Below the pieces are notes generated by a model, which saw only the letters and a list, made by a program, of their open reading frames with translations, made no database searches and was not told the DNA's origin. A DNA stretch of 64,000 nucleotides from Escherichia phage B9-1. Numbering within the stretch: position 1 is the first letter of the stretch; every line of letters begins with the position of its first letter. Location: the sequence record OQ420740.1. The stretch is one strand, 5' to 3'. The position numbers were made by a program, and so were the translations under genes. Positions 1 through 64,000 of the stretch are shown here, one piece after another.

Positions 1-3000
1 AACGGAACGTCGTTGACTGTCCACGAACACCCAGACCCTTGGCCTGATCCTGGAAAACCTCACCCAGGTGCTCGTACACTGAAAATTGTCAGCCATGATG
101 CAGGATATTTCGGAATACGCTGGGAAGCCACAGTAAGATATGCAGACGGGACAACAAACAACATAGGGATTACACTTGGAGGCACCAGTGAAGATAGCTC
201 TCTGAAAATTGCCTACACCCCTAGGGGCATCTCTATTGATAATATGGATGTTGTTCGCAATGGTTACGGCGATGTGAATGTCAAAGTTACTCTTGGCGAA
301 CATCTTGGTGGGGAAAGGATCATCATGTATGCCTTTGATCATGACCCGCGAACCAATGGAACTTATGCAAATCAGGCATGGAGTTACCTGATAAATGCAC
401 CTGAGCCGAATACTAAAGAGTTCTACTACGGTATGAAGCGAGATGTATGCAAGAAAACAGGAACACATGACTGGATTGCTATCTGCGTTAAAGATGAGCG
501 CACAGCTTGGGATGAGCCTGTTAATAGATGGTTCATAGGTATTCCTACCAGAAGCGATAAGTATATCGCAGAATACATTGTGTGCATGGGCGGTACCAAC
601 CTAAATATGTGTTGGAACGAAGATGCAAACAAATACTCTGATTATGACTATATGAGAGATTACTCTTGTAATCAGTGGTTTAACCAATCAACAGGGTATC
701 CTCCACGACAGGCGAGAGTAAACCCTGCAATCTTTACAGATACGCAGGTTTTCTTGACAAAACAGGCCAACGAGGTTCAGACCTTCAAGAACAAATACGA
801 CCCTAACAAGTGGTTTTATAACTGTTATGGCGCATTTTTCTGGGGTCCTGGCGAACTGCCTAATGGAGGATCTTGCTTCGAGGCTGCAACTTACGCCAGT
901 GACAGGTTCATGGGGCAGGTTAAGAAGTACAAGATAATCCCAGGGCCTGAAACTTTAGGCAACGCTGTTGACCCATATATCATCATGACAGCACTAAGAT
1001 CGAACATGGACGGAACATCCATATCTATGCAAGTTCCAGTAACAAACGGGTACAAACGTGTTGTGATGATCATTAAGTGCGACTTAATAGGTAAGCAAGT
1101 TCTTGCAGAAAACGGAACCTCAACACATCTATTCGAGACTGCTCTGCATTATCAGTTTGCTGATTCACCTTTTGCAGGGGATAAGAGAATATCTGATACA
1201 GACAACACTCGATGCAAGAAATTTATGCTTGGTGGTGGATGGTGGTGGTATGAATTTGATTTAACAGACAAATTCACTGACACGTCTAAAGTGGTGACAG
1301 GGCTTCGTCTAGATCTTGGCGAAAACATGCACAAAAGTGTTTGTGATGGCACCTACGGTGACCCAACAATCTACTTAAAGTATGTCTCTTTTGAGCATCC
1401 GGAAGATGTTGTTTACGGTCCAAAACTGAGATTGTTTGGCAGTTGGATTGCAAAAGACAGGGTAGGCATGGGTAAAAAGGTAAGAGGGTTCTTGGTTGAT
1501 GCAGGAACAGAAGACATGCTGGTTAATGCAGTGTGGCCTGAATTACCTGGGACTCAGTGGGATAACTCAGCCAAGTCCATAAACTGGTTCAACATTCACA
1601 GAGCTATGTGGACAACTAACTGCTACCTGTGGAAAGAGTTGAATGACGGCGCTTTCGGGTTTACAGGTGGCAGAAGAATGGCAATCATTTGCTGGACAAC
1701 GCTGCAAAGATGTTATGACCATGACTACGAGATTGGGGGTAGGGCATGGAAAAATATTAGGGATAGAATCATAACTAACTTCGCAGACCCTAATGGTGGT
1801 GGAGCGTATGGCTTCGACTGCAGCAGGCTCATCCATTTGAACGGGTCCTCTGCATATAAGAAAGAGGGTTACTCTGGATCTATGATTGAGTGGGGCCTGG
1901 TGAAAGATGCTCGCGTATTGATGGGTCAACAACTTGCTGCTGCAATAGGACCTAACGCAGTGCAGTCTGTTAAACCAGCGTGGTTCGATATCCCAATATG
2001 GTCATCTGGAACACCAGGAACTGCGGCAATCAACCCTACCACTGGGGATCTGGAAATCTCTTGGGAGGACTTGAAGCAGGTTGGTGGCTGGGATAAGACA
2101 GGCTACCAGGTACAATGGTGGAGATCTGACGGATCGTTAGCGGCTGATGAGTTTGTTAAGGACAATTTCTACACTATGTCCTCTGCAAAAGCACAGCAAT
2201 TGTTTGGTCAGGCAACTCCGTCAACGATCACCATGTCCATGTGCTGTAAAGACAACAGGACTGGAGCCCTGGGACCAAGGGTTGCTAAAGTTTTCTCAGG
2301 TATTAAATGGAATCTCCCTGTTCAAAGTGTTTCATGGAAGCAAATAGGTGATAACAAGCTGCTGGTTACTCCTGCCTGTCAGTTCAACGCAACTCTTAAC
2401 GTTGATCCTGCTGTTGCGGCAAACTCAGCTAAAGCTTCTGACTTCTCTGTGTCTAACACTGCTATGGCAGATGTGAGGAAGATTGATACACTGAATGCCA
2501 GAATTACCTGTAAAAACACTTATGGCACATTCCAGATCATCAACAACTTCACAGATGCTGATTCTAAGGTAGTGAGGACAGCAAGCCAGACTATGCAGTT
2601 GGGAACTCTGGCATACTCTGCCTTGATCACTGAACAATCTCCTACCCTTCAGGGTGGGGGTGTTGGTAAGTTGATCACAACACCTGTGTGGAAGCCAAAT
2701 GAGTGGGTTGTGTTTGATTTGACTGTAGACTTCTCCAGTGACAATAACTGGACATGGGTAAGGAATTGCTTGTCACAGTTGATGGGTGGTCCAAGCTCTG
2801 TTAGTGATAGCCACGACTCTACTGACCCGAGCGTGTTCCAGGTGGGTAAAACTCACCCAGAAACTGGGGCACAGTTGCCTGACAGGAAGTATGCTTTGGT
2901 TTGCATCTCTTACGGAAAAGCAGATGTCACCTTCTCAGGGACGCACACTTATAACGGAACTTACAACTTCTCAAGGAAGTATAGTCTCAAGGCTGGTAAC

Positions 3001-3663
3001 ATTATAGATGAAGTTGGTGCGTTGTATAACCCAGGTAACGGCATAGGGATTGTGGGTGGTAAACTGCAGATGCAGGAACCTTCTATTACCCCTTCCAATG
3101 TGTCTGGGATTAGAAAGACTTGGGAAAGCAGTAATACCAACATTGCAACAGTGGATGCTACCACAGGGCTGGTAACATTTAAAGCCCCTGGTAATGTCAC
3201 TATAAAGTTTGTAGTTACTGATGATGCAGGGCGCAAAACGTCTTCAACATCTTTTACTGTCAAACAGATGACACCACAGTGGAGAATGTGGATAGGTACA
3301 GCAACAAACGGGGCATACCCTAATCCGGCAGGTACTTCTGGTATGAAGACTTTCTCTACAAGCAAACCGATGGAGTACGGCAGCGGTCCTAAGGTAGGGC
3401 AGATGGTGTACTTTGGTGCGTATATTCCTGAAATTATAGGGCTTCCGAGAAGTCAGCTTCAGTTGCTGTTTGGGGCTGGTGTTGACGATCTTGCCACTTT
3501 CGGGTATAGCGACAACATCGAGGCTGCAAGGAGTTCAGGATGGGTAGGGTTCAGAATGGAGTCTGGAAAGGAAGGCAGGATTCTAGGGACAGCCTCTATA
3601 GGTGTTATGTTCCCTGGTGACCAGCAGTATCGTCTGGAAGCCTACGCGACTTTCTCTCTTTAA
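1..3663 (+). CDS. Large virion structural / tail-fibre-like protein with C-terminal Ig-like (Big_2-type) domain; 5' end probably upstream of window
   Basis: Track ORF 13..3663 (1216 aa) with frame open back to position 1; Ig-like segment ITPSNVSGIRKTWESSNTNIATVDATTGLVTFKAPGNVTIKFVVTDDAGRKTSSTSFTV; followed by intrinsic terminator. Confidence 0.6.
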   Translation, partial: NGTSLTVHEHPDPWPDPGKPHPGARTLKIVSHDAGYFGIRWEATVRYADGTTNNIGITLGGTSEDSSLKIAYTPRGISIDNMDVVRNGYGDVNVKVTLGEHLGGERIIMYAFDHDPRTNGTYANQAWSYLINAPEPNTKEFYYGMKRDVCKKTGTHDWIAICVKDERTAWDEPVNRWFIGIPTRSDKYIAEYIVCMGGTNLNMCWNEDANKYSDYDYMRDYSCNQWFNQSTGYPPRQARVNPAIFTDTQVFLTKQANEVQTFKNKYDPNKWFYNCYGAFFWGPGELPNGGSCFEAATYASDRFMGQVKKYKIIPGPETLGNAVDPYIIMTALRSNMDGTSISMQVPVTNGYKRVVMIIKCDLIGKQVLAENGTSTHLFETALHYQFADSPFAGDKRISDTDNTRCKKFMLGGGWWWYEFDLTDKFTDTSKVVTGLRLDLGENMHKSVCDGTYGDPTIYLKYVSFEHPEDVVYGPKLRLFGSWIAKDRVGMGKKVRGFLVDAGTEDMLVNAVWPELPGTQWDNSAKSINWFNIHRAMWTTNCYLWKELNDGAFGFTGGRRMAIICWTTLQRCYDHDYEIGGRAWKNIRDRIITNFADPNGGGAYGFDCSRLIHLNGSSAYKKEGYSGSMIEWGLVKDARVLMGQQLAAAIGPNAVQSVKPAWFDIPIWSSGTPGTAAINPTTGDLEISWEDLKQVGGWDKTGYQVQWWRSDGSLAADEFVKDNFYTMSSAKAQQLFGQATPSTITMSMCCKDNRTGALGPRVAKVFSGIKWNLPVQSVSWKQIGDNKLLVTPACQFNATLNVDPAVAANSAKASDFSVSNTAMADVRKIDTLNARITCKNTYGTFQIINNFTDADSKVVRTASQTMQLGTLAYSALITEQSPTLQGGGVGKLITTPVWKPNEWVVFDLTVDFSSDNNWTWVRNCLSQLMGGPSSVSDSHDSTDPSVFQVGKTHPETGAQLPDRKYALVCISYGKADVTFSGTHTYNGTYNFSRKYSLKAGNIIDEVGALYNPGNGIGIVGGKLQMQEPSITPSNVSGIRKTWESSNTNIATVDATTGLVTFKAPGNVTIKFVVTDDAGRKTSSTSFTVKQMTPQWRMWIGTATNGAYPNPAGTSGMKTFSTSKPMEYGSGPKVGQMVYFGAYIPEIIGLPRSQLQLLFGAGVDDLATFGYSDNIEAARSSGWVGFRMESGKEGRILGTASIGVMFPGDQQYRLEAYATFSL

Positions 3664-3675
3664 CAAGTAGTAGAT

Positions 3676-3706
3676 AAAAAAGGGGCCAAATGGCCCCTTT
3701 CTTTTT
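3676..3706. terminator. Bidirectional intrinsic terminator between convergent genes
   Basis: A-run 3676-3680, hairpin AGGGGCC-aaat-GGCCCCT 3681-3698, T-run 3699-3706; sits between + gene stop (3663) and - gene stop (3711). Confidence 0.75.
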
Positions 3707-3710
3707 ATAG

Positions 3711-3911
3711 TTAGTAATACTCCCAACATGCCCCATCTTCAGACGGCTTGACGCGCTTACCTTTATGGTCAACATAGGTATAGCCACAACCTTCACAAAT
3801 AACAGGTGCTGCATAGCCTTCCTTCCACTGATCCTCAGTGATCAGACCTTCCAAATCTTTGCAGTCAAAGCCAAACAACTCTTCAGAGCAATCTTTACAA
3901 AAATCAGCCAT
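3711..3911 (-). CDS. Small cysteine-rich (CxxC...CxxC zinc-ribbon-like) protein
   Basis: Track ORF 66 aa; CKDCSEE...CEGCGY cysteine pairs. Confidence 0.55.
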   Translation of the reverse strand: MADFCKDCSEELFGFDCKDLEGLITEDQWKEGYAAPVICEGCGYTYVDHKGKRVKPSEDGACWEYY

Positions 3912-3914
3912 TTC

Positions 3915-4397
3915 TCAGTCCTCGCATTTAACAAATTTTTCTACAGATCCACCAAGCACAGCTTGTTGTTTGATGGCACTTTCTTCTTCATAGTGGATAG
4001 ACTTATGTGCCGTACCTCCGAACTTACCTGTGTGGAAGGTGTGCACCCAAATCTCTTTGGGAAGGGATTTATTCTCTTCTTCCACCAATTCCCACATACC
4101 CCACAAGTGATCTGTGATATCTTTGATGAAATACCCCTCGCCGAGGTTTGTATTCACACTATAGGCCGATTCGTGATCTCCACAAATATAACGGAAGGCA
4201 GTGTACTCCTTCCCAGGTGTGAAGTGGGTATCCATCAGTATAGCTGTTAGAGAATTAGGGTCTCGAAAGCCCAAGAACTTTAGTTTAACAATTTCGACGT
4301 TCACACTTGCAAGATTATCCATGACAATCTCCTCTGCTTGGTTGATGAGATAATCATATATAAATCTGGTGTTGATGTCAAGCTTAATTTTAAGCAA
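3915..4397 (-). CDS. Hypothetical protein (160 aa)
   Basis: Track ORF; tightly packed co-directional block; no recognised motif. Confidence 0.6.
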   Translation of the reverse strand: MLKIKLDINTRFIYDYLINQAEEIVMDNLASVNVEIVKLKFLGFRDPNSLTAILMDTHFTPGKEYTAFRYICGDHESAYSVNTNLGEGYFIKDITDHLWGMWELVEEENKSLPKEIWVHTFHTGKFGGTAHKSIHYEEESAIKQQAVLGGSVEKFVKCED

Positions 4398-4485
4398 TTT
4401 GAGAGGGTATTTTATTTAGAAGGGTAATCACACAGAGGCAGGTAGTTTATGAAGGCATAGGCCTCGTTTGAGGCCTTAAAATAGG

Positions 4486-4869
4486 TTACGACGATACCTT
4501 GACAGATTTATCTGATAAAGCTGGGAAACCTAAAGCAGCACCAAGACCGCCATACGCTATCCACCACTGGAGTTCATCGTGGCACCATTTTCCAATCAAG
4601 AAGGTGCTGTAGTAGCGGGTCAGTATCTTGGCATATGCTTTAGGATCTGCATTCTCCGGTATGATAATGCTTGGTGGGCGTTTGTTATGACCACAGCAGC
4701 AGTTTAAGGTCTTCAATCCTGCCGCCCATAGGCTCATGATAGGTTTAGCCATGCACTTATCAAGGCACACACGTTTTTTGCCGTCACGGAGCTTTTTAGG
4801 CACATCAACGATAACATTTGGATGCTTGGCACCTTTCACTTTCCAATTATAAGATTTACACTTGCACAT
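4486..4869 (-). CDS. Hypothetical Cys-rich protein (127 aa)
   Basis: Track ORF; cluster CLDKC...NCCCGHN suggests metal binding; family not recognised. Confidence 0.55.
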   Translation of the reverse strand: MCKCKSYNWKVKGAKHPNVIVDVPKKLRDGKKRVCLDKCMAKPIMSLWAAGLKTLNCCCGHNKRPPSIIIPENADPKAYAKILTRYYSTFLIGKWCHDELQWWIAYGGLGAALGFPALSDKSVKVSS

Positions 4870-4899
4870 TTAGTCAGTCTCCATCTAGAAAGCCATATT

Positions 4900-5070
4900 T
4901 TACTTAAAGTCTTTGTCACCTATTACGATTGCACGAATCCACTCATTGTGATGCTCAATGGATGTAAGGTGTAACATAATGCAGTGATTGTCATTACCAA
5001 ACACGGCTCGATAAGCCTTAGCAGCACCATGATATAACTTCCACATCACGTAATGGTATCTTCGTTTCAT
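4900..5070 (-). CDS. Small hypothetical protein (56 aa)
   Basis: ORF below track cutoff, MKRRYHYVMWKLYHGAAKAYRAVFGNDNHCIMLHLTSIEHHNEWIRAIVIGDKDFK; its ATG overlaps stop of upstream gene (ATGA). Confidence 0.3.
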   Translation of the reverse strand: MKRRYHYVMWKLYHGAAKAYRAVFGNDNHCIMLHLTSIEHHNEWIRAIVIGDKDFK

Positions 5071-5546
5071 GGTTCTTTCTCCGGTTCAGGATCTGGATAA
5101 TCTTCAATAATAAAGGGCCATCCGTTACGCTTAGCGTCAGACTTATACTCAATCTCCTTCATTGCAAACTCTAACTGATTCTTAGCCGGAATGCAAGCTG
5201 GAGAATCATCAACCCAGATGTCTGGGTAGATATCAAACTGCGCCAGATAAGCGGCCTTCTGAACGCCTTCAGTATAAAACACTCCAACATCTAACTCCTT
5301 GCGCCAGTATTCGATGTCCACGTTGTCTTGAGTGATGAATCGGAAAGTCACAAGATAGACTGTCCACCCTTCCTTCTTCAGGTCCTTAATAAGGCGGGAG
5401 AAGATGAAAGGGCTCGCATTAAACGTTCCATCAAAGTCGATAGCAATGATGTGGGTGCCGTGACGAGTCTCATATGGATTGCTCGTGGTGAGATTGCTGT
5501 AGTTGAAAGGTACTTCTTCTCCGCAGTAGCTGTAGTCCATATTCAC
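5067..5546 (-). CDS. HAD-superfamily phosphatase-like protein (possible nucleotidase)
   Basis: Track ORF 159 aa; HAD motif I IIAIDFDGTF and distal acidic motif WVDDSP. Confidence 0.6.
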   Translation of the reverse strand: MNMDYSYCGEEVPFNYSNLTTSNPYETRHGTHIIAIDFDGTFNASPFIFSRLIKDLKKEGWTVYLVTFRFITQDNVDIEYWRKELDVGVFYTEGVQKAAYLAQFDIYPDIWVDDSPACIPAKNQLEFAMKEIEYKSDAKRNGWPFIIEDYPDPEPEKEP

Positions 5547-5818
5547 ACCTTCTCGTTGATAAATTTACGGGCGGTTTGGTGAGTTGTTTCTGCTGTCTTC
5601 AGAATGATATTAATTTTATTGTCAAGATCATTCATCTCAGCAGTTAATTCAGGAATCTCTCCAGCATGCATGGTGAAATCATACATAGACATACCCAGGA
5701 TCTCATTGATTCGGCGGTTGCATTCTGCAGCACGTTGGTTCATTTTCCAAGCTAACACTAGAGCCTCTTGCGTAGCCTCTAGTGCAAAGTCTAATACGTC
5801 AGCTTCTTCTTTCGTCAT
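5543..5818 (-). CDS. Hypothetical protein (91 aa)
   Basis: Track ORF; 4-nt overlap with downstream gene. Confidence 0.55.
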   Translation of the reverse strand: MTKEEADVLDFALEATQEALVLAWKMNQRAAECNRRINEILGMSMYDFTMHAGEIPELTAEMNDLDNKINIILKTAETTHQTARKFINEKV

Positions 5819-5874
5819 CTCAGTCTCTCTTGTTGTATTGTTGATAGGTGTATGAATGCTTTATAACTCACCTT

Positions 5875-6441
5875 TTATTCAAACTGCAATAGCAAATCCA
5901 CTACCGCGCTAGGTCTGTCAACAAACTCACCGGGTCCACATGCCCACAGAGGGTATCCGTCTACATACCGCCAAATCCAACCTGCAGTGTGGAGTTCTAG
6001 CAGGGCAGTACCGTCCTTACTGTCAACCACTCTTTCCCACAGTGTTGGGCAGCGAAGCTTGAGGATCGGATCCCCTCCCTTATACCCATCCATGTAGATA
6101 CCCATTGCAAAGTTCAGCATCATCTTTTTGTGCACTGACCTCTTACTGAGGGTGCTCATCACTTCCTCTTTGTGGATGTTTGTAAGCTTCTCCTTGGCTA
6201 CCTGCAGATCGTTGCAGCCATTGTTCAGAAGATCTTCCAGACACTTGACCCGAAGGTCGTGAATATCTTTGTCGTGCACCGTTGGTACAGGGTCGTAGCG
6301 ATATAGCACTGTTGATACAAGGTTGCTCGGGTGTGGGTCTGACAGCAACCCATAACCCCAATACTCCTCTGTATCTGAAAGGACAAGACACCCAATGTCT
6401 CTGTCAAGCTTTCCTGTGTTGTAAGCCACATTGACCGCCAT
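5875..6441 (-). CDS. Hypothetical protein (188 aa)
   Basis: Track ORF; no recognised motif. Confidence 0.6.
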   Translation of the reverse strand: MAVNVAYNTGKLDRDIGCLVLSDTEEYWGYGLLSDPHPSNLVSTVLYRYDPVPTVHDKDIHDLRVKCLEDLLNNGCNDLQVAKEKLTNIHKEEVMSTLSKRSVHKKMMLNFAMGIYMDGYKGGDPILKLRCPTLWERVVDSKDGTALLELHTAGWIWRYVDGYPLWACGPGEFVDRPSAVVDLLLQFE

Positions 6442-6443
6442 AA

Positions 6444-6689
6444 TTATAGCTCCACTAGCAAAGTGCTCTCAAAATGCCTCTCATGCAGACCACTATAAGG
6501 AACCACTTCCACAACACCGTCGCGGATGTATGGAGTCATCATGGTGACATAATCACCGAACGGGTTGGCATTATCACTAACCACGACCACATGCTGCCCC
6601 TCCTTGGCAGAGTGCCAGATAGATCTGCACTTCATCATGTGTTCGAGAGCGCCAGGTAAAATCTTGTTACGTTCTTTACGGGTCTTCAT
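6444..6689 (-). CDS. Hypothetical protein (81 aa)
   Basis: Track ORF in co-directional block. Confidence 0.5.
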   Translation of the reverse strand: MKTRKERNKILPGALEHMMKCRSIWHSAKEGQHVVVVSDNANPFGDYVTMMTPYIRDGVVEVVPYSGLHERHFESTLLVEL

Positions 6690-7135
6690 AACAGATATAG
6701 CTCCTTATGAAAGTGGGCTTTCAATTTCTCACCGAGAAACTTCTTGATACCTTCCTCTAAAGTGTTTTCGATGTAGTCCAGCTTAACTGCTTCGATAGAC
6801 ATATCATAGATCGCCAGCTCTAAGCTGTCAAGTCCCATCATAGCATGAACCATAAGATTTTCATCTTCAGATACATTCAGGGGACTTCCTATAACATCTG
6901 GAGGCAGAATAGTTTCCCAATTATTCTGGGCGGTAGATCTCCCGCCATCCACCTTACGTCTCAGCTCGAATGTATTCTTAGTGTAGAACACTTCATAAGA
7001 AACGATACGACTGTCACTCTCATAATAGACGAAGTTCAAGTAGGAGCCCAGCCGTAGTCGGCAAACTTCTACCCCAAACCATTGTTTCTTATAAGAATTC
7101 AGGCTAATGCTGTCGCATTCACGTTTGCTCAACAC
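6686..7135 (-). CDS. Hypothetical protein (149 aa)
   Basis: Track ORF; 4-nt overlap with neighbour. Confidence 0.55.
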   Translation of the reverse strand: MLSKRECDSISLNSYKKQWFGVEVCRLRLGSYLNFVYYESDSRIVSYEVFYTKNTFELRRKVDGGRSTAQNNWETILPPDVIGSPLNVSEDENLMVHAMMGLDSLELAIYDMSIEAVKLDYIENTLEEGIKKFLGEKLKAHFHKELYLL

Positions 7136-7151
7136 GGCTCTCTCCTTCTTG

Positions 7152-7385
7152 TTAATCTTCGTAAATAATGATTTCTGCTTTAGGTTTTCGTGCTTTCAGG
7201 TCCAGCTCTATCCAGTGCACCATCGCTGTTTCAAGAAAAACAGCCTGGATGCATCCGTCTTCAGCGTGCCCTACCAGCATAACAAGATCTTCACATTCAT
7301 CATCTGCATCACGGACATACAAGATCTCTCCAGATTCAAAGTCTTTCACAACCTGATTGCTGGATAATTTACGAATTTTTGCCAT
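7152..7385 (-). CDS. Small protein, member of tandem paralogue array (77 aa)
   Basis: Track ORF; shares GEI/GTVV core and acidic C-terminus with next three genes. Confidence 0.5.
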   Translation of the reverse strand: MAKIRKLSSNQVVKDFESGEILYVRDADDECEDLVMLVGHAEDGCIQAVFLETAMVHWIELDLKARKPKAEIIIYED

Positions 7386-7386
7386 A

Positions 7387-7650
7387 TCAGAAACCCTCTA
7401 AAAAGCTCTTGTAGAAAATAATCTCAGTATCCACACCAGTCACGATCTTGTCGTTCCTGATTTCATCTGTAAGATAGGTGTCAAAACGCAGCACCTGTGT
7501 GGTATTGTCACACATCCACTCGGCTGTTACCATGGCAAAAATCTTAGCATCTTCATTATCTGGTGTAAATGTCACCACCTCACCGCATTTAAACTTTTCG
7601 ATAGGTTGCGTGTTAGCTTTTGGTTCTGCAATGGTGATTTTCGTGGTCAT
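7387..7650 (-). CDS. Small protein, tandem paralogue array member (87 aa)
   Basis: Track ORF; CGEVVTF core similar to neighbours. Confidence 0.55.
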   Translation of the reverse strand: MTTKITIAEPKANTQPIEKFKCGEVVTFTPDNEDAKIFAMVTAEWMCDNTTQVLRFDTYLTDEIRNDKIVTGVDTEIIFYKSFLEGF

Positions 7651-7913
7651 TATTCTCCTCCTTCTTTTGAATAGCTTGTCTCTCCAAGGATGGTAATTTT
7701 GGTGTCAAGCTCTGTAACTTTCATGTTTGGTGGCAGATCGTACAACTCATTATTTTCTAAATCGAACCCCCATACACAATGTTCCCCTGTTTTGACAATC
7801 ATAACTATGTTTTGAATGCCGTCTCCGTCACAACTTACCACGGTCCCACATGGAAAACTGTCTGCACGCTTTTTGTTCTTCACTTTAGAATTGAATACAA
7901 TGCTAGTAGCCAT
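7650..7913 (-). CDS. Small protein, tandem paralogue array member (87 aa)
   Basis: Track ORF; MAT..F.S..K.KK...GTVV...FDL...ILGE pattern shared with 7913..8176. Confidence 0.55.
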   Translation of the reverse strand: MATSIVFNSKVKNKKRADSFPCGTVVSCDGDGIQNIVMIVKTGEHCVWGFDLENNELYDLPPNMKVTELDTKITILGETSYSKEGGE

Positions 7914-8176
7914 TATTGTTCCTCCACCATAACTTCGCCAAGAATTTCTATGCAGGCATCCATTTCTGTAACAACCAAGGTGTGAGGTAGTTCTGCAAAC
8001 ACCTTTCTGAACAGGTCAAATACCCCAACATATATGTTTGCAGGATGTGATCTCACAACAAGTGCTGTATTCACATCTCCAAGTTCATCAACAAACATCA
8101 CCACAGTACCTGGAGCTACTGAAGACAGATACTTCTTAGTTTTACGGTTGGATGCAAATTTTAACTCTGTTGCCAT
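7913..8176 (-). CDS. Small protein, tandem paralogue array member (87 aa)
   Basis: Track ORF; clear similarity to 7650..7913. Confidence 0.55.
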   Translation of the reverse strand: MATELKFASNRKTKKYLSSVAPGTVVMFVDELGDVNTALVVRSHPANIYVGVFDLFRKVFAELPHTLVVTEMDACIEILGEVMVEEQ

Positions 8177-8191
8177 AAATAATCTCCTCCT

Positions 8192-9673
8192 TTATTTAAC
8201 GTACTCGATTAATTCCACAGTTCTCCCAAAGCTAGGGATATAATTTTTATTATACCCTTCGGTGAGAACCCATAAAGTATCGTACTTTTTCCACTTGTTG
8301 TCAACAGCCTTTTGTTCAAAGTTATGCTCAAAGTATAGGTCGGTAAGGACGATGACATCTTTTGCATTTGGTATGTTAGCATCCAGATACTCGAACACGC
8401 AGGCGGCTGTTGTGCCCCATGTTGAGTGGACCTCATAGTTGATCATCTCATCGATGTTACCGCGAGTGTATACTTTAACCTCTCCAACCTCGGTTGACCA
8501 ACAGAACATCGTAACCTTAAACTCTTTATACAAATTGCACAACCCGGTGATCTCATTGAACATTTTCTTTAAAGTTCTTTGTGAGATCGATCCAGAAACG
8601 TCTAAAGCCACCACAATATCTATAGTGTTTTCCGGATTACGACCAGGAACAATAACGTGCTGATTCTTGTTTATAGCTCCAACTTTTCGCATTGTGGTGG
8701 TCAAAGACCCAGATCGGCGACCCGGTTTTCTGTAGGTTAACTCAGCCTTCCTTTTAGATAACATACGTTGCTTAATAATATCTATATAATTGATTACAGG
8801 CTTGCCTCTGTTTTTGACAAACTCGCGCACCGCCTCGGGGCAACGACCTCCTGAAGCTTGCATTGCTGCTTCCAACATGTCACCAGAGTCCTGCATGGCC
8901 TGATCTTTATCCGATTGACTGATTACTGGTTGCGGCTGATCATACCCCATAGCCTTTCCAAGATCATCACTAGTGCCACCGTTCCCGCTCATGTGATCAT
9001 CGGTTTGTCGTTTATCTCCTTGGGAGTTCTCTCCTTTACCGTTCTTACTTTTACCGCTATTCTGATCTCTTTGTTTATCAAGAACTGCATAGACGTTCTC
9101 AGCAATCCATCCATGAAACTTCATGTCGCAGTAGCAACTAGCTAAGAAGCCAAAAGGCTTACCTTTTACGAACTCAGTGCTTTTCCCCTTCGGGAAGAAA
9201 ACACAAGGAGGCTTGCTAAAGTCAACCACAAGACCTGTGTTGATAACGTGATCACAAGCAATATTGAACAGTTCCGGCTCAAAGCTTTTACCACGGACCA
9301 GATGATCACAGATAATATGCCCCACCTCATGTGACAGAAGAAAGGCCACCTCTTTCACAGATTTTGGGGAATAGAAAACCTCAGCCATCTCAAACTGCTT
9401 GTCAGTCAGAGATGCTTTAAGAATGGTTTTACGCTCATCTGCCAACCCCATAATGAACTCAGGGCTGTAGTAGATGCGTTTATGGTCTGTTGCCATAGTG
9501 GAGCACCATGTGTGGTTTTCTACGAACTGCAACCCTGACAACAGTGTGCCATAAAACGGCAGCTTTTCAAGAAGGTACATGCGAGCGGCCTGCAGCATTC
9601 GCAAGGCATCATCTTTTTGTGCGGTAATGATTTCTGAACTTCTGCTATCCATTAAAACTCCAGAAGGGGCCAT
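8192..9673 (-). CDS. Putative metallopeptidase (HExxH) fused to von Willebrand factor A domain
   Basis: Track ORF 493 aa; HEVGHIICDH zinc-protease motif; C-terminal VWA MIDAS motif VVALDVSGSIS. Confidence 0.8.
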   Translation of the reverse strand: MAPSGVLMDSRSSEIITAQKDDALRMLQAARMYLLEKLPFYGTLLSGLQFVENHTWCSTMATDHKRIYYSPEFIMGLADERKTILKASLTDKQFEMAEVFYSPKSVKEVAFLLSHEVGHIICDHLVRGKSFEPELFNIACDHVINTGLVVDFSKPPCVFFPKGKSTEFVKGKPFGFLASCYCDMKFHGWIAENVYAVLDKQRDQNSGKSKNGKGENSQGDKRQTDDHMSGNGGTSDDLGKAMGYDQPQPVISQSDKDQAMQDSGDMLEAAMQASGGRCPEAVREFVKNRGKPVINYIDIIKQRMLSKRKAELTYRKPGRRSGSLTTTMRKVGAINKNQHVIVPGRNPENTIDIVVALDVSGSISQRTLKKMFNEITGLCNLYKEFKVTMFCWSTEVGEVKVYTRGNIDEMINYEVHSTWGTTAACVFEYLDANIPNAKDVIVLTDLYFEHNFEQKAVDNKWKKYDTLWVLTEGYNKNYIPSFGRTVELIEYVK

Positions 9674-9685
9674 TGGCCCCTGTCA

Positions 9686-10735
9686 TTATTTAACGTGCTT
9701 GAAAATACCAGCCAACTCGGTCATTGTCATGCGAGTGGTCTTCATAAGGTCTGTCATAGCCTTCTCCATGATTGGAGATACTACCATGAAGTTACCTTTG
9801 GTGAAACCTTTGTTCCAGTCGGTAACTAATAGGGGTTTAAGTCCGGCACCGAGACGTTCACCAGTTAAAGCACAACATTTTCGAATGTATGTGCTCTTAA
9901 ACTGGCTGAATGACAGATCAACTTTCATACCTGCATCGTAGAACGTCTGGCAATAGAAAGTGTAAGCTTTGGCAATCTCAACATCGTCAGGCAGTGCAGG
10001 AACCTCTTCTGTAAGCTCTTCTTCGACCCCTTGAGGCTCTTTTTCCTCTTCGTAAGCCTGTTGCGTCATCTCTTCAATCTCCTCTACTACAGGCTCGTTT
10101 ACAATGTCAGAAATGTGCTTGTTGGCTCCACGATTAGCCATGAAGTTTTTAAAATCCTGCATTGGTGACATATCTTCCTCCCATTCTTCGTCAAAGAGTG
10201 CTAGTTTATCCTCTTCCGTTCCATATTGCAAGATGAAATCTTCAAAAGTGTAATCACCTTTCAATTTCTCCATACGCTCTTCGCTCAGGTGGAGCATCAT
10301 CTGCTGGACAATTTTTCGATCAGTTTTGTCTTTAATCAAGACTGCGGTCTTTTTATCTACCAGGCAGTCCTTTAGGGAGTTGCATCTCAATCCCACCACA
10401 CAACAATTATCAACCGCATAAGGACCTTCATCATCTATCCGCTCCAGAGATGGGTAGAAAGGATTTCCCAGTCCGTTTTCATCTGTGTGCATGTCGAAAG
10501 GTATAAGGGTATAGTCGCATACTCCCTCTCCTAAAAGTTTTTTACCAAATAGGAGATATTCTTCCCATGACAGGTTGAACTCTATATCCCGTTTCCGTGC
10601 GTTATTCTGTTTGCGTCTGTATTTTTTGAGCAAGCGCTCTAACTCTTCTGGTGTATAATATTTTTCAAGATTCATGAGTTGTCTCTTGTTCTCTGTGGGT
10701 GGAGAAATCTTACCAAGTGCCTGAGAAGATGTCAA
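9686..10735 (-). CDS. HNH-like endonuclease domain protein
   Basis: Track ORF 349 aa; SLERIDDEGPYAVDNCCVV resembles HNH core; acidic central region. Confidence 0.55.
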   Translation of the reverse strand: MTSSQALGKISPPTENKRQLMNLEKYYTPEELERLLKKYRRKQNNARKRDIEFNLSWEEYLLFGKKLLGEGVCDYTLIPFDMHTDENGLGNPFYPSLERIDDEGPYAVDNCCVVGLRCNSLKDCLVDKKTAVLIKDKTDRKIVQQMMLHLSEERMEKLKGDYTFEDFILQYGTEEDKLALFDEEWEEDMSPMQDFKNFMANRGANKHISDIVNEPVVEEIEEMTQQAYEEEKEPQGVEEELTEEVPALPDDVEIAKAYTFYCQTFYDAGMKVDLSFSQFKSTYIRKCCALTGERLGAGLKPLLVTDWNKGFTKGNFMVVSPIMEKAMTDLMKTTRMTMTELAGIFKHVK

Positions 10736-10748
10736 CCTGAAAAACGTG

Positions 10749-10777
10749 TTGACTTTACTCTAAATCCACGATATAGT
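10749..10777 (+). promoter_or_regulatory. sigma70-type promoter for rightward module
   Basis: -35 TTGACT 10749-10754, 17-bp spacer, -10 TATAGT 10772-10777; RBS TAGGAG before ATG 10818. Confidence 0.55.
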
Positions 10778-10817
10778 GCACCCATTCAAAAGAAAACTAA
10801 CATAGGAGCACTTACTC

Positions 10818-11717
10818 ATGACAAATCTTAACAGTTTTAGCACCAGGTGGAAACAAGATATCACAACCAATCTCTCAGCAGGTGATATCCTTTCTGCAAT
10901 TTACGAGGCTTTGGATGATAAAGCTACTTCAAAATCGGTTTGTACTAATCCGCTAATCCCTGTAGTGATGAAGGTAATTGAGCGGAGGTTGGTATCTGGG
11001 TCCGATAAGTGGACATACCTTGATAATGGAGGGCATACTTACTCCAACGGATATGTTGATATAAAAGTGGAATACGCAGTATCATACCGCCGGAGCGGTT
11101 CTGTAACTTTCAACTTCTCTGGAGGTTTCCGATCTCTGGCAACTTCACCTTTTGTTTCCTCAGAGGAGAAGTATGAGCTGCCATTTCTTTGGATGATGGC
11201 TAACGCGACAGGAAAAACCCCCGTTAGCATCCGAGTAAAATACAACTACAACGGATCTAGTAAGATCTATGCCGAGAGTGTCTCAGCAAGTTTTTATTTT
11301 GTGATGGGGGATGGAATCCTCAAACATATAAAGATGTGCGATATGCATGATGTTATAAATGAAGTGACTGATAAGAATGTCCTAGTGAAAGACCTCAATA
11401 ATTTTTATACACCTGGAGACTATTACGTCAACCGCCCACTGTGCATCTTTAATGCCGCACACCCTTTAGGTGAGTATTTGATCGCCAATAGCGATATTGC
11501 CAATAATCGCTTCGAGGTAGCAAGAGTACAGAATGAGGTGTTGACATCTTGCAAGAGCGGTGATAAGTTTACCGAAGAAGAGATGGGTGTTTTAGAGATG
11601 ATGGGATATAAGTGTAGCCTTTGGGTAGATGAGGTGTTTAATGACGGCATCTATGGACAGGATATTTACCCACTAAAGAAGTATACTGATTCCAGTTTAA
11701 TTTACGCGGGGATTTGA
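10818..11717 (+). CDS. Hypothetical protein (299 aa)
   Basis: Track ORF; first gene of rightward block after divergent intergenic region. Confidence 0.65.
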   Translation: MTNLNSFSTRWKQDITTNLSAGDILSAIYEALDDKATSKSVCTNPLIPVVMKVIERRLVSGSDKWTYLDNGGHTYSNGYVDIKVEYAVSYRRSGSVTFNFSGGFRSLATSPFVSSEEKYELPFLWMMANATGKTPVSIRVKYNYNGSSKIYAESVSASFYFVMGDGILKHIKMCDMHDVINEVTDKNVLVKDLNNFYTPGDYYVNRPLCIFNAAHPLGEYLIANSDIANNRFEVARVQNEVLTSCKSGDKFTEEEMGVLEMMGYKCSLWVDEVFNDGIYGQDIYPLKKYTDSSLIYAGI

Positions 11718-11719
11718 CT

Positions 11720-11992
11720 ATGATGAAGTCATGTGGTAGTGTATATTATGTTGGTGAGAATGTTCAGGCAGATAGTGTGTGGAAATCCATTAAGTCCACC
11801 ACCGATGATGCCTTCTTGAGCGGATCATGTTTCCCCAATCCTGGGGACATTCTCCCTTACCCTGGGGATTTTGTTGTCAATAAGATGGACGGTTACACCG
11901 TGTGCCTGATGGTTGAAAAAATCTTTTTAGACACTAGACACAATCACCGTCTTGTGTTAAAATTTCAAGAATGTAAAATGACAGTTGCCTAA
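11720..11992 (+). CDS. Hypothetical protein (~90 aa)
   Basis: Track ORF 11714..11992; ATG at 11720 preferred over TTG 11714. Confidence 0.5.
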   Translation: MMKSCGSVYYVGENVQADSVWKSIKSTTDDAFLSGSCFPNPGDILPYPGDFVVNKMDGYTVCLMVEKIFLDTRHNHRLVLKFQECKMTVA

Positions 11993-12004
11993 GGAGGCCT
12001 ACCA

Positions 12005-12361
12005 ATGTCTAAAGTTACTTATCGTGCAGCTATTTACTGCAATGAGCAACCAATCAATAGTGATGGTCACTGCTTTTTTAAAGAAAATCAGTTGGGCTGT
12101 ATTGCCCTCCCTGATGAAGGGGAAGGTTATATGATTGCATTGACAGGGTTTGAGCCTGAAGCCTTGGAAGCCAATCTGGACTACCTGGTAGAGAAGGGTG
12201 CTGCAGACTTGGTTGCCAATGGCCTCTCCATAAGCCTTGAAGAAGTGGAGCGCTTCATGGGCAATTACCGTGTAGTGCGTGAGTTTACTGTCGAGGTGGA
12301 AACTCCAGAGTGGGGTGGTACTGAAACTAATGCTGAAGAAAAAGAAGAGGAGGCAGAATAA
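12005..12361 (+). CDS. Hypothetical protein with acidic C-terminus (118 aa)
   Basis: Track ORF; RBS AAGGAGG upstream; ends EEKEEEAE. Confidence 0.6.
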   Translation: MSKVTYRAAIYCNEQPINSDGHCFFKENQLGCIALPDEGEGYMIALTGFEPEALEANLDYLVEKGAADLVANGLSISLEEVERFMGNYRVVREFTVEVETPEWGGTETNAEEKEEEAE

Positions 12362-12618
12362 TGAAAGTGCAAATCTTAACTAATGCCGAGAAGATGTTTA
12401 TCGAAGATACGCCTTTTGAAACTGGTGAGCTACAGTTTGTATATTTTGTTGACTTAGATAAGGTTTTTCCTGCGCTGAATCTGGGTTTGGAGAAAGTACC
12501 TTATAAAACTCTATGCCAGGTTGTCCGTGCCTTAGCGGCAGATGGAGAGTTCCACACCTTTGAAGATATCCAGACCTATGGGTATCTTGAACTGCAACGA
12601 GAAGAAGAGGTAGACTGA
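12361..12618 (+). CDS. Hypothetical protein (85 aa)
   Basis: Track ORF; start overlaps upstream stop. Confidence 0.55.
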   Translation: MKVQILTNAEKMFIEDTPFETGELQFVYFVDLDKVFPALNLGLEKVPYKTLCQVVRALAADGEFHTFEDIQTYGYLELQREEEVD

Positions 12619-12620
12619 TA

Positions 12621-13001
12621 ATGGCCCAGTGGAAGACAACAGTTGACCTTCATGATCAGTGGTTAGGACGCATAACTGAAGACGGGAAACTGGTAGAGTG
12701 GGACAACAAACATGTTAGCGAGTTGGCAAGTATTGTGGCTGGCAAGTTACGCTCCAAGTTCCCTGAACAGCTGGATCCTGATAGTTCAAAGTTCGATCCT
12801 GAGTTGGAGGATGTTGTATACTACTTCGATACCGTTGATGACTACGACGCGTGGTTTGCAGCACGGGAGCTTTACCCACAAGGCTCTGCTATGCGCAAGA
12901 TGGAAGAAGATTATCCTCCGTGTGAGCAATTCAATAGTGCAATGACTTGCCTCTATGATTGGGCAGATAAGAACCTTGTCTGGATTCGGACTGCATTTTA
13001 G
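12621..13001 (+). CDS. Hypothetical protein (126 aa)
   Basis: Track ORF. Confidence 0.6.
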   Translation: MAQWKTTVDLHDQWLGRITEDGKLVEWDNKHVSELASIVAGKLRSKFPEQLDPDSSKFDPELEDVVYYFDTVDDYDAWFAARELYPQGSAMRKMEEDYPPCEQFNSAMTCLYDWADKNLVWIRTAF

Positions 13002-13045
13002 TGGGTAGGGATGGCGGCAAGGATGCTGCTTAAGGAGCAGTAGAG

Positions 13046-13315
13046 ATGTTATACCAGCAGTACGAACTTCGTGCAGAAAAAGAATTAAATTTTGACAAAG
13101 ATATTCACAGATATTATTATGGGAAAGTTAGAGGGCAAGCAAGAAAGTGTACTCCAACACTCTTTTATGCCAGCAGACGACTAGCGCCAGAAGAGGCAAC
13201 AGCAGAAAGGGTTGCATATGGCTGGAGAGTTGCGTATGATATTGACAGATCCGATGTGATGTCTGTTTTGGAAAACTTTGAAAACACTTACACACAAGTA
13301 GAGGACTTTTACTAA
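13046..13315 (+). CDS. Hypothetical protein (89 aa)
   Basis: Track ORF; stop overlaps next start. Confidence 0.55.
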   Translation: MLYQQYELRAEKELNFDKDIHRYYYGKVRGQARKCTPTLFYASRRLAPEEATAERVAYGWRVAYDIDRSDVMSVLENFENTYTQVEDFY

Positions 13316-14499
13316 TGTCAAGAAACGTATTCGAAAGTGGTCAAATCACTGTCCGCGAGTTGCCAGCTATTATTCAATTTGCCCAGCGTCATAACCGATC
13401 TGTCCTGATTTTAGGACCGATGGGCGTGGGGAAGAGCCAGGTGATGAAGCAGATTGCTGATAGTATGTTCGGTGAGCGAGATGACAACCTTGTTGACGTG
13501 CGACTGTCAGATAAAGACCCTGCTGACTTATCTGGGCTACCTATCCCTGTAGAGTCGGATGGGACTACACGTACAGTGTTTGCAATTCCAGAATTTTGGC
13601 CTGCAGATCCGGACTGGAGCGGAATTATCTTTCTAGACGAGCTTACTCATGCAGATAACTACCTGCAGAAGGTTGCAATGCAAATTATGCTCGACCACAA
13701 GTGCGGCACCTATGCATTTCCTAAGGGCTCTGTTTTTGTAGCTGCAGGTAACCGTGCTACAGACGGTGCTGTTCTTTCGGCGCTCGAAGCTCCTCTAGCT
13801 AACCGCTTTATCATTGTAGAAGTTACAAGCAGTGCAGAGGTGTTTATTGAGGACTATGCATTCCTTAATGGGGTGCACTCCTCTGTAATTGGATATCTGA
13901 AAAGAGTCCCATCAGCCATTGATAATTATGAGGCCATGGCTGAGATTAATTGTCCATCTTTTGCCACACCGCGATCTTGGGTTGCTGCATCTGACATCTT
14001 GCACGATTTTGACAGCGGTATTATTTCTGACGCTATGGCCCGTGTCCTTCTACAAGGTGCCATTGGTCACACTGCAGCGGTAGAAATTTGGACCTACCAC
14101 ACCAAGAAACGAAACTTGCCAGAAATCGGTCGGATTATGGCAGGAGGCTGCAAAGAATATGTAGGTCCTAAGCAGCCAGACATCTTGTGGATTCTGGGGT
14201 CTGAAGGTTGTATCGCTATTCGTAATATGATGGAAAATGCAAGTATCTCCGACGAAGATCTCGTCAGCTGTGTGGCAAACTTCCTTGATTTCCTTTGGGA
14301 AAATTTCAAGGATGAGAACCGAGACTTTGTATTCTCAGTCTTTATGGCGATGATGAAACCTAACGCCTTAGGAAATGCCTTACTTATTGGTAAAGGCAGG
14401 GACAAGATCGTTGCTCAGCTGATCAAAGCATACCCAAACCTGATGAAGATTGTAAAAGAGTTTGGTGAAGAGTTTAGCGCCATTTTAGCTAAAGCTTGA
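13315..14499 (+). CDS. MoxR-like AAA+ ATPase (AAA_5 type)
   Basis: Track ORF 394 aa; Walker A ILGPMGVGKSQ; Walker B IIFLDELTHAD; AAGNRA...LANRF arginine-finger region. Confidence 0.8.
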   Translation: MSRNVFESGQITVRELPAIIQFAQRHNRSVLILGPMGVGKSQVMKQIADSMFGERDDNLVDVRLSDKDPADLSGLPIPVESDGTTRTVFAIPEFWPADPDWSGIIFLDELTHADNYLQKVAMQIMLDHKCGTYAFPKGSVFVAAGNRATDGAVLSALEAPLANRFIIVEVTSSAEVFIEDYAFLNGVHSSVIGYLKRVPSAIDNYEAMAEINCPSFATPRSWVAASDILHDFDSGIISDAMARVLLQGAIGHTAAVEIWTYHTKKRNLPEIGRIMAGGCKEYVGPKQPDILWILGSEGCIAIRNMMENASISDEDLVSCVANFLDFLWENFKDENRDFVFSVFMAMMKPNALGNALLIGKGRDKIVAQLIKAYPNLMKIVKEFGEEFSAILAKA

Positions 14500-14508
14500 G
14501 GAGGTTGT

Positions 14509-14889
14509 ATGGCTAAAGTAGGTAAGCGGGGAAACTACTTGGTGGTATTGACCGAGGAGCCGGAGAAGGAGTACGAATGCAGCTCCGCTTGTGTGATCGA
14601 TATCCGAGAAAAAGATGTGGATGAAATCTGGTTTAAAATACTGGACGCTTGCGACAGCAGTGACTATTTCTTCATCTATGTCAACGATAAAGCGGGGTTC
14701 TTCCATGACGATGGGGAATTACCGTATGAAATCTATGAACTTGTAGAGGCTTGCCATCGTGGAGATGCGGAGTTGTTTGGTCTACGGCTGAAAAGCGGTA
14801 AATTCTTCTATCAAGATGAATGCATGAATCTTCACAACTTCGTAGAGGGGACTTGCAACGATGGAGAGATTTTGGCACACTACGATTAA
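14509..14889 (+). CDS. Hypothetical protein (126 aa)
   Basis: Track ORF with RBS GAGGAGG; followed by terminator. Confidence 0.6.
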   Translation: MAKVGKRGNYLVVLTEEPEKEYECSSACVIDIREKDVDEIWFKILDACDSSDYFFIYVNDKAGFFHDDGELPYEIYELVEACHRGDAELFGLRLKSGKFFYQDECMNLHNFVEGTCNDGEILAHYD

Positions 14890-14902
14890 TTTCTAAGACA
14901 CA

Positions 14903-14929
14903 CCCCGCTTCGGCGGGGATTTTCTATTT
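14903..14929 (+). terminator. Intrinsic terminator
   Basis: Hairpin CCCCGC-ttcg-GCGGGG 14903-14918 followed by ATTTTCTATTT. Confidence 0.7.
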
Positions 14930-14938
14930 GGAGCTATT

Positions 14939-15439
14939 GTGAAAATTAAAATCTTTGCTATTATTTTGAGCGCATTTTTATCGCTGCCTGTTGTTGCAGC
15001 ACCAAAACAAAAAGTATATCACACTTGCAAGCCGTCGGATACTAAGGAAAACATTCTAGCATGCAATATCTACAGGGAGGCTAGAGGGGATGGCACGATG
15101 GGTATGCTGGCATCCGGATTTGCCACACTAAACAGGAAATCTCACCCCAAATACCCAGACACTATAAGAAAGATTGTCTACCAACCTAACCAGTTTTCGT
15201 GGACAAACCACGGCAAAACTTTTAAGGTGACAGAAAAAGATTCATGGGATCACGCTAAAAGTCTTGCAAAGATGCTTCTAAAGGTCTATAATAACAACCA
15301 TGTTGCATACATGGCTATGGATATAACAGGCGGAGCAACACACTACCATACAACAAAAGTACGACCGAAATGGGCAAAAAAGATGCAGAGGACAGCTCAA
15401 TTCGGGAGCCATATCTACTACAAGGAGCGCAATAAATGA
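14939..15439 (+). CDS. Secreted SleB/CwlJ-like cell-wall hydrolase (GTG start)
   Basis: Track ORF 166 aa; N-terminal signal peptide MKIKIFAIILSAFLSLPVVAAP; motifs ILACNIYREARGDG and QPNQFSW typical of Hydrolase_2 family. Confidence 0.65.
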   Translation: MKIKIFAIILSAFLSLPVVAAPKQKVYHTCKPSDTKENILACNIYREARGDGTMGMLASGFATLNRKSHPKYPDTIRKIVYQPNQFSWTNHGKTFKVTEKDSWDHAKSLAKMLLKVYNNNHVAYMAMDITGGATHYHTTKVRPKWAKKMQRTAQFGSHIYYKERNK

Positions 15440-17418
15440 TTGTAAACAGCAATGAAACTAAAGCGGTGCTAACTGGGAATATGGAGGTAACCAGGGGATC
15501 AATTTCTCTGAACAAAGAGACTTTTGGGCTAATCATCAAAGGGATTTATGAAGATAAGGTACTGGCAAGCTGCCGTGAACCGATCTTCAATGCTGTGGAC
15601 TCACATGTTGAGTCTGGACGAGGTGATGTACCGATCATCATTCACTCTCCTACAGACCTTGAACCATACTTCTTTGTGCAGGACGTTGGATTAGGCATGT
15701 CAGAAGAGATGGTCCGTAACACTTTCATGAACCTAGGTGAGTCGACCAAGCGCAACAGCAACGCTCTGGTAGGCAATAAAGGTGTTGGTTCAAAGGCCCC
15801 GTTCAGCATGGTGGACACTTTCGATGTAATCAGTGTGCACAACGGTGTGGAAAGCACATACCTATTGTTCTTGGACCAGGGTATCCCAAATGTCACCAAG
15901 ATCCGTGAGCGGAAGACTGAAGAGCACAACGGGGTAAAAGTTCAGTTTCATGTTAAGAAAGAGCATGTTCTGAAATATCGCACCGCTATTGCATCATGCC
16001 TGCGCTATGCAAAATTTCCGTTCACTGTCACCGACCCGATGACGAGCAAGATGCTGGAGGGAGACAAAGTAGAGGCGCAGTATTATTATGAAAAAGATGG
16101 TTGGAAGATGACCATCCTGAAGGGTTATACCAGCTCTGACGAGAGTCGTGTGGTAATGGGTCACCAACCTTACCGTTCTAAGTTCCTGGAGACACTAATA
16201 GATTATCCTGCAATTTGTGTAGAGATCCCTATCGGAGATTGCAATATTAACCCAGGGCGTGAATGGACCATAGAAGGTCACGACGATGGTGGATTCCAAG
16301 AGCGTTTGGAAGCTTTTGTCAAAGAAGGCATTCGCCTTCGTGGAGCAGAAGTTGTTGCAGAACTGGAGACAGCAAAAACATCCTCAGAAGCACGCGAGAT
16401 GATGAAGAACAGTGGAGTGTTCGGGCACATCTTCGGTAAGAATTTTATGTATGACCGCTGGGAAGAAACAGGGCTAGGAAATTTGGGGGACTGCGAGATC
16501 TTCGCTGGCGGCTTAAATAAAGGCCGCATAGGTTACGCCTGCTACGGAAAGGTAGAATTCTTACGGGGAGTTTATTTAGTATTTAACGACGGAGACGGCA
16601 AATATAACCGGAATAAGTGTAACTACTTAAGCGAGATTACCGGACGCAACGTTTTCTATTGCCGTAACACGGATCTGGTGAAAGAGTTTAAAGAGGCGGC
16701 ACACCATCCGTTTTTTGCAGATACGGTCAAATTGTTATCGGAGCTTCCACGCCGACCTACGAAGAAAGGTGAAACCAAAACCCGTTACGAACCAGGCTAT
16801 TGGGTTAAAAAACTTGAGAAGGATGGTTACTTCCGGCGTGAGCGTATTACTAAGGCAGAGTTCAGGAAGATTAAGCACTGCATACCGTATGAGGGGGATA
16901 TCCAACGCGGAAGTTGTTGGCTAGGGCAGATGAGCAACATCTACCAGCAAGATTATGACCGTGTGCGTTCGGCACTCCAGATTCCTGAAGGGGAAGATCT
17001 GTACCTGGTGTCGGAATCTCGTCTGCTTTGGACTGATCCTGATTGCCAATATGTTACAGAGAAGAATGTGGAACATTTGTTGAAAGAGGATGCTTGGAAA
17101 TTCTTACTAACTCGCGCAGCAAATGAAACTTCATATGACAGCCTGTACAGACAGTTAGGTAAAATTATCCCCATGCAGGATTTTGGAAGTTATCGGCCAC
17201 ATTTCCACAAGTGGGAAGGTAGCACCACGTGGAAGTACGGTGAGCTAAATCATCGTGCCAAAATCTTAATCGCCAACCGGGTTAAGTGCGGGAAGGCCTA
17301 TATTGCAAGATTGGAAAAGAAATATCCACTTTTGAAGCATGTAGGCTTGAAATATTGGGACACTCCTGCTATGATTGAATACCGTGAACTGATTGATACA
17401 AAGAATAACATCAAATAA
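15436..17418 (+). CDS. GHKL-family ATPase domain protein, possibly rIIA-like
   Basis: Track ORF 660 aa; N-box EPIFNAVDS, G1 box VQDVGLGM, G2 box GNKGVGSKA; rIIA assignment is inference from domain type and size. Confidence 0.6.
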   Translation: MIVNSNETKAVLTGNMEVTRGSISLNKETFGLIIKGIYEDKVLASCREPIFNAVDSHVESGRGDVPIIIHSPTDLEPYFFVQDVGLGMSEEMVRNTFMNLGESTKRNSNALVGNKGVGSKAPFSMVDTFDVISVHNGVESTYLLFLDQGIPNVTKIRERKTEEHNGVKVQFHVKKEHVLKYRTAIASCLRYAKFPFTVTDPMTSKMLEGDKVEAQYYYEKDGWKMTILKGYTSSDESRVVMGHQPYRSKFLETLIDYPAICVEIPIGDCNINPGREWTIEGHDDGGFQERLEAFVKEGIRLRGAEVVAELETAKTSSEAREMMKNSGVFGHIFGKNFMYDRWEETGLGNLGDCEIFAGGLNKGRIGYACYGKVEFLRGVYLVFNDGDGKYNRNKCNYLSEITGRNVFYCRNTDLVKEFKEAAHHPFFADTVKLLSELPRRPTKKGETKTRYEPGYWVKKLEKDGYFRRERITKAEFRKIKHCIPYEGDIQRGSCWLGQMSNIYQQDYDRVRSALQIPEGEDLYLVSESRLLWTDPDCQYVTEKNVEHLLKEDAWKFLLTRAANETSYDSLYRQLGKIIPMQDFGSYRPHFHKWEGSTTWKYGELNHRAKILIANRVKCGKAYIARLEKKYPLLKHVGLKYWDTPAMIEYRELIDTKNNIK

Positions 17419-17428
17419 GGAGACCAAG

Positions 17429-18634
17429 ATGATTTTCATCTACGAACATTTCAAAACTCGTAAAGAAGCACGTGACCGCCGTGCAGAACTTGAGAAGAAG
17501 GGTTTCACATGCGCTATTGAGAAAGGTAACACAACCTGGACACTGGCAGTAGGTGCCCCAGAGTTGTTCGATCCTGACCGTGACAGCGTCTGCTACACCC
17601 GTGAGGATTTTGAAACCCGTGAAGAGGCCCGTTTATTTCGATATGGGCTGGAAGATAACGGTAAGTACGCCATGATCTTAGATTTAGGAGAAGGTTCCGT
17701 TAAACGTTGGGGTGTGGTATATCCACTGTGTGTTGTTCACGGTGTAGGGTTCACTGGGGTAGCAATCAAGTCAGAAGAACCTTTAGTAGAAGTAAAAGAC
17801 CCGGTGCTGGAGGTGGTGAGCAGTGTGTCTCAGCAACAGACCCGAAGCATCGAGCCTTTGGTGGTTATTTGCGGGGAACTCCTCCAGATCACCTGCAACG
17901 AAGGTATTTTTGAAATTCGCCGCAGTGAAAGTGAGGAAGTTTACCAGAAAGTCTTCGACCATATCTCTGTTCAGGAATATGACGAGGCAATTGGTGAAAT
18001 CCTTGTCTGGCTGGAACGCAAGAATGAGTTCACCACACTTGCAGACAACCTGATCATGAAAGATGGTAAGCTCTACTACTACGGTGTAGAGATGCGATCC
18101 ACCATTGCAAAGAAAATTGAGAAAGATTATGCAGACGGAACACTGGATGACCGCTATGTGAAATTCCTCGTTCGCCTGCTACGCAATCCTTCTGCAAAAT
18201 CTGTAAACATGCTCTACGATTTTATGCAGGCAAACGACATTCAGATTGCAGAAGATGGTCGAATCATTTGCTACAAAGGGGTTCAGTTTAACGGCGACAA
18301 GTGGGTGGATTGGCACAGTGGTAAAGTCCCACAATACCAGGGGGCTTTTGTATCCATGCCTCGTAACTTTGTAGAGGATGATCCGGAAGCTGCATGCTCT
18401 TATGGCCTGCACTGTGCCAGCAAAGAGTATGCAAAGAGCTACGGAACTGTGATGACGGTTATGGTTGACCCTGCCGATGTAGTTAGTGTACCTTACCAAC
18501 ACAACAGCGCCAAGTGCCGTGCATGCCGCTACGAAATCGTAGTAGCTCCAGAATCGCGCAAAGATGGCGACCCAATTGAGTACGTGGTTGACCGCGACGG
18601 TAATACTATCGACATTATCTACGAGGAGGCGTAA
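17429..18634 (+). CDS. Hypothetical protein, possible rIIB-like partner of upstream gene
   Basis: Track ORF 17393..18634; ATG 17429 preceded by RBS AAGGAGA is the likely start; partner call is by position only. Confidence 0.5.
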   Translation: MIFIYEHFKTRKEARDRRAELEKKGFTCAIEKGNTTWTLAVGAPELFDPDRDSVCYTREDFETREEARLFRYGLEDNGKYAMILDLGEGSVKRWGVVYPLCVVHGVGFTGVAIKSEEPLVEVKDPVLEVVSSVSQQQTRSIEPLVVICGELLQITCNEGIFEIRRSESEEVYQKVFDHISVQEYDEAIGEILVWLERKNEFTTLADNLIMKDGKLYYYGVEMRSTIAKKIEKDYADGTLDDRYVKFLVRLLRNPSAKSVNMLYDFMQANDIQIAEDGRIICYKGVQFNGDKWVDWHSGKVPQYQGAFVSMPRNFVEDDPEAACSYGLHCASKEYAKSYGTVMTVMVDPADVVSVPYQHNSAKCRACRYEIVVAPESRKDGDPIEYVVDRDGNTIDIIYEEA

Positions 18635-20004
18635 TGGAAAAAGGGCAGTACGATGTAGGCACAGATGCTGCCCTTGTTGCAATCATGAGCGGTGAGAATG
18701 TCTTCGTAAGTGGACCTGGTGGAACCGGGAAGACATATCTTATCAACATGATCCAGTCCATGTATGGAGACTCTTGCATAACGGTTGCCCCGACAGGGGT
18801 AGCCGCTTTAAACGTTAATGGAGCAACAGCGCACCGAACTTTCGATCTTGCCGCAGGTGTGAGCATGGAGTCAGACTGGACAGCAATAAGGGCAAAAACA
18901 GCAAAGCCTCTGAAAAGCAAGGCATTTACCATCCTGATTATCGATGAAATCTCTATGATCCGTGCTGACAAGTTCATAGAGATGGATAGAAAACTCCGCT
19001 TTCTTCGGAAAAATGACAAACCTTTCGGAGGCATTCAGGTGTTATTGTTTGGAGATTTCTACCAAGCACCTCCAGTTGTCTCTTCTATGGAGAAAGAAGC
19101 CTACTTCAACTTCTACCACACAGACCTGTGTTGCTATACAGAATCTTGGGAGGATCTTAATCTTCACAACATAGCCTTAGTAGACCAGTTCCGTCAGGAA
19201 TCTGTTCGCTTCGCCACAATGTTGAACTGTGTTCGTGAAGGTCGTCGCATAAAAGAGGTTGTAGCAGAGCTTAACACTCGTTGCTATCATGGTGGTGTCC
19301 CAACAGATGCCTTGACCATCTGTGCCACCAATAAGCAAGCAGAGGAGGTGAACAGACGTTTCTATGATGCCATCAAGGCCCCAGAGAAGACCTACATTGG
19401 TAAAATGAAAGGTAAGTTCCCTTCCACACTACCTGTGGAGCAGGAAATGAGGCTGAAGATAGGGATGAAGGTTATGATAACCTCAAACGATGTTGACCCT
19501 ACTCACAAAGTTCCGTATTATGTTAACGGGACACGTGCCACAGTGGTAAAATTCAAGACCAAATCCGTAGTAGTTGAGCTAGAAGACGGAACACAGGTTG
19601 AAATTGAGCCAAGATTGTGGGAGAATAACGAGTACAAACCTTCCCAGAGGTACAATATTGCCGAAAGGAAGATGGAGAAGTTCATAGAGAGGGTTGTGAT
19701 CGGGTCTTATGAGCAACTTCCTTTGAAATCTGGGTACGCAGTAACATCGCATAAAAGTCAAGGACTTACGTTAGATTGTTACAACCTAGACCTCGGAAAG
19801 AACGGAGCTTTCTCTCCCGGAATGACGTATGTTGCCTTGAGTCGGGTTAAGACGATACAAGGAATAAACTTGTTGCGTCCATTAAGAGAGGTGGATATTA
19901 TTGTTGACCCGAGAGTCGTAGAGTTTTATAATACAACTTTCCCTGGCTTAGACGAGAAAGTCAGGAAAGATTTTGAAACTAGAGCAGAAAAGGGGGACGT
20001 ATGA
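18634..20004 (+). CDS. SF1B DNA helicase (Dda/Pif1/RecD-like)
   Basis: Track ORF 456 aa; Walker A SGPGGTGKTY; Walker B LIIDEISM; C-terminal GYAVTSHKSQGLT...YVALSRV. Confidence 0.85.
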   Translation: MEKGQYDVGTDAALVAIMSGENVFVSGPGGTGKTYLINMIQSMYGDSCITVAPTGVAALNVNGATAHRTFDLAAGVSMESDWTAIRAKTAKPLKSKAFTILIIDEISMIRADKFIEMDRKLRFLRKNDKPFGGIQVLLFGDFYQAPPVVSSMEKEAYFNFYHTDLCCYTESWEDLNLHNIALVDQFRQESVRFATMLNCVREGRRIKEVVAELNTRCYHGGVPTDALTICATNKQAEEVNRRFYDAIKAPEKTYIGKMKGKFPSTLPVEQEMRLKIGMKVMITSNDVDPTHKVPYYVNGTRATVVKFKTKSVVVELEDGTQVEIEPRLWENNEYKPSQRYNIAERKMEKFIERVVIGSYEQLPLKSGYAVTSHKSQGLTLDCYNLDLGKNGAFSPGMTYVALSRVKTIQGINLLRPLREVDIIVDPRVVEFYNTTFPGLDEKVRKDFETRAEKGDV

Positions 20005-20342
20005 GTTTGTGGAGAAATATCGTTAACTACGTGTGTGGCAATCCGACTCCTGAAGAGAAGGATGTTGTGATTCACGATTTTACTAAAAGATCTCGTGAAA
20101 AAGATCTACTGCTAACAAAGGTGACTGATAAAGATCCTGCAGTAGGGGACTGGGCAGGTTTTGCGTTTACATCGGACAAATACACCTTTAACAAAGGTGA
20201 CTACCTTGTTGTGGATTTTAACGAAGATATTGAGGGTGCTGAACCTTACTATCAAACCCTTATTGTTGCAGGGTGTGTTGATCTCTCTGCAGGCATGCAC
20301 AGTTTGATTCTTTTTGAGCTTGACTCTGAAGACCTTGAGTAG
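20001..20342 (+). CDS. Hypothetical protein (113 aa)
   Basis: Track ORF; overlaps helicase stop. Confidence 0.55.
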   Translation: MSLWRNIVNYVCGNPTPEEKDVVIHDFTKRSREKDLLLTKVTDKDPAVGDWAGFAFTSDKYTFNKGDYLVVDFNEDIEGAEPYYQTLIVAGCVDLSAGMHSLILFELDSEDLE

Positions 20343-20403
20343 TAAGATGTGAGTATAAAGGGGAGGCACTCCTCCCCACAAAAACTAAGGAGAGCACCAA
20401 ACG

Positions 20404-21747
20404 ATGAGTAAAACCAAATTAGAACTTACCTGGATAGGTAAGAACGAGCGCAAAAAGCTAGAGCCTCACATTTTGCGAGAAGATTCGAGCAAGTCTTATC
20501 ACGCCAGTAAAAAGGTGACCGAAAACGATATTTTTGATAATAAACTGATTTTTGGAGATAACTTACTGGCATTGAAGGCACTAGAGCAAGAGTATGCAGG
20601 CAAAGTGAAGTGTGTTTACATAGACCCGCCATTTAATACCGGAAGGGATTTTGAGCACTACGATGATAGCCTGGAGCACTCCATTTGGCTGGGCTTAATG
20701 CGGGACAGATTAGAAATAATTCGTAATCTGCTAAGCGATGATGGAGTGATATTCGTTCACTTAGATGACTGCGAAATGGCTTATTTAAAAGTCTTGATGG
20801 ACGAGATTTTTGGTCGTGCAAATCAGTTAAATACCATATCGATGACTACAAATTGCCCTTCAGGCTTTAAGGCAACAGGAACTACAGTTTTCTCCACAGC
20901 AAACTTTTTGCTTGTATATGCAAAAGATCGTACCAAGAAACCACTTAACAAAATCTATATACCTAAAGAGTATGATACGGGATATAACAAATATCTATTA
21001 AACCCAGATGACCATTATAAAAGTTGGACGTGGTGCGGTATTGCCGATGCGTTTGCAAAGGCCAATGGCTATAAAGATACAAAAGAAGCCAAGAAAAAAC
21101 TGCCTGATACATTTGATGATGAATTAGCACAATTTGCAATTGATAATGCAGAACGTGTATTTCAATCCGTTGCAATTGGCGGTGGTGCCAAAATAAAGAG
21201 AAAAGAAACTATCGAGAAGTCAAAGAAAGATAGGGATAAGGTTTATGTACATCCAAATGAGGATGTCGAAGGCTTTTATATCGCAAATGGTAGGCAAATG
21301 GTCTTTTATTCCAATAGGCTTTTGGAAATTGACGGTGAGATGCAGCCTGCTGAACTAATAACTGATGTTTGGACTGACATTAGTTGGAATGGAATAGCAA
21401 ATGAAGGGGGCGTTAGTTTCAAAAATGGAAAAAAACCTGAAGCGCTTTTGAAGCGGATTTTAAAAATGTGTACGCGAGAAGGAGATTTAGTATTGGATTC
21501 ATTCGGCGGTTCGGGGACTACTGCTGCTGTAGCTCACAAGATGAAAAGACGTTGGATCTCTGTTGAGCTAGGAGATCATTGTCATACCCATATTATTCCA
21601 CGCTTGCAAAAAGTGATCGATGGTGAAGATCAAAGTGGTATTTCTAAATCTGTAAACTGGCAAGGTGGTGGGGGCTTTCGTTATTACAAACTTGCCCAGA
21701 ACTTAGTTGTGAAAGATAAGCTTGACTCAGAAGAAGATTTAGAGTAA
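20404..21747 (+). CDS. DNA N6-adenine/N4-cytosine methyltransferase (beta-class)
   Basis: Track ORF 447 aa; motif IV DPPF then motif I LDSFGGSGTT; N-terminal LELTWIGK. Confidence 0.85.
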   Translation: MSKTKLELTWIGKNERKKLEPHILREDSSKSYHASKKVTENDIFDNKLIFGDNLLALKALEQEYAGKVKCVYIDPPFNTGRDFEHYDDSLEHSIWLGLMRDRLEIIRNLLSDDGVIFVHLDDCEMAYLKVLMDEIFGRANQLNTISMTTNCPSGFKATGTTVFSTANFLLVYAKDRTKKPLNKIYIPKEYDTGYNKYLLNPDDHYKSWTWCGIADAFAKANGYKDTKEAKKKLPDTFDDELAQFAIDNAERVFQSVAIGGGAKIKRKETIEKSKKDRDKVYVHPNEDVEGFYIANGRQMVFYSNRLLEIDGEMQPAELITDVWTDISWNGIANEGGVSFKNGKKPEALLKRILKMCTREGDLVLDSFGGSGTTAAVAHKMKRRWISVELGDHCHTHIIPRLQKVIDGEDQSGISKSVNWQGGGGFRYYKLAQNLVVKDKLDSEEDLE

Positions 21748-21803
21748 TATTTAAAATATCGAAGGAGAGGTCTACTCTTAACACAAGATAAGGAGAACAC
21801 CGA

Positions 21804-22109
21804 ATGATGAAGCGTTATAAACCATATACTTTTGAAATCGATTTCGAACTTGACAATATGCTCACTGTAGAGGCTCAGGCAGTTGTCCAGTTGCCAGATC
21901 CAGAGTGCCGTGATTCTGATGTTGATTATTATGGATTTAGACAGATTACTGATGTGCATGTTTACCACAACGGAGAAGAGGTGGATTTTCACCAACTGCC
22001 GAACGATATGCGCCACTCGATTTACAAACGGGCAGCACGTGAACTAGAGTCCTATCTGGATGCAGCAACAACAGCGGCTGCATTTGCTGAAGAGACAGGA
22101 GGTTTCTGA
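21804..22109 (+). CDS. Hypothetical protein (101 aa)
   Basis: Track ORF with RBS AAGGAGA. Confidence 0.55.
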   Translation: MMKRYKPYTFEIDFELDNMLTVEAQAVVQLPDPECRDSDVDYYGFRQITDVHVYHNGEEVDFHQLPNDMRHSIYKRAARELESYLDAATTAAAFAEETGGF

Positions 22110-22504
22110 TGATTACAGATGTGAAGATTATCCAATACCACCTAACCAAATTAGAAGATGCTGAAAAAGAGCTTTCAGAAGTTCTGAACAGTGGGTATAC
22201 TTTACTGACATGCTCCTGTTCAGACACATACATTGTGTGGACACTTGCTAAGAAGGAAGAACCAGCAGGAATCTTGGTGCCAAACCCTAAGATTATTAGT
22301 GAGGTGGACGACTACTCTCAGGATGGCCTACCAGAAGGCTGGGAAACATGGGAAGGTGGTGAAAACCCTGCACCAGGTAAGTGGGTAAAATACAAACTAC
22401 GTAGCGGTGCACAGTATGCTGACTACTCTGATGACCTAGACTGGAGTCACTCTTCACCAGGATCATCTGCAAGTGCATATGATATTGTTGCTTTTCAGGA
22501 ATAA
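22109..22504 (+). CDS. Hypothetical protein (131 aa)
   Basis: Track ORF; ATGA overlap. Confidence 0.55.
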   Translation: MITDVKIIQYHLTKLEDAEKELSEVLNSGYTLLTCSCSDTYIVWTLAKKEEPAGILVPNPKIISEVDDYSQDGLPEGWETWEGGENPAPGKWVKYKLRSGAQYADYSDDLDWSHSSPGSSASAYDIVAFQE

Positions 22505-22516
22505 GGAGAGAGTGTT

Positions 22517-22999
22517 ATGTCAGATTTTATGTGGAAGGTAGGCTACGCTGCTCCCGAGATGTGCAAGGCCTGCTTTGTGAAAATAGGCCGCGAGGATATC
22601 GACAAAGTTATCTTTAAGTTTCGTGATGTGGCTGTAATCGGCAACCGAGTGCTTAAGCACTTAAAAAATCTGAAACTCACCAAAAAGAAATTCTTCGGGC
22701 TTTTTGAAGAGAAAGTTGATGCTTGGACCCATTGCATTCAGGAAGCTAAATCTCACTACAGTGCTATTGTTACTCCAGAACGGGTAGCCAAGATGGAAGG
22801 ATTCATCAACAGCACGGAGTTTGAGTGCTTAAAAGCTGCCCTTGATAGTTATCCAAAGTGCCTCAAACATCTCGACAAGTATGTAGAAGAGGATGGGGAA
22901 ATGTATCTCACTCTGGATGCATACTATGAGATGCAAGAAATTTTAAATTTAGATTTGACATTGGTATCCACCGAGTATACAATAGGTATCCGGGTTTAA
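22517..22999 (+). CDS. Hypothetical protein (160 aa)
   Basis: Track ORF with RBS AAGGAGAG. Confidence 0.6.
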   Translation: MSDFMWKVGYAAPEMCKACFVKIGREDIDKVIFKFRDVAVIGNRVLKHLKNLKLTKKKFFGLFEEKVDAWTHCIQEAKSHYSAIVTPERVAKMEGFINSTEFECLKAALDSYPKCLKHLDKYVEEDGEMYLTLDAYYEMQEILNLDLTLVSTEYTIGIRV

Positions 23000-23005
23000 C
23001 ACTAG

Positions 23006-23032
23006 GCCCTGCCCGAAAGGGTGGGGCTTTTT
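23006..23032 (+). terminator. Intrinsic terminator (hairpin with G.U pairs, GAAA loop)
   Basis: GCCCTGCCC-gaaa-GGGTGGGGC then TTTTT; identical hairpin recurs at 33152. Confidence 0.7.
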
Positions 23033-23050
23033 GCATTAGGAGACAGCAAA

Positions 23051-23815
23051 TTGAAATTTATCTACAAAGAACACTACCACAAAGGTGTTGTGTGGAGTCT
23101 ATTTGACGGGTCTGGTGGTGCAGTTATTGACTGGGCAAAAGCTGGATATCTGTGCCTGTGCTTTAACGCAGAAGGTGCTGACCATGGCAGTTATGCAGAG
23201 GTGATAACCGATCATCCCAACATTCACTACGTGGATTATTGGATTGACCCGTGGTTCCCTCAAGAAACTTTTTGCATGTACCCAGCTCCAGACTTTATTC
23301 TTGCATTTCCTCCGTGCACGCATTTAGCAGTATCAGGTGCTGCACATTTTAAGAAAAAGCTGGCTAAGGACCCTCTGATTCAAATTAATGCTGTAAAAGA
23401 TGCTCGGGTTGCAGAAGAGTTGGGAGAGATTTACGATTGCCCGTGGCATGTAGAGAATCCTGTGGGAGTTATGTCCACACTGTGGCGAAAACCTGATTAC
23501 CGTTTTCATCCTTCAGATTATGGCGGGTATTTACCGGAGGATGATGTAAACCCCTGGTTTCCTGAATTTATAGCTCCACGGGATGCCTACCCAAAAATAA
23601 CTTGCGGTTGGATAGGCAATGGATTTATAATCCCCGCCACAAAACCTGTCCCGCAAATAGTTGATGTGGTTAGTGGTTATTCCATGCAACACGCTAAGCT
23701 AGGTGGAAAGAGTGCAAGGACGAAGATGATTCGAAGCCTTACACCACGTGGCTGGGCAAGAGCTGTATTCTTAGCAAACGAGCCTGCAGTAAGGAGAAGA
23801 ATTAATGGGCAGTAA
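23051..23815 (+). CDS. Putative C5-cytosine methyltransferase-like protein (TTG start)
   Basis: Track ORF 23021..23815 begins inside the terminator hairpin; TTG 23051 follows RBS AGGAGA; motifs SLFDGSGG (motif I), AFPPC (PC motif), VENPVG (ENV motif). Confidence 0.5.
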   Translation: MKFIYKEHYHKGVVWSLFDGSGGAVIDWAKAGYLCLCFNAEGADHGSYAEVITDHPNIHYVDYWIDPWFPQETFCMYPAPDFILAFPPCTHLAVSGAAHFKKKLAKDPLIQINAVKDARVAEELGEIYDCPWHVENPVGVMSTLWRKPDYRFHPSDYGGYLPEDDVNPWFPEFIAPRDAYPKITCGWIGNGFIIPATKPVPQIVDVVSGYSMQHAKLGGKSARTKMIRSLTPRGWARAVFLANEPAVRRRINGQ

Positions 23816-25883
23816 ATTCATGGCATCTGCATACAACCGTTTCGGTGAGCCAAACCCGAAAGCAACTAAGTATAAAAGTGGGGGAAGTGTGAAACGAGAC
23901 TATCGTGATGAAAAAGAAGTTGAAACTGTAGAGACTGTTTTAGAAAATACTAAAATTGTCCCTGTTCCACAACAAAATATTGGACTGATGGCTGCACAAT
24001 ATTTTGGTGTACGATCATCGCTATCCCAAGAGGATGGTGTAACTGTTACTGCCACCTACTTTCCGTATTACGACCGCTACGGTAATCTATCTGGCTTTAA
24101 AAAGCGTGACTGGACAATCCCTAAAGAGCAAAGGGGCCATTTCTCGGTTGTCGGCATAGTAAAGGCCAACTCCCAGATGTTTGGTCAAAAGCTGTGTGCA
24201 TCCTCCAACAACCGCAAGCAGATTAACGTTTGTGAGGGGGAAGGGGATGTTATTGCAGCGTGGCAGGCTGCATATCAGGTACAAGTAAAAGGAATTCTCA
24301 CCAATGCTAAAGCCCCAGCGAAGGTGAAGCAGTGGGCTAAAGAAGTCCAGGATGGGATCGATGCAGTTATCAACGGCGGCGATCTTGCAGGAAAACCATG
24401 CCTGCCTTTTGTTGGAATTAACTGCGGGTGTGCAAACGCAGTAGACACTTTTGCGAACAATGAGAAATTTATCCGTAGCTACGGAACAGTAGTCCTTGCA
24501 ATGGACAACGATGCAGCTAACGAGGTAGAGAAGCAAAAACACGTTATCAAAGGTGTTGAAGCTACGCATAATATCGCAGCATTTTTGATGGCTGACAACG
24601 TTTACCACGTGGAATACCCAGGTGAGGTAAACGACCCTGATGGTGTAAAAGATATTCGTGACATGCTGAAGGCTAAAAAGCTGGAAGATATTGTCAACAT
24701 GTTCCGTCACCCAGTCAAATATGTGCCTGATGCTGTATCTGATTTAGAAGACTTCTCCATTGAATCTCTTCGTAAGAAGACTTCCAATGGCGTGGATATT
24801 AGTGCAGAGTTCCCTAAACTGCAGAAGATGCTGAAAGGACTCCACAAAGGCACCTTGATGATGCTGACAGGCCCGTCTGGCGGTGGTAAAACAACTGTAG
24901 CCAAGAAGCTGGAACATTGCATTGCAAGATACTTGATGGATCCAACATGCCCTAAAGCTGATGATTATGAAGAGGATGATCGCCTGTGCCTGATTCACCT
25001 TGAAGAGGATCCTGAGGAAGCAATCAACTCTCTGTACGCTAACCAGCTGGGGTTTGATGTTAAAGAGTTTGTTGAAGACCCCAGTCAGTTCCTGACCGAT
25101 CAGGAGCACGCTGAGATTCATCAATCTTGGGCCAAGGCCGGAAAAATCAAAGTGTTCAAGCATTTCGGCTCCATCCCTGTAGATGAGCTGATCACTAAGC
25201 TTAAACAAATGGTGTGCCTGTATCACTGCCGTTACATTGTGCTGGATCACTTGTCTATGGTGATTTCAGGGCTTAATGTTAAGGATGAGCGTAAAGAGCT
25301 TGACATGGCTATGACTCAACTAGCCGCGTTCTGTAAGCAGTTTAATGTGTTTATCTTGGTGATTGCTCACCTGAAGCGCACAGAGATTGTACCTCCGAAG
25401 GATAAGGATGGAAATCCGTTACCTTTCTGGTACCCTGTACGAAAAGAGAACCTTCGCGGTAGTGCCGGATTGGAGCAACTTAGCTGGGTGGTTGTCGGGG
25501 TAGAGGCAGAGGAGATGGTGGATCGTTCCCGTGGACGTGTCCGACTGGTAGGTCTTAAAAACCGCCCAGCAAAAACCTTAGGTATTGCGGACACTCTAGT
25601 TATGGATCCTCACACAGGCAAGTTCCATGATGCCAGCAACTGGTACTGGGACAAAGAAATGCAGATGTTTACAGACGGGGAAGGTGGGGAGGTTGTTTGG
25701 AGACCTCAGGCTATGTTTGAGGATCAGGAGCATGCAGTTGTAGAAACACCTGTGGGCAAGGTTGTGGCTGATAAGGTTGTAACTCCTACTGTTAACCCTG
25801 TTGACACACAGGAAGACCTTCAGTATGATGATCCGTCCTCTAACCACGTTCCGGGTTTTGAAGACGACGAAACACCTTTTTAA
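23805..25883 (+). CDS. Primase-helicase (Toprim primase domain + DnaB/gp4-like helicase)
   Basis: Track ORF 692 aa; Toprim VCEGEGDVIA and VVLAMDNDAAN; Walker A LTGPSGGGKTT. Confidence 0.85.
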   Translation: MGSKFMASAYNRFGEPNPKATKYKSGGSVKRDYRDEKEVETVETVLENTKIVPVPQQNIGLMAAQYFGVRSSLSQEDGVTVTATYFPYYDRYGNLSGFKKRDWTIPKEQRGHFSVVGIVKANSQMFGQKLCASSNNRKQINVCEGEGDVIAAWQAAYQVQVKGILTNAKAPAKVKQWAKEVQDGIDAVINGGDLAGKPCLPFVGINCGCANAVDTFANNEKFIRSYGTVVLAMDNDAANEVEKQKHVIKGVEATHNIAAFLMADNVYHVEYPGEVNDPDGVKDIRDMLKAKKLEDIVNMFRHPVKYVPDAVSDLEDFSIESLRKKTSNGVDISAEFPKLQKMLKGLHKGTLMMLTGPSGGGKTTVAKKLEHCIARYLMDPTCPKADDYEEDDRLCLIHLEEDPEEAINSLYANQLGFDVKEFVEDPSQFLTDQEHAEIHQSWAKAGKIKVFKHFGSIPVDELITKLKQMVCLYHCRYIVLDHLSMVISGLNVKDERKELDMAMTQLAAFCKQFNVFILVIAHLKRTEIVPPKDKDGNPLPFWYPVRKENLRGSAGLEQLSWVVVGVEAEEMVDRSRGRVRLVGLKNRPAKTLGIADTLVMDPHTGKFHDASNWYWDKEMQMFTDGEGGEVVWRPQAMFEDQEHAVVETPVGKVVADKVVTPTVNPVDTQEDLQYDDPSSNHVPGFEDDETPF

Positions 25884-25941
25884 TGTTTAACCAAGAGTGG
25901 GAGGGGTAGTACAACCGCCTCCCCTTTAAGGAGAACTGTAT

Positions 25942-28719
25942 ATGAGCATGTGGTCGTTCGATTTTGAGGCCTCTGGCCTGCTGGAAGACCCAGATCTTTA
26001 TTATCACTGCGGTTTGTTTAAAGAGCTGAATAAGAACCGTTTTATGCTGTTCCTTCCTCTAAATGACCGCACACACTACTCTGAAGAGGATGTGGAGAAA
26101 GCTAAGAACTTCATTCTGGCAAAGAAGACCCTTTATACAGATTTTGATGTTCGCATAGCAGATTTTTCAGAGTTGGAGGGTTGGCTTACAGGTAACTCAG
26201 ACTGGTCACCTACAGCTTTGAACTGTCATAACTGCTACAGCTACGACTTTATGCTAATGGAGAGATTATCCGGTATTCATTTTGATATGTTCCGTGATCC
26301 TAAATGCATGGGGACTATCAACGACCACCAGGTTAATCTGTTCGATACGTTAGCAATGAGTCGAATCTTGTGGCCTGACCGCCCTTTGCCAAAAGGTTGT
26401 CCGGACGCAGTATTTAATCCAGTTACCAAGAAAATGCAGCCTGTTGGGCCTCATGGCCTTATGGCATGGGGCTATGCCCTTGGTAACCAGAAAGTTCAAA
26501 TCGATGACTGGCGTGAGCTTCCGCTGTGGAAGTATGTGGATCGTGTGTTCGAGGACGTTATCATTCAGGAGTTGCTCTGGAAGGAGTTGGTAGCTGAATC
26601 AAAAGGTGTATTCTACGGCAAATCTGACATGCAGAACTTTATGTACGATCCTGCCAAAGAGAAGCCGAAAGGCTTCAAGAAGATCACCTGGAAGAACGCA
26701 TTACGCCGAGGCATGTTACAGCACTTCCTGATGGAGCTGCAGGCTCGACAGGGGGTGTATTTCGACATAGATGGGGCTATTGCTCTACGTGACCGTTGCG
26801 ATGCGTGGATGAAAGAGATCGCTGATCGTGTTGAACCACAACTCCCTTTAAAAGAGCTATCAATGTCTCAACGGCCTAAGTTTCCTGAAAAGCCGTTTAA
26901 CCAGGATGGGACAATCTCCAATAATGGTTGGAAATGGTTAAAAGACAAGCTTGGCTACCCTGTGGACATGAGTGCTTTAGAGTTCAAAGCTCCTCCTAAG
27001 CGAGCATTTACCTCCACAGGGGATGTAAGTAAGATGGGGATAAAATGGTGTGAAGAGATGGGCTGTAAAGACCCCGATAAGATGGCTGATTTCTTGAGGG
27101 GGTATATCAAAGGAACTTCTACACCACACCCTTTACCTAAAGAGCTGATGGATCAGGCGATAAGTGACCTACAGCAGAAGCGAATGCCTGACTGCAAGAT
27201 ACCTATGAAAATCAGCAATCAGGACGACATCAAGCGATACCTGATCAGTGCTGGTTGGCTCCCAACAATGTGGAGAACTAAGGATGTAACTAAGGACAGC
27301 AAGAAGAAAGCTTTACCTGATGCAGATGTTGATGCACGAGTATATGCATATATGGACGAGCTTTTGGAGTCAGAGTATTGTGACCTAATTATCAACTTCT
27401 GGAACAAAACTGATGCTAAGTTCCAGACAACTGTACATAAGTTCAGAAGCTTCCCTAACTCTGAAAGAATTAAAAAGGAAGTGTTCGGGAAAATACGTAG
27501 AAAAGCCAGAGCGCTTATTACTTCTCCGCAACTGAAAGATACGTTTGGACACCTATGTCCGAATCTTGAAAAATTGAACGGAGAGATGGCTAAAGATATC
27601 GTTTTGTGGTTATCATTGCGAAACCGCAGATCGGTCCTTGATCCAATCAAGGAAGATAAGGTCGATACTGGTCTTCTTAATCATCCACGTTTGAAGATTG
27701 ACCACAAGCTTCCTGCTAAAAGTTCTGGATTAACAAACACTTCCAGACAGAAACATAGTATTTGTGCAAACATGCCTAAACCATCTCCTAAAGTGGTTAT
27801 GGGTAAAGAGATGCGTAGTCTGTGGGGTGTTCCTCCGGGATACTTTGAGATCGGTATTGACGGGTCCAACTTAGAGCAGCTCATCGGGGCCTGGGGTGCC
27901 TTTGAGTTTGACAACGGTCTGTATTATGATGTTGTAAGTAACGGGGACGCGCACCAAAACAATGCTGAGGCATATACAAAAGTAGCAGGTAGAGAGGTGT
28001 CTCGTAACGATGGTAAACCTATCACGTATGGGGTTATGTATGGGGCACAAAAAGATAAAGTTGCAGATATGCTGGATATCTCTCCAGAACTGGGGCAGAG
28101 AGTAATTGATGCTCTCTGGGATGCCAACCCAGGTCTTAAGGGGCGCAAAGAGGATCTGGAGAAATTCTGGGAAGCAACAGGTAAGAAATTTATCTACTCT
28201 TTTGACGGGCATGCCATTTGGACCCGCTCTAAACACTCTTTGCTTAATGCATATCAGCAAAATGGCGGTGCATCGTTGTGCGACTTGGTCGGAATCCTCA
28301 TGCACCACCAAATGGTGAAGCGTGGATGGTATGATGAAGGTGTTCGTCGTATTATTTATTACCATGACGAATATCAGCTTCAAGTGCCTGACACCCCTAA
28401 GTATAAAACTGTATACACCTTCGACACAATTGAAGAGCTGGAAACATTTAAAGCCCAACAAGAGGCTAAACTTCATGTGTTCGACGGTCATAAGTACAAA
28501 AAGGCACGCAAAGATGAGGACGGAAACGAAGTGGTTGACAAGGACGGAAATACGGTATACGATCCTATCTTGAACGATGACGGAAAGCTTGAACTTATCT
28601 GGAGCCCTGTGGGCGAAATGGTGGTGCATTGCTTCTGGCAGGCTTCTAAAATGATGGGCGTTCCGTTCCAGATCACAGGTGAATACTTGTGCGGTCGTAA
28701 CTGGGGCGATTGTCACTAA
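25942..28719 (+). CDS. Family A DNA polymerase
   Basis: Track ORF 925 aa; exo-like FDFEASGL; motif A GIDGSNLEQL; motif B GKPITYGVMYG; motif C YYHDEYQLQV. Confidence 0.9.
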   Translation: MSMWSFDFEASGLLEDPDLYYHCGLFKELNKNRFMLFLPLNDRTHYSEEDVEKAKNFILAKKTLYTDFDVRIADFSELEGWLTGNSDWSPTALNCHNCYSYDFMLMERLSGIHFDMFRDPKCMGTINDHQVNLFDTLAMSRILWPDRPLPKGCPDAVFNPVTKKMQPVGPHGLMAWGYALGNQKVQIDDWRELPLWKYVDRVFEDVIIQELLWKELVAESKGVFYGKSDMQNFMYDPAKEKPKGFKKITWKNALRRGMLQHFLMELQARQGVYFDIDGAIALRDRCDAWMKEIADRVEPQLPLKELSMSQRPKFPEKPFNQDGTISNNGWKWLKDKLGYPVDMSALEFKAPPKRAFTSTGDVSKMGIKWCEEMGCKDPDKMADFLRGYIKGTSTPHPLPKELMDQAISDLQQKRMPDCKIPMKISNQDDIKRYLISAGWLPTMWRTKDVTKDSKKKALPDADVDARVYAYMDELLESEYCDLIINFWNKTDAKFQTTVHKFRSFPNSERIKKEVFGKIRRKARALITSPQLKDTFGHLCPNLEKLNGEMAKDIVLWLSLRNRRSVLDPIKEDKVDTGLLNHPRLKIDHKLPAKSSGLTNTSRQKHSICANMPKPSPKVVMGKEMRSLWGVPPGYFEIGIDGSNLEQLIGAWGAFEFDNGLYYDVVSNGDAHQNNAEAYTKVAGREVSRNDGKPITYGVMYGAQKDKVADMLDISPELGQRVIDALWDANPGLKGRKEDLEKFWEATGKKFIYSFDGHAIWTRSKHSLLNAYQQNGGASLCDLVGILMHHQMVKRGWYDEGVRRIIYYHDEYQLQVPDTPKYKTVYTFDTIEELETFKAQQEAKLHVFDGHKYKKARKDEDGNEVVDKDGNTVYDPILNDDGKLELIWSPVGEMVVHCFWQASKMMGVPFQITGEYLCGRNWGDCH

Positions 28720-28770
28720 TGTAAACTATCAACACACGGAAGTGTTGTTAGACAAAGAGAGGAGACTTTT

Positions 28771-29055
28771 ATGGTAGTAGAACCAACAAAAACATTTACC
28801 TCCATGACTATCCCTGTCATTATGCAGGTAGAGTGCGTTCAGGTGTCCCAAGTGTGGCCCGGTACTAAAATTCCAACAGGGCCCGATTTCTTTCAGGTCG
28901 GCAAAGTGTATAATGTCTGGAAGGCACCGGATTGTTATCCTTTCATCAAAGATGACCGTGGGATGCTGTGGTATCTTGGAAATGATTTGACACTGCATCT
29001 TGGAAATGCTATTATTGCAGTGTTCCGGCTCAACAAGAAGGAGACAGATCAATGA
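28771..29055 (+). CDS. Small protein, GKVY/WY paralogue family (94 aa)
   Basis: Track ORF; FFQVGKVYNVW...DDRGMLWYL shared with next two genes. Confidence 0.55.
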   Translation: MVVEPTKTFTSMTIPVIMQVECVQVSQVWPGTKIPTGPDFFQVGKVYNVWKAPDCYPFIKDDRGMLWYLGNDLTLHLGNAIIAVFRLNKKETDQ

Positions 29056-29279
29056 CAACTTTGGTTAAAGCTACATTTGTAGAAGAAAAGATGACAGACC
29101 TGTCATTCTTTGAAGAAGGTAAGGTCTACAAGGTTTATTACGATAAGGATCGCAGGAACAATATGATCGAAGACGAGGACGGTATCTCCTGGTATATCTC
29201 CCATCTGGCAAATGGTGAGTATCATATCTATGGGACCACCCTACTTGCCAAGTTTGTAGTTGTTGAAGAGGATCTATGA
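29052..29279 (+). CDS. Small protein, GKVY/WY paralogue family (75 aa)
   Basis: Track ORF; FFEEGKVYKVY...DEDGISWYI. Confidence 0.55.
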   Translation: MTTLVKATFVEEKMTDLSFFEEGKVYKVYYDKDRRNNMIEDEDGISWYISHLANGEYHIYGTTLLAKFVVVEEDL

Positions 29280-29470
29280 AAGTAAAGTATCTGGCTGAAG
29301 GTATGAGTAGGTATTTTACCCTTGGGGAAGAGTATTGGCCCTTCACGGAAAATGGAGATGTATACGTGAAGGATGACCAAGGTGTGCCGTGGTTTCTGCA
29401 CCATAATGGGTTGGGATATTCCATCTACTGCGGTGCGGTGAACAACACAACCCTTGCAGAGTTTGTATAG
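29276..29470 (+). CDS. Small protein, GKVY/WY paralogue family (64 aa)
   Basis: Track ORF; YFTLGEEYWPF...DDQGVPWFL. Confidence 0.5.
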   Translation: MKVKYLAEGMSRYFTLGEEYWPFTENGDVYVKDDQGVPWFLHHNGLGYSIYCGAVNNTTLAEFV

Positions 29471-29480
29471 AGGAGGTAGA

Positions 29481-29852
29481 ATGTTAGTAAAAGGTACCCA
29501 CACAGTCAAGCAACGTATTGAAGTTGAGATTGATGACTGCGAGCTGAAGCATATTTTACAGTCATGCTCCAACGTTTTGCTCCTCAGTATTCTCCAGGAG
29601 CGAGCGGAGAACGAGTTCTTAAATGCACTGGCAGGCCGCCCCGGTGACTTCTGTGTGCGTAAGCGTGGTGACAACAAGTCATGGTTGTGGGAAATCGATG
29701 CCGACTGGGATTACCACAAAAATGAGGGTATAGATGAGCCTATTCGTGAATTGACAGACAAAGAGATTCAGATGTACAATGAAGTTTGTCATTGGGCAAA
29801 ACGCCAACAAATTTACCTCGACCCTGTGTGGCTGATTGAAAATAGCCATTGA
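29481..29852 (+). CDS. Hypothetical protein (~123 aa)
   Basis: Track ORF 29454..29852; ATG 29481 after RBS GAGGAGG preferred. Confidence 0.55.
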   Translation: MLVKGTHTVKQRIEVEIDDCELKHILQSCSNVLLLSILQERAENEFLNALAGRPGDFCVRKRGDNKSWLWEIDADWDYHKNEGIDEPIRELTDKEIQMYNEVCHWAKRQQIYLDPVWLIENSH

Positions 29853-29927
29853 CAAGAAGTAAGATTAGATATAAGATGCTTCACACAAACAGAGCGTTGA
29901 TTTCAAATAATTAAGGAGACCTCCAAG

Positions 29928-30182
29928 ATGAAAATCACTTTGAAGCCAGAATGCGTTGCAAATGACCGAGCTTTTAAAGATTGCACAGTCGGTGCAATTT
30001 ATGAAGCAGAGTTTTGTGAGAATCCCCTGGTAAAAGCCCTTCTGGAAGAAGGGACCTATTTATCACAAGAAGAGCTAGATGAGTTGGAAAACTCAGCCCA
30101 GTGTCTTACCTTTAAAGATGATGAAGGAGATTCTGTCTGGTGCACTGTTAACGAAGTAGTTTTTGTAAAACCTGAGCATTAA
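29928..30182 (+). CDS. Small Cys-containing protein, paralogue of 30246..30506 (84 aa)
   Basis: Track ORF; KPECVANDRAFKDCT...DDEGDSVWCT. Confidence 0.55.
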   Translation: MKITLKPECVANDRAFKDCTVGAIYEAEFCENPLVKALLEEGTYLSQEELDELENSAQCLTFKDDEGDSVWCTVNEVVFVKPEH

Positions 30183-30185
30183 TAC

Positions 30186-30222
30186 TTGACAATAGCGATA
30201 GGGCCTAATATAATGGCCCTAT
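30186..30222 (+). promoter_or_regulatory. sigma70-type promoter whose -10 is embedded in a perfect palindrome
   Basis: -35 TTGACA 30186-30191, 17-bp spacer, -10 TATAAT 30209-30214; palindrome ATAGGGCC-taatataat-GGCCCTAT 30198-30222. Confidence 0.6.
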
Positions 30223-30245
30223 CAAAACGAAAGGGTACCACAGCA

Positions 30246-30506
30246 ATGACCAAACAATATCAACGAATTAAAGCCAAGGTTAAGCCAGACTATCTGGAGA
30301 AGGACTCTGCTTTTCGGGACTGCACGGCAGATAAAGTTTACACAGGTTCCGTTCTGTTAAACGACGAATTTGAAGTGGATGTTCTTGGTAAAGAGGCCGT
30401 TATCGAAGATGACAACGGGGACTGTGTTTTCTGCACCACCCGTGAGCTGGAAGTCTTAGAATACTTCGGTGAAATCTTCAACTCATTAGATGACGAGGAA
30501 GCGTGA
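30246..30506 (+). CDS. Small Cys-containing protein, paralogue of 29928..30182 (~86 aa)
   Basis: Track ORF 30186..30506 starts on the promoter -35; ATG 30246 preferred; KPDYLEKDSAFRDCT...DDNGDCVFCT. Confidence 0.55.
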   Translation: MTKQYQRIKAKVKPDYLEKDSAFRDCTADKVYTGSVLLNDEFEVDVLGKEAVIEDDNGDCVFCTTRELEVLEYFGEIFNSLDDEEA

Positions 30507-30907
30507 TGAAAAACATTTGGGATATTAATATCTTTGAAGCCTCGGAGCTTGACGGTGCCGATGGGGTTATTATAGTTTCTGATGGGAAGGCAACATTGAC
30601 CTCTGGACTGACCTATGAGGACACTACCTACGCATTGGGCGATCTTGCCTTGTTGAAATCCACAGGTGACTCTCTGGAAGAACGTCTGCAAGGATTTGCC
30701 TTTAAAGAAGGCACAAGCACCACACTAATGTGCACTACACGCACTGTTCAGTTGGGCAACGGGGTCTATATGGTCATTGCAGTGTGCCCCAAATTCAGCA
30801 ACATCAATAAAGATGATGCTGACGCTGTCAACGACGTGGTTGTCCTCTTCGTTGGTGACGCTATGGCAGATCTGATGAATGCAGGAGAAGCAGCAAATGA
30901 AGACTGA
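30503..30907 (+). CDS. Hypothetical protein (134 aa)
   Basis: Track ORF; ATGA overlap. Confidence 0.55.
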   Translation: MMKNIWDINIFEASELDGADGVIIVSDGKATLTSGLTYEDTTYALGDLALLKSTGDSLEERLQGFAFKEGTSTTLMCTTRTVQLGNGVYMVIAVCPKFSNINKDDADAVNDVVVLFVGDAMADLMNAGEAANED

Positions 30908-31199
30908 AAACATCAACCCAACAGGATTCTTGAAAGTATACCGTGAACTGCTGTATACTACAGAAGATAGTGTTCTAGAGTATCCAGAATATCTTTTGCT
31001 GTATAAGTATCTACAGGAAGCTGGTGAAAATCTACCAGTTAGTGCAGAAGGCGGTCCGAACTGGATATACAGCGCATGGAGAAAGGTTGACATTCTCCCA
31101 GATCCAGGAAAAGATATGGTAGTTTGGCAGCTTATCAACAACATCGGGATTCCAATCTTTGATGAGGCTGTTAAAATCTATTTTGAACTTGACGATTAA
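30897..31199 (+). CDS. Hypothetical protein (~100 aa)
   Basis: Track ORF 30879..31199; ATG 30897 after RBS AGGAGA preferred. Confidence 0.5.
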   Translation: MKTENINPTGFLKVYRELLYTTEDSVLEYPEYLLLYKYLQEAGENLPVSAEGGPNWIYSAWRKVDILPDPGKDMVVWQLINNIGIPIFDEAVKIYFELDD

Positions 31200-31216
31200 T
31201 ATCAGGAGACCTTAAG

Positions 31217-31462
31217 ATGGCTGAAGTAGTTGCTCGCGCAGGACAGAAAGTACGTTGTGTTGAAGTTGGTTTCGGCGGCAAAGGTTGCCAGAACCTGACA
31301 CAAGGTAAGGAATACGCTGTTATTTCTGGTGGTGGCGATAAGAGCATTGTGTTCGATGACCATATTCTGGATGCTGAAAACTTTGAAATAATTGACGATG
31401 ATGGTGATCCAATCACCTGCCTGCTGAACGGGAGTTGGGGTACTTTCGAAGTAATTGGCTAA
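31217..31462 (+). CDS. Small Gly-rich protein (81 aa)
   Basis: Track ORF; RBS AGGAGA; loosely resembles the small paralogue families. Confidence 0.55.
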   Translation: MAEVVARAGQKVRCVEVGFGGKGCQNLTQGKEYAVISGGGDKSIVFDDHILDAENFEIIDDDGDPITCLLNGSWGTFEVIG

Positions 31463-31499
31463 CAAATACCTGTTGTAATTTACAGAAGGAGATGCTAAA

Positions 31500-31910
31500 A
31501 TGGTGTCTCCTTTATGTTGTTCAAATAAAATCGGAGATTCCACAATGGAACAAATGAACGATCAAACGTCGGTTGCGATGAACGGGCAAGAACAACCTCA
31601 AGAATTTTTCTTAGGGTTAAGCAAAGATCAAGTGTCTCTTCTACTAGTGCTTTCTTCTTTCATGGGAAGACTTCAGGAGCTTACACAACAGCCAGAGGCT
31701 GAACAATTATTCCAGGCTCTGCGTGAAGAAGAAAAATATCGCCGTTTGGACTATGCCTTAGGTTGGGTAGCTCAACAACGAGATATGCTGATGGCCCTCT
31801 CTGGGACCACGAGTTTTGCAATGGGCCTGTTGGCTCAAGTTCAGGACAAATTAATTCAAGCAGGGTTTGCACACACGGCAAACACTAACGAAGAACAAGG
31901 AGATAAATAA
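31500..31910 (+). CDS. Hypothetical protein (136 aa)
   Basis: Track ORF; RBS AAGGAGA 7 nt upstream. Confidence 0.55.
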   Translation: MVSPLCCSNKIGDSTMEQMNDQTSVAMNGQEQPQEFFLGLSKDQVSLLLVLSSFMGRLQELTQQPEAEQLFQALREEEKYRRLDYALGWVAQQRDMLMALSGTTSFAMGLLAQVQDKLIQAGFAHTANTNEEQGDK

Positions 31911-33136
31911 TGAGCGTTATTCAACAATTCGCTAACCCGATGAATCCGCGTGAAACTGTTTTACTGGCTCACGGCATGATTAAACGTGTCAGCATCAAGC
32001 CTATCAAAGGTGCTGATCCTACAACAGGTATTAAAACCACTGTGTGGCAAGGTAAGAAAATTGAATCCAGCCACACCATCTCTTTACTGATTTCTGAACT
32101 GGACTCCTCTGATAACCTGCTCCAAGGTGGTGAAGAAGTTTGGATCAGCATGGGTGATAAGCTGCTTAAGCCTGGTCATCAAGACTCCGTCTCTGTTAAA
32201 ATTGATGACAAGTGGGAAACAGTAACGCCAGGATGGATCGTAAATATCCCTTTAAAGGCAAATGAGCATAACGGTAAGACCTACTACAAAGGCTCACTGG
32301 CTAAAATGGTTAAGTTGGGGGCAGGAGAGGCTCCAGCAGCTCCACAGCAACAAAAACAGCAACAAGGCACACAATCACAAGGTCAGAAGCAGAAACCTCA
32401 GCAGAATGCCAATCAGGACGTTTTACGCATCTATGGTGATGTGACTCAGATTGTTGGTAACGTGGTTACTGTCAATGACCACAAGATTGGCGAAGGTGCT
32501 ATGGTTGTCTCTGATGAGCAGCTTAAAGACCTAGTGGTAGGTGGTCGTGTTGCGGCTATTGTTGACAAAGACACCGGGAATATTATCAGCGGTTTTAAAG
32601 CCTACCCGCCCAAGGCAGAGAACGGAACTCAAGGCTCTGGTGGTAAGCGTAAATCTTCTTATGATCCTATCGGTGTAGAAACAGGACATAGCATCAATGC
32701 GTTGCAAATCATCCTGGATCGCGGGTTTAAGGTAGACAATCCTTTAGACGTGGCTAAAACACTACACGTTGTCACCATTGAGCTTAAGAAAGAGTACGCT
32801 CAAGCTACCAACCGAACTGAAGATGAAGTAGGTGCCAGTGTTGGTAATGCGGTATTGAACGCTTGTCGCCGTATTGACAAGAAAACGAAAGTTGACGATT
32901 TTGCAGTAGCAATTACTGCAGAGGCAAAAGATGTCTTGACTAATCTTGCTGAACCGTTGTATGATTGGATCAAGAACGGTGCGGGAGCCACTGACCATCA
33001 AGAACCTCAAGCTGCCAAACAGGAAGCTGCTCCACAGCAAAACACTGTAGACGCTCCTCCTGTAGATAATGATGAAGATGACCCTATGGATCAGAATCCG
33101 GCACAGTACGCCTTTGATGATGACATTCCTTTTTAA
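31910..33136 (+). CDS. ssb: Single-stranded DNA-binding protein-like, with E. coli SSB-type acidic C-terminal tip
   Basis: Track ORF 408 aa; Q/P-rich linker; C-terminus YAFDDDIPF matches the bacterial SSB tip; OB fold not verifiable by eye. Confidence 0.7.
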   Translation: MSVIQQFANPMNPRETVLLAHGMIKRVSIKPIKGADPTTGIKTTVWQGKKIESSHTISLLISELDSSDNLLQGGEEVWISMGDKLLKPGHQDSVSVKIDDKWETVTPGWIVNIPLKANEHNGKTYYKGSLAKMVKLGAGEAPAAPQQQKQQQGTQSQGQKQKPQQNANQDVLRIYGDVTQIVGNVVTVNDHKIGEGAMVVSDEQLKDLVVGGRVAAIVDKDTGNIISGFKAYPPKAENGTQGSGGKRKSSYDPIGVETGHSINALQIILDRGFKVDNPLDVAKTLHVVTIELKKEYAQATNRTEDEVGASVGNAVLNACRRIDKKTKVDDFAVAITAEAKDVLTNLAEPLYDWIKNGAGATDHQEPQAAKQEAAPQQNTVDAPPVDNDEDDPMDQNPAQYAFDDDIPF

Positions 33137-33151
33137 CATCTAGTTAACATG

Positions 33152-33179
33152 GCCCTGCCCGAAAGGGTGGGGCATTTTT
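33152..33179 (+). terminator. Intrinsic terminator, same hairpin as at 23006
   Basis: GCCCTGCCC-gaaa-GGGTGGGGC then ATTTTT. Confidence 0.7.
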
Positions 33180-33198
33180 GTATATAGAGGACTGAAAA

Positions 33199-33615
33199 AT
33201 GACATTAGAAGATATCATTGTTAAACCTGAGAACTATGACCAATACAATCTATCAACTCAATCTGTGGATCTTGGATGCGCCACTGTCAGTGCGTGGCTG
33301 GTTAACGGAAAAGAGCTGGATAAATGCTTAGAAGCTCACATGACTGTGAACAAGTTCCTTGATGAAAATACTCACTGGCTGGAAGGTGCAGGTGTATACG
33401 CTTCGTGGCTAGAGAGTATGGGATTTGACTACCAATCTGAAGAGGGGTGGTGGAGCTATCTGGCTATCTGTCCAGAGACGTTGCAATGCTTCATGAAATA
33501 TTCTGAAGATTTGGAGTACCGGGCGGTGGTTGACAGTGCTATTGCCCGTTATAGCCGCAAACCTTTTTCCCATGACATTAAAACTGTGGAAGAATTTGTT
33601 GAAGTTTTCTGTTGA
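33199..33615 (+). CDS. Hypothetical protein (138 aa)
   Basis: Track ORF; RBS AGAGGA. Confidence 0.6.
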   Translation: MTLEDIIVKPENYDQYNLSTQSVDLGCATVSAWLVNGKELDKCLEAHMTVNKFLDENTHWLEGAGVYASWLESMGFDYQSEEGWWSYLAICPETLQCFMKYSEDLEYRAVVDSAIARYSRKPFSHDIKTVEEFVEVFC

Positions 33616-33711
33616 CACGGGTTGTAAGGTGTGCAATTATAACCTTGTTGAGCTGGAGGATGTGATGAACGAAGAAAACTGGGATGTGTAACTAACAGGA
33701 GGCCACTGCCC

Positions 33712-33909
33712 ATGATTTATCGAATCCGTGTGAGAGAAGATGCACCAGGTTGTTACTTTGACTGGCGTGGGTGGTGGTTTCTCCACCCAATGGATGGACT
33801 CACAGATAGAATGCTAGATGCTGCCCTTTACACAGATACTGACATAGAGTATAATCTTTACTTGAAGGATGGTATCGATAACGGCCTGTTTGAAGCAATT
33901 CCTGCGTAA
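33712..33909 (+). CDS. Hypothetical protein (65 aa)
   Basis: Track ORF; RBS AGGAGG. Confidence 0.5.
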   Translation: MIYRIRVREDAPGCYFDWRGWWFLHPMDGLTDRMLDAALYTDTDIEYNLYLKDGIDNGLFEAIPA

Positions 33910-33974
33910 GAGAATGTGATCGCCATGTTTTATGATCTTCCTGTAGCACCACCTATTGATCCTGGAGAACTACG

Positions 33975-34400
33975 ATGATTTATGAAATGCCAAAACTGAT
34001 TCGTGACGATGCACGAAACGCCCACACCTTTATTATGGGCAAGCGCATGGATATTATTTGTCACAAAGACTTCTGGGAAGGGAGCTACTTCACAGAATAT
34101 TTTGGAAAAATGGATGATGGCCTACTGATCCAGTTTTACACCGATGCGGAAAACAACATTAGTTGGGAGTTCGAGACCGAAGATGTCCATAAACTTTTCA
34201 CCTTCCTCGACATTAAGGTTAAGGCCAAGTTTGAAGAAGGTGAGTGCGACGATTGTGGATTTTATGAGGTAACGGATTTCTATCTTCCGAGCGGTAAAAA
34301 CCTTTACTATGAAAGCCACTTCGGTAACTCCAATATGCCACAGTGCTGGACTGAGTTTTTTGAAATTGTGGAAGAGGAGCTGGAATATCGTGATTATTGA
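33975..34400 (+). CDS. Hypothetical protein (141 aa)
   Basis: Track ORF. Confidence 0.55.
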   Translation: MIYEMPKLIRDDARNAHTFIMGKRMDIICHKDFWEGSYFTEYFGKMDDGLLIQFYTDAENNISWEFETEDVHKLFTFLDIKVKAKFEEGECDDCGFYEVTDFYLPSGKNLYYESHFGNSNMPQCWTEFFEIVEEELEYRDY

Positions 34401-34848
34401 TACTGTAGAGGGAGATTTAATCTCCCTTTTTAAGAGCGGTGCTGGTCACCTGATCCACGGTTGTAACTGCTTCCACACAATGGGGAAGGGTGTAGCAAAG
34501 CAGATTGCTCGTGAATTCCCTCAAGCATTGGAAGCTGATAAAATGACTATGCACGGTTGCCTAAGTAAACTGGGCGCGTTCTCCCGCTGGGAGCACTTAT
34601 CTCCGAGAGGTATTGTCTACGGAATAAATCTGTATACTCAGTTCTACCCAGGGCCTAATGCTGAATATTTCTCAATACTGAAAGGATTTGAGCGAGTCAA
34701 TGAAGTATTTGAGGGGTCGATTTTACCATTCTACATCCCTAAGATCGGGTGCGGCATAGGCGGTTTGAAGTGGGAACATGTAGAGGACATTATTAACCTT
34801 GCCACTTTTGATATAGATATTATCGTGGTGGAGTACAAAGAGTGTTGA
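34390..34848 (+). CDS. Macrodomain protein (ADP-ribose binding/processing fold); start uncertain
   Basis: Track ORF 34309..34848; GTG 34390 after GAGGAG proposed; motifs HGCNCFHTMGKGVAKQI and later IGCGIGG fit macrodomain signatures. Confidence 0.6.
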   Translation: MIIDTVEGDLISLFKSGAGHLIHGCNCFHTMGKGVAKQIAREFPQALEADKMTMHGCLSKLGAFSRWEHLSPRGIVYGINLYTQFYPGPNAEYFSILKGFERVNEVFEGSILPFYIPKIGCGIGGLKWEHVEDIINLATFDIDIIVVEYKEC

Positions 34849-34902
34849 CAGCTATATTTTAAGGTGGTATAGTCACCACAACGATTAAGACAGGGGAGCA
34901 CT

Positions 34903-35097
34903 ATGGAGACTAAAATCTTAATTCTAGCTGTGGTAGATACAACAGAAGGAGCCATGTTTGAATCTGCAGGAGGGTATTTCTACCTGCCCTACGGAAAAAG
35001 AACTTCCGAGCCGAGTAAAGATTCAATCATCAAAGTGTTCCCGTGTGCTTTCTGGCTGGAGATTCTGGTAGAAGATTGCAGAGGCTTGGGGAGATAA
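34903..35097 (+). CDS. Hypothetical protein (64 aa)
   Basis: Track ORF. Confidence 0.45.
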   Translation: METKILILAVVDTTEGAMFESAGGYFYLPYGKRTSEPSKDSIIKVFPCAFWLEILVEDCRGLGR

Positions 35098-35099
35098 TT

Positions 35100-35294
35100 A
35101 TGAGAAACAAGAAAGAGCTTTACTCTGGCGAGTGGATAAACGATCAACAGGTAGGAGAGGTAACCTGCTTCCGTTGCTTTACTCGGTACAATCTTAAAAC
35201 TGCACCAAAAAGTGTTCCAAAGACTGACGGTTATTACATAAAAGAACCTCATTGCCCGAAGTGTAAATGCCGAGTATACTGGAGTAACCTGTAA
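35100..35294 (+). CDS. Small zinc-ribbon protein (~64 aa)
   Basis: Track ORF 35043..35294; ATG 35100 after RBS GGGGAG; CFRC...CPKC. Confidence 0.5.
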   Translation: MRNKKELYSGEWINDQQVGEVTCFRCFTRYNLKTAPKSVPKTDGYYIKEPHCPKCKCRVYWSNL

Positions 35295-35298
35295 AAGG

Positions 35299-35326
35299 TT
35301 GACATCTGAAAACTGCGGTATATAAT
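35299..35326 (+). promoter_or_regulatory. sigma70-type promoter
   Basis: -35 TTGACA 35299-35304, 16-bp spacer, -10 TATAAT 35321-35326. Confidence 0.6.
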
Positions 35327-35357
35327 ATAAACATAAACTAGCAGAGAGGGATAAATT

Positions 35358-35549
35358 ATGGTAATTTTTAATCGAGACGGTATCATAGTTAGACAGCACC
35401 CATTCCTTGAATACTATCAGGTTGAGCAATGGTGTTACGGTGATTGCAGTCATTCCTATGGGCAAAGTTGGGGATATCGCACAGTTTTTGAATCAACAGA
35501 TCTTGATAAAGTAAAACAGAAAGTCTTAGAACTTCTTAACAACAAGTGA
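35358..35549 (+). CDS. Hypothetical protein (63 aa)
   Basis: Track ORF downstream of promoter. Confidence 0.5.
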   Translation: MVIFNRDGIIVRQHPFLEYYQVEQWCYGDCSHSYGQSWGYRTVFESTDLDKVKQKVLELLNNK

Positions 35550-35559
35550 GTATTATACT

Positions 35560-35892
35560 ATGGTAACATTAGAAAGACGTAAAGCTATCGCCGCCACACT
35601 GGCAGACATCTTTTGGGATTGCAATTTAAAAGATACCCGATATTGCGGCGCATCTGTAGATGTATTATTCCCACGGCCCACCATTGTTGCAATGGGTAGC
35701 CTGCTGGGTGTAGTTGCAGGTGCATGGGATAAGGAAGGTGGTTTCTATATCTGGCAGCCTGACTACGGGACCTGGAAAGAAGTAAGGGGTGCTGATGACT
35801 TTGGGCCTGCAGTTGCTAAGATGGATGGCTGGGAAATTTATGTTGGAAACGACATGAAGCTGAAAGGTGAGATTGTTTACTGGTTACCTTAA
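35560..35892 (+). CDS. Hypothetical protein (110 aa)
   Basis: Track ORF. Confidence 0.55.
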   Translation: MVTLERRKAIAATLADIFWDCNLKDTRYCGASVDVLFPRPTIVAMGSLLGVVAGAWDKEGGFYIWQPDYGTWKEVRGADDFGPAVAKMDGWEIYVGNDMKLKGEIVYWLP

Positions 35893-35912
35893 TAAAACGC
35901 AGGAGATAAAGT

Positions 35913-36158
35913 ATGAACAAAGGGTGGACATTTGTAGACGGCGTTAAAAACATGCCTCTAGGAAAGTATATTGTAGCCATGGCAGATGAGAATGGCAAGG
36001 TGGATTTCGGAGTTTGCGAGATTGTTCTTGCAGGATCTGGTGACTATGCCCACAAAACTGGGATAATTAACGGTCATTTCTACTTTGATTACAACCCTGT
36101 TGTGGCGTATATGGCTATGCCAGAGTTAGAGCTCCCAAAGGAGGGTGCAAATGTTTAA
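35913..36158 (+). CDS. Hypothetical protein (81 aa)
   Basis: Track ORF; RBS AGGAGA. Confidence 0.55.
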   Translation: MNKGWTFVDGVKNMPLGKYIVAMADENGKVDFGVCEIVLAGSGDYAHKTGIINGHFYFDYNPVVAYMAMPELELPKEGANV

Positions 36159-36348
36159 GCTTAAATCTGCATGGAACATTGCTGTGGGTGATGAGATCCG
36201 CATCCCTGGTGGGAAGACCGTTATGAAGATATCTCGTATTGAATACGAAGGCGACCGTGTATTCCACATCTTTGCAGAAGATGGTCGGGAAATTTATGTA
36301 CAAGCGGGCTCTCACATCTATATCCGTAAGAAAGGGGATGACAAATGA
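36145..36348 (+). CDS. Hypothetical protein (67 aa)
   Basis: Track ORF; RBS AAGGAGGG. Confidence 0.5.
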   Translation: MQMFKLKSAWNIAVGDEIRIPGGKTVMKISRIEYEGDRVFHIFAEDGREIYVQAGSHIYIRKKGDDK

Positions 36349-36674
36349 CAGAGATCATTATTTCAACTGCAGGGTATGTATTCCTGACAATCATTGCTCT
36401 GACCATTTTGGTGGCGGTATATGGATTTGTTATTCTACCTATTCTTGAGACAATTAGTTTGTGTCGGTGTTGGAGAAAGGCTTACGGTCCACAGCCGTGG
36501 AGGGACTGGCCCCACCTGGTTCGCATAGCGTTCTCTTATGCTTATGATCACGCCAGCAGTGCATGCATAACCGGGTATCACGCTCACAATTGGAACTGGG
36601 AGGGGTTGGGTAGATGGAATGTTATAAAGACCATACCTCTACGTATGCACAAGCCTAAAAACAAAGACAGTTGA
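36345..36674 (+). CDS. Putative membrane protein (109 aa)
   Basis: Track ORF; N-terminal hydrophobic helix IIISTAGYVFLTIIALTILVAVYGFVILPIL. Confidence 0.55.
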   Translation: MTEIIISTAGYVFLTIIALTILVAVYGFVILPILETISLCRCWRKAYGPQPWRDWPHLVRIAFSYAYDHASSACITGYHAHNWNWEGLGRWNVIKTIPLRMHKPKNKDS

Positions 36675-36985
36675 TACTTGAAAATCCCTGGCACATCAAG
36701 TATAAGGAGGATTTCTAAAATGGACTTCCTCCTTTTGATATTTTACCTGGCCGGATATTTTAAAATTCTTAGAAAATCAGAAAATGGATCGAAAACTAAA
36801 ATGGATTTTTCAAGACAGGCGCGATAAGATGTGCTGCTCATTCTATCGTTCGCACCGTACTTTAAGTTACTATTCCAGATTTTCCGCACATACTCTCACC
36901 CTTCTACCAGGACTTTCCCAGCTTACCTTTGACCCTTTATAACAATAAACCCATTATTCTCAGTAGGTTTTGATACATCTCTCTC

Positions 36986-37151
36986 AGTACTCGATCTGTT
37001 TTTCGTTTCAAAGATTGAATTTTCTGAAAATTTTTCTCGATAAATTTCTTAGTACTCGATCTGTTTTTCGTTTTCTGAATCAGATTTTCTGGAAATCGTT
37101 CCGGAGCTCGACCTGAAATTTTTGGGGACGAAATCGATTTTTCGTTTTCGG
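36986..37151. repeat. AT-rich iteron-like direct repeats in non-coding DNA
   Basis: AGTACTCGATCTGTTTTTCGTTT at 36986-37008 and 37051-37073; related CTCGACCTGAAATTTTTGG 37107-37125 and CGAAATCGATTTTTCGTTTTCGG 37129-37151. Confidence 0.7.
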
Positions 37152-37282
37152 AAATGGATTTTTAAAATTTGTATATGGAAATACTTAAGGAGGTATTATT
37201 TTATATAGAATTGTCACGGTAGGTAATTAGCATGCTAACTAAATTTATGAAATGCGAAAAGTTCTCATTTAGAATTTTGAAT

Positions 37283-37490
37283 GATAATCATTCTCGTTTG
37301 CAGAATAACGGGCACCCCCGGTGATTGTCTCCCGGCCCCTGTTGCCCCGGCTTGTTATTATAGTATCACACAGGACAAAGAAAGCAAGGATTTTTTGCAT
37401 AAATTTTTAAATGATAATGATAACCGTTCTCATTTTATGCAGCGCCCATCCCCGGTGGTTGTCTCCCCCGTCACCGGTGCCTGCCGTCCT
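37283..37490. repeat. Two direct copies of a GC-rich ~50-bp element (third, inverted copy at 46052-46100)
   Basis: AATGATAA...CCCGGTGATTGTCTCCC at ~37283-37340 and AATGATAATGATAA...CCCCGGTGGTTGTCTCCCCCGTCACCGGTGCC at ~37420-37490. Confidence 0.65.
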
Positions 37491-37652
37491 TTCGATAGGT
37501 ATATTGTGCCACCTGGCGGGGCCGCTGTCAACACTTTTCAAAAAAATTCTAACCTGATGCGCTAACCGTTGCAACCTGGCGGGGCCAGCCTGGCAGGGCT
37601 ATGCTATAGGGTAGGCAACAACTGAAGAGGAGGTACAAAAATAAAAGGTAAT

Positions 37653-37820
37653 ATGATCCCTGGAAATGTAGCGATTAATGACGCTGAGGCTATCGCCCTG
37701 GTTGAAAAGGCTATGGCGGGAGCGTTGGAACATAAAGAAGAGTACGAAAAAATGATGGTTAACCTGGCAGGGCGGCGGCTGGAGAATTCTGCCCAAAAAA
37801 TAATTCTAACTAATGGTTGA
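37653..37820 (+). CDS. Small hypothetical protein (55 aa)
   Basis: ORF below track cutoff, MIPGNVAINDAEAIALVEKAMAGALEHKEEYEKMMVNLAGRRLENSAQKIILTNG; RBS GAGGAGG/AAAAGG upstream. Confidence 0.35.
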   Translation: MIPGNVAINDAEAIALVEKAMAGALEHKEEYEKMMVNLAGRRLENSAQKIILTNG

Positions 37821-37896
37821 CAGCTCGGATAGTTCTGTTATTCTTATCCTCGCAAGGTGAACAACACCACACTAATTAACAGAGAGGATAAAAATC

Positions 37897-38094
37897 ATGA
37901 ACGCCTACGGAATTAAAGTACGTCGCAACACTCGCCAGGCCGTCACCGATCAAATGATTTGCCAGGTGGACGTAACCATCAACAACGGGCAAGGCCTTTA
38001 TAAATTCCGTCGCGGTCAGAGCTACACCCGGCAACAGCTTAATCGTTGCGCCCTGACAAAAGGCCAGATCAACCACTGGTTTAATAAAAAATAA
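37897..38094 (+). CDS. Small basic protein (65 aa)
   Basis: Track ORF; RBS AGAGAGGA. Confidence 0.5.
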   Translation: MNAYGIKVRRNTRQAVTDQMICQVDVTINNGQGLYKFRRGQSYTRQQLNRCALTKGQINHWFNKK

Positions 38095-38097
38095 GTA

Positions 38098-38126
38098 TTG
38101 ACATACAGTCTGACACCAAATACACT
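38098..38126 (+). promoter_or_regulatory. sigma70-type promoter
   Basis: -35 TTGACA 38098-38103, 17-bp spacer, -10 TACACT 38121-38126. Confidence 0.5.
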
Positions 38127-38158
38127 AAAAGCACAAAAGACACTAAGAGGATAAAATC

Positions 38159-38557
38159 ATGAAAACCACTACCTTTAATTTTGATAATGCGGACTTTTCT
38201 TTTTCTGATGTCAAGAACTGCCGCCGTGATCGTGGATTTTACAAGGCTTATAATCTGGTGGGCCTGGACGATGACAATAATTTGCACGAAGTAGCTGAGA
38301 TCCGGTATTATGCCGCCGCCAGCGGGAACACTCAATACTGTGTTTTTTGGATTCACGACAACAAGAACAATAAGTACGGTTATACTGGCGGGAAGGCGAG
38401 CGGTCACGGTTACGATAAAGCTAATGCAGCACTTGAGAGCGCATTAAATGCTATGGGGATCACTGCCAACGGCTGGATCTATGAAGAAGAGTTTTTGTCG
38501 GCACTTGCTAACCACCTGGGCTATAAAAAGCACATTGTAACATGCGCCCACGAATAA
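38159..38557 (+). CDS. Hypothetical protein (132 aa)
   Basis: Track ORF; RBS AAGAGGA. Confidence 0.6.
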   Translation: MKTTTFNFDNADFSFSDVKNCRRDRGFYKAYNLVGLDDDNNLHEVAEIRYYAAASGNTQYCVFWIHDNKNNKYGYTGGKASGHGYDKANAALESALNAMGITANGWIYEEEFLSALANHLGYKKHIVTCAHE

Positions 38558-38563
38558 AAATTG

Positions 38564-38620
38564 TTGACACGCTGCAAAATTCAAGTAAACTAATCACAAA
38601 AGGCGGGAATGTTTCCCGCC
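38564..38620 (+). promoter_or_regulatory. sigma70-type promoter plus 5' leader hairpin
   Basis: -35 TTGACA 38564-38569; weak -10 TAAACT ~38586; hairpin GGCGGGAA-tg-TTTCCCGCC 38602-38620 then AACACAAAGGA and ATG 38640. Confidence 0.5.
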
Positions 38621-38639
38621 AACACAAAGGAAAAAGATC

Positions 38640-39044
38640 ATGAATAAGAACGTACGCCGCATCATGAATGAACTGGCAAACGATGAAAAAATTATTGACA
38701 TGCATTTGATCAACATTTGCCGCCGTTGTGTAACATATAACAACCGCGCCGCAAAAGCGCGTGAGATGAACGCAAAAGGCACCTTAAAGCCCTTCCAGGT
38801 GGTGGTAAAGGCCATTAAAGATGTAACTAATACGGCAAATCAGGTACAGGGGAACACCAACGAAAGTACCAATATTGATCCGGCTTACATCATGAAACGG
38901 ATCCGGACCTGCAAGAACAAAGAGCAGGTGTATAACGTCATAGACTGGTTGGATTCCATGGGCGACGTGGTGTACAATAGGTTTTCTGCAGCTATCGAGA
39001 TCCAGCTTGACAGGTTGGACGGTAAAGTACTGAAAACTTACTAA
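38640..39044 (+). CDS. Hypothetical protein (134 aa)
   Basis: Track ORF. Confidence 0.6.
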   Translation: MNKNVRRIMNELANDEKIIDMHLINICRRCVTYNNRAAKAREMNAKGTLKPFQVVVKAIKDVTNTANQVQGNTNESTNIDPAYIMKRIRTCKNKEQVYNVIDWLDSMGDVVYNRFSAAIEIQLDRLDGKVLKTY

Positions 39045-39093
39045 GTTTATTTTTAGATGGCCTTGACTACAGGGCCATCAATAAAGTAAACTA
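39043..39093 (+). repeat. Conserved ~45-bp intergenic element, copy 1
   Basis: TAAGTTTATTTTTAGATGGCCTTGACTACAGGGCCATCAATAAAGTAAACT, starting on the stop codon; internal hairpin GATGGCC...GGCCATC. Confidence 0.7.
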
Positions 39094-39123
39094 ATCTCAG
39101 TTAAGCGAAAAAGGGGCTTTAAG

Positions 39124-39243
39124 ATGAGCACTACACGCCAATACACAAAGGTAACTATTATCGCCTGCGTTGTCGGTTACATCCTGGCGCAAATGTTAAT
39201 GAGTAGCGCTAACAGTTTTGCAAAATTTTTCTTAAATTTTTAA
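39124..39243 (+). CDS. Small hydrophobic peptide (39 aa)
   Basis: ORF below track cutoff, MSTTRQYTKVTIIACVVGYILAQMLMSSANSFAKFFLNF; weak RBS. Confidence 0.25.
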   Translation: MSTTRQYTKVTIIACVVGYILAQMLMSSANSFAKFFLNF

Positions 39244-39271
39244 TTGACAAGCTAACCCAAATCAGTATACT
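39244..39271 (+). promoter_or_regulatory. sigma70-type promoter
   Basis: -35 TTGACA 39244-39249, 16-bp spacer, -10 TATACT 39266-39271; then leader hairpin GGGAAAACTTCCC 39285-39297. Confidence 0.6.
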
Positions 39272-39322
39272 TAAACACGTAAACGGGAAAACTTCCCAGA
39301 ACACACAAAAGGAGAAAACACC

Positions 39323-39664
39323 ATGACTACTATGACCGCCGCAGAAAAAGCTATTCAGGTTGCCGCACTGAAAAAACAGATCGCAGACCTTGAGAACAAG
39401 ATCGATAACTTTGAAATCGACGAGGACAAGTACGACGAAAACTATGATGAATGGTTAGACGAGGTCTACGGCGAAATCATGATCGGAAACATTTCTTTTC
39501 TTCCGTCGCGTATCCTCAAGGAGCTAGATCCTATCGCTTACCGCTGCGGATTTAGCGACTACATCGACAGCCTGGATATTGAGGACGATGAAGAGTACCA
39601 AGAATTGCAAACAGAGTTGGAAGAAGCAAAAGAAGAGCTTGCAGAACTGGAAGAAAACGAGTAA
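39323..39664 (+). CDS. Highly acidic coiled-coil-like protein (113 aa)
   Basis: Track ORF; RBS AAGGAGA; D/E-rich, e.g. DEDKYDENYDEWLDE and DIEDDEEYQELQTELEEAKEELAELEENE. Confidence 0.6.
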   Translation: MTTMTAAEKAIQVAALKKQIADLENKIDNFEIDEDKYDENYDEWLDEVYGEIMIGNISFLPSRILKELDPIAYRCGFSDYIDSLDIEDDEEYQELQTELEEAKEELAELEENE

Positions 39665-39713
39665 GTTTATTTTTAGATGGCCTTGACTCCAGGGCCATCA
39701 ATAAAGTAAACTT
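39663..39713 (+). repeat. Conserved ~45-bp intergenic element, copy 2
   Basis: TAAGTTTATTTTTAGATGGCCTTGACTCCAGGGCCATCAATAAAGTAAACT, starting on the stop codon. Confidence 0.7.
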
Positions 39714-39750
39714 TACACTGTTAACACTGAACTAATGAGGAGTTAAAACC

Positions 39751-39996
39751 ATGGCAGCACTAATCACCAAATACTATGCCCCTACCAACACCAAAAGCGC
39801 CCGGATCATGGTAAAAGGCTTCGGACGTAAAAAGGTTTACACCTGGGATTATTCCCTAGACATGGAAGACAACTACACCAACGCGATGACCGATTTTATT
39901 AACGAGCTGAATACGCGGATCTTAACAAATTATAAAATTACCGACATTGCTTATATAGGTGAAGGCGGGATCTGTTTTGTAGGCATTGTGAAATAG
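39751..39996 (+). CDS. Hypothetical protein (81 aa)
   Basis: Track ORF; RBS GAGGAG. Confidence 0.55.
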   Translation: MAALITKYYAPTNTKSARIMVKGFGRKKVYTWDYSLDMEDNYTNAMTDFINELNTRILTNYKITDIAYIGEGGICFVGIVK

Positions 39997-40047
39997 TTAT
40001 TTTTTCGGTGGTCCTGGTTGCAGGGCCATCTATAAAAATAATTTACT
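39997..40047 (+). repeat. Diverged copy of the ~45-bp intergenic element
   Basis: TTATTTTTTCGGTGGTCCTGGTTGCAGGGCCATCTATAAAAATAATTTAC, directly after a stop codon. Confidence 0.5.
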
Positions 40048-40071
40048 AACACCATGAAAGGAGAAAGTAAC

Positions 40072-40425
40072 ATGATCAGCGGTGCAAGTTTTATTATTGG
40101 CGCTATTGCTACGGCTTTAATTGTAAACAAGATCCAATCCAAAAACGAAAAAGAGAGCAACGCCCTTGCAGAATATCCATTTTGGACATTTAACGATAAC
40201 GAAGATTATATTATAAAGTATAAAAATAAAGAAGGTGACCAAGTAACACCGCGACCGATCCCGGCTTACAAGATGCAGGAAACACTATACCGCCTGGAGG
40301 CGGGGGGCGCAAAAATTGTGGACTTTTGGGGATACGATCACACAGATCAGGAAGTTATAAAGCGCCGTATCCGGGCTATTCAGGCCAATATTGAAGTTAG
40401 CAAGGGGGGAATATATGAAGATTAA
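40072..40425 (+). CDS. Putative membrane-anchored protein (~117 aa)
   Basis: Track ORF 40054..40425; ATG 40072 after RBS AGGAGA; N-terminal helix ISGASFIIGAIATALIV. Confidence 0.55.
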   Translation: MISGASFIIGAIATALIVNKIQSKNEKESNALAEYPFWTFNDNEDYIIKYKNKEGDQVTPRPIPAYKMQETLYRLEAGGAKIVDFWGYDHTDQEVIKRRIRAIQANIEVSKGGIYED

Positions 40426-40612
40426 TTTTGAGAAGATTGTAAAGCGATCTCATGATTCCGAAGAGCTGCCGGAACGCCGCCAGCGTAACAATAAACTGAA
40501 TAAGCCAAAAAGATTTGGAAAGATCTGGCGAAATCATTATGATCGTAAATTGCCTGGCCTACTTTTGGAACGTGAACGACAGGCAGAACGATACCGCCAT
40601 AAAGACAAATAA
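40415..40612 (+). CDS. Small basic protein (~65 aa)
   Basis: Track ORF 40391..40612; ATG 40415 after GGGGGGA preferred. Confidence 0.45.
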   Translation: MKINFEKIVKRSHDSEELPERRQRNNKLNKPKRFGKIWRNHYDRKLPGLLLERERQAERYRHKDK

Positions 40613-40620
40613 CAACCAAC

Positions 40621-40647
40621 GCCCCGCCATTGTGCGGGGCTTTTTAT
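40621..40647 (+). terminator. Intrinsic terminator
   Basis: GCCCCGC-cattgt-GCGGGGC then TTTTTATTT. Confidence 0.75.
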
Positions 40648-40793
40648 TTCTATCCTACGAATAGCGCCCCTGGTTGGCCCTATAAGCGCCAAAAAGGCCC
40701 CCACCTATGCAATCCCCTTTCTTAACCTGAAAACATCGCCCAGGGCCGTTTTATGGCGTTAAAAATATTATTGACAGTGATTTTATTTAAAGC

Positions 40794-40821
40794 TTGACAT
40801 CTTAAACAGGTTAGCTATACT
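40794..40821 (+). promoter_or_regulatory. sigma70-type promoter
   Basis: -35 TTGACA 40794-40799, 16-bp spacer, -10 TATACT 40816-40821. Confidence 0.6.
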
Positions 40822-40853
40822 AACCACATCAAAGAGAGAAAGGAGTAAACGCC

Positions 40854-41114
40854 ATGCGTAAATTAAAAAATTTTGATAAGGTTGATGTTGTCCTGAATAA
40901 TTTTTACTACTGCAACAACAAGGCCATTTGGTGGCGTGATAGTTCCACCGATAAAGTCAAGGCGCGCTTTCTCCAGGGGCACTGGCAAGGCCGCCCAGTG
41001 ATTAAAATCATGGGGCAATTGGTAGCGTTTAAAAATTGCCGCCGTGTTGATGACGTTGAAGAGATCTTGAACATTTTACGCCACAATAATTTAAAAAATA
41101 GTGTTGACAAGTAA
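40854..41114 (+). CDS. Hypothetical protein (86 aa)
   Basis: Track ORF; RBS AAGGAG. Confidence 0.6.
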   Translation: MRKLKNFDKVDVVLNNFYYCNNKAIWWRDSSTDKVKARFLQGHWQGRPVIKIMGQLVAFKNCRRVDDVEEILNILRHNNLKNSVDK

Positions 41115-41160
41115 ATCTCGATAAGTATAATTAAACACACAGGCGGGAAAACTTCCCGCC
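41104..41160 (+). promoter_or_regulatory. Near-consensus sigma70 promoter plus 5' leader hairpin
   Basis: -35 TTGACA 41104-41109, 16-bp spacer, -10 TATAAT 41126-41131; hairpin GGCGGGAA-aac-TTCCCGCC 41142-41160; RBS AGGAGA; ATG 41189. Confidence 0.7.
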
Positions 41161-41188
41161 ACTAACAAAGAAAACAGGAGAAAATATC

Positions 41189-41812
41189 ATGACCACCGTT
41201 AACATTACCACAGGTTACAATTTATCTTTCGACGTGCTGACCGACGAACAAAAAGAAAAAGCCGTTGAAATGGTCCGCGAAAGAGAAGAACACAGCGGGG
41301 ATAACTTTTTTGCAGAAAGTGTAATTGAATACTATAAAGAATATGTTTTTCCAGAGTATGGCCTTGAAGATACCGAAGTACATTGGTCCGGCTTTTGGTG
41401 CCAGGGTGACGGCGCGTCAATCAGTGCTGAAAACGTTGATTTAGAAAAATTCTTGCGTAAAGTCAAATCTCTGACTAAATTCCGCTCAATTCGTAACTTG
41501 TTCGGCACAATGCACGATGGCGAGCTATCTGCAAGTGTTGAGCGTGATCCATATAGCCGCCATAGTCACGAAAACACTGTAAGCGGGTACATTGATACTA
41601 CATGGCTAGACCTGACAGCCAAGCAAGAAAGTAAGGTTGAAGAGCTGGAAGAGCTGATCACCGAGACGGTACGGGAGCTATCCCGCAAGGTTTATGTAGA
41701 CCTGGAGGAGGCCTATCTTGAACAGTTTACTACCGAAAACCTGATCGGCCTTATTGAAGCCAATGATTGGCGGTTTAATGTGGATGAATATGGGGAGATG
41801 AGTTTTTCATAA
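41189..41812 (+). CDS. Hypothetical acidic protein (207 aa)
   Basis: Track ORF; largest gene in the island; no motif recognised. Confidence 0.65.
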   Translation: MTTVNITTGYNLSFDVLTDEQKEKAVEMVREREEHSGDNFFAESVIEYYKEYVFPEYGLEDTEVHWSGFWCQGDGASISAENVDLEKFLRKVKSLTKFRSIRNLFGTMHDGELSASVERDPYSRHSHENTVSGYIDTTWLDLTAKQESKVEELEELITETVRELSRKVYVDLEEAYLEQFTTENLIGLIEANDWRFNVDEYGEMSFS

Positions 41813-41820
41813 ATAAAGTG

Positions 41821-41877
41821 TTGCAATAATCTAAAAACCTGCTATATTAAAACTCAAGGGGCGAGATGACTTGCCCC
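41821..41877 (+). promoter_or_regulatory. sigma70-type promoter plus 5' leader hairpin
   Basis: -35 TTGCAA 41821-41826, 16-bp spacer, -10 TATATT 41843-41848; hairpin GGGGC-gagatgactt-GCCCC 41858-41877. Confidence 0.6.
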
Positions 41878-41901
41878 ACACAAAACAAAGAGGATAACAT
41901 C

Positions 41902-42282
41902 ATGAAAAACACCACCAAGGCTATTGACACCGTTATGTTTAACCTGGTTACATTCCGTGAAGATATGAAAGATCTTCCACGTGAAACAGTGTGCGACCAT
42001 ATCGAAAACTATCGCAAACTTATTAAAGAATTGCCATTAAAACGAGATCAGTACGCGGCTAACGCTATGCTTAACGCCATGATCAAAAAGATGATCCAGT
42101 GTGATTTAACTCTGGCCTATGATTATGCAGGTGGTCGTTTTGCAGTATACAATCAGCCCGTGCCTGGTATGAGCACCACCGAAGAATTGCACGCGCTCAA
42201 TCTAAAACAAGACGTGTGGGATAATATGCCCCGCGTGGTGGTGTGGGCAGAAAGCGGAAAGATTTACGGCGATAATTTTTAA
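41902..42282 (+). CDS. Hypothetical protein (~127 aa)
   Basis: Track ORF 41866..42282; ATG 41902 after RBS AAGAGGA preferred. Confidence 0.6.
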   Translation: MKNTTKAIDTVMFNLVTFREDMKDLPRETVCDHIENYRKLIKELPLKRDQYAANAMLNAMIKKMIQCDLTLAYDYAGGRFAVYNQPVPGMSTTEELHALNLKQDVWDNMPRVVVWAESGKIYGDNF

Positions 42283-42348
42283 TCAGGTAACAGGCGGCGG
42301 CATATTTGCCGCCCTATTGTTAAGAAGAATTGTAAGAGGGTACATAGA

Positions 42349-42720
42349 ATGGAATTTATTATTTTGGCTATATTAGTTGCCTTGTTTAACGCCTGGATCG
42401 CTGGCAAGATGGGCAGATCTGCCTTTTTATGGTTTATTATATCTATCTTCCTGGGAGTGGTTGCAACTATTGTATTGGTTATCCTTGCAATTGTTGATAA
42501 GGGGAATAATAGAAAGGGTAAAGTATTTTCAGACCTGTACGACGCTCAAACATTTGTCAACGCCTACTACAGCGATCTTCCAGTCTCCCTACGTTGCAGC
42601 CTTGCACAACAGGTTTTCGATGAAGCTAAAACCAGAGATCACGCCCATGAGATATGTTTAACTGAGGCGGATCGCCTATTTGAGAGGAATAGAAAATATG
42701 TGGACCAACCGTTTAAATAA
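42349..42720 (+). CDS. Putative membrane protein (123 aa)
   Basis: Track ORF; two hydrophobic helices near N-terminus. Confidence 0.6.
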   Translation: MEFIILAILVALFNAWIAGKMGRSAFLWFIISIFLGVVATIVLVILAIVDKGNNRKGKVFSDLYDAQTFVNAYYSDLPVSLRCSLAQQVFDEAKTRDHAHEICLTEADRLFERNRKYVDQPFK

Positions 42721-42770
42721 TGCCACGTTAATTAATCCCTTTAGTGAAGATTTGAAGCCAGCCGCCTGGC

Positions 42771-42956
42771 GTGATGGATTCAATAACGAAAGCTTTATTT
42801 TCAGGCCTGATCTTAAGGAATTTTATAACAATGGATCGAACAACGACAGAGATAATTTTTCTCGTAATGTGCGTGGCGATAATACTCCTGGGGGCCATTG
42901 CAAACCACGTCACTGCTAACAGGAGGGAAGGGGGAGACGATGACACCCAAGGATAA
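42771..42956 (+). CDS. Possible small membrane protein (61 aa); frame choice ambiguous
   Basis: Track ORF with hydrophobic segment IIFLVMCVAIILLGAIA; competing ORF 42680..42919 in another frame. Confidence 0.3.
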   Translation: MMDSITKALFSGLILRNFITMDRTTTEIIFLVMCVAIILLGAIANHVTANRREGGDDDTQG

Positions 42957-43059
42957 GCCCCGCACCGATAAGGCGCGCCGTGTTATGGTATGGCTTGAGA
43001 TCATCGCCCTTGAAATATTGTTAGGCGTAGGGATGTATTTTATCGCTGTAAGTAACTGA
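42940..43059 (+). CDS. Small membrane peptide (39 aa)
   Basis: ORF below track cutoff, MTPKDKPRTDKARRVMVWLEIIALEILLGVGMYFIAVSN; strong RBS AGGAGGGAAGGGGGAG; followed by terminator. Confidence 0.4.
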   Translation: MTPKDKPRTDKARRVMVWLEIIALEILLGVGMYFIAVSN

Positions 43060-43063
43060 TAAC

Positions 43064-43096
43064 GGCCCCCGATCCCTGGGGGCCTAACTTTTTAAA
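43064..43096 (+). terminator. Intrinsic terminator
   Basis: GGCCCCC-gatccct-GGGGGCC then TAACTTTTTAAATTTTTT. Confidence 0.75.
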
Positions 43097-43113
43097 TTTT
43101 TTCTCCCTGGGTG

Positions 43114-43165
43114 TTGCAATCCGATCCAGAATATGGATAATAACAATCAACGGGGAGCAATCCCC
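43114..43165 (+). promoter_or_regulatory. sigma70-type promoter plus 5' leader hairpin
   Basis: -35 TTGCAA 43114-43119, 16-bp spacer, -10 GATAAT 43136-43141; hairpin GGGGAGCAATCCCC 43152-43165 then ACCAACACAAAG. Confidence 0.6.
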
Positions 43166-43196
43166 ACCAACACAAAGACTAAAAAGGAGAAACAAA

Positions 43197-43397
43197 ATGA
43201 GCAACAATATCCGCGTTATTAACTTCAAAAAAGAAGAAAAAATTGCCGTGCTGATTGACGGTCAAGAAATCTTTAAAGGCGATTATGAAGATCATCAGGT
43301 AGCGATCAGTATTACCCGCGTGATTGGTTACCATAATTTTTACCCCCAAGGCGCTGAGGCAGCAGTAAAACGAATTAAAGAGATTGTAGGCCTGTAA
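43197..43397 (+). CDS. Hypothetical protein (66 aa)
   Basis: Track ORF; RBS AAGGAGA. Confidence 0.6.
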   Translation: MSNNIRVINFKKEEKIAVLIDGQEIFKGDYEDHQVAISITRVIGYHNFYPQGAEAAVKRIKEIVGL

Positions 43398-43399
43398 AA

Positions 43400-43444
43400 T
43401 TTATTTTTAGATGGCCTTGACTCCAGGGCCATCAATAAAGTAAA
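43400..43444 (+). repeat. Conserved ~45-bp intergenic element, copy 3
   Basis: TTTATTTTTAGATGGCCTTGACTCCAGGGCCATCAATAAAGTAAA, immediately after stop codon at 43395-43397. Confidence 0.7.
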
Positions 43445-43481
43445 TTTAAACCCTGTTAAAATAATCAGTGCAAAAGGAGTA

Positions 43482-43787
43482 ATGATCATGTTTATCCAGG
43501 CTAATAATCTTTATTTCTTTGATGGTCAGATCGTAGACGGCGTGGAGGTGGAAATCACCGGGTGCCCTGGCGGTCAGGTTATGACTTTTCGGAATAATGC
43601 CTTTGATGATTCTCATATCGTTATGAGAATGGAAGTTAGTAAGCTGGACGATAAGAAAACACTCATTGATTATTCCGTGAAAGATCATCCAGACTACCAC
43701 ATGATCTATGGCGATTTGTGCATTGTTGACCGTGACAAGGTGGGCGGCATTGTGATCGCTATTGTGAACGATGTTTTCTCTAAATAA
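43482..43787 (+). CDS. Hypothetical protein (101 aa)
   Basis: Track ORF; RBS AAGGAG; ATG 43488 equally possible. Confidence 0.6.
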   Translation: MIMFIQANNLYFFDGQIVDGVEVEITGCPGGQVMTFRNNAFDDSHIVMRMEVSKLDDKKTLIDYSVKDHPDYHMIYGDLCIVDRDKVGGIVIAIVNDVFSK

Positions 43788-43927
43788 TTCCGGCAAATGA
43801 TGCAAAATAAGGCCCCTGGCAGGGCCTGCAGCGATATAATCACATAAAGGCTATGCGGTTGCATGGCCTTTATTATTTTAGCGTTACAGCTGCCCCCAAG
43901 GCGCTTAAAAAATTTTTAAAGAAGTAC

Positions 43928-43955
43928 TTGCATCAAGTCCTACAATATGGATAAT
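43928..43955 (+). promoter_or_regulatory. sigma70-type promoter
   Basis: -35 TTGCAT 43928-43933, 16-bp spacer, -10 GATAAT 43950-43955; same ATATGGATAATAA block as the 43114 promoter. Confidence 0.55.
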
Positions 43956-44016
43956 AAAGGGTGTCGGGGGGCGGTGAGGCCTCCAATCATTAACCAGATA
44001 GATAGGAGTTAAAACC

Positions 44017-44301
44017 ATGGCTATTGTTACCGTTGGCGATGTAGTAGAAATGGAAGCCAAATACTTAAAAGCGGGTATGCATATCATACGGAATGATCAA
44101 GAATTGTTATTAACCATGGTTGAATATAATCCCGGTCAGGATTATCCTAGCGTTGACTACTTTTTCCAGTATGTTGATGAAGAATTAAAAGAGGATGAGG
44201 CTTATCAGGGTGAATTTTGCAATTTCTTTTGCTCTGACGAGGTTGTAAAAGTTATTTATCAACCTGGTGTACCTTTCCCGTTGCACGCCATCAATAAATA
44301 A
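44017..44301 (+). CDS. Hypothetical protein (94 aa)
   Basis: Track ORF; RBS TAGGAG. Confidence 0.6.
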   Translation: MAIVTVGDVVEMEAKYLKAGMHIIRNDQELLLTMVEYNPGQDYPSVDYFFQYVDEELKEDEAYQGEFCNFFCSDEVVKVIYQPGVPFPLHAINK

Positions 44302-44367
44302 GCCTGGCGGGGCCGAAAAGGCCCCTCCTGAAATTATGAAAAAAAAAATAAAGAGGGGTGAATCATC

Positions 44368-44604
44368 ATGATTGAACAAATTAAAAGCACTAAACCGAAC
44401 GTTAACGGCAATGTTTCTCACTTTATTGGTGATAATGAAAGAGGGACACCGTACGCTGCGGTAACAGTTCAACCGAACGGGGATTATTGGTTTACTGTAT
44501 ATGGATCTTATTCTTTTGGGCGTCCGGTGCATGATAGAATTTTAAAAGTAGCTAATCCGACCGGGAAGAATATCACAGCAGAAAAATTTTTTGAAAATAG
44601 TTGA
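44368..44604 (+). CDS. Hypothetical protein (78 aa)
   Basis: Track ORF; RBS AGAGGGG. Confidence 0.55.
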   Translation: MIEQIKSTKPNVNGNVSHFIGDNERGTPYAAVTVQPNGDYWFTVYGSYSFGRPVHDRILKVANPTGKNITAEKFFENS

Positions 44605-44651
44605 CATGACCGTATAAGACTGTAGTATATAAATCAAAGGGGGCAAGCCCC
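44601..44651 (+). promoter_or_regulatory. sigma70-type promoter (-35 overlaps upstream stop codon) plus leader hairpin
   Basis: -35 TTGACA 44601-44606, 16-bp spacer, -10 TAGTAT 44623-44628; hairpin GGGGGCAAGCCCC 44639-44651 then ACCAACCACAAAGAGGA. Confidence 0.55.
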
Positions 44652-44676
44652 ACCAACCACAAAGAGGATAAAAATC

Positions 44677-44856
44677 ATGGCTATTATTGCAAAGACCGAG
44701 ATTGTAGGGTTAGATTCTATTCTCCTGGCATATGAGGAGGCTATAGAAATGTATGTGGTTTCCTATGGTGAGTATATCCGTGAATATAAATCTATTGATC
44801 TAGCTTTTGAATGTTATATTCGCCAGGTCAATAAAGCATATGATGATTATCGTTAA
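44677..44856 (+). CDS. Small hypothetical protein (59 aa)
   Basis: ORF just below track cutoff, MAIIAKTEIVGLDSILLAYEEAIEMYVVSYGEYIREYKSIDLAFECYIRQVNKAYDDYR; preceded by promoter, hairpin and RBS AAGAGGA. Confidence 0.45.
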   Translation: MAIIAKTEIVGLDSILLAYEEAIEMYVVSYGEYIREYKSIDLAFECYIRQVNKAYDDYR

Positions 44857-44948
44857 AATAGTTTGACAACAAACAACACCGTCTAACAAAGCATAATACA
44901 TAAGGTGGTGGAATGGTCCGCCACCTGGAGCAAGAAGAGGAAAACAAG

Positions 44949-45053
44949 ATGAAACAGAAATTAATTGATGCGATGATCCTGGTTATTGCCCTGGGTATTG
45001 GCCTGATTGCAACCATGGCTAATATGATCTTGTCTTCCAACGGTATCGGATAA
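44949..45053 (+). CDS. Small membrane peptide (34 aa)
   Basis: ORF MKQKLIDAMILVIALGIGLIATMANMILSSNGIG; RBS AGAAGAGGA; preceded by hairpin GGTGGTGGAATGGTCCGCCACC. Confidence 0.3.
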   Translation: MKQKLIDAMILVIALGIGLIATMANMILSSNGIG

Positions 45054-45062
45054 GGTGGGCAA

Positions 45063-45278
45063 ATGATCACCAACAAAACAGGCAAAACAGAATTTTTACG
45101 CAACTTGCAGATCGGCAAGCCTGAGATCTGGTATTGCACTAAAACACCACGTGACGAAATGAAAGATTTTACCGCCACGCTGAAGCGGGTAAAGATATCT
45201 ATCACGCAGAAAAAAGCCTTGATAGTGGTTGAAGGTGAGATCCCTCAAGCCGTTGTTATAGTTGAGCGTACAGCATAG
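45063..45278 (+). CDS. Hypothetical protein (71 aa)
   Basis: Track ORF; RBS AAGGTGGG. Confidence 0.5.
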   Translation: MITNKTGKTEFLRNLQIGKPEIWYCTKTPRDEMKDFTATLKRVKISITQKKALIVVEGEIPQAVVIVERTA

Positions 45279-45369
45279 TTTAATTTATACAGATACCCGA
45301 AAATTAACCAACAAAGCATAAACAGGCGGTTACTGCCGCCTTAAACGTAGCAGAAAGAGGATAGACACA

Positions 45370-45654
45370 ATGAAAAAGATGATCGCAGTGGTTGCCCTGG
45401 TTGTTGGACTTAATGCGCCTGTAATGGCTAAAGAGTTGGCAAAAGAGGTAGATCTAACTGATATCCATGCCGTCAATCAAATCGGGGTTACTTATCGCCT
45501 ATGCCTTGCCGCAAAAACTTTTAAGGACGGCACTACAGAGTACTACGGATTCGAGGGCGTCCGGTGCGGTGAACTTGCTCGCGACCTTAAAGAAGATCCA
45601 GACCTGGAGGATCTGCCGATAACCGTAAACGGGAAAACTTACGTGAACCGTTAA
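45370..45654 (+). CDS. Small secreted protein with signal peptide (94 aa)
   Basis: Track ORF; N-terminus MKKMIAVVALVVGLNAPVMAKE; RBS AGAGGA; upstream hairpin GGCGGTTACTGCCGCC. Confidence 0.6.
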   Translation: MKKMIAVVALVVGLNAPVMAKELAKEVDLTDIHAVNQIGVTYRLCLAAKTFKDGTTEYYGFEGVRCGELARDLKEDPDLEDLPITVNGKTYVNR

Positions 45655-45656
45655 CC

Positions 45657-45791
45657 ATGAGAAAGATAATTATTACCATAGGGATCGTGGCGGCAATGTT
45701 GGCGATCTTTCCCCTTATGGTTAGGTATGTGCTGATCAGTGTTGTCCTGGTAGTCAGCGATCTAATGTTATATATTAACTCATTGTTTTAG
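45657..45791 (+). CDS. Small membrane peptide (44 aa)
   Basis: ORF MRKIIITIGIVAAMLAIFPLMVRYVLISVVLVVSDLMLYINSLF, directly after previous stop. Confidence 0.3.
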   Translation: MRKIIITIGIVAAMLAIFPLMVRYVLISVVLVVSDLMLYINSLF

Positions 45792-45799
45792 GTGGAATA

Positions 45800-45991
45800 A
45801 TGACAGCAGAAGAAGTTAAAAAAGTACTGGCAGTACTGCGCTACCATAATCACAGAAAGGTAATAGATGATCCTGATTATGTAGATTCAAGCCTAGAAGA
45901 GGATACACTACAAGCTATCAGCCATATGCAAGAATTGTTTAAGCGTATGACAGAGAAGAACAGATCCGACTACATAGGCGAAAAAATATAA
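45800..45991 (+). CDS. Hypothetical protein (63 aa)
   Basis: Track ORF; RBS AGGTGG. Confidence 0.5.
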   Translation: MTAEEVKKVLAVLRYHNHRKVIDDPDYVDSSLEEDTLQAISHMQELFKRMTEKNRSDYIGEKI

Positions 45992-46051
45992 TCCTTAAAT
46001 ACTATAAAGCAGGGCTTGCAACGGTCCTGTTTTTTGTTACACTTGTTTCAC

Positions 46052-46100
46052 GGGTGGCACCTGGCGACGGGGGGAGACAATCACCGGGCCTGCCTGTCAT
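46052..46100 (-). repeat. Inverted copy of the GC-rich element found at 37283-37490
   Basis: Reverse complement ATGACAGGCAGGCCCGGTGATTGTCTCCCCCCGTCGCCAGGTGCC aligns closely with 37436-37490. Confidence 0.6.
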
Positions 46101-46119
46101 ATAAAAACTATAAAAACCG

Positions 46120-46173
46120 TTGACACCTGCCAGGCGGTGGGGTAACATTTATCTTGAAGGGGCAAAAGTGCCC
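46120..46173 (+). promoter_or_regulatory. sigma70-type promoter plus leader hairpin
   Basis: -35 TTGACA 46120-46125, 17-bp spacer, -10 TAACAT 46143-46148; hairpin GGGGCAAAAGTGCCC 46159-46173 then ACACAACAACC. Confidence 0.5.
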
Positions 46174-46202
46174 ACACAACAACCAGAAGAGAGGAAAACG
46201 CC

Positions 46203-46475
46203 ATGTTAGGCTGGATTAACCAAGAAGTCGAATCACGTTTTAACGCTATTTGGGATCTCATCGAAAAAGAGGACGGAACATCAAGCCCTTATCTCAATAA
46301 TCTTGAATTCCATTTCGTGGAAGCGATGAACGCAGAACATGATCACGAAGGTGGTGCGGACGAGTTCGCTAAAGGGTATGGCTTCAACAATGCCAACGAA
46401 ATGATCGAGGCGGTTGTACTCCAGGCTGAGGAAGATTATCAATTAAAAACGCTTGAATTCTGCCGCCGTAAGTAA
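46203..46475 (+). CDS. Hypothetical protein (90 aa)
   Basis: Track ORF; RBS AGAGAGGA. Confidence 0.6.
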   Translation: MLGWINQEVESRFNAIWDLIEKEDGTSSPYLNNLEFHFVEAMNAEHDHEGGADEFAKGYGFNNANEMIEAVVLQAEEDYQLKTLEFCRRK

Positions 46476-46537
46476 TAAGATAATGACACGGGCCAAAAGG
46501 CCCACTAAACCAGGACCACATAAAGAGGAAAAACATC

Positions 46538-46801
46538 ATGAAACGTCTGGATCAGCTCAAACTAGTTCAGTACATGGCTTACAAAATTCTTGAAGTCCAA
46601 AAAGGTAGCAAAAAAGAAGTTTGCGAGAAAGCTTACAAGATCTTTACTCGCAAAAAAGACGATTGGATGTTACGCCAGACTAAAAAGGCTGATATCTTGG
46701 GGTGCCTGGAAGAAGAGATCCGGCTTGAAGAACAAGAAGAGATCCGCCGTAGTGAGGCAGATTATCAGGCAGCTTGGGAAAACTGGATGAGCAACAAATA
46801 A
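46538..46801 (+). CDS. Hypothetical basic protein (87 aa)
   Basis: Track ORF; RBS AAGAGGA; preceded by hairpin GGGCCAAAAGGCCC 46490-46503. Confidence 0.6.
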   Translation: MKRLDQLKLVQYMAYKILEVQKGSKKEVCEKAYKIFTRKKDDWMLRQTKKADILGCLEEEIRLEEQEEIRRSEADYQAAWENWMSNK

Positions 46802-46867
46802 TACAACAAGCTACATGGTCAGGGGCAATAAAGCCCCTTGATCACATAAAAATTATGCTATCCTTGG

Positions 46868-46896
46868 TTGACAGGGATCGGCAGTTTTGCTATATT
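46868..46896 (+). promoter_or_regulatory. sigma70-type promoter
   Basis: -35 TTGACA 46868-46873, 17-bp spacer, -10 TATATT 46891-46896. Confidence 0.6.
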
Positions 46897-46945
46897 CTTT
46901 TTTGAAGGGAAGTTGTAAGAAAATTAACTAAGAGGTAAAAACACC

Positions 46946-47365
46946 ATGAACATTAAATCTGATAATCCGGCATATAGCTTTGATAACGCTTTTTGTCACG
47001 GTCCGGCGGCGAAAGGATTCGAAATCGATGGTAAACTAGTTATTGTTAATGTTGACGGGGAAGAGGTTGCAGTATATCCGGTGGCAGACGTTAAAAGCCG
47101 TCTACAATGCCGCATGGATGTTACCGCCTACCAGCTTGATCCGGTCCGGGTAGTTGCCCTAGTCCTGGAAGAAGAAATTAAAGCAATGCACCACAGCAAC
47201 AAGTTTATTGGTGACGCTCAAGATAATATGCAGGTATGCCGCCATAAAGTTAATGAAGTACTTAAAGAGTACGGCTATAAGGATTTAATGATCAAGCGTG
47301 ATGAAAAATTCCGTTACCGTAACGACCTGGCAAATCGGATTTTTGAAATATACGAATCATTATAA
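46946..47365 (+). CDS. Hypothetical protein (139 aa)
   Basis: Track ORF; RBS AAGAGG; last gene of rightward island. Confidence 0.65.
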   Translation: MNIKSDNPAYSFDNAFCHGPAAKGFEIDGKLVIVNVDGEEVAVYPVADVKSRLQCRMDVTAYQLDPVRVVALVLEEEIKAMHHSNKFIGDAQDNMQVCRHKVNEVLKEYGYKDLMIKRDEKFRYRNDLANRIFEIYESL

Positions 47366-47384
47366 TTTCTTAACTGAATTATCA

Positions 47385-47410
47385 AGGGGCTTAAAGGCCC
47401 CTTTCTTTTT
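47385..47410 (+). terminator. Intrinsic terminator
   Basis: AGGGG-cttaaagg-CCCCT then TTCTTTTT. Confidence 0.7.
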
Positions 47411-47412
47411 GT

Positions 47413-49819
47413 CTGCTCTTCTCCTACCATAAACGGCCCTACCTGGCAAGTGGAATAATTGACTAGCCATCAATCCCACACACTGTACAAATATACATAT
47501 AAAATAACTATTGCATAATCTTTCACTGTGTGGTAGCAGGGCCATTTTTACCCGTTTTCTCTCCCAAAAGTGCACGTAATGCCGCTATTGCACAAATTTT
47601 AACCTGATGCACATCTCCAATATCTTGTCAACAACTAAAAATCTTTATAAGTCATACACTTACACAACATAGAAAGCGTGTCCTACGCGAAAAATCGAGT
47701 ATAACTATAGCCGCCAGATCTCAGAATTCACGTACGAACACCATTCTATAGTCTGCAAAGTATTTATTCCAACCACAGAATAACGGAATAGTCAATACCT
47801 GCATAAAATAATTATTCGTGTAAACTGCATAACATAAATCAGCTCAGGTGTCAACATTTTTCGTAAACAGTCCGAAATTATCACGATGAGTTATCATAAA
47901 CAGAGAAATCTTTAGTCGTCTAATGTTTACTGTACATTACTATACTGACTGGAATCATTAGATGACTAAGAGAAAGATAAGAAATAATTAATAATGTAAT
48001 TGTTTTACCTGTAACAATAAGGCAACTATGCAAACGAATGGCATGGCGCGACGGAGTCGCGACATAATATAAAAGCAGTAACAATCACCCCCGTGATAGT
48101 TTTTCTGCAATCTATTACTCAGATCATAGTTGCCTTGTATTTAGTTAATCATGACATAACAAGCAAGGCAACTATAGATCTTCTAATAGTTGCCCTGCTT
48201 TTATATTATGTCATAGATTGTTAGCTTGTTAATTGTTTTCATGCAAACGAATGGCATGGCTTATCATCTCTGTGTAAACTGTTCAGGCGTAAACAGTCTA
48301 TGCGTAAACAGTGAGATATGGAATAGTAACAGCCGTTATTGTGTCATATTGTGTGACATTGTGTCCGGTGTCTGGTGTCCAGTGTGTCAGACAAGTTTTT
48401 CTCCTCTTTGTCAAGTGCTGCATGAAAAATTTACAAACTGGTATGGTAGCATTTTTGCGGCCCTGTTTACATTCAGGAATGTATGTATAATCCTTGTTGT
48501 GTGGGCGTTTAGACGTCTGGACGGTCAGAAGTCTGCAGGTCAATATCTAATCTATTGGTTGCTAACTATATCCCACACAAATAGTAAGAAATATAATTGT
48601 TATATGCGTAAACAGTAACCCATGTTATCAATCCCTGCATGTATCGCCAGTGGTGCGCATAATGGGTATTATGTTAAATTGCCCGTAATGATAACCATTC
48701 TCACAATGATAGGTATTCTCATTCACTCCCACAAGATAGATTGCAAATGTTGTGCCACTGTGTGAACGGCCTGGCCTATTAATTTGCCTCACTGCCTCGA
48801 TATTTGAGAATTATTATAAAAATGAGAAGTATTCCCATTCCGTCCGCCTGGCAGCACTCCTGTAGGACAGGCACAAAATCGGGGTATAACTGGACCTGTT
48901 CAGATATTTCTGGCTGACTCTTCAGGCCTGTGTGGGAAAAGCCAACCTCTCCGGCGGCGGGGAGGGGTCAATTAAAAAATTTACGTGGTGTATGAAGCGC
49001 TCTTCAGGTAAGGCAGGTATTATGGGATGAAACCCTCTTCAGATGATGATATTTGTGGGTGTGATATTTGCTGGAAAGCCAGATATGACGGGACTCCCGG
49101 CAGGGGTGGGGTAGTACAGACAGGGAAAATGTGGGAATGTGATGGAGTAAATTGATCAGGTAGGTAGGATATGGAATATGTTACAAGTATGTTAAATATG
49201 GAGGTAGGATATTTGTAAGATTTGTGTGTAAAATCAAATACTTAAGTGGTGTTGTGGTATTTTCTATAAATAATTCAAGTTTAATAGGTGATATTTGTCT
49301 CCATCCACTTTGTGTGGTAAACAGATTCTAATTGAATTGGTTTACAAGTGTATATAAAGTATACAAATTAAAGATATAAGAAACCCCCCTCCCCCTTCGG
49401 CTACCATTCACCTTTTCCTCTGACTGGTACTTAAACACTTATTCAGACTCTTCAGGTTATCACCCATATACTATATGGCAGTGACTGGTGTCCTCCGGCC
49501 CCTCTTTCGTCACCCGTCCGCTTCGCCATGCTAATGCCATAGCCAAATGTTCGGTTGTTCACCCTGTTCACTCAGGTGTATCTCCATACCCCTTCAAACC
49601 GAAGAGAACAGAAAACCCGAATTACTCGGTAAAAGAAAAGAGAAGAACTTAATTTTATCAAGATAGGCAAGAATGTCAAGGGATGACTGCTCACTAAACA
49701 AGCAAACAGTCATGTGTGGTGGGTAAGTAACTGTGTTGGTAGGAAATTTAGTTGAAAGATGTTATAGGTGCCTCCAGAACCTTAGCTGGGCAGCTAAACC
49801 TGCAAAGCAGACTTGTGTG
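47413..49819. other. 2.4-kb non-coding, repeat-dense region between convergent gene blocks
   Basis: No convincing ORF; CGTAAACAGT x4, ATGCAAACGAATGGCATGGC x2, AAGGCAACTAT x4 in alternating orientation, palindrome GTCGCGAC, CTCTTCAGG x4. Confidence 0.7.
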
Positions 49820-50101
49820 TCAGTCCAAAGGTTCATCTACTACTTCACTGAAATCAATGGTCAGAGTCTCTTCCCAACCATCAATCTCAGCACCGGAGTA
49901 GAGATCTTTAGGGTCTACATCAAGGGCTTCCGCAACAGCATCTATATTTAACACCTCTGGCAGGTATGATTCATCAAATTCAAGGTAAATCAGGCCACGA
50001 GTGTTGTCAGCCCCACCAAATATTTCTATTTTCATGAAATCTCCTCTGGAAATGAGAGTGTGAACGGGGTTTATACGTTCCAATACGATGGAATTATGCA
50101 C
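49820..50101 (-). CDS. Hypothetical protein (93 aa)
   Basis: Track ORF; last gene of leftward block. Confidence 0.55.
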   Translation of the reverse strand: MHNSIVLERINPVHTLISRGDFMKIEIFGGADNTRGLIYLEFDESYLPEVLNIDAVAEALDVDPKDLYSGAEIDGWEETLTIDFSEVVDEPLD

Positions 50102-50155
50102 GTTTGCCTCTTCAGGCCATGCTTTAGCATGATAAACTTATGTGGGCTCGGTGCT

Positions 50156-50341
50156 TCATAGTCTCCCACCTCTGAACTCTTCGTGCTCAGGCATAATAGA
50201 GAACCAGATGGCTATGATATCTTCCCACGTTAGGTCATCAGCCTCAGGATCCACCTGGGACGGAGATAGAGAATCCTCAGAATTGAAGTTTTCCTCTGTC
50301 ACCCCTTCAGATGTCTCTTTAGATGCATGTGTGTTGGTCAT
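50156..50341 (-). CDS. Small acidic protein (61 aa)
   Basis: Track ORF; D/E-rich. Confidence 0.45.
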   Translation of the reverse strand: MTNTHASKETSEGVTEENFNSEDSLSPSQVDPEADDLTWEDIIAIWFSIMPEHEEFRGGRL

Positions 50342-50662
50342 GTTCCACCCGTGAGTATTCCGGCAACATGTTTAAAAATAAGACTTTATCGACATATGGC
50401 TGGAACGTGTCGATGCTATAAGCATATTTCAGGAGCGGTAATGTGTCAACAGAAGCGCCGCGAGGGTTTGGTTAAAATCCGAGCGTATGGTGATTTGGGT
50501 CAAAACGGACGTGCGTTCTCGCTACGCTCGAAATAGAGAGTTGCTTGTAAGCCGCCCTTAAACGCTCTGTAATGAGATTAACTGCTTAAGGTATGGAATC
50601 GTTCACCGGATAAAGAAAAGGACGCCACAGAGCGTCCTATGTGCCTTAAATTTGATACTTTG

Positions 50663-50974
50663 CTATACCCATGAAGGCTTGTCTAGGTTTGAGTAACTAA
50701 AAGGTGTCAAAAGGTGACTGTCAAAATCTTTCAAACTCTCCAGATCTTTTTCCTCGTCTTGACACCATCTGTGCCTACATTTATTGTTGTAGTGCATGGA
50801 GTGCATAGCGTTCTGCAACTTAACAGGTACAAGGGATTCAGGAGTAGATAGAATTGTTGGGTATGCCAGGACTATCTCAAACAATGGAAACACATCGAAA
50901 CTGAAGTCTATTTCTGCTGAGGTTGCTGGCATATAGGAGTATTTAGCTGTCGTTGTAGACATAATCCACCTCAC
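50663..50974 (-). CDS. Hypothetical protein (103 aa)
   Basis: Track ORF; overlaps upstream stop. Confidence 0.55.
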   Translation of the reverse strand: MRWIMSTTTAKYSYMPATSAEIDFSFDVFPLFEIVLAYPTILSTPESLVPVKLQNAMHSMHYNNKCRHRWCQDEEKDLESLKDFDSHLLTPFSYSNLDKPSWV

Positions 50975-51297
50975 ACAGGCTTGATAATACCTTCACCGAA
51001 TAACTCTTCATATTTAATCTTATCAGGATCCCACTCTTGGATAATTTCGAAGACAATGTCCAGCCCGGGGATAATCACTTCTCCAGTATCAAGTCTGGCA
51101 AGAACAAAACCGGAAGGTTGAATGGTTTCCCAGTTGCGACGATTAGAATAGAGAACTTCGAAAATATCACCAACCGCAATCTGCTGATCAAGGTGCTCAA
51201 GATTCTCTTTCATATAAACGCAGCGTATTTTCCGTGCAGGCCACAGGCCCCCTACATCACGTTCATTTAGCTCTTTTACAGTAATCGGCATTAGCAT
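50971..51297 (-). CDS. Hypothetical protein (108 aa)
   Basis: Track ORF. Confidence 0.55.
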   Translation of the reverse strand: MLMPITVKELNERDVGGLWPARKIRCVYMKENLEHLDQQIAVGDIFEVLYSNRRNWETIQPSGFVLARLDTGEVIIPGLDIVFEIIQEWDPDKIKYEELFGEGIIKPV

Positions 51298-51351
51298 CTC
51301 TGATCTCCTTCATAGATAGTAAAAAGAGGGGCTTTGAGCCCCTCTTTGTCA

Positions 51352-51657
51352 TTATTCTACAGAGCGTTTGAACAGAATGTCTGCTTCAGACATGTGCTCA
51401 ACCTCCTCTTCGATTTTAGCTCGACGTTTTTCAGCTTCGTAGCGGATATCGAACTCGGTAGCCACCAATGACTTGATAAACTTAGGAGAATACAAGTGAT
51501 CCTGTTTCTCGACAAGAATAATATCCTTGATAGCGTCTTTCAGATCTTTAATCTGAAGCTGAAGTTCCACCAGCTCTTCAATTGTTTTACGGAGGCGATC
51601 ACGCTCTGCAATGTCAGAAGGAAGAGAGGTGAACAGTTCAACTTTAGATTTAGCCAT
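51352..51657 (-). CDS. Hypothetical coiled-coil protein (101 aa)
   Basis: Track ORF; charged heptad-like sequence. Confidence 0.55.
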   Translation of the reverse strand: MAKSKVELFTSLPSDIAERDRLRKTIEELVELQLQIKDLKDAIKDIILVEKQDHLYSPKFIKSLVATEFDIRYEAEKRRAKIEEEVEHMSEADILFKRSVE

Positions 51658-51685
51658 AGTAAGAGTCTCCTTATATTGTTTTAAA

Positions 51686-52003
51686 TTAACGTTCTACAAA
51701 AATACCGTTCAGTTCGATAACCAGGAATTTCTGGTCTTCACTATCGTCACGTGCCAGCACCTCACAGACGTAGCGGTCATCTCCGTCATCATCACAGTCA
51801 AATACAAGGCTAAGGACTTTATCATGATAAACCTTCGCCACAACTGCCTCGTAAGTATTGCCGATTGTGAATCCAAGATAATCCCCGATGCATTTGACAA
51901 CAACATGGTCGCCAGCATTTAAGTCAATCTTCGTCATTACTGTGCTCCTTGGGTGAGAATATGGTATGTAAAACTTTAACCAGAGATGTGAATAACGCCC
52001 CAA
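51686..52003 (-). CDS. Hypothetical protein (105 aa)
   Basis: Track ORF. Confidence 0.55.
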   Translation of the reverse strand: MGRYSHLWLKFYIPYSHPRSTVMTKIDLNAGDHVVVKCIGDYLGFTIGNTYEAVVAKVYHDKVLSLVFDCDDDGDDRYVCEVLARDDSEDQKFLVIELNGIFVER

Positions 52004-52092
52004 AACACACCGATAGCGCTAAAACAGATAAGGCCATCATTAAAGCTTCAGTAAAATCAGTCATTCCTCACCTCTTGTTAGTCACTATACTA

Positions 52093-52407
52093 TCATTTGT
52101 CTTTGCCGTCAAGAACTTTTTTAAATCTCTCAGGAATATCTCCTGTTCTTAGATAGTTCATGACCTCACAAGGTTCCCACTTAAACTTCTTACACAGCAG
52201 GGCGGCTGAGATTGTCTCATTGCGAAAAGAAAGGATATTAATATCCCACTCTGAGAACCCTAATTTCCGAAGAGTGGCTATAGAAATCCTCACAGCAACC
52301 CAACAAGAGAGGCACGCAACAAACGCTACTGCTACAACCCACACCAAGATGTTCATACAGCCCCTTAATGAAATACAAGACATAGTGCCAAGGTCACTAT
52401 CCAGCAA
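52093..52407 (-). CDS. Putative membrane protein (104 aa)
   Basis: Track ORF; hydrophobic segment ILVWVVAVAFVACLSCWVAV. Confidence 0.5.
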   Translation of the reverse strand: MLDSDLGTMSCISLRGCMNILVWVVAVAFVACLSCWVAVRISIATLRKLGFSEWDINILSFRNETISAALLCKKFKWEPCEVMNYLRTGDIPERFKKVLDGKDK

Positions 52408-52444
52408 ATAATTAACAGTGCCGTTGCAACCTTGGCAAGATTTA

Positions 52445-52732
52445 TCATAGCGTCTCTAAAATTTCATACCCTTCGGGTCGGAAAACAAGCCACTCAGGTG
52501 CTCCATTTGGTCGATACGCTTTATACAGAACAACCTGATCTCGGCACATACACATTGCTACATAGTTTTCATCCACACCTGCAGCCTGCATTGCATCTTC
52601 TTCTCCGGCAACCGCTTTGCTTACAACTTCCTTGGTAGGCAGGTGGGCGATCAGTTCGTCACCATCGTTAATTCCAAAATGGCTGAGTTCTCCATTGGTG
52701 TCTTTAATCTTGATCTTAATCAAATCTTTCAT
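52445..52732 (-). CDS. Small protein, loosely related to MKVK family (95 aa)
   Basis: Track ORF; MQAAGVDE motif, C-terminal YEILETL. Confidence 0.55.
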   Translation of the reverse strand: MKDLIKIKIKDTNGELSHFGINDGDELIAHLPTKEVVSKAVAGEEDAMQAAGVDENYVAMCMCRDQVVLYKAYRPNGAPEWLVFRPEGYEILETL

Positions 52733-53061
52733 TAGTCTTCCCCCAAGTTCAAAGGCCCTAAGATCTCATATGCCAGATTAGAGGTTACCAGGGGATCTTC
52801 TGCATCTTTAGTATTATACCACCCGTGAATAACCAGAGTCCCACTTTGCTTCATGTCTAACTGGAACTGTTCTGCCGTTTCCTCATCCATCTCCAAGATC
52901 TCCATGAGGTATTTGATGTTAGGAAGGTGTGCAGCTGTTACAGTCCCCTCTACTAGGCCTTCAGGCCAACCTACATCCGGATGACAAGTAGGGACCAGAG
53001 AGGTCAGCTTGATAGTGTATGCTTTTTCTGCACGAGCCTTCAGTAACGGATCAATTTTCAT
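52732..53061 (-). CDS. Hypothetical protein (109 aa)
   Basis: Track ORF; overlapping start/stop. Confidence 0.55.
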   Translation of the reverse strand: MKIDPLLKARAEKAYTIKLTSLVPTCHPDVGWPEGLVEGTVTAAHLPNIKYLMEILEMDEETAEQFQLDMKQSGTLVIHGWYNTKDAEDPLVTSNLAYEILGPLNLGED

Positions 53062-53411
53062 TATTCTTCCTCCTCTTCGGTGCCTGCTTCCAGTAGTAAG
53101 TTAAGAACATCTTCAGCAGAAGGTTCGTAGAACTCTTGGCCTTCGTTGTCGATGATGCTATAGTCATCACCACGAATAATCAGAGGATCGTCATCAAAAC
53201 CTTCAAGACCTTTAACAACGACAACACGGTCGATTGCCATCATTGTAAGAACTTTATCGACATCTTCCTCTGCTACACCATACTGCAGCAGAATGTCTTT
53301 GGTAGGAGGAACAGCATCAACCACAACACCGTTACCAAAACCTTCCGGGAGTTTAGCTAAAATATCTTCCGGAACCGCATTCATATCAAAACCTGTGATC
53401 TCTACTTTCAT
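53061..53411 (-). CDS. Small acidic protein, paralogue of 53412..53672 (116 aa)
   Basis: Track ORF; VAEEDVDKVLTMMAIDRVVVVKGLEG; C-terminal EEEEE. Confidence 0.55.
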   Translation of the reverse strand: MKVEITGFDMNAVPEDILAKLPEGFGNGVVVDAVPPTKDILLQYGVAEEDVDKVLTMMAIDRVVVVKGLEGFDDDPLIIRGDDYSIIDNEGQEFYEPSAEDVLNLLLEAGTEEEEE

Positions 53412-53672
53412 TTACAGCACCTCTTCGTCAACTACTTCATAAAAATGGCTCGGGATTGCAATAGCGTTCTCACCTTCACCTACAAACACAGTCCCGTCAA
53501 GGATCAACATCATAAGAATGTCTGTAATATCCTCCTCCGGAACGTTGCCAAAACCTTTAATCAACTTATATGTCGGGACATTCGCCTCTAGGATGTCGCC
53601 ATCTTTAGAACGGAAATCAACACCTTCCTGAATCTCTGCCGTTTCAAGGTTTTTCAATTTAATCTTCATCAA
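53412..53672 (-). CDS. Small acidic protein, paralogue of 53061..53411 (86 aa)
   Basis: Track ORF; VPEEDITDILMMLILDGTVFVGEG; C-terminal YEVVDEEVL. Confidence 0.55.
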   Translation of the reverse strand: MMKIKLKNLETAEIQEGVDFRSKDGDILEANVPTYKLIKGFGNVPEEDITDILMMLILDGTVFVGEGENAIAIPSHFYEVVDEEVL

Positions 53673-53749
53673 TCAGTCTCCTAATCTTGTTAAGATGAAG
53701 GTATTATTGCACACAGGGTTGGTGTTGTCAACACCTGTGTGGCATAAAA

Positions 53750-54145
53750 TTACTGAAACAGTGCAGATAAATTACCTTCTGGTGGGAACTTATCTGCCAG
53801 GAATGGGGTTAGAACAGTGGCCTTCTGAATATCAGGAGTCCACTCATTGTTCAGAACATCCCAGTAGTACGCAATGTTACTGTGTGGGTGCCGCATTACG
53901 AACTTTTTCCCTTCGTAGTCAGTTGAAACCTCTACAGAAGAAATAACAACAGAATCTTCAAGGGTTTCTTCATAGAAAGATCCACCCTCAAATTTCCAAC
54001 GAGATGCAAGAGCTCCTGCCTTAAACGCTGCAGATAACGGATTGTCTGCAAGAACATACATTTCTTGCACTCTATCACTGCGATCTTTGCTTCTTACGTT
54101 GTATACAGTATCTGAGCTATACTCAACACGGTATAGACTTACCAT
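53750..54145 (-). CDS. Hypothetical protein, paralogue of 55952..56350 (131 aa)
   Basis: Track ORF; shared HP.S...YW.....WTP motif. Confidence 0.55.
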   Translation of the reverse strand: MVSLYRVEYSSDTVYNVRSKDRSDRVQEMYVLADNPLSAAFKAGALASRWKFEGGSFYEETLEDSVVISSVEVSTDYEGKKFVMRHPHSNIAYYWDVLNNEWTPDIQKATVLTPFLADKFPPEGNLSALFQ

Positions 54146-54477
54146 TACCGAACCTCCTCAATAACTTCCACATCTGAACCCACCACAAATGCAAAAGGAC
54201 AGGTTTCATGAAAGATATCCGGATCTCCACCGAGCTTGCTAACTATCTCTCCGCCACTAATAAACACAAGCTCACCAATATTCATCAGATTGCTAAAATA
54301 GTAGCCATAATGATTGAAGAATGCAGCTGGGTCAGGTAGACTGGTGGCCTCAAGCTCTACATTGCTTGAGATCACTTTCTTATCATACCCTCGCGCCTTT
54401 TGAGATGCAAGATCTGCAGAGTCTTCAGGAGACCGGAGATGCACAGGAATTGTTTCACCAATAAAGCGTACTTTCAT
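54145..54477 (-). CDS. Small protein, probable MKVK family member (110 aa)
   Basis: Track ORF; MKVRFIG start, C-terminal DVEVIEEVR. Confidence 0.55.
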   Translation of the reverse strand: MKVRFIGETIPVHLRSPEDSADLASQKARGYDKKVISSNVELEATSLPDPAAFFNHYGYYFSNLMNIGELVFISGGEIVSKLGGDPDIFHETCPFAFVVGSDVEVIEEVR

Positions 54478-54481
54478 ATTC

Positions 54482-54745
54482 TCACCCTACAATCATGGCT
54501 TCAAAAGGTGTCATAAACGAATAAACAGCATCATCATCTGCTTCAGGGAATGCCCCCAAAGACTTCATGTCTGAGCCTTTGACAAATACAAGGTTTTGAT
54601 CAAAAGCTTCTTGGGGATCAATCCGATACATATCTTGTAGGATACCGCTTACCTCCTCATCAAGAGGCGAGTATGCTGTGCACGTTTTTCCAATCAAGCT
54701 TTGAGAATCAGGGTATCCACCTGAAGTTTTAAAATAAACAATCAT
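54482..54745 (-). CDS. Small protein, MKVK family member (87 aa)
   Basis: Track ORF; GYPDSQSLIGKTCTA and LVFVKGSDMKSLGA resemble 60256..60489. Confidence 0.55.
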   Translation of the reverse strand: MIVYFKTSGGYPDSQSLIGKTCTAYSPLDEEVSGILQDMYRIDPQEAFDQNLVFVKGSDMKSLGAFPEADDDAVYSFMTPFEAMIVG

Positions 54746-54837
54746 ATAGTATCACCTCTGGTAAGAGATGGGGATTCCTTTCCCACAAATAATTATAAAC
54801 ATTTCTTGTCGAGGAAAGTATTCCAACCCAAGCAGGA

Positions 54838-55107
54838 TTACTCTTCTACAACCTCATACACATCCGGAGTTACAATCAACTCCTCTCCATTACCCGGAGC
54901 AACAAACACTACCAAACCTTCCGGTGTGTGCTTTTTAGCCATCTCGATGACATCTTCTCGCAGAGCTGGCTCCATCAGATCAAAACCTTCACCCAGGGCA
55001 TCACGAACCACCTTCATGTAGTCAACTGGTTGTGCTTCAACGATCATGCCTTCAACCAGTCCACAGTTTTTGTCTGCCAGCTCAGTTTGGAATAATTTAA
55101 TTTTCAT
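54838..55107 (-). CDS. Small acidic protein, MKVK-like (89 aa)
   Basis: Track ORF; MKIKLF start, C-terminal YEVVEE. Confidence 0.55.
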   Translation of the reverse strand: MKIKLFQTELADKNCGLVEGMIVEAQPVDYMKVVRDALGEGFDLMEPALREDVIEMAKKHTPEGLVVFVAPGNGEELIVTPDVYEVVEE

Positions 55108-55250
55108 TTAGAGGTCTCCTCAATTATTTGATATTAATAGCCGTAACCTAACACATTAACTACAACTGCGATTGCAAACATAATTTCAAAGCATGCAATC
55201 TCTACATTTGGGATTAATTTCTTAATCGTGCCCATTGTAGCACCTCAATC

Positions 55251-55562
55251 TCAAAAGTCAATCTTTACTTTGCCTTTTCCCTTACCTTTCTTTCCACCAC
55301 ACTTAGCCAACTGGCGTGCTGCAACATCTACCATACGGTCAGTTGCCTCGTAAGCATCACTACCTTTAGCTTTGGCGATAACTTCTTTTCCAGAAGTGTC
55401 AAAAATGAAAGCCATAACTTCCTGGTGATCATTTTCAACTTTTACACTCACACGTGCATAGTTGGCAGAGGGGTGCAAACGCTCCAGCTTGGACATTTTG
55501 TTGGAAATGAAAGACACCATACCTTCAGTGATCTCTACGTTGCCAGTGATTTCAATTTGCAT
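55251..55562 (-). CDS. hpf: Ribosome hibernation-promoting factor / RaiA-like protein
   Basis: Track ORF 103 aa; MQIEITGNVEITEGM...KLERL...VKVEN...AKAKGSDAYEATDRMVDVAARQLAK closely matches the bacterial HPF/YfiA sequence pattern; lysine-rich tail. Confidence 0.75.
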   Translation of the reverse strand: MQIEITGNVEITEGMVSFISNKMSKLERLHPSANYARVSVKVENDHQEVMAFIFDTSGKEVIAKAKGSDAYEATDRMVDVAARQLAKCGGKKGKGKGKVKIDF

Positions 55563-55643
55563 AATGTGTTCCTTTTAAAGAAGAGGGACCAACCCCTCTT
55601 TGAAAACAATGATACTAAATCTGAAGCGTTGTGTCAACAGTTT

Positions 55644-55934
55644 TTACAACTTGTTGTCGATAGTTTTTAAAATATCTACTGCAAGATCTGCCATTTTACG
55701 AACATACTCTGCAAACTCAACAGGATCCTTGATCAATGAGTTCACAGGGTCATACCCTAAAGCGTTTAAAATGGCTACAGCATCCACGACCTTCTCATCA
55801 TTTGCGAAGATCTCACCGTCAAACTTGTAGGTCCATTTTGAGTCAATCTTGACATCGCAGGATTGGTCCATGCTTATTACACCATCTTTTTTAAACGATC
55901 CGGTGTTATCAGCGTCCAAAACTAAATCCATCAT
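55644..55934 (-). CDS. Hypothetical protein (96 aa)
   Basis: Track ORF. Confidence 0.55.
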   Translation of the reverse strand: MMDLVLDADNTGSFKKDGVISMDQSCDVKIDSKWTYKFDGEIFANDEKVVDAVAILNALGYDPVNSLIKDPVEFAEYVRKMADLAVDILKTIDNKL

Positions 55935-55951
55935 GTAAGCACCCCACTATT

Positions 55952-56350
55952 TCAGCTTATCTTTTCTTCAACAACCCCATAGCTTGGGGCAGAGTCAAGA
56001 GCTTTCTGGTTTAAAAGTGGTGTAGCAGAATCTGCAAACGGTGTCCAGGTTTTTGTTCTGGCATTCCAGTAATGCTTCACTCTGGAATCTGGATGCACTA
56101 TAACAAAAACTTTTTCACTTGTCAACACATTAATTTCTTCCACACCCTTACTGACAATTTCTCCGTCATAGCCTCCAGTCTGGTATCCTTCGTACCAGGT
56201 TCTTGCATAGGCATAGCCAGCCTGCCAGCATGCAGCCTCCTCCGAGGTGGAGACTACGTAGAAGTCTTTCTCAAATTCGGGGATACGACCTTGCTTTACG
56301 CTCCAAGCTCCGCGAATTTTCATTGTAACTTTGAACAGTTTATTTTTCAC
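55952..56350 (-). CDS. Hypothetical protein, paralogue of 53750..54145 (132 aa)
   Basis: Track ORF; HPDSRVKHYWNARTKTWTP motif. Confidence 0.55.
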   Translation of the reverse strand: MKNKLFKVTMKIRGAWSVKQGRIPEFEKDFYVVSTSEEAACWQAGYAYARTWYEGYQTGGYDGEIVSKGVEEINVLTSEKVFVIVHPDSRVKHYWNARTKTWTPFADSATPLLNQKALDSAPSYGVVEEKIS

Positions 56351-56362
56351 AACAGTTCCCCA

Positions 56363-56617
56363 TCACAGCTCTAAAATATCTGCATCTGACCCTGCCCCAA
56401 AGGCATAATACGAGTCCTCTCCGAAATAATATTCCGGGGCACCAGCCGCGATCAGGTCTGATCCCAAGATGAACACCACATTGTGGCCTACATGGCTGTG
56501 ATTTTGCCGCACAGGATCGTCCCACGGCAACCCTTCGAAGTATACAGCAGGTACTACCTTTCCTTTCAGGAAGGATTGTCCCAAGTAGACGTTAGAGTCA
56601 AGAATTTTAACCTTCAT
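56363..56617 (-). CDS. Small protein, MKVK family member (84 aa)
   Basis: Track ORF; MKVKILDSNVYLGQ...GSDLIAAGA. Confidence 0.55.
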   Translation of the reverse strand: MKVKILDSNVYLGQSFLKGKVVPAVYFEGLPWDDPVRQNHSHVGHNVVFILGSDLIAAGAPEYYFGEDSYYAFGAGSDADILEL

Positions 56618-56831
56618 GATCGTCCTCCACTATCTCCACATCCTCTCCTAGGGCAAAGTTGTAGGTCCACTGACTGTCAAAGCATTCCTGGGATGCACCA
56701 GCGGCAATAAGATCTGCACCTTTTATTTTTAAAAGGTCAGGATAATCTTCGTTAGGGATAGCGGTAAACACTTTCCCCACTAAGGGCTCCTGACCAATAT
56801 AGAAGCTTGAATCTAAAACTTTAACTTTCAT
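56607..56831 (-). CDS. Small protein, MKVK family member (74 aa)
   Basis: Track ORF; MKVKVLDSSFYIGQ...GADLIAAGA...VEIVEDD. Confidence 0.55.
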   Translation of the reverse strand: MKVKVLDSSFYIGQEPLVGKVFTAIPNEDYPDLLKIKGADLIAAGASQECFDSQWTYNFALGEDVEIVEDDHEG

Positions 56832-57115
56832 CAGCGGTCTCCATCGGGCGGTTGTGGAACGTAAACACTGTTACGAATCTCGTCAGCAGTGTAGTAACAA
56901 GTTTTACCCTCTCTGTCCCTGGCAGCAATGTATTCAGCTATACCAATAAGTGCCATAGCCTTGGTTGCGTATCTCTTAAGCTCGTTAGCTCCCCAGCAAA
57001 ATCTCTGCCAAAACGGTATGAAACCGAATAGGTACACTTTCTGTTTCACTATCCAATAAGTTCCTTTACAGATCACTTTAAACTCTGCAGCACTATTGCT
57101 AACACCATTGCTCAT
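56831..57115 (-). CDS. Hypothetical protein (94 aa)
   Basis: Track ORF. Confidence 0.55.
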   Translation of the reverse strand: MSNGVSNSAAEFKVICKGTYWIVKQKVYLFGFIPFWQRFCWGANELKRYATKAMALIGIAEYIAARDREGKTCYYTADEIRNSVYVPQPPDGDR

Positions 57116-57127
57116 TATCTTCTCCTT

Positions 57128-57412
57128 TTATTTTTCTGGGTTTGGCAGATATTGCACATTAGCAGGAGGAACACCGGATAGCTCCCAAACAACCATAGTG
57201 CTGTACCCTGGCACACTTCTAACATTTAAAAGAGTAGGAGCACCAACACATTTAAACTTCCTTTTCCCAAATCCGTTCTCCATCATAACCCAGTATCCGG
57301 TATCCTGATCACCGGGAATTTGTGTTCCATCATCGTCCACCCAGCGGACGGTCCATTTCGACACAGCAACAGCCTGGTATTTAAACTTTTTAAACCACTC
57401 GAACAGTTTCAT
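57128..57412 (-). CDS. Hypothetical protein (94 aa)
   Basis: Track ORF. Confidence 0.55.
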   Translation of the reverse strand: MKLFEWFKKFKYQAVAVSKWTVRWVDDDGTQIPGDQDTGYWVMMENGFGKRKFKCVGAPTLLNVRSVPGYSTMVVWELSGVPPANVQYLPNPEK

Positions 57413-57507
57413 AATTCAGCCTCGCATAGCCATGATAACTATAAACAGACAAAGAATGAATCCGAATGCCACGCCACCCATAAACGTTAATATTGATGCG
57501 ACCATAA

Positions 57508-57693
57508 TCAATCAGCCTCGTTTGGCAGCTCTTCCATTTTGACATGCCGGAAAGTGTTGCCGTAATAGTTGATCCATGACATCAGCTCACTTTCTTGCTC
57601 TTCCTCTGGGATGGACTCTCGAACGCTGACAAGTTTTAAGAAAACCCAATCACAATCCACCCCCATCCTACCAGACAGACAATAGTGCTTCAT
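57508..57693 (-). CDS. Hypothetical protein (61 aa)
   Basis: Track ORF. Confidence 0.45.
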   Translation of the reverse strand: MKHYCLSGRMGVDCDWVFLKLVSVRESIPEEEQESELMSWINYYGNTFRHVKMEELPNEAD

Positions 57694-57711
57694 AAAACCC
57701 TCCCGCCTGGT

Positions 57712-57906
57712 TTAGAATATTGCTTCTTCCATTGCACCTGAGAGCAACAAAGAGGTAATCTGGCTAACATTCATCTCAGACTCCACTTCCTCTCCTTTGA
57801 AAGGTTCGCGGCAGAATAGGACTGTTTCAGGATTTTTACTTCGAACAATATAATACAAATCATTCAAAGTGTTGTAGTAATAAGTGTTAAAATGTAAGTT
57901 TTTCAT
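57712..57906 (-). CDS. Hypothetical protein (64 aa)
   Basis: Track ORF; overlaps upstream stop. Confidence 0.45.
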   Translation of the reverse strand: MKNLHFNTYYYNTLNDLYYIVRSKNPETVLFCREPFKGEEVESEMNVSQITSLLLSGAMEEAIF

Positions 57907-58190
57907 TTTCTAGTCCCCTTTTTAGATTTTTGTGCAGAAACGCTTTCTGCAATACGAGACAGGCGTTCTTCTGAAGCTTTACCTACCCCAGGTTTCTTGA
58001 GCGGGTTATCTTTATGACCGCAATCCAATTGGATGCTAGATACATCCCCAACCTTGTAAGTCAATTCTAGCAAAAGGTTGTCGTCCTTGTCAAATGTTTT
58101 TACGATAAATTTTTTATCGTCCTCCTTAACTTCATATCTAGTACCTGCAGTATACAGCATGGTGCCATCAGCGTAGGATATCCAGATCAT
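57903..58190 (-). CDS. Hypothetical protein (95 aa)
   Basis: Track ORF. Confidence 0.55.
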   Translation of the reverse strand: MIWISYADGTMLYTAGTRYEVKEDDKKFIVKTFDKDDNLLLELTYKVGDVSSIQLDCGHKDNPLKKPGVGKASEERLSRIAESVSAQKSKKGTRK

Positions 58191-58534
58191 TGCACCTCCT
58201 TCTGCTGCAACAGCATCAACTCTTTGTTGGAAATCTTTACTGCTGTCTTTATTGTCCCATCTTCACGGAACCACGACCAGAATTCTACAGTATCACCACT
58301 ATCAAGCAAGGCATGACCATGGTAAAAATCTTTGTCCTTAGACAGTTTCTCATCTATATCTGCATCGACACATTCGTGATCCATAGCATTCTGCCTGAAT
58401 GCATCGGTTATACCAATACACGCCTTGCTCTCAAGACTGGTATACCCAATATCTTTTAATTCAGTTTCCCAAGTCCAGTATCCTACAAAAGCTACAACAG
58501 CCACCCACATTAATATCGATTTAATCTTTGACAT
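58187..58534 (-). CDS. Putative membrane-anchored/secreted protein (115 aa)
   Basis: Track ORF; N-terminal hydrophobic ILMWVAVVAFVGYWTW. Confidence 0.55.
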   Translation of the reverse strand: MSKIKSILMWVAVVAFVGYWTWETELKDIGYTSLESKACIGITDAFRQNAMDHECVDADIDEKLSKDKDFYHGHALLDSGDTVEFWSWFREDGTIKTAVKISNKELMLLQQKEVQ

Positions 58535-58594
58535 TCTCTCTACCTCTTTCTTAGTTTATTTAATCATGGCACATCCTTTGTGCCATAATGCACA

Positions 58595-59056
58595 TTACTT
58601 AAACAACAGTTCAAAATAGTGCAAAATTAACAGAAGTTGAATTACGCCTAGCACAACGGCGAGTATGTTGATCTTAGAATCAAAAAACTTCTTAACTTTT
58701 ACCCTAAAAGGCTCCTTAATGTCCTTTACGATCCTATTTATAGATGATTTCATATCCCTGATTACCATCCTAAACATTAGGGACGGATCTTCCTTCTCTG
58801 TAACGGAATCGAAAACATACTCTCTTCGGTCATAAGGACCTCCAGATCTGCGTATTAACCTCTCCACAGATACCTCGTACGACACACCTGTAACGTAATC
58901 ATCTATGACAAGTAGTGACGGATCTTTATCGTCCAAAGGTATCAAAGTTATCTTTCCAGATTTTGTTAAAATTTCTCCTTTTTCAAGCAGTGTGTACCAA
59001 TGCTCTCTACCAAGGTTGTTGAGGCACGTTTTTACATATTTAACAAACATCGTCAC
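58595..59056 (-). CDS. Hypothetical protein with C-terminal hydrophobic anchor (153 aa)
   Basis: Track ORF; C-terminus ILAVVLGVIQLLLILHYFELLFK. Confidence 0.55.
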   Translation of the reverse strand: MTMFVKYVKTCLNNLGREHWYTLLEKGEILTKSGKITLIPLDDKDPSLLVIDDYVTGVSYEVSVERLIRRSGGPYDRREYVFDSVTEKEDPSLMFRMVIRDMKSSINRIVKDIKEPFRVKVKKFFDSKINILAVVLGVIQLLLILHYFELLFK

Positions 59057-59256
59057 CCCTCATCGCACGTCTGATATAGCCATTCTATGAAATCTTGATA
59101 CCACTCTCCCTCTGAGCGCTCCGTAGGCCAATAATCTTCCCCCTCTCTTGCATTAAAATCTGAGTATTCAACTTTCCACTCCTTTACCAGCTCGTGGAGA
59201 AGGTTTTCAGCCTGTTCTAAGGATTTATTTTTTGTCATTACTGTCCCCTTTTTCAA
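59053..59256 (-). CDS. Hypothetical protein (67 aa)
   Basis: Track ORF. Confidence 0.5.
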   Translation of the reverse strand: MKKGTVMTKNKSLEQAENLLHELVKEWKVEYSDFNAREGEDYWPTERSEGEWYQDFIEWLYQTCDEG

Positions 59257-59458
59257 GATAATTATACATCAGTGCCGCACCACCCAAAATGGCTACCAGC
59301 AGTAATACCCCAGAGAGCATTTCAATAAACATGGCTTGAAACATTAGAAGGCCCCCTCTAATTTCACGCACCATTTTAAATACATATTCTTTTCCCATAA
59401 AGGTGCCCGGCTAAGATCTGCGTAGAACGCAATCTCTTTAAGAACAGTATAAACAGTT

Positions 59459-59695
59459 TTAGGTGCGGTATCCATCCCTACTCTCCTTTTTCTCCTTACG
59501 GGTATTCTTGTGGTAATCAACTAGGCACATTATTACGATGAAGATAACAACAGGCCAAAAGGGCGCAGCAGTGATGATGGTGATAAAATCATCAAACTTC
59601 ACCCTTCGTGTAGACACGATGCATATACCTGCCAAGATTACTGCTGTTATAACAGCTACTACCAGGTAACCTATCAGCACAGCATCTATACTCAT
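59459..59695 (-). CDS. Putative membrane protein (78 aa)
   Basis: Track ORF; two hydrophobic helices. Confidence 0.5.
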   Translation of the reverse strand: MSIDAVLIGYLVVAVITAVILAGICIVSTRRVKFDDFITIITAAPFWPVVIFIVIMCLVDYHKNTRKEKKESRDGYRT

Positions 59696-59713
59696 TGGCT
59701 CCTCCTTTGTAGG

Positions 59714-60259
59714 TTAAATTGTACACTGCAGGTGGTTGCCGAGGGTGTCAAGAAAATTATCCCGTTCTTTCTCAGAGTTTTCACGGGTGTAGCTGAAAAA
59801 CATATCTAGAATAACCTTATTGATATATTCCAGCTCCTCTGTGTTCAGGTACTTAGCAGGATCTACAATGACATCCCAAATATCATACAAACCGCACTCA
59901 TGATACCCCCAACGCCACTCAATTGTCAAACTGAGCGGCAAATCTTTACCATCACAAACAACCTTCCATCTACAGATGTTGGTATCTGGACGTACCTGTG
60001 CACGGTATACCTGTACAAAATCCAATTTGAATTTGAGGTACTCGTCATACAATTTAAGTACAAAACTCTCGATTTGTGGAGACACTTTTGCAGCAAACTG
60101 TGCGTATTTGTACTTGCACTGGATGATCTTTCTGCGTTTTGCAGTTAAATTTTTTGCAGCCAGTTGTTCTTCAGTGTATCTCCACCTACGATCAACAAAC
60201 GCAACAGGGTCTTTGTCCCCATAGAGGTCTTCCCAGTTAATCAGAAGCATACCTGTCAC
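59714..60259 (-). CDS. Hypothetical protein (181 aa)
   Basis: Track ORF. Confidence 0.6.
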   Translation of the reverse strand: MTGMLLINWEDLYGDKDPVAFVDRRWRYTEEQLAAKNLTAKRRKIIQCKYKYAQFAAKVSPQIESFVLKLYDEYLKFKLDFVQVYRAQVRPDTNICRWKVVCDGKDLPLSLTIEWRWGYHECGLYDIWDVIVDPAKYLNTEELEYINKVILDMFFSYTRENSEKERDNFLDTLGNHLQCTI

Positions 60260-60489
60260 TCCTCCACAACTTCAAGGCCTTTGCCGCCTCGTTCTGGTAG
60301 ATTACTTAAAGACAGGTAATACGTATAGTCAGGAGAGATCCTGCCAGACTCTGCACCTGCAGCTAGTAAATCTTTTCCCTTAACCATGACAACATTATCG
60401 TTTGCAGATAGCCGTTTTGCTTCCACAATTTTACCAACGCAGTCAACCAAGGAAGGGTACCCTAAATCTGTAAGAAATTTAACTTTCAT
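60256..60489 (-). CDS. Small protein, MKVK family member (77 aa)
   Basis: Track ORF; MKVKFLTDLGYPSLVDCVGKIVEA...KGKDLLAAGA...LEVVEE. Confidence 0.55.
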   Translation of the reverse strand: MKVKFLTDLGYPSLVDCVGKIVEAKRLSANDNVVMVKGKDLLAAGAESGRISPDYTYYLSLSNLPERGGKGLEVVEE

Positions 60490-60528
60490 GCTACCTCCTG
60501 CTTTTACCGTCCCTGGTAAGATAAATTA

Positions 60529-60927
60529 TTACTGAACAGATCGCGGAGCTGGGAAGGATAACTCTTCTAAAGAGAAGATTTCATTTCCCACAATCCATGT
60601 TGCCGGATCATCCGGGTTGACTGGATAGATAATCATCACCTCGTCCGTGTTACATACTCGCTTTTTACCTGTGGAGTTATCAGCAACTAGCATGCGAGGC
60701 TCTTCAGAGATACACAAGTATCCACCACGTCCAACTGTCCCTTCTACAGGATCCTGGCCTTTTATCACGATGAATATCTTCTCTCCTGAGGTGATATTAC
60801 CTTGCACACTCACCGTTTGACCAACCTTGGATGTGCCAATCTTAGTGACTTCGAACATTACATCACGGATAACTGTTGCATAGTTACCAGAGACTTTCTT
60901 ACCTTCTTCAGTAATCTCAATCTTCAT
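60529..60927 (-). CDS. Hypothetical protein (132 aa)
   Basis: Track ORF. Confidence 0.55.
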   Translation of the reverse strand: MKIEITEEGKKVSGNYATVIRDVMFEVTKIGTSKVGQTVSVQGNITSGEKIFIVIKGQDPVEGTVGRGGYLCISEEPRMLVADNSTGKKRVCNTDEVMIIYPVNPDDPATWIVGNEIFSLEELSFPAPRSVQ

Positions 60928-61190
60928 AATCTAGGCTCCTTAAATGAATCTATATAGTCAATTAAATCCCAAGCATCCCTATGACCTGTCAGAGGGTATA
61001 CTTCTCCAAGAGGGATCATAGCAATAAGCCTATCAAAAACCCAGTCTGGACGCAACATTTTATGATGATATTCCCACTCACCTTCCACAGATTTTTTCTG
61101 AGTGATCAGAATCTCTGTGTAGTGTTTTGCCTGTCTTGAGTAAATTGAAAATGACTTATACATAGATGACCCCCCTCTTGTTGAAAACAA
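60924..61190 (-). CDS. Hypothetical protein (88 aa)
   Basis: Track ORF. Confidence 0.5.
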   Translation of the reverse strand: MFSTRGGSSMYKSFSIYSRQAKHYTEILITQKKSVEGEWEYHHKMLRPDWVFDRLIAMIPLGEVYPLTGHRDAWDLIDYIDSFKEPRL

Positions 61191-61199
61191 AATACACTA

Positions 61200-61484
61200 C
61201 TACCAGGTCACTGTCAAGTAGGCAACTGTGTTATTTTTCTCCGGGGAGATGCCAACAACATCCACCTGCAGACCTCCTGCCCTCAAATCCCCAACGATGT
61301 GTGGGAAGTAGTCTGAGAGGTGTGATGGAAGATTTATCGAAAATCCGCATCCCAGAAAGCCTGCTAACGCCTTATTTTGTATCTCCCCTACAATCGCATC
61401 ATAAATGGAGTTAAGCTCGTCAGGGAGAGTTACAGGACGTTTTAGCGCTAACTGGTGCAACTTGTCCTTAGCACTCATTTTCAT
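61200..61484 (-). CDS. Hypothetical protein (~94 aa)
   Basis: Track ORF 61200..61553; internal ATG at 61484 gives an ATGA overlap with the upstream stop and avoids a 73-nt overlap. Confidence 0.5.
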   Translation of the reverse strand: MKMSAKDKLHQLALKRPVTLPDELNSIYDAIVGEIQNKALAGFLGCGFSINLPSHLSDYFPHIVGDLRAGGLQVDVVGISPEKNNTVAYLTVTW

Positions 61485-62014
61485 TTCAAGTCTGCCTCCG
61501 GAGGTGCCAACCACATAAATGGTGGTAGGTCTAAACGGTTCTTCTTGTCCCACACAAAATATGCATATGCTTGCCCGTCAGTTCTGCCATTCGATTGGAA
61601 TGATGGACGCTTAGATATTGTGATCACAGTGGTAGGGGCATTATCAAGCCACCATTCAAATCTGGCCTTGCTTTCCAGAAAATTAAGACGCAAAAGCATA
61701 ATAACTACGTCGGCATCTTTCAACGCCTTGTCCACAAACTCACGAGCCAGGCTGTACGGCGGGTTGGTGATAATACAGTCAACATGGTTGTATTCTGTAT
61801 TCAGATAGTCAACACCTTCTTGGATTTCTCCCCATGCAGATCCTAACGGCATACGGGAGTAGAACACACCTGAGGCGCTATTCCTGCAAGGCTCCAAATA
61901 GGTCCAATCTTCTGGGAACGGGATGAGGTCATACAACCCTTCTGCACACCACTCTGGTGTCACATATTCATCATAGGCGTTACGTTGTTCGTCAGGTTTT
62001 CTAGCACAAGTCAT
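61481..62014 (-). CDS. Small phage Dam-like DNA N6-adenine methyltransferase
   Basis: Track ORF 177 aa; catalytic motif DCIITNPPYS; size fits the short phage Dam family. Confidence 0.7.
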   Translation of the reverse strand: MTCARKPDEQRNAYDEYVTPEWCAEGLYDLIPFPEDWTYLEPCRNSASGVFYSRMPLGSAWGEIQEGVDYLNTEYNHVDCIITNPPYSLAREFVDKALKDADVVIMLLRLNFLESKARFEWWLDNAPTTVITISKRPSFQSNGRTDGQAYAYFVWDKKNRLDLPPFMWLAPPEADLK

Positions 62015-62065
62015 GCAAATCTCCAGATCATAAAAGCCCTCCGAAGAGGGCTTTAAGATTAATGT

Positions 62066-63115
62066 TTAAGCTTCTTCGATAATTCCTGCGCCCAGGATTT
62101 TTTCATTGAGCTCTTTTGCTGTTTTAATAATATTGTCCACCAGACGCTTGCGGGTCTTATCTTTAACCTGAACTTCTTCACCTCCGTTCAGGGTGGTTTT
62201 CAATTGGGACAAAATGTCCTGAAGCTCTACCACAGAGAATCGCTGCAGATCTTCCGAGGTAATCTCACCCAGTGCAATCTTAACGGTCTCACCACTCTCC
62301 ATCTGCAGATTCAGGAACACAGTGTGAACATCACCTTTCATACCATTTGCTTTTGCAGACTCAACAGCGTGAACCAGCTCGTCCAGAGATGTGCATTGGT
62401 GAATCTCTGGCAGGCCTGCTTCGCCTAGCACACCTTCTTCATCACTTTTTGCCAAAAGCTTTTTCGGTTTCTGCCCATTCTGAATGCGCTGAATGTTTTC
62501 ATCGTCCAGAATGATAGCACCAGTTCGAGCTGCCAGCTCTTCTCCATCCAACCACACTTCTCCACCAGCCGTGATGGATGCGATCTCATCTTCTGTCAGA
62601 ACCCCACCGTAGTATTTTTCGATCAGGCGTTCAAAACGTTTCTTCCAGTAGTTGACCTGAGTATTCATGTTCACACCGTTGCCATAGGTGCCACCTTGAT
62701 AGTAGTGGAACATAAACTCTGTGTCCGGAGCCACAGTTCGTTCTTTGCAACCCAGCCATAAGATTGTTCCTGCTGAGCAGCACATCCCTTCAGCGTGTAC
62801 AACAACGCTTGCCTGAGACTCGCGGAATGCCTGCAAATACGCCATGGCAATGTGGACACAACCACCAGGGCTGTTAACAATTACACGGATACTTTCTTCC
62901 GGCTGTGCCATACGAATTGTTTGCAAACGGGACATATGATCCTGCAAATCATCAAGATCGTCAATATAAAGCACGTGGTCAACAACTGGCGTTGGGTAGC
63001 TGTATGTTTCCATAATACCACCGGGCATACCAAACATTTTATTACTCATCGGTTCGAAGCCGTTCTGTTTTTCTTTCATGCCGTGTACCATGGTGCTGCG
63101 AGGTGTTAAATTCAT
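62066..63115 (-). CDS. ClpP-like serine protease with C-terminal extension
   Basis: Track ORF 349 aa; VNSPGG, catalytic Ser in GMCCSAGT, His in FMFHYYQGG; ~150-aa acidic C-terminal extension. Confidence 0.7.
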   Translation of the reverse strand: MNLTPRSTMVHGMKEKQNGFEPMSNKMFGMPGGIMETYSYPTPVVDHVLYIDDLDDLQDHMSRLQTIRMAQPEESIRVIVNSPGGCVHIAMAYLQAFRESQASVVVHAEGMCCSAGTILWLGCKERTVAPDTEFMFHYYQGGTYGNGVNMNTQVNYWKKRFERLIEKYYGGVLTEDEIASITAGGEVWLDGEELAARTGAIILDDENIQRIQNGQKPKKLLAKSDEEGVLGEAGLPEIHQCTSLDELVHAVESAKANGMKGDVHTVFLNLQMESGETVKIALGEITSEDLQRFSVVELQDILSQLKTTLNGGEEVQVKDKTRKRLVDNIIKTAKELNEKILGAGIIEEA

Positions 63116-63184
63116 GTGAGGTCCTTAATGTTGGAAAGTTAAAAGCGATCAAGCGATCTATTTAAACCTGATTCTCATTTGCCT

Positions 63185-63496
63185 TTATTTAGCAATTACC
63201 ATGGAATACTTACAATTGTCAGAAGCATCACAGGTCAACGATTGCCAGTCTACCACATACCACGTGTCATTGTCAACAATTACTTTATCCCCTGTTCTGT
63301 AAAATGTGTTGCTTTCAATAACACGGGACTCAGTGAAGAATCGGTGTCTTCGCTCACGTAGTAGCGCCAAGTTGATTATGTTACCACCGCTGTCCTTAAT
63401 CCACACATTCTTGTATCCTTTGTTTGCCAAAATTGTCTCACCGTTATAGACAAATAGGCAGTATATCTTATTCAGTCTCTCTTGTATTGTAGCCAT
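63185..63496 (-). CDS. Hypothetical protein (103 aa)
   Basis: Track ORF; leftward promoter upstream. Confidence 0.55.
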   Translation of the reverse strand: MATIQERLNKIYCLFVYNGETILANKGYKNVWIKDSGGNIINLALLRERRHRFFTESRVIESNTFYRTGDKVIVDNDTWYVVDWQSLTCDASDNCKYSMVIAK

Positions 63497-63521
63497 ACTG
63501 TCATTCTCCTTTTTTTGTTCG

Positions 63522-63550
63522 ATAATACCTAAAACTTATCTGTTTGTCAA
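63522..63550 (-). promoter_or_regulatory. sigma70-type promoter on minus strand
   Basis: Minus strand reads TTGACA (plus 63545-63550), 17-bp spacer, TATTAT (plus 63522-63527); upstream of 63185..63496. Confidence 0.55.
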
Positions 63551-63594
63551 TAATTGTTTTAGATATTTAAGGGTGGAATAACCACCCTTCTGTA

Positions 63595-64000
63595 TTACTC
63601 GGAAACAGGGGTCCAAATATGATTTGCACGATCCTCGATAAGATTGAGTGCAATCTGACGACCCAACCCGGAACGAACGACATCATCTGGGCTATCAAAG
63701 CTAATCATCCCAACCTCAGGATCTGGATGACGAGTAAAGAAATCCGTTACCCATGCAAGTCCAGACTTACCAGGGATGTCACGTTGGCTATTATCACCCA
63801 TGATTACAAGTGTGGCCTGATCAGAGATCCTTGTGATAATTGACAACATTTCTTCAGGGTTAGTTTGCTGTGCCTCGTCAATTAGGACAAAGCATCGCTC
63901 ATCGAAACTACGACCACGAATGCTTTCAACTTCACAGATCTCGATACGACTGTTCTGACCATCTCCCAGCATTGCGGCAAAAGCACCTTTGCCAACACGA
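63595..64000 (-). CDS. phoH: PhoH-like ATPase, C-terminal part; N-terminus beyond window end
   Basis: Track ORF 63595..63972 with frame open to window edge; FVLIDEAQQT and LVIMGDNSQRDIP match the PhoH family pattern. Confidence 0.7.
   Translation of the reverse strand, partial: RVGKGAFAAMLGDGQNSRIEICEVESIRGRSFDERCFVLIDEAQQTNPEEMLSIITRISDQATLVIMGDNSQRDIPGKSGLAWVTDFFTRHPDPEVGMISFDSPDDVVRSGLGRQIALNLIEDRANHIWTPVSE

Follow-up and report, generated by a model that had tools for sequence, protein, structure and literature searches.

The non-coding region between the convergent gene blocks of Escherichia phage B9-1 as a probable concatemer junction with a 459-bp direct terminal repeat

According to a 2026 review, the way in which terminases produce exact terminal repeats has been clarified less fully than cos or headful packaging. 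For T7, a hairpin on the concatemers has been cited in support of a duplication model. In the T7 sequence, an inverted repeat (39568–39608) lies 170 bp ahead of the terminal repeat, and short repeat arrays (CCTAAAG) are located between the two as well as within the terminal repeat. In T5, the injection-stop region is a non-coding stretch near the genome end, which is rich in repeats and palindromes, and the long terminal repeat carries pre-early genes. The length of the T5 repeat is about 10 kb.

Termini were also mapped in Vequintavirinae. The 459-bp terminal repeats of phage Gotham were established because read coverage was doubled there and packaging had a fixed start, and Korf et al. reported a terminal redundancy of 458 bp for EdH4 and HdK5. 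The phAPEC8-like phage Schickermooser has a 328-bp repeat. In Klebsiella phage KPP-1 (Mydovirus), coverage and PhageTerm located a direct terminal repeat (DTR) of 514 bp, which was assigned to the T7 type. For rV5, host-type promoters only (sigma-70-type) and a T4-late-like motif were described, but no phage RNA polymerase.

The phage studied here, Escherichia phage B9-1 (OQ420740.1), is an rV5-like Vequintavirus, a myovirus with a genome of 136 kb, of which a window of 64 kb was analyzed. A first-pass annotation had drawn attention to a repeat-dense stretch at 47413–49819 and had proposed a replication origin, a packaging site or genome terminus, an injection-stop-like region, or non-coding RNAs. 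The coordinates and sequences of this region were confirmed as described.

Gene flanks and non-coding status of the region

The plus-strand gene block ends at 47365 and the minus-strand gene block at 49820. The following features were assigned in and next to the region:

47384–47403, plus strand: intrinsic terminator (8-bp stem with five G–C pairs, 4-nt loop, T-run), which closes the plus-strand block
47413–48011, unstranded: spacer by the predicted right genome end, AT-rich (33–39% GC), identity 0.925 vs. 0.89–0.91 at third codon positions, near-neutral conservation
48012–48215, unstranded: nearly invariant inverted-repeat cluster, recognized by pairwise identity (0.986) and fold
48216–48389, plus strand: hypervariable repeat arrays from the hairpin to the left cut, identity 0.758, many indels
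48389/48390, unstranded: predicted left end cut, TGTCA/GACAAG (the slash marks the cut), from the alignment to the Gotham termini and from record borders
48390–48848, unstranded: predicted DTR of 459 bp, present here as a single copy, which matches a concatemer or an assembly with collapsed repeats
48848/48849, unstranded: predicted right end cut, CCGTCCGCC/TGGCAGC (GTCCGCC/TGGCAGC), from the same two sources
48849–48895, unstranded: hypervariable patch outside the right cut, identity 0.79
48896–49395, unstranded: spacer by the predicted left genome end, G/T-rich on the plus strand, identity 0.925
49396–49795, unstranded: strongly conserved non-coding block, identity 0.980
49652–49679, minus strand: sigma-70 promoter-like site, TTGACA-16 nt-TG-n-TAAAAT (11 of 12 matches, extended −10 TG), pointing toward the DTR

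Terminators are annotated at the same place as 47384–47403 in the record of phage Alma. The earlier claim that the region is non-coding was borne out by ORF breakage in relatives, a lack of family matches, and empty gene calls. The big internal ORFs (130, 81, 72, 71, and 54 amino acids) are intact in just one to four of 15 related genomes, and five internal ORFs tested (39–129 amino acids) gave no match in PHROGs and Pfam, whereas both flanking genes matched PHROG families. An independent gene caller applied to five contigs placed no genes in the region, which is also free of genes in the careful annotations of rV5, LL12, and the BASEL phages. A tRNA scan found none. Distant-mode blastn with the region returned Vequintavirus records only, which provides no DNA-level bridge to other genera, and the flanking 139-amino-acid protein has only three close loci among the IMG/VR relatives. 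Of the 121 related GenBank records, the majority have an arbitrary opening point, and in several the region is occupied by invented small genes.

It is highly improbable that the region harbors clustered genes for very small proteins that have escaped annotation. Some records annotate 12 to 16 tiny ORFs here, and three ORFs of 39–54 amino acids are intact in 15 of 15 genomes; however, this intactness is uninformative because the three lie within a 98%-identical block. They display few substitutions with no third-position bias, and only one of them is preceded by even a weak Shine–Dalgarno motif. The lack of PHROG and Pfam family matches and the disruption of the larger ORFs in most relatives also argue against such genes.

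Predicted genome ends and repeats at the cut sites

Both 459-bp termini of Gotham align to 48390–48848 with exact borders. In five records (Gotham, ECP2309, HdK5, EdH4, and YN3), this segment is located at position 1 and is present in a second copy, which was checked for Gotham and lies at the opposite end of the record. One DTR border coincides exactly with the start or end of four further records (Pr121LW, ECP2303, bov10K2, and bov22_2), which gives nine GenBank records from several separate submissions with a start or end at either border. A search of public assemblies for contigs ending at the borders yielded one short Logan contig, whose end inside the DTR is uninformative. The DTR (identity 0.949) is more conserved than third codon positions (0.89–0.91) and is flanked by approximately 975 bp of non-coding DNA per side. 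From relatives with mapped ends that are 96–99% identical, we infer that the virion DNA starts at 48390 and ends at 48848. With these ends, the two convergent gene blocks would run toward the physical ends. Because the mapped termini of the relatives fall exactly in the region, it most likely is the site at which fixed-end genomes of the T7 type are joined in concatemers.

The correspondence extends to KPP-1, whose DTR aligned with that of the window in reverse orientation with both borders within 1 nt. Both DTRs share the motifs TTGTCAAG-N11-AAATTTACAA and GTCCGYCTRGCA at the two ends, and on these alignments the conservation of both putative cut sites extends to a second genus. A search of KPP-1 with four block profiles (nhmmer) gave weak matches only (E 0.01–0.8), which were collinear on the minus strand; this orientation was confirmed by the direct alignment. 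Large contigs matched in a motif-pattern scan of IMG/VR were Vequintavirus and Mydovirus-like only, with no third genus.

By homology to Gotham, to the GenBank records, and to KPP-1, the genome would have unique, sequence-defined ends with the same segment at both. The alternative of a circularly permuted headful genome, in which the region is merely a pac site or a termination zone between convergent operons with no fixed ends, appears quite improbable. It is in line with the description of rV5 as circularly permuted, with the published PhageTerm calls for bov10K2 and BpE1AUH, which conflict with fixed ends and indicate circular permutation, and with the presence of terminator-like hairpins and C-rich spacers. 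However, the statement on rV5 was based on 3.6-fold Sanger coverage, and a later version of the bov10K2 record itself begins or ends at a border. The 459-bp segment at position 1 with a second copy in five records, the four further records that begin or end at a border, and the doubled-coverage block with exact borders reported in two genera are not expected for permuted ends without a fixed right end; what was found are exact borders common to independent records and to two genera. The terminus or packaging function, one of the options of the first-pass annotation, is supported by the mapped 459-bp DTR of the relatives, which corresponds to 48390–48848 and would set precise borders at 48390 and 48848. 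For an origin, an injection-stop region, or non-coding RNAs, no positive evidence was obtained. Since the termini have already been mapped in close relatives, the region is largely ordinary.

The repeats that had been listed for 47413–49819 are real and restricted to the region. Throughout the 64-kb window, CGTAAACAGT occurs only four times, at 47862, 48288, 48303, and 48607 (binomial p = 2e-6). Although such p-values were calculated post hoc, the enrichment is large. The exact 20-mer was retrieved at 48028 and 48241 (48241–48260), the palindrome GTCGCGAC at 48056, and the arms with their reverse complement as 18 nt (48061–48078/48195–48212) with 100% complementarity. All four GGCAACTAT sites (48021, 48126, 48167, and 48186) lie inside the region in the alternating orientation described, the last pair forming an inverted repeat 10 bp apart; the fourth full 11-mer contains one mismatch. 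Of the four copies claimed for CTCTTCAGG, only three are exact (48918, 49000, and 49448), and the one at 49035 is reduced to the 8-mer CTCTTCAG. The listed repeats do not form one system but comprise a hairpin element, two phased arrays beside the cut site, and scattered motifs.

The two arrays occupy the segment between the hairpin and the left cut, which also includes the conserved second 20-mer copy (48241–48260). GTAAACA-type units recur every 15–16 bp (48274–48312). TGTCA-type units recur every 9–11 bp (35 of 57 spacings), and the array ends at the left cut, with the last copy always ending at the cut. Among the 15 genomes compared, the copy number ranges from one to eight for the GTAAACA type and from two to seven for the TGTCA type. 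Copies of the array units are found within the DTR, too (48409, 48463, and 48607). In the relatives, GCACTCC(T/A)GT... units occur once or twice in the patch at 48849–48895, along with small inserted hairpins. The only fast-evolving, indel-rich spots are those adjoining the two cuts.

Iteron-like GTAAACAGT repeats, together with the AT-rich stretch 47600–48010 and the inverted-repeat cluster, might also indicate a replication origin, which would be compatible with a terminus function but which we regard as unlikely. Repeated 9–11-mers are absent elsewhere in the window, and a stretch with 33% GC adjoins the strongly conserved inverted-repeat cluster. The cumulative GC skew turns in the region and a skew change was seen there by the authors of the rV5 study, but this change falls where the direction of transcription switches, a point made by these authors themselves. 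The region contains no DnaA boxes, and no initiator gene was identified nearby. Conservation is lowest in the iteron-like arrays, and their copy number varies between one and eight, which is unusual for an essential origin; their position and phasing follow the cut site.

The nested hairpin, the spacers, and the conserved block

The inverted-repeat cluster (identity 0.986) exceeds third codon positions (0.89–0.91) in conservation. Its perfect 18-nt arms close a nested hairpin of 150 nt, whose inner stems are the four GGCAACTAT sites. Just upstream of it are a small hairpin (GCGAC-GGA-GTCGC) and the first of the two 20-mer copies (48028). The DNA fold of the nested hairpin reaches −52 kcal/mol (z = −8.75) and is alike on both strands; its distance to the left cut is 178 bp. 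Variation among relatives occurs in the loops; in rV5 and LL12, for example, 33 nt are inserted in a loop. The sliding RNA-fold scan detected no comparable structure on the other side of the DTR and, except for isolated windows, no excess folding beyond the cluster. The KPP-1 hairpin (fold z = −9.5) lies on the same side of the DTR as in the window. Because the hairpin stems are invariant in Vequintavirus, they are uninformative on pairing, either way. For the Mydovirus hairpin, the alignment of only four sequences, all of this other genus, revealed seven compensatory double changes in 65 pairs, no one-sided changes, and no wobble changes; the covariation score was reached by none of 500 shuffles. 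The complementarity of an inverted repeat can also be maintained by template switching rather than selection. The inner hairpin at 48161–48200, followed by TTTTATATT, has the look of a plain terminator, too.

The strong folding at 48020–48260 and the compensatory changes in the Mydovirus counterpart could also point to a non-coding RNA, either the 150-nt nested hairpin itself or an RNA of approximately 260 nt starting from the minus-strand promoter 49679→49652. For the latter, the near-consensus, invariant promoter and the 98% conservation downstream of it are favorable. We nevertheless consider a function as non-coding RNA doubtful, with a low probability. No match at E ≤ 1 was found in the region when 46000–51500 was scanned against Rfam (Rfam 15), and the 260-nt candidate is only marginally better folded than shuffled sequences (z = −1.78). 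No good promoter feeds the hairpin, and promoter-like sites are not enriched. The hairpin folds equally on both strands, and the covarying pairs are all Watson–Crick pairs with no G–U intermediates; complementarity at the DNA level therefore fits the hairpin better than RNA.

The two spacers resemble each other in the sense of the incoming transcripts. The predicted plus-strand RNA of 47413–48011 is C-rich, G-poor, and unstructured (folding z ≥ 0), with a C/G ratio of 1.4–2.7 over 47360–47840 versus a background 95th percentile of 1.33. The G/T-rich tract noticed earlier was verified on the plus strand of 48896–49395, so a minus-strand RNA would be rich in C, poor in G, and nearly free of structure. 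Here, the minus-sense C/G ratio is 1.7–8.0 over 48960–49360, and the minimum free energy is −1 to −4 kcal/mol per 120 nt. This spacer contains CTCTTCAG(G) at 48918, 49000, and 49035, two copies of GGTAGGATAT (49163 and 49203), and GGGGAGGGG; the fourth CTCTTCAG(G) copy (49448) is located in the conserved block. At a secondary level, the composition would support Rho-type termination zones on both sides of the DTR here and on one side only in KPP-1.

The adjacent block (49396–49795), with its identity of 0.980, likewise exceeds third codon positions in conservation, and only nine columns are variable over 49382–49660. The block displays no excess folding (z −1 to −2) and no coding signature: it gave no PHROG or Pfam matches, and its only ORF preceded by a Shine–Dalgarno motif lacks codon-position bias. 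Both hexamers of the promoter-like site are invariant in 15 genomes. A sigma-70 scan counted 17 promoter-like sites versus 11.4 ± 3.4 expected, which is no enrichment. The motif TTGTCAAG-N11-AAATTTACAA conserved in the DTR was also considered as a promoter, but read directly it fits on neither strand. A search of the literature on vequintavirus transcriptomics retrieved nothing relevant.

Proposed junction and comparison with known systems

We propose that fixed-end, T7-type genomes with the 459-bp DTR at both packaged ends are joined in this region within concatemers, and assign a probability of roughly 0.8 to this reading including the following mechanism. During replication, genomes would be joined head to tail via a single DTR copy. 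The terminase would recognize the junction by the helically phased TGTCA repeats (9–11 bp apart) ending at the cut, and probably by the GTAAACA array and the 20-mer sites as well, and would cut at TGTCA/GACAAG and GTCCGCC/TGGCAGC. Duplication of the DTR would allow both daughter molecules to keep a copy. Located 178 bp away from the cut, the nested hairpin (48061–48212) is the strongest candidate to serve in a fold-back or structure-specific duplication step, a role as proposed for the hairpin beside the T7 terminal repeat. The spacers, C-rich in the sense of the incoming transcripts, and the terminator at 47384–47403 probably bar convergent transcription from the junction. For the hairpin, for the arrays, and for the C-rich spacers, the roles given here are inferred only.

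The nested hairpin offers a modest lead into terminal-repeat duplication. Quite tentatively, it might be a structure-specific DNA element across the Vequintavirinae, which primes or guides DTR duplication by fold-back or cruciform formation, with the nearly invariant 400-bp block and its outward-facing promoter as a further part. If true, this would provide a second genetically tractable system for exact terminal-repeat regeneration, in a myovirus relying on host RNA polymerase. The segment combines cut-site motifs of two genera, phased repeats ending at the cut, and a hairpin whose pairing is kept by compensatory change in the sister genus; in this lineage, the generation of terminal repeats might thereby be amenable to mutagenesis and plasmid-transduction tests on one short segment. 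Physical ends at 48390 and 48848 would also correct the coordinates, the annotation, and the genome length (one extra 459 bp).

Gotham, EdH4, and HdK5 share the DTR sequence and its borders with the window. The same locus in rV5 is the "non-coding" box (104013–106618 of DQ832317, 89% identity), which was described solely as ORF-less in a genome assumed to be circularly permuted, without a link to termini. KPP-1 resembles the window in its convergent blocks, the DTR in a gene-poor gap, the nested hairpin on the same side, the tandem repeats at the borders, and the homologous cut-site motifs. It differs in the gap, which is shorter on one side (about 330 bp vs. 970 bp in the window), in the C-rich spacer, which is present on one side only, and in the hairpin, which has an unlike sequence and lies 309 bp from the cut. 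A counterpart of the block 49396–49795 is absent in KPP-1.

T5 and the window both have a non-coding stretch rich in repeats and palindromes near the genome end, as would suit an injection-stop region, at which DNA entry pauses once a first segment is inside the cell. In contrast to the T5 repeat of about 10 kb, the DTR of the window is only 459 bp long and gene-free, so a first-step transfer would have nothing to express. A long terminal repeat with pre-early genes was not found in the window, no pre-early set lies between an end and the repeats, and both flanking blocks are transcribed toward the ends. Two-step transfer has not been reported for this phage group, and an injection-stop function is extremely unlikely.

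Compared with T7, a 40-kb podovirus, the window derives from a 136-kb myovirus, and there is no sequence similarity between the two. The 150-nt nested hairpin with its perfect 18-nt outer arms contrasts with the imperfect 19-nt stem of T7, and unlike in T7, non-coding stretches of approximately 1 kb flank the terminal repeat on either side in the window. The genes on both sides point to the ends, whereas the T7 genes run left to right. The pause of T7 polymerase at the junction has no obvious equivalent here, given the host-type promoters only in the rV5 paper; as no T7-like RNA polymerase was described for rV5, the need for transcription pausing may not carry over. Nevertheless, the direct terminal repeat is short and exact in T7 (160 bp) as well as in the window. 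In the window, short direct repeats are arrayed next to the terminal repeat and again within it, and an inverted repeat with hairpin potential lies on one side at a distance of less than approximately 200 bp. The order of inverted repeat, short repeats, and terminal repeat is thus alike in both phages, with a gap of 170 bp in T7 and 178 bp in the window.

A non-coding stretch between convergent gene blocks

The gene-free stretch at 47413–49819 matches 121 phage records with 86–97% identity, and all matches listed are Vequintavirus (rV5-like) coliphages, save 19 labelled as Campylobacter phages. The left boundary is formed by the stop of the plus-strand block (47365), followed by a terminator (47384–47403), and the right boundary by the stop of the minus-strand block (49820). 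The first-pass annotation had considered this region non-coding, which was borne out. Large ORFs within it are intact in just 1–4 of 15 relatives, its internal ORFs had no match in PHROGs and Pfam (both flanking genes do match PHROG families), an independent gene caller called no gene in the region on five contigs, and the sole ORF with an upstream Shine-Dalgarno motif in the conserved block at 49396–49795 lacks codon-position bias. No positive evidence for small genes in the region was obtained. In some records (NHEP1, Mangalyan, APCEc02), 12–16 ORFs of 30–60 aa are annotated here, among them a 135-nt ORF in APCEc02, adjacent to the terminal repeat and labelled "structural protein"; these annotations differ between records and are not conserved. 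The gene-free stretch was known before; its meaning was not on record.

Three observations concern the records and the surroundings. Alma and APCEc02 lack a counterpart of the last plus-strand gene (46946–47365, 139 aa, PHROG 12277), and their similarity to the window begins only past it, so that the gene content next to the terminus seems to vary between phages. Because the 19 Campylobacter phage records (e.g., MG065655, MG065647; host Campylobacter jejuni) are 87–94% identical to E. coli vequintaviruses here, they would appear to be mislabelled or contaminating coliphages. Outside the region, among small minus-strand genes, 51314–51407 (minus strand) weakly matches the Rfam sRNA family sraA over the full model length (37.7 bits, gathering score 56, E = 0.0027).

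Probable genome ends and direct terminal repeat

Sequence comparison marks the region as concatemer junction and terminal part of a fixed-end genome with a short direct terminal repeat (DTR). The record of the relative Gotham carries annotated 459-bp repeats at both ends, and when these ends are aligned to the window, the repeat, also 459 bp, runs from 48390 (GACAAGTTTTTC...) to 48848 (...CCGTCCGCC). In Gotham, ECP2309, HdK5, EdH4, and YN3, this segment lies at record position 1 and a second copy is present in the record (at the opposite end in Gotham, for which the location was checked), and the records of Pr121LW, ECP2303, bov10K2, and bov22_2 start or stop exactly on one DTR border. Korf et al. 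described 458 bp of terminal redundancy in EdH4 and HdK5 and, in a phAPEC8-like phage, a repeat of 328 bp. The Klebsiella phage KPP-1, which belongs to another genus (Mydovirus), has a 514-bp DTR mapped via coverage and PhageTerm (class T7-type), likewise situated where convergent blocks leave a gap with few genes. KPP-1 is oriented opposite to the window; the alignment of its reversed DTR is patchy but clear, and both mapped borders fall within 1 nt of those in the window (left, TGTCA|GACAAG vs. GCTAA|ACACAA in KPP-1; right, GTCCGCC|TGGCAGC vs. GTCCGTC|TAGCACC). Just within the left DTR end, both phages share TTGTCAAG-N11-AAATTTACAA.

The DTR therefore corresponds to the mapped ends of relatives, and both borders are conserved in two genera. 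Among the options of the first-pass annotation, the genome terminus or packaging site was thereby supported; for an origin, non-coding RNAs, or an injection-stop region, the analysis of the region yielded no positive evidence. A circularly permuted genome has been asserted in some papers, but this is outweighed because the DTR borders are exact and recurrent. Existing data on relatives account for most of this finding; the remaining interest lies in the hairpin described below and the block at 49396–49795.

The near-neutral baseline for conservation (identity 0.89–0.91) was taken from third codon positions in the genes on either side.

Conservation of the region (pairwise identity, alignment of 15 genomes)
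47413–48011, spacer, 0.925
48012–48215, inverted-repeat cluster, 0.986
48216–48389, left-cut flank, 0.758
48390–48848, DTR, 0.949
48849–48895, right-cut flank, 0.79
48896–49395, spacer, 0.925
49396–49795, block of strong constraint, 0.980

Relative to that baseline, both spacers are near neutral; constraint is evident in the DTR and strong in the inverted-repeat cluster and the block at 49396–49795. Fast-evolving, indel-rich DNA is limited to the two short flanks directly outside the cuts.

The I29 record (L011, 2538–4636, corresponding to window 48379–49893) has a tandem duplication across the right DTR border; the duplicated part, about 590 bp, corresponds to 48632–49167 and could be genuine at the junction or an artefact of assembling the terminal repeat. 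Inside the DTR, the perfect palindrome AGACGTCT is directly followed by GGACGGTC (48511–48526), which is kept in relatives and is reminiscent of two 8-bp boxes in tandem, as recognised by the MetJ repressor of E. coli.

A conserved hairpin and repeat arrays beside the left cut

All repeats listed previously are present at the positions given, but the fourth copy of AAGGCAACTAT has one mismatch and the fourth of CTCTTCAGG matches as an 8-mer only. All four copies of CGTAAACAGT and all four of GGCAACTAT in the 64-kb window fall inside the region. An extra exact CTCTTCAGG copy is located outside it at 50108, in a short intergenic gap past the first minus-strand gene.

The alternating GGCAACTAT sites and perfect 18-nt arms form the stems of a single nested fold (48061–48212), which as DNA reaches −52 kcal/mol (z = −8.75), equally on both strands. 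The stems are invariant within the genus and changes are confined to loops; in rV5 and LL12, the apical loop is extended by a 33-nt insertion. KPP-1 has a hairpin of the same design and unrelated sequence, located on the same DTR side; its perfect 21-nt arms are separated by 164 nt, with further hairpins nested inside (z = −9.5). In four Mydovirus sequences, compensatory double changes occurred in 7 of 65 pairs in four helices, and one-sided changes were absent; the covariation score was reached by none of 500 shuffles and collapsed in slid-register controls. The hairpin is thus conserved and covarying. Since the covariation is Watson–Crick-only and the fold strand-symmetric, a DNA-level structure fits better than RNA. 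With four sequences, the pairing could possibly reflect inverted-repeat homogenisation through template switching instead.

Two arrays occupy the left-cut flank. GTAAACA-type units recur every 15–16 bp in 1–8 copies per phage, and TGTCA-type units are spaced 9–11 bp apart in 35 of 57 intervals, the final copy invariably ending exactly on the left cut (48389/48390). The 20-mer ATGCAAACGAATGGCATGGC forms a conserved island in this variable flank. At 48216, between hairpin and 20-mer, most relatives (records L001, L005, L007, L008, L010, and others) contain an insertion of about 50 bp, absent from the window phage, whose three small hairpins are GC-rich (CACCCGAAGGGGTG, GGTGACCAAAGGTCACC, CTGGCATAGCCAG); other relatives have unrelated TTGTTAA-type repeats instead.

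Transcription around the junction and comparison with T7

The plus-strand unit runs into 47360–47840 (C/G 1.4–2.7 in its sense) and the minus-strand unit into 48960–49360 (C/G 1.7–8.0 in its sense; minimum free energy roughly between −1 and −4 kcal/mol for each 120 nt). In both cases, the sense RNA is rich in C, poor in G, and almost devoid of structure. The minus-strand stretch explains the previously noted "G/T-rich tract". This composition suggests that Rho-dependent termination may insulate the junction from transcription, which we infer rather than conclude because KPP-1 has a C-rich stretch on one side only. A near-consensus sigma-70 promoter-like site (49679→49652), invariant in 15 of 15 genomes, is aimed at the DTR; conservation reaches 98% over the 260 nt downstream, although these fold only marginally better than shuffles (z = −1.78). 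GGGGAGGGG (48959) and its exact complement (49386), about 420 nt apart, occur nowhere else in the window; in KPP-1, similar runs of G or C (record L017, 3167–3190) lie about as far from the DTR border.

In the proposed mechanism, the spacers would stop transcription, the arrays would be the recognition sites of the terminase, and the hairpin would take part in the duplication of the terminal repeat. For T7, a concatemer hairpin is cited in support of one model of repeat duplication. The terminal repeat of T7 begins at 39778; our own check of the T7 sequence revealed an imperfect inverted repeat (39568–39608) 170 bp ahead of it, and CCTAAAG-type short repeats that occupy the gap and extend into the terminal repeat. 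The inverted repeat agrees with the mapped hairpin turn-around of T7 near 39,587. The window, with hairpin, 178 bp of arrays, and repeat, has the same order as T7 and nearly equal spacing.

Follow-up and report, generated by a model that had tools for sequence, protein, structure and literature searches.

The region between positions 52,445 and 60,489 of the window (the whole stretch of 64,000 nucleotides analysed) lies within a block of small hypothetical genes running leftward in an rV5-like Vequintavirus with 99% identity to phage vB_EcoM-ECP26. All of the open reading frames listed in a preliminary description of this DNA were confirmed at the coordinates given there, on the minus strand. 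Twelve accessory genes, here named by their lower coordinate, fall into three paralogous families, which we label A (five members), B (five members) and C (two members) (Table 1). As judged from sequence, they are genuine genes that come from the repeated duplication of three small orphan families. All-against-all BLASTP of the 34 block proteins, PHROG profiles and leave-one-out HMM searches of the 541 window ORFs bore out the similarities within all three families. No additional A or B members were found in the remainder of the window or of the ECP26 genome. The block is located where a long transcription unit for replication and nucleotide metabolism ends, and one of its genes, at 55251-55562, encodes a homologue of a ribosome hibernation factor. 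The adjoining non-coding region had no match to tRNA or Rfam.

Table 1. Genes of families A, B and C and promoter matches in the region
Feature	Position	Strand	Description	Assigned by
Family A gene	60256..60489	-	77 aa; single copy upstream of 174-aa 'putative glycosidase' gene	phrog_5009
Family A gene	56607..56831	-	74 aa; cassette 1 gene 1	BLASTP, phrog_5009
Family A gene	56363..56617	-	84 aa; 14-residue insert between strands 2/3; cassette 1 gene 2	BLASTP, phrog_5009
Family C gene	55952..56350	-	132 aa from GTG; cassette 1 gene 3	phrog_7379
Sigma-70-like promoter match	55234..55261	-	upstream of 54838 and cassette 2; TTGACT, 16-nt spacer, TACAAT; 10/12, extended -10 TG	
Family B gene	54838..55107	-	89 aa; single gene immediately upstream of cassette 2	leave-one-out HMM
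Family A gene	54482..54745	-	87 aa; ~20-residue insert between strands 2/3; cassette 2 gene 1	phrog_5009
Family A gene	54145..54477	-	110 aa; ~45-residue insert; cassette 2 gene 2	family A profile
Family C gene	53750..54145	-	131 aa; cassette 2 gene 3	phrog_7379
Sigma-70-like promoter match	53703..53731	-	between cassette 2 and B array; TTGACA, 17-nt spacer, AATAAT; 11/12, TG	
Family B gene	53412..53669	-	85 aa from ATG; first of four abutting tandem genes	leave-one-out HMM
Family B gene	53061..53411	-	116 aa; acidic C-terminal extension; in tandem array	leave-one-out HMM
Family B gene	52732..53061	-	109 aa; N-terminal extension	leave-one-out HMM
Family B gene	52445..52732	-	95 aa; last of tandem array	leave-one-out HMM

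Within family A, BLASTP linked 56363 with 56607 (E = 5e-14), 56607 with 60256 (E = 1e-7) and 56363 with 60256 (E = 1e-3), and these three proteins matched phrog_5009 over the whole profile (E = 1e-31 to 1e-38; 2.5e-36 for 60256 and 1e-31 for 56363). The match of 54482 to the same profile was weak (E = 1.2e-4), with an alignment to the family running through GK..A, KGSD..LGA and Y.F. The relationship of these four genes had been proposed in the preliminary description and stands. The motifs given there as common to them hold less strictly: the family similarity is real, but 54482 starts with MIVYFK rather than MKVK, and 56363 has LGSDLIAAGA rather than the KG form. The fifth member, 54145, gave no match to phrog_5009 but was found among the 541 window ORFs at E = 1.2e-6 by a wider family A profile built without it. 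Members combine an MKVK.L strand, GK..A, G.DL..(A)GA, Y.F and E..E in one domain of ~70 aa, and across 69 of them the conserved positions include K20 (77%), A24 (87%), G38 (91%), L41 (91%), G45 (97%), Y57 (88%) and F59 (83%).

Distant relatives of family A came from alignment queries, which returned 45 clusters at E < 1e-3 among 1.84 billion representatives; a first homologue search had given near-identical orthologues only. Two relatives, P0052 and P0043, are fusions with two and three domains, and the extra regions of the longer relatives (P0043, P0055, P0050 and P0058) contain no Pfam domain. An unrelated phage contig (L013) carries a tandem family A pair followed by an HTH_3 gene, and a temperate-phage homologue is found in the interval from the Q antiterminator to the holin, where its neighbors are small genes.

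Family B was delineated by leave-one-out HMM searches, in which the omitted member ranked first of the 541 ORFs in 5/5 cases (E = 4e-5 to 0.014; 2.7e-4 for 54838, 0.014 for 53061, 1.8e-4 for 52732 and 3.8e-5 for 52445), the next best match having E = 0.3 or worse. The preliminary description had grouped several further small genes by their start and acidic tail. Four of these (54838, 53412, 53061 and 52445) do form a real family, but 54145 belongs to family A, and the family B gene 52732-53061 had been missed. Translation of 53412 likely starts at the ATG at 53669 rather than at the TTG at 53672.

The two family C proteins had also been described as paralogues, correctly so: they matched each other by BLASTP with E = 2e-9, and both matched phrog_7379 over its full length (E = 4.5e-65 for 53750 and 2.1e-73 for 55952). 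The family has 31 invariant columns, including HP.S....YW......WTP. In related phages the product of 55952 is annotated as a 123-aa form. A match of family C to designed Kelch repeat proteins (SAKe6, E = 8e-8) was rejected as a repeat-summation artefact, no single stretch having passed alone.

Six of the genes form two A-A-C cassettes (cassette 1, 56607-56363-55952; cassette 2, 54482-54145-53750), four B genes lie in an array, and the other two genes stand singly. Permutation of the gene order gave a chance of about 2e-4 for the occurrence of two A-A-C cassettes. The duplicated cassette, together with ten small barrels in two families (below), supports the earlier suggestion that a tiny domain was repeatedly duplicated and diverged. 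From the gene order and the fusions, pairs of barrels appear to be the working units. Every gene has a Shine-Dalgarno site. The two putative promoters in Table 1 are consensus matches.

AlphaFold models predict that the family A and B products (74-116 aa) adopt a small SH3-like barrel of five antiparallel strands (pLDDT 92 for family A and 87 for family B), with a two-helix insert in the barrel of family B. The nearest known folds are other SH3-like small β-barrels, namely the Spt5/NusG KOW domain, PsaE, the retroviral integrase C-terminal domain and eukaryotic SH3. There was no Pfam match to eukaryotic-type SH3, and identity to SH3 chains was 4-25%. Scans of all members against Pfam, NCBIfam and PADLOC gave sub-threshold noise only, and a PDB sequence profile search with families A and B gave no match. 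Comparison of A with B by hhalign produced a weak match at the N-terminal hairpin alone (P ~1e-3, probability 14-21%), and the insert-bearing family A profiles did not bridge the two families (P = 0.025-0.56 against family B). Families A and B share a predicted fold, but these comparisons do not establish homology of their sequences, and the single family envisaged in the preliminary description is not supported.

Functional evidence comes from the sister phage Bas54, for which transposon sequencing has been published and whose orthologues are 92-99% identical to the window genes. On E. coli K-12, all twelve orthologues tolerate insertions; 9/12 are classed as non-essential and three (0151-0153) as 'Intermediate'. 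The results on the uropathogenic strain CFE311, a single host reported in one preprint's supplementary table, are different for cassette 2. Insertions in bas54_0152, 0151 and 0150 (54482-54145-53750) fall to zero reads on CFE311, with log2FC values of -7.16, -6.17 and -6.77, respectively (adjusted p 0), from normal counts on K-12, where 0150 was hit at 25/25 TA sites and is non-essential. Judged from these data, at least this one cassette is required on CFE311 and dispensable on K-12, which supports the host-interaction role suggested earlier. The losses in 0152 and 0151 may arise through polar effects on 0150. The cassette 1 counterpart of 0150, 0157 (55952), shows an about 4-fold drop on CFE311 (log2FC -2.14, adjusted p 0) that is not copied by insertions in 0158 and 0159, which argues against simple polarity. 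The orthologue of 54838 (0153, 'Intermediate' on K-12) has a log2FC of -2.78 on CFE311 that is not significant, and that of 60256 (0166) is non-essential on K-12 and unchanged on CFE311. Of the twelve genes, nine have no significant phenotype on either strain. The promoter match at 53703..53731 falls where the CFE311 phenotype stops, between 0150 and 0149.

We favor the interpretation, with a probability of a little over one half, that these are duplicated orphan families whose paired acidic barrels bind strain-specific host proteins non-catalytically, one cassette being needed on the uropathogen. The A and B barrels would be stoichiometric, non-enzymatic binders that block or redirect such proteins, for example a component of a defence system. 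They would act as pairs, formed here by tandem A genes with a third gene and elsewhere with an HTH neighbor or by fusion. Each paralogue would have its own target and would be retained for that reason. More tentatively, the A-A-C cassette, with its two barrels and a 131-aa partner, might assemble as a three-protein counter-defence module of a kind not described before, directed against a CFE311 immunity system, and cassette 1 and the B array would be copies that have diverged to act on different systems.

A rather unlikely alternative is general host takeover, in which the barrels would redirect the cell by attaching to its core machinery, for instance RNA polymerase, the ribosome or the division apparatus. 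The position of the block at the close of a replication and nucleotide-metabolism unit, the several near-consensus sigma-70 promoter matches, the presence of the hibernation factor homologue and the less than full dispensability of 0151-0153 on K-12 are all in keeping with such a role. However, the strong phenotype is specific to one strain, with zero reads on CFE311 versus normal counts on K-12, and most members carry no fitness cost on K-12.

The preliminary description had ascribed the variety of these proteins to diversifying selection, and a single fast-evolving family engaged in a sequence-level arms race would indeed fit the low identity of the paralogues to one another (20-40%), the replacement allele with 51% identity at the 53412 locus of phiWec189, and the recombination of tandem copies in some wild phages, where 56363 and 56607 are merged into one hybrid gene with a crossover at the AAGA motif. 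This explanation is nevertheless improbable. Orthologues in nine Vequintavirus genomes gave dN/dS values of 0.03-0.15, indicative of purifying selection (0.10 for 60256, 0.03 for 54838 and 0.10 for 52445), and those of 53412 gave 0.12-0.2 with the divergent phiWec189 allele left out. Each paralogue is 85-99% conserved over about 120 phage records, and sequence statistics do not join A and B. A dN/dS of 0.72 obtained for 53412 was discarded as an artefact of an ungapped alignment forced onto the phiWec189 allele.

A regulatory role through binding of RNA or DNA, as small barrels resembling KOW, Sm or the integrase C-terminal domain, is very improbable. The ten A and B proteins have acidic pI values throughout (4.0-5.4) and contain 11-30 Asp and Glu residues against 5-10 Lys and Arg residues, and no Pfam match to KOW, Sm or any other nucleic-acid-binding domain was found in them.

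The acidic EVVEE-type tail that had been taken as a likeness is present, but it is partly explained by dual coding, since its GAG and GAA codons double as the Shine-Dalgarno site for the gene that abuts downstream; the tails VIEEVR, VEIVEDD, TEEEEE, VVDEEVL and LGED overlap a GAGG site in this way. That the resemblances as a whole are by-products of such signals, with the MK[VI]K start arising from a translation-initiation preference, is hardly credible within families, because the B cores, stripped of their N-terminal strand as well as their acidic tail, are still the top matches of the 541 ORFs in 5/5 cases (E = 1e-4 to 0.08; 1.3e-4 for 53061 and 0.005 for 52732), family A similarity spans the whole length, and the terminal E..E is kept in 70-80% of the 69 family A members in many contexts; it remains a partial explanation of the features common to A and B.

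More than half of Vequintavirus genes have no known function, and phages of this group are often put forward for use in phage therapy and biocontrol. Three families now account for twelve genes annotated without function, with a fold predicted for A and B and a gene order that recurs. The window proteins match PHROG clusters at E = 1e-31 to 1e-74, and PHROGs divides family A into three clusters (phrog_5009, 13920 and 13661) and family B into five (11868, 12359, 12155, 12457 and 12794), with family C in 7379. These clusters are annotated as 'unknown function', and their fold, paralogy and cassette layout are unrecorded. The families go unmentioned in the rV5 genome paper, and genome-wide data for Vequintavirus EdH4 are absent from the CRISPRi-ART paper. 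The link between a cassette and fitness loss on a clinical strain was present in public data and previously undiscussed. The cassette may represent a new factor in host range or counter-defence, and a comparison among paralogues of the small domain could show how target specificity shifts. Should these prove to be ordinary redundant accessory genes, about 120 phage genomes would still be better annotated.

In being small, acidic and orphan, and dispensable on K-12 yet needed on a clinical strain, the proteins resemble small acidic phage counter-defence proteins encoded in accessory gene clusters. The homologous family A pair adjoining a small HTH gene recalls acr-aca operons, a layout seen only in that one distant contig; the cassettes in the window contain no HTH gene. 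The A, B and C genes are related to none of the PADLOC models. One such counter-defence protein is the product of the neighboring Bas54 gene bas54_0140, reported to overcome DS-28 (bioRxiv 10.1101/2025.11.20.689424); its orthologue, at 50663-50962, belongs to the block studied here, and the families have no sequence relation to bas54_0140. Structural lookalikes of similar length in BFVD, all uncharacterised, come from T4-like and other enterobacterial phages (for example RB49 Q76ZG7, Citrobacter phage Merlin A0A0K1LND4 and Shigella phage CM1 A0A5B9MW73), with identities of 14-25% and Foldseek TM-scores, normalised to query length, of 0.71-0.84 at a probability of 1.0.

Across region 52445-60489, phage B9-1 shares 99.2% identity with Escherichia phage vB_EcoM-ECP26. 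The region is matched by 121 phage records, essentially all from Vequintavirus, the rV5-like myophages that infect E. coli. Eighteen of these records (MG0656xx, UNVERIFIED) are labeled "Campylobacter phage"; they are ~92% identical to the E. coli Vequintavirus block, and their host labels are doubtful because the records are classified under Vequintavirus. The matching records annotate all genes of the region as hypothetical; the exceptions are a homologue of ribosome hibernation factors and labels that are scattered and inconsistent. A long transcription unit has its far end in this block; it starts with genes for replication and nucleotide metabolism and continues through PhoH, a ClpP-like protease, and a methyltransferase. 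In phage MaxBurger (Bas54) the orthologue of 59053 directly adjoins that of 56831, reflecting a ~1.9-kb indel inside the accessory block.

A preliminary description had proposed a diversified family of small MKVK-start proteins in this region. All of the ORFs it listed are present, on the minus strand (genes are named here by their left coordinates), and its observation of related small genes is confirmed and sharpened: there are three paralogous families. All-against-all BLASTP of 34 block proteins linked 56363 with 56607 (E 5e-14), 56607 with 60256 (E 1e-7), and 56363 with 60256 (E 1e-3), and 54482 and 54145 more weakly with these three (E 5e-4 to 7e-3); the five make up family A. PHROGs assigns 60256, 56607, and 56363 to phrog_5009 (E 1e-31 to 1e-38), a profile that 54482 matches with E 1e-4. 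A 35-member family A profile from which 54145 had been left out, searched against all 541 window ORFs, found 54145-54477 with E 1.2e-6 and no other ORF below E 0.03; family A therefore has five members. The paralogy of 53750 and 55952 (family C) was borne out by BLASTP (E 2e-9); both belong to phrog_7379, in which 31 columns are invariant, the HP.S....YW......WTP motif among them.

A further group had been proposed on the basis of a common start and acidic tail. Its member 54145 belongs instead to family A, but 54838, 53412, 53061, and 52445 do form a family (family B), together with the previously unlisted 52732-53061. Pairwise BLASTP scores among these five are borderline (E 0.03-0.27). In profile searches of leave-one-out design, the member left out ranked first of 541 ORFs in five of five cases (E 4e-5 to 0.014), the runner-up never being better than E 0.3. 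Because the ends could be common for reasons besides descent, the searches were repeated with the N-terminal strand and acidic tail removed; the omitted member was again first in all five (E 1e-4 to 0.08). Recovery with and without the termini establishes family B as a real second family. No additional A or B members were found in a scan of the whole window and the rest of the ECP26 genome. A BLASTP match between 53412-53672 and the N6-adenine methyltransferase gene 61481-62014 (E 0.002, 31% identity over 49 amino acids) is probably due to chance or composition.

Profile-profile alignment of A with B was confined to the first 28-33 columns, from the MK[VI]K strand through G..v.A, and was weak (P 1e-3 to 2e-3, probability 14-21%), although 22 control comparisons with unrelated small block proteins were poorer (P 0.08-0.74). 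Profiles of the insert-bearing family A members provided no bridge to family B in such comparisons, and A and B are not shown to be one family by sequence. Their resemblance lies at the level of the predicted fold, a small acidic barrel for all ten proteins (pI 4.0-5.4). In the family A model (56607, pLDDT 91.7) the strands span residues 2-5, 21-23, 33-37, 56-61, and 65-69, and the DLIAAGA motif lies on a short helix (38-43). In the family B model (53412, pLDDT 87.3) they span 2-6, 27-31, 62-64, 71-73, and 78-81, and two helices, 35-40 and 46-58, intervene between strands 2 and 3; the inserts of 56363, 54482, and 54145 fall at the same position as this two-helix insert. About two dozen chains are common to the A and B top-60 lists, for example 9eyc_A, 2vkn_A, 2dmo_A, 7ud6_A, 2cre_A, 7k9b_A, 2akl_A, 3fc3_A, 4tse_B, and 7ouf_D. 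Neither family matched Pfam, NCBIfam, or PDB sequences.

Family A is small, with 45 clusters at E <1e-3 among 1.84 billion representative proteins, and extends beyond this phage group: temperate phages of the mEp013 type and prophages of E. coli also carry homologues, which lie between the Q antiterminator and holin in a group of about ten small genes of unknown function. A Foldseek search of predicted viral structures returned only small, uncharacterized proteins, from RB49, Merlin, CM1, and other enterobacterial phages (TM-scores 0.71-0.84, normalized by query length). Families B and C were found in Vequintavirus only.

In order of transcription the block reads A(60256), thirteen intervening genes, A(56607), A(56363), C(55952), three further genes (one of them the hibernation factor homologue), B(54838), A(54482), A(54145), C(53750), and then B(53412), B(53061), B(52732), and B(52445). 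If genes were ordered at random, a run of four B genes would have a probability of ~6e-3 and two A-A-C triplets a probability of ~2e-4, so a three-gene cassette was duplicated. A tandem A-A pair with a third gene behind it is also present on an unrelated phage contig that carries a capsid gene of SU10 type (L013, 3990-4775): family A genes of 71 and 107 amino acids are followed directly by a small HTH_3 gene, a layout resembling that of anti-CRISPR/aca operons. These gene orders, together with proteins of the wider family (P0052 and P0043) in which two or three family A domains are fused in one chain, suggest that the barrels work in pairs.

Features of the leftward block and related loci (window positions unless stated; tails are those supplying the downstream GAGG)
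Feature	Position	Strand	Bas54 orthologue	CFE311 log2FC (adjusted p)	Remarks
Family C gene	53750	-	0150	-6.77 (0)	
Family A gene	54145	-	0151	-6.17 (0)	tail ..VIEEVR
Family A gene	54482	-	0152	-7.16 (0)	
Family B gene	54838	-	0153	-2.78 (1, not significant)	
Family C gene	55952	-	0157	-2.14 (0)	
Family B array; three family A genes	array; 56363, 56607, 60256	-	0146-0149, 0158, 0159, 0166	-0.3 to +1.0 (1, not significant)	tails 56607 ..VEIVEDD; 53412 ..VVDEEVL; 53061 ..TEEEEE; 52732 ..LGED
Junctions with acidic-codon Shine-Dalgarno	52732, 53061, 53411, 54145, 56617				
Near-consensus promoter match	53731-53703				between 53750 and 53412
Hibernation factor homologue (HPF/RaiA)	55251-55562	-			Pfam Ribosomal_S30AE; between the two cassettes
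Six consecutive small genes	57128-59056	-			missing from MaxBurger (Bas54)
bas54_0140 orthologue	50663-50962	-	0140		92% identity; same leftward block
Hybrid gene, 70 aa	L016 5001-5213, L017 5001-5213				corresponds to window 56363-56831; at least two wild Vequintavirus assemblies
Stretch without ORF >=60 aa	47370-49600				~2.3 kb; adjoins leftward block

A ribosome-binding site is present in 12 of 12 genes. The acidic tails are in part dual-coding, their last codons doubling as the GAGG Shine-Dalgarno sequence for the gene that abuts downstream. Glu-66 and Glu-69 of family A are nevertheless conserved in 70-80% of 69 members across many genomic contexts, and the tail accordingly also belongs to the last strand. 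At these junctions several stop codons overlap or abut the next start codon, suggesting translational coupling along the arrays.

Repeated duplication and divergence under diversifying selection had been proposed for these genes. Among nine Vequintavirus genomes, however, Nei-Gojobori dN/dS was 0.03-0.15 for 11 of the 12, no different from neighboring genes, and diversifying selection among orthologues is not supported. The low ratios show that the genes are real and each paralogue individually maintained. A value of 0.72 for 53412 (53412-53669) was caused by a misaligned divergent allele, that of phiWec189 (L004, 9004-9252), which is 51% identical within a syntenic, ~90% identical block. Without it, dN/dS is 0.12-0.2 where synonymous divergence is substantial and 0.44 for the closest pairs (5 non-synonymous versus 3 synonymous differences); variation among other phages is concentrated in the helical insert. 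Turnover thus takes other routes, through this replaced allele and, in several wild phages, through a hybrid gene that has 5' 140 nt from 56607 and 3' 75 nt from 56363 and stands in for both. The crossover lies within the conserved GCNGCTGGTGC (AAGA) codons, showing that the paralogues recombine.

Saturated transposon-insertion sequencing of Bas54 (HIDEN-SEQ preprint, 2025, bioRxiv 10.1101/2025.11.20.689424) covers orthologues of all twelve proteins (bas54_0146-0153, 0157-0159, and 0166; 92-99% identical). On K-12 nine are classed as non-essential and 0151, 0152, and 0153 as intermediate. Comparison of K-12 with the uropathogenic isolate CFE311 reveals a strain-specific need for one cassette, 0150-0152, each gene of which had a mean of 0.0 reads on CFE311. 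The hibernation factor orthologue was non-essential on both hosts. CFE311 is the single clinical strain documented for these genes, since sheet S6 of Extended Data Table 8 (K-12 versus CFE303) repeats the command line and values of S7 (CFE311). The preprint text confines its follow-up to bas54_0063 and bas54_0140; 0150-0152 are not mentioned there, nor are deletion mutants of them. Because the phenotype stops exactly at the promoter match, insertions in 0152 and 0151 may act by polarity onto 0150. Simple polarity is at odds with insertions in 0158 and 0159, which lack the phenotype of the downstream gene 0157, and the preprint authors contend that polarity is uncommon in their data set.

The small size, acidity, accessory location, and lack of a catalytic signature, with the acr-aca-like layout of the L013 pair, lead us to infer that the barrels would be non-catalytic binding modules acting in pairs, joined by the family C protein as third partner, against a strain-specific host barrier such as a defense system. 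A block neighbor points the same way: bas54_0140, whose window orthologue has no sequence relation to families A, B, or C, is reported to be necessary to overcome the predicted defense system DS-28 (same preprint). The preliminary description was right on duplication and host interaction but not on diversifying selection. The main rival, a general role in host takeover, suits where the genes lie in the block and the fact that three members are of intermediate fitness on K-12, but it accounts less well for the strain-specific phenotype. Nucleic-acid binding is unlikely given the protein charge. Although uncharacterized, the families fit a familiar pattern of large lytic phages, the expansion of small accessory proteins; what makes them worth pursuing is the CFE311 phenotype, so far unexplored, of a three-gene cassette that was duplicated.

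In the adjoining stretch without long ORFs, GCGTAAACAGT occurs four times, a 20-nt sequence is repeated exactly in direct orientation (48028 and 48241), and 18 nt form a perfect inverted repeat (48061 and 48195); the stretch gave no tRNA or Rfam match. The rV5 genome paper terms it "non-coding", and in Bas54 it tolerated zero transposon insertions (bioRxiv 10.1101/2025.11.20.689424), so that an essential function in cis is probable, possibly that of a replication origin.

Follow-up and report, generated by a model that had tools for sequence, protein, structure and literature searches.

The window, by which we mean the whole 64-kb stretch of DNA analysed here, contains an hpf-like gene on the minus strand at 55251..55562, which the ORF list gives with an ATG start codon at 55562 and a TGA stop codon at 55251-55253. 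The gene encodes 103 amino acids plus the stop, with the translation MQIEITGNVEITEGMVSFISNKMSKLERLHPSANYARVSVKVENDHQEVMAFIFDTSGKEVIAKAKGSDAYEATDRMVDVAARQLAKCGGKKGKGKGKVKIDF, and is the orthologue of ORF144 (ABI79209) of phage rV5. The original prediction had placed a homologue of the hibernation factor HPF at this locus without giving a strand. An ORF occupies exactly these coordinates and its matches to PF02482, TIGR00741 and PDB entries lie far past chance, which confirms the homologue.

Alignment to HPF/RaiA profiles, the check proposed with that prediction, places the protein firmly in the family. It matches the Pfam profile PF02482 (Ribosomal_S30AE) with an E-value of 1.1e-12 and 48.9 bits, the gathering cut-off being 23.7, and scores 47.1 bits against TIGR00741 (HPF/YfiA family) with a cut-off of 40.9. 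Both curated profile thresholds are exceeded, and membership of the HPF/YfiA (RaiA) superfamily is solid. The best sequence matches among solved structures are to E. coli HPF, namely 2rql, 4v8h and 6h4n, with E-values of 7e-12 to 2e-11 over residues 1-89. When E. coli HPF was searched against the window by tblastn, 55251..55562 was the sole strong match (42% identity over 88 aa, E=4e-14), while YfiA matched the same ORF with 25% identity and an E-value of 0.002. The sequence had been described as closely following the HPF/YfiA pattern; the homology stands, but the closeness was overstated, as the aligned identity to E. coli HPF is 40% and that to YfiA 22%. NF007780, the equivalog profile for short HPF, is the best NCBIfam match by E-value, although its 55.5 bits fall far short of the cut-off of 125, and NF007654, the one for RaiA/YfiA, gives 19.4 bits, its cut-off being 158. 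The protein also differs from the long HPF of the Firmicutes type, as it has one Pfam domain (residues 3-88) and no C-terminal dimerisation domain. On these scores, the Vequintavirus protein is best described as a superfamily member that lies nearer to HPF than to RaiA without being an equivalog of either. PHROGs places it in a family of its own, phrog_12469, listed as 'unknown function'.

The predicted structure consists of a folded core and a flexible tail. AlphaFold2 with a 29-sequence alignment gave a pLDDT of 83.4 overall and of about 90 over residues 1-88 (55299..55562, minus strand), the predicted HPF-fold core, over which dN/dS is 0.03-0.11; the single-sequence model was poor (pLDDT 61). 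Strands and helices come in the order beta(2-7)-alpha(13-29)-beta(33-42)-beta(47-55)-beta(60-67)-alpha(70-89) in the model, and the disordered tail is last. In a Foldseek search of the PDB, the model aligned to HPF of V. cholerae (4hei) with a TM-score of 0.81/0.91 and an rmsd of 1.1 Å, and to 6h4n_x, the E. coli HPF chain of a 100S ribosome, with a TM-score of 0.80/0.87. Across these two structures, the predicted model gives TM-scores of 0.8-0.93 and rmsd values of 1.1-1.2 Å. All 35 significant PDB matches are HPF, YfiA or pY proteins, many of them ribosome-bound, and the Vequintavirus protein is thus predicted to adopt the HPF/YfiA fold.

The C-terminal tail, residues 89-103 (GGKKGKGKGKVKIDF; 55254..55298, minus strand), is rich in glycine and lysine and is predicted to be disordered, with pLDDT below 50 at residues 90-103. 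A lysine-rich tail had been noticed originally and is indeed present, residues 87-100 being KCGGKKGKGKGKVK with eight lysines in fourteen positions. The tail is basic in every phage allele compared, yet its sequence is not fixed, and the copy number of the (GK)n unit differs. The APCEc02 allele carries a frameshift in the tail (…GRKKGKGERQSKD), and the Murica allele ends at an early stop after 99 aa. In the window, the TGA lies two codons ahead of the rV5 stop, giving …KIDF (103 aa) compared with …KIDFGE in rV5 and …KIDFLD in ECP32 (105 aa each).

Upstream of the gene, the promoter scan identified a near-consensus sigma-70-type promoter at 55609..55637 (minus strand), TTGACA-17 nt-TATCAT with 11/12 matches, which corresponds to P144 as annotated in rV5 (DQ832317). 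The promoter does not vary between the window, ECP32 and rV5, and a sister clade of more divergent rV5-like phages has kept its -35 hexamer as well. A Shine-Dalgarno-like AAGGAA, read from the sequence, lies 6 nt 5' of the ATG (55569..55574, minus strand) and is conserved in Vequintavirus alignments. The predicted 5' UTR further contains a 7-bp hairpin, AAGAGGG/CCCTCTT (55581..55600, minus strand), which is possibly incidental. Its fold energy of -11.6 kcal/mol is ordinary compared with shuffles (z = -0.28), A141 and V18 have a mismatch in the stem, and the sister clade lacks the 3' arm. With no covariation either, the hairpin was rejected as a regulatory element. In the sister clade (L005..L008, ~5940-6000), the hpf 5' UTR is about 26 nt shorter, and GAGGG, which forms the 5' hairpin arm in Vequintavirus, is the Shine-Dalgarno sequence itself. 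This comparison suggests that an insertion made both the hairpin and the new Shine-Dalgarno sequence in Vequintavirus. In rV5, the hpf-like gene is contained in transcription unit 82-163, a run of '88 mainly small ORFs' (PMC3606486). No infection transcriptome of a Vequintavirus was found in the literature; early expression can reasonably be inferred from the promoter motif and fits the minus-strand block of small ORFs.

Directly downstream of hpf lies a conserved hydrophobic ORF of 33 aa (55134..55235, minus strand; phrog_15151), which is rV5 ORF145. A promoter-like TTGACT-16-TACAAT with an extended -10 TG (55234..55261, minus strand; promoter scan) overlaps the hpf stop codon. The second ORF downstream, at 54838..55107 (minus strand), encodes 89 aa; GenBank records, among them those of ECP32, ECP26, nomo and nom, call it 'sigma 54 modulation factor'. 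It was considered as an hpf paralogue and rejected, as it has no Pfam match and belongs to the unrelated phrog_11868. In the APCEc02 record, the true hpf is 'hypothetical' and the nearby 89-aa ORF bears that label instead, and later records cite APCEc02 for the name. The name on the 89-aa ORF is an off-by-one annotation error that spread from APCEc02. The hpf-like gene itself is called 'ATP-dependent protease La type I' in MT884008-11 and OR062528. By PHROG assignment, the surrounding minus-strand block of small ORFs includes members of the paralogue families phrog_7379 and phrog_5009 (53750..54145, 55952..56350, 56363..56617, 56607..56831 and 54482..54745), the former occurring twice (131 and 132 aa) and the latter two or three times (74, 84 and, weakly, 87 aa). 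A local tblastn search of the 64-kb window for homologues of RMF, Sra and bS21 found none. No tRNA was found, and no Rfam family was found in 44-58 kb. An ORF-poor stretch at ~47400..49700, between the plus- and minus-strand blocks, has no Rfam family at threshold and no tRNA found. It parallels by position the 2.6 kb of rV5 at 104013-106618 in which Kropinski et al. reported 'no observable ORFs'.

The gene is shared throughout the genus. A 2-kb stretch around it shares 99.3% identity with vB_EcoM-ECP32 and ECP26, both Escherichia phages, and 94-99% with over 100 further rV5-like Vequintavirus phages, which identifies the window as DNA of an rV5-like Vequintavirus. The protein is 100% identical to that of ECP32 per protein match and 98% to that of rV5. 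A tblastn search with the protein returned 118 records, 117 of which are Vequintavirus at ≥90% aa identity (116 at ≥95%); the remaining record is a Salmonella genome with its own HPF (40% identity). As a genus marker, the rIIA-like ORF of the window (15436..17418, plus strand; 660 aa, HATPase_c_3 domain) was used as a control and returned 119 records at ≥95% identity. With 118 records against about 119 for the marker, the hpf-like gene is essentially core in Vequintavirus. The original view of an uncommon phage cargo thus holds across phages generally but not within this genus, where the gene is nearly universal. Relatives further out, at about 39% rIIA identity (4MG and Klebsiella phages), gave no HPF match at the tblastn sensitivity used. 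More than 1000 phage records label homologues of the 660-aa ORF 'RIIA lysis inhibitor'. The hpf region is also carried, at about 94% nucleotide identity and with 95-98% aa identity of the protein, by 18 UNVERIFIED 'Campylobacter phage' records (MG0656xx, e.g. MG065672), whose host assignment or sample purity looks doubtful.

When 1.84 billion cluster representatives were searched exhaustively, one 65%-identical protein (P0004) was found beyond the protein's own cluster. Past this, no relative exceeded about 44% identity, the best being enterobacterial short HPFs. A word-indexed protein search returned the protein's own phage clusters and the 64%-identical variant and nothing else; the cellular relatives surfaced in the exhaustive search. 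Another candidate, P0007 (1160 aa), appeared to contain multiple HPFs in nine 'stretches' and was dismissed as a false positive, being a PPC-repeat protein. P0004 (~64-65% identical) is the orthologue in the sister clade. It lies in syntenic position on contigs of 124-137 kb that belong to a more divergent rV5-like phage, in the same block of small ORFs and followed by the same 89-aa ORF. The hpf-like gene has therefore long been inherited vertically in the phage lineage. Its GC content of 42.6% matches that of the phage (43.4%). Over codons 1-88 of 14 Vequintavirus alleles, Nei-Gojobori dN/dS values range from 0.03 to 0.11 (pooled 0.066), with dS up to 0.72. Strong purifying selection on the core of the Vequintavirus HPF is a solid result.

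The hpf-like gene is already known, having been annotated since 2006 and tested in 2019. In the rV5 record DQ832317 it is ORF144, 'sigma 54 modulation factor', with the predicted sigma-70 promoter P144 directly 5' of it. Product names in other records include 'ribosome hibernation factor', 'hpf' and 'RaiA'; the RefSeq name 'RaiA' is generic and not specific, given the identity of 40% to HPF and 22% to RaiA/YfiA. The ribosomal proteins of viruses catalogued by Mizuno et al. 2019 (Nat Commun, PMC6375957) include rV5 ABI79209, which was noted to cluster with gammaproteobacterial HPFs. When rV5 HPF was expressed from pBAD24 in E. coli, mass spectrometry detected the protein in the crude extract and not in the 70S and 100S fractions, and there was no discernible change in 100S formation (PMC6375957). 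The experiment used cells collected at an OD600 of 1 and ribosomes spun down through a cushion with 500 mM NH4Cl; growth phase, stripping by salt and true loss of binding were named as candidate causes of the negative result (PMC6375957). No later functional study of an rV5-type HPF was found in the literature. Cellular RMF, HPF and YfiA are themselves largely stripped by high-salt washing. The negative result is therefore weak, and it leaves 30S binding undecided because the 500 mM NH4Cl wash may have removed the protein. It bears on a lack of ribosome association, which the original prediction had named as a ground for its own refutation.

The residues through which cellular factors touch the ribosome are known from cryo-EM of Gram-negative HPF and YfiA (bioRxiv 10.1101/2025.10.07.680626). 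In these proteins, R83 contacts m4C1402 and H55 contacts the C-terminus of uS9, a basic track on alpha2 (E. coli positions 80, 83, 87, 89, 91 and 93) touches 16S rRNA, and a beta3/beta4 patch comprising T53 and position 62 touches m2G966; V is tolerated at position 62 in HPF of P. aeruginosa, and the YfiA tail heads toward the RMF site (bioRxiv 10.1101/2025.10.07.680626). In the family alignment, the near-invariant columns G7, T12, K22, G58, D69, Y71 and D75 are all present in the phage protein. Among the contacts, the equivalents of K26 and Q29 (K25 and R28), E60, D75, R83, K87 and K91 are retained. Altered are K80 (V), K89 (G), K93 (G), T53 (F52), H55 (F54) and H62 (I). The alpha2 track and the m2G966 patch are thus mixed, with R83, K87 and K91 kept and 80=V, 89=G, 93=G, 53=F and 62=I. 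Lysines have been gained in or just before beta4 (K59, K64 and K66), in addition to the Gly-Lys tail, and the computed pI is 9.0, well above the values for E. coli HPF (6.5) and YfiA (6.2). On residue comparison, the RNA-facing surface looks remodelled, not degraded.

The phage HPF most likely acts as cellular HPF does, binding the 30S subunit reversibly in the decoding channel and parking or protecting vacant host ribosomes, a reading that we hold with moderate confidence. The original prediction had suggested that the protein could throttle host translation or protect ribosomes. Host RNA polymerase would transcribe the gene from the onset of infection. The protein would then bind reversibly in the 30S decoding channel, in the A/P-site region between head and body, through the retained K25, R28, E60, D75, R83, K87 and K91. 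The new lysines of the beta4 region, K59, K64 and K66, may aid this binding, and the flexible Gly-Lys tail could stand in for the end of the basic alpha2 track. The high pI of 9.0 suits a nucleic-acid binder. Once bound, the protein would park or protect vacant host ribosomes, and the altered contacts and the tail would probably result in an affinity and a dependence on partners (RMF, 100S) unlike those of host HPF. Evidence for this model comes from the family profiles, the AlphaFold2 fold, the conserved columns, R83/K87/K91, the pI, selection, distribution, the age of the gene in the lineage, its phage-like GC content and the promoter. Evidence against it comes from the negative result of PMC6375957, the changes K80V, K89G, K93G, T53F, H55F and H62I, and the equivalog score of 55.5 versus 125. 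The homology and selection steps are solid, while 30S binding and a benefit to the phage are what we infer.

The negative association result also accommodates readings in which the protein does something other than hibernate ribosomes. Mizuno et al. (PMC6375957) suggested an anti-hibernation competitor, which would occupy the HPF/YfiA site weakly or transiently, or block RMF with its tail; we regard this as rather unlikely. Formation of host 100S or inactive 70S ribosomes would thereby be prevented or reversed, leaving the ribosomes of slow-growing or stationary hosts free for phage mRNAs. Such a role agrees with the absence of stable association and of 100S induction (PMC6375957), and with the loss of the contact to the uS9 C-terminus (H55) and of part of the alpha2 basic track. 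The phage tail of 14-17 residues is longer than that of HPF, the YfiA tail runs toward the RMF site, and no RMF homologue was found in the 64-kb window. Against competition, the length of the tail differs between phages, and some viable ones carry a truncated or frameshifted version, which speaks against an exact steric function; the abundant host factors would also be hard for a weak binder to displace. It is likewise rather unlikely that the HPF (dsRBD-like) fold has been neo-functionalised and has exchanged the ribosome for a different RNA or protein partner, for instance an mRNA of phage or host or part of a defence system. The absence of ribosome association (PMC6375957), the remodelled contact surface of a much more basic protein and its lineage-specific tail would be explained in this way, as would the isolated sequence cluster, with its own phrog_12469 and a best relative outside the phage clade at ≤44% identity. 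The near-invariant family residues together with R83, K87 and K91 are retained, however, the strong structural matches are all ribosome-bound hibernation factors, and the neighbouring genes, none with an assigned function, point to no other target.

That the gene is a decaying passenger, useless to the phage, is extremely improbable. Its C-terminus does differ between alleles, through shifted stop codons and a frameshift, but the core evolves at a dN/dS of about 0.07 at dS up to 0.72, and the gene occurs in essentially every Vequintavirus genome and in the sister clade at the same position, with promoter and RBS conserved. Selection and distribution effectively refute this reading. The remodelled surface might make the protein a fast-exchanging ribosome ligand with an anti-hibernation or counter-defence function, which would displace or pre-empt host HPF, YfiA and RMF, or else protect the decoding centre against a defence aimed at the ribosome. 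We consider this speculative extension doubtful. If true, such a ligand would keep the ribosomes of slow-growing gut E. coli usable by the phage, an outcome opposite to that of its cellular ancestor.

Reversible, HPF-like binding of the 30S subunit remains the preferred reading. Few phage genes act on the ribosome directly, and this one is part of the core of a genus that is widely isolated and used in therapy and biocontrol. If the protein does park, protect or re-awaken host ribosomes, it would illustrate the way in which a lytic phage copes with hosts that are dormant or grow slowly. What is in print already covers the existence of the gene, its homology and a first functional test with a negative outcome (PMC6375957). 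The window adds only detail, on the remodelled contacts, the variation of the tail, the strength of selection and the divergent sister-clade orthologue.

The S30AE fold is also encoded by the Cronobacter phage GAP32 (K4F6Q6) and the Escherichia phage PBECO4 (L7TII8), grouped in phrog_8990. These jumbo phages are unrelated, however, and their HPFs are only about 21-22% identical to the Vequintavirus protein. They were not recovered by tblastn from it at E≤1e-3, which suggests independent acquisitions (also PMC6375957). With E. coli YfiA/RaiA (pY), the phage protein has in common the fold, the superfamily and a C-terminal extension past helix alpha2, but the identity is only 22-25% and the tails are unrelated, that of the phage being basic and Gly-Lys-rich and that of YfiA having an acidic end. 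The likeness to E. coli short HPF (YhbH; 2rql, 6h4n chain x) is greater, with 40-42% identity and the K23/K26-equivalents, E60, D69, Y71, D75, R83, K87 and K91. It differs in that the Gly-Lys tail replaces the KDKLKQH end of HPF, and in that its expression had no reported effect on 100S (PMC6375957). ORF144/gp144 of rV5 (ABI79209) is the same gene, with 98% aa identity and with position and promoter P144 shared, from which the allele of the window is distinguished by N21H, T56N and a length of 103 versus 105 aa.
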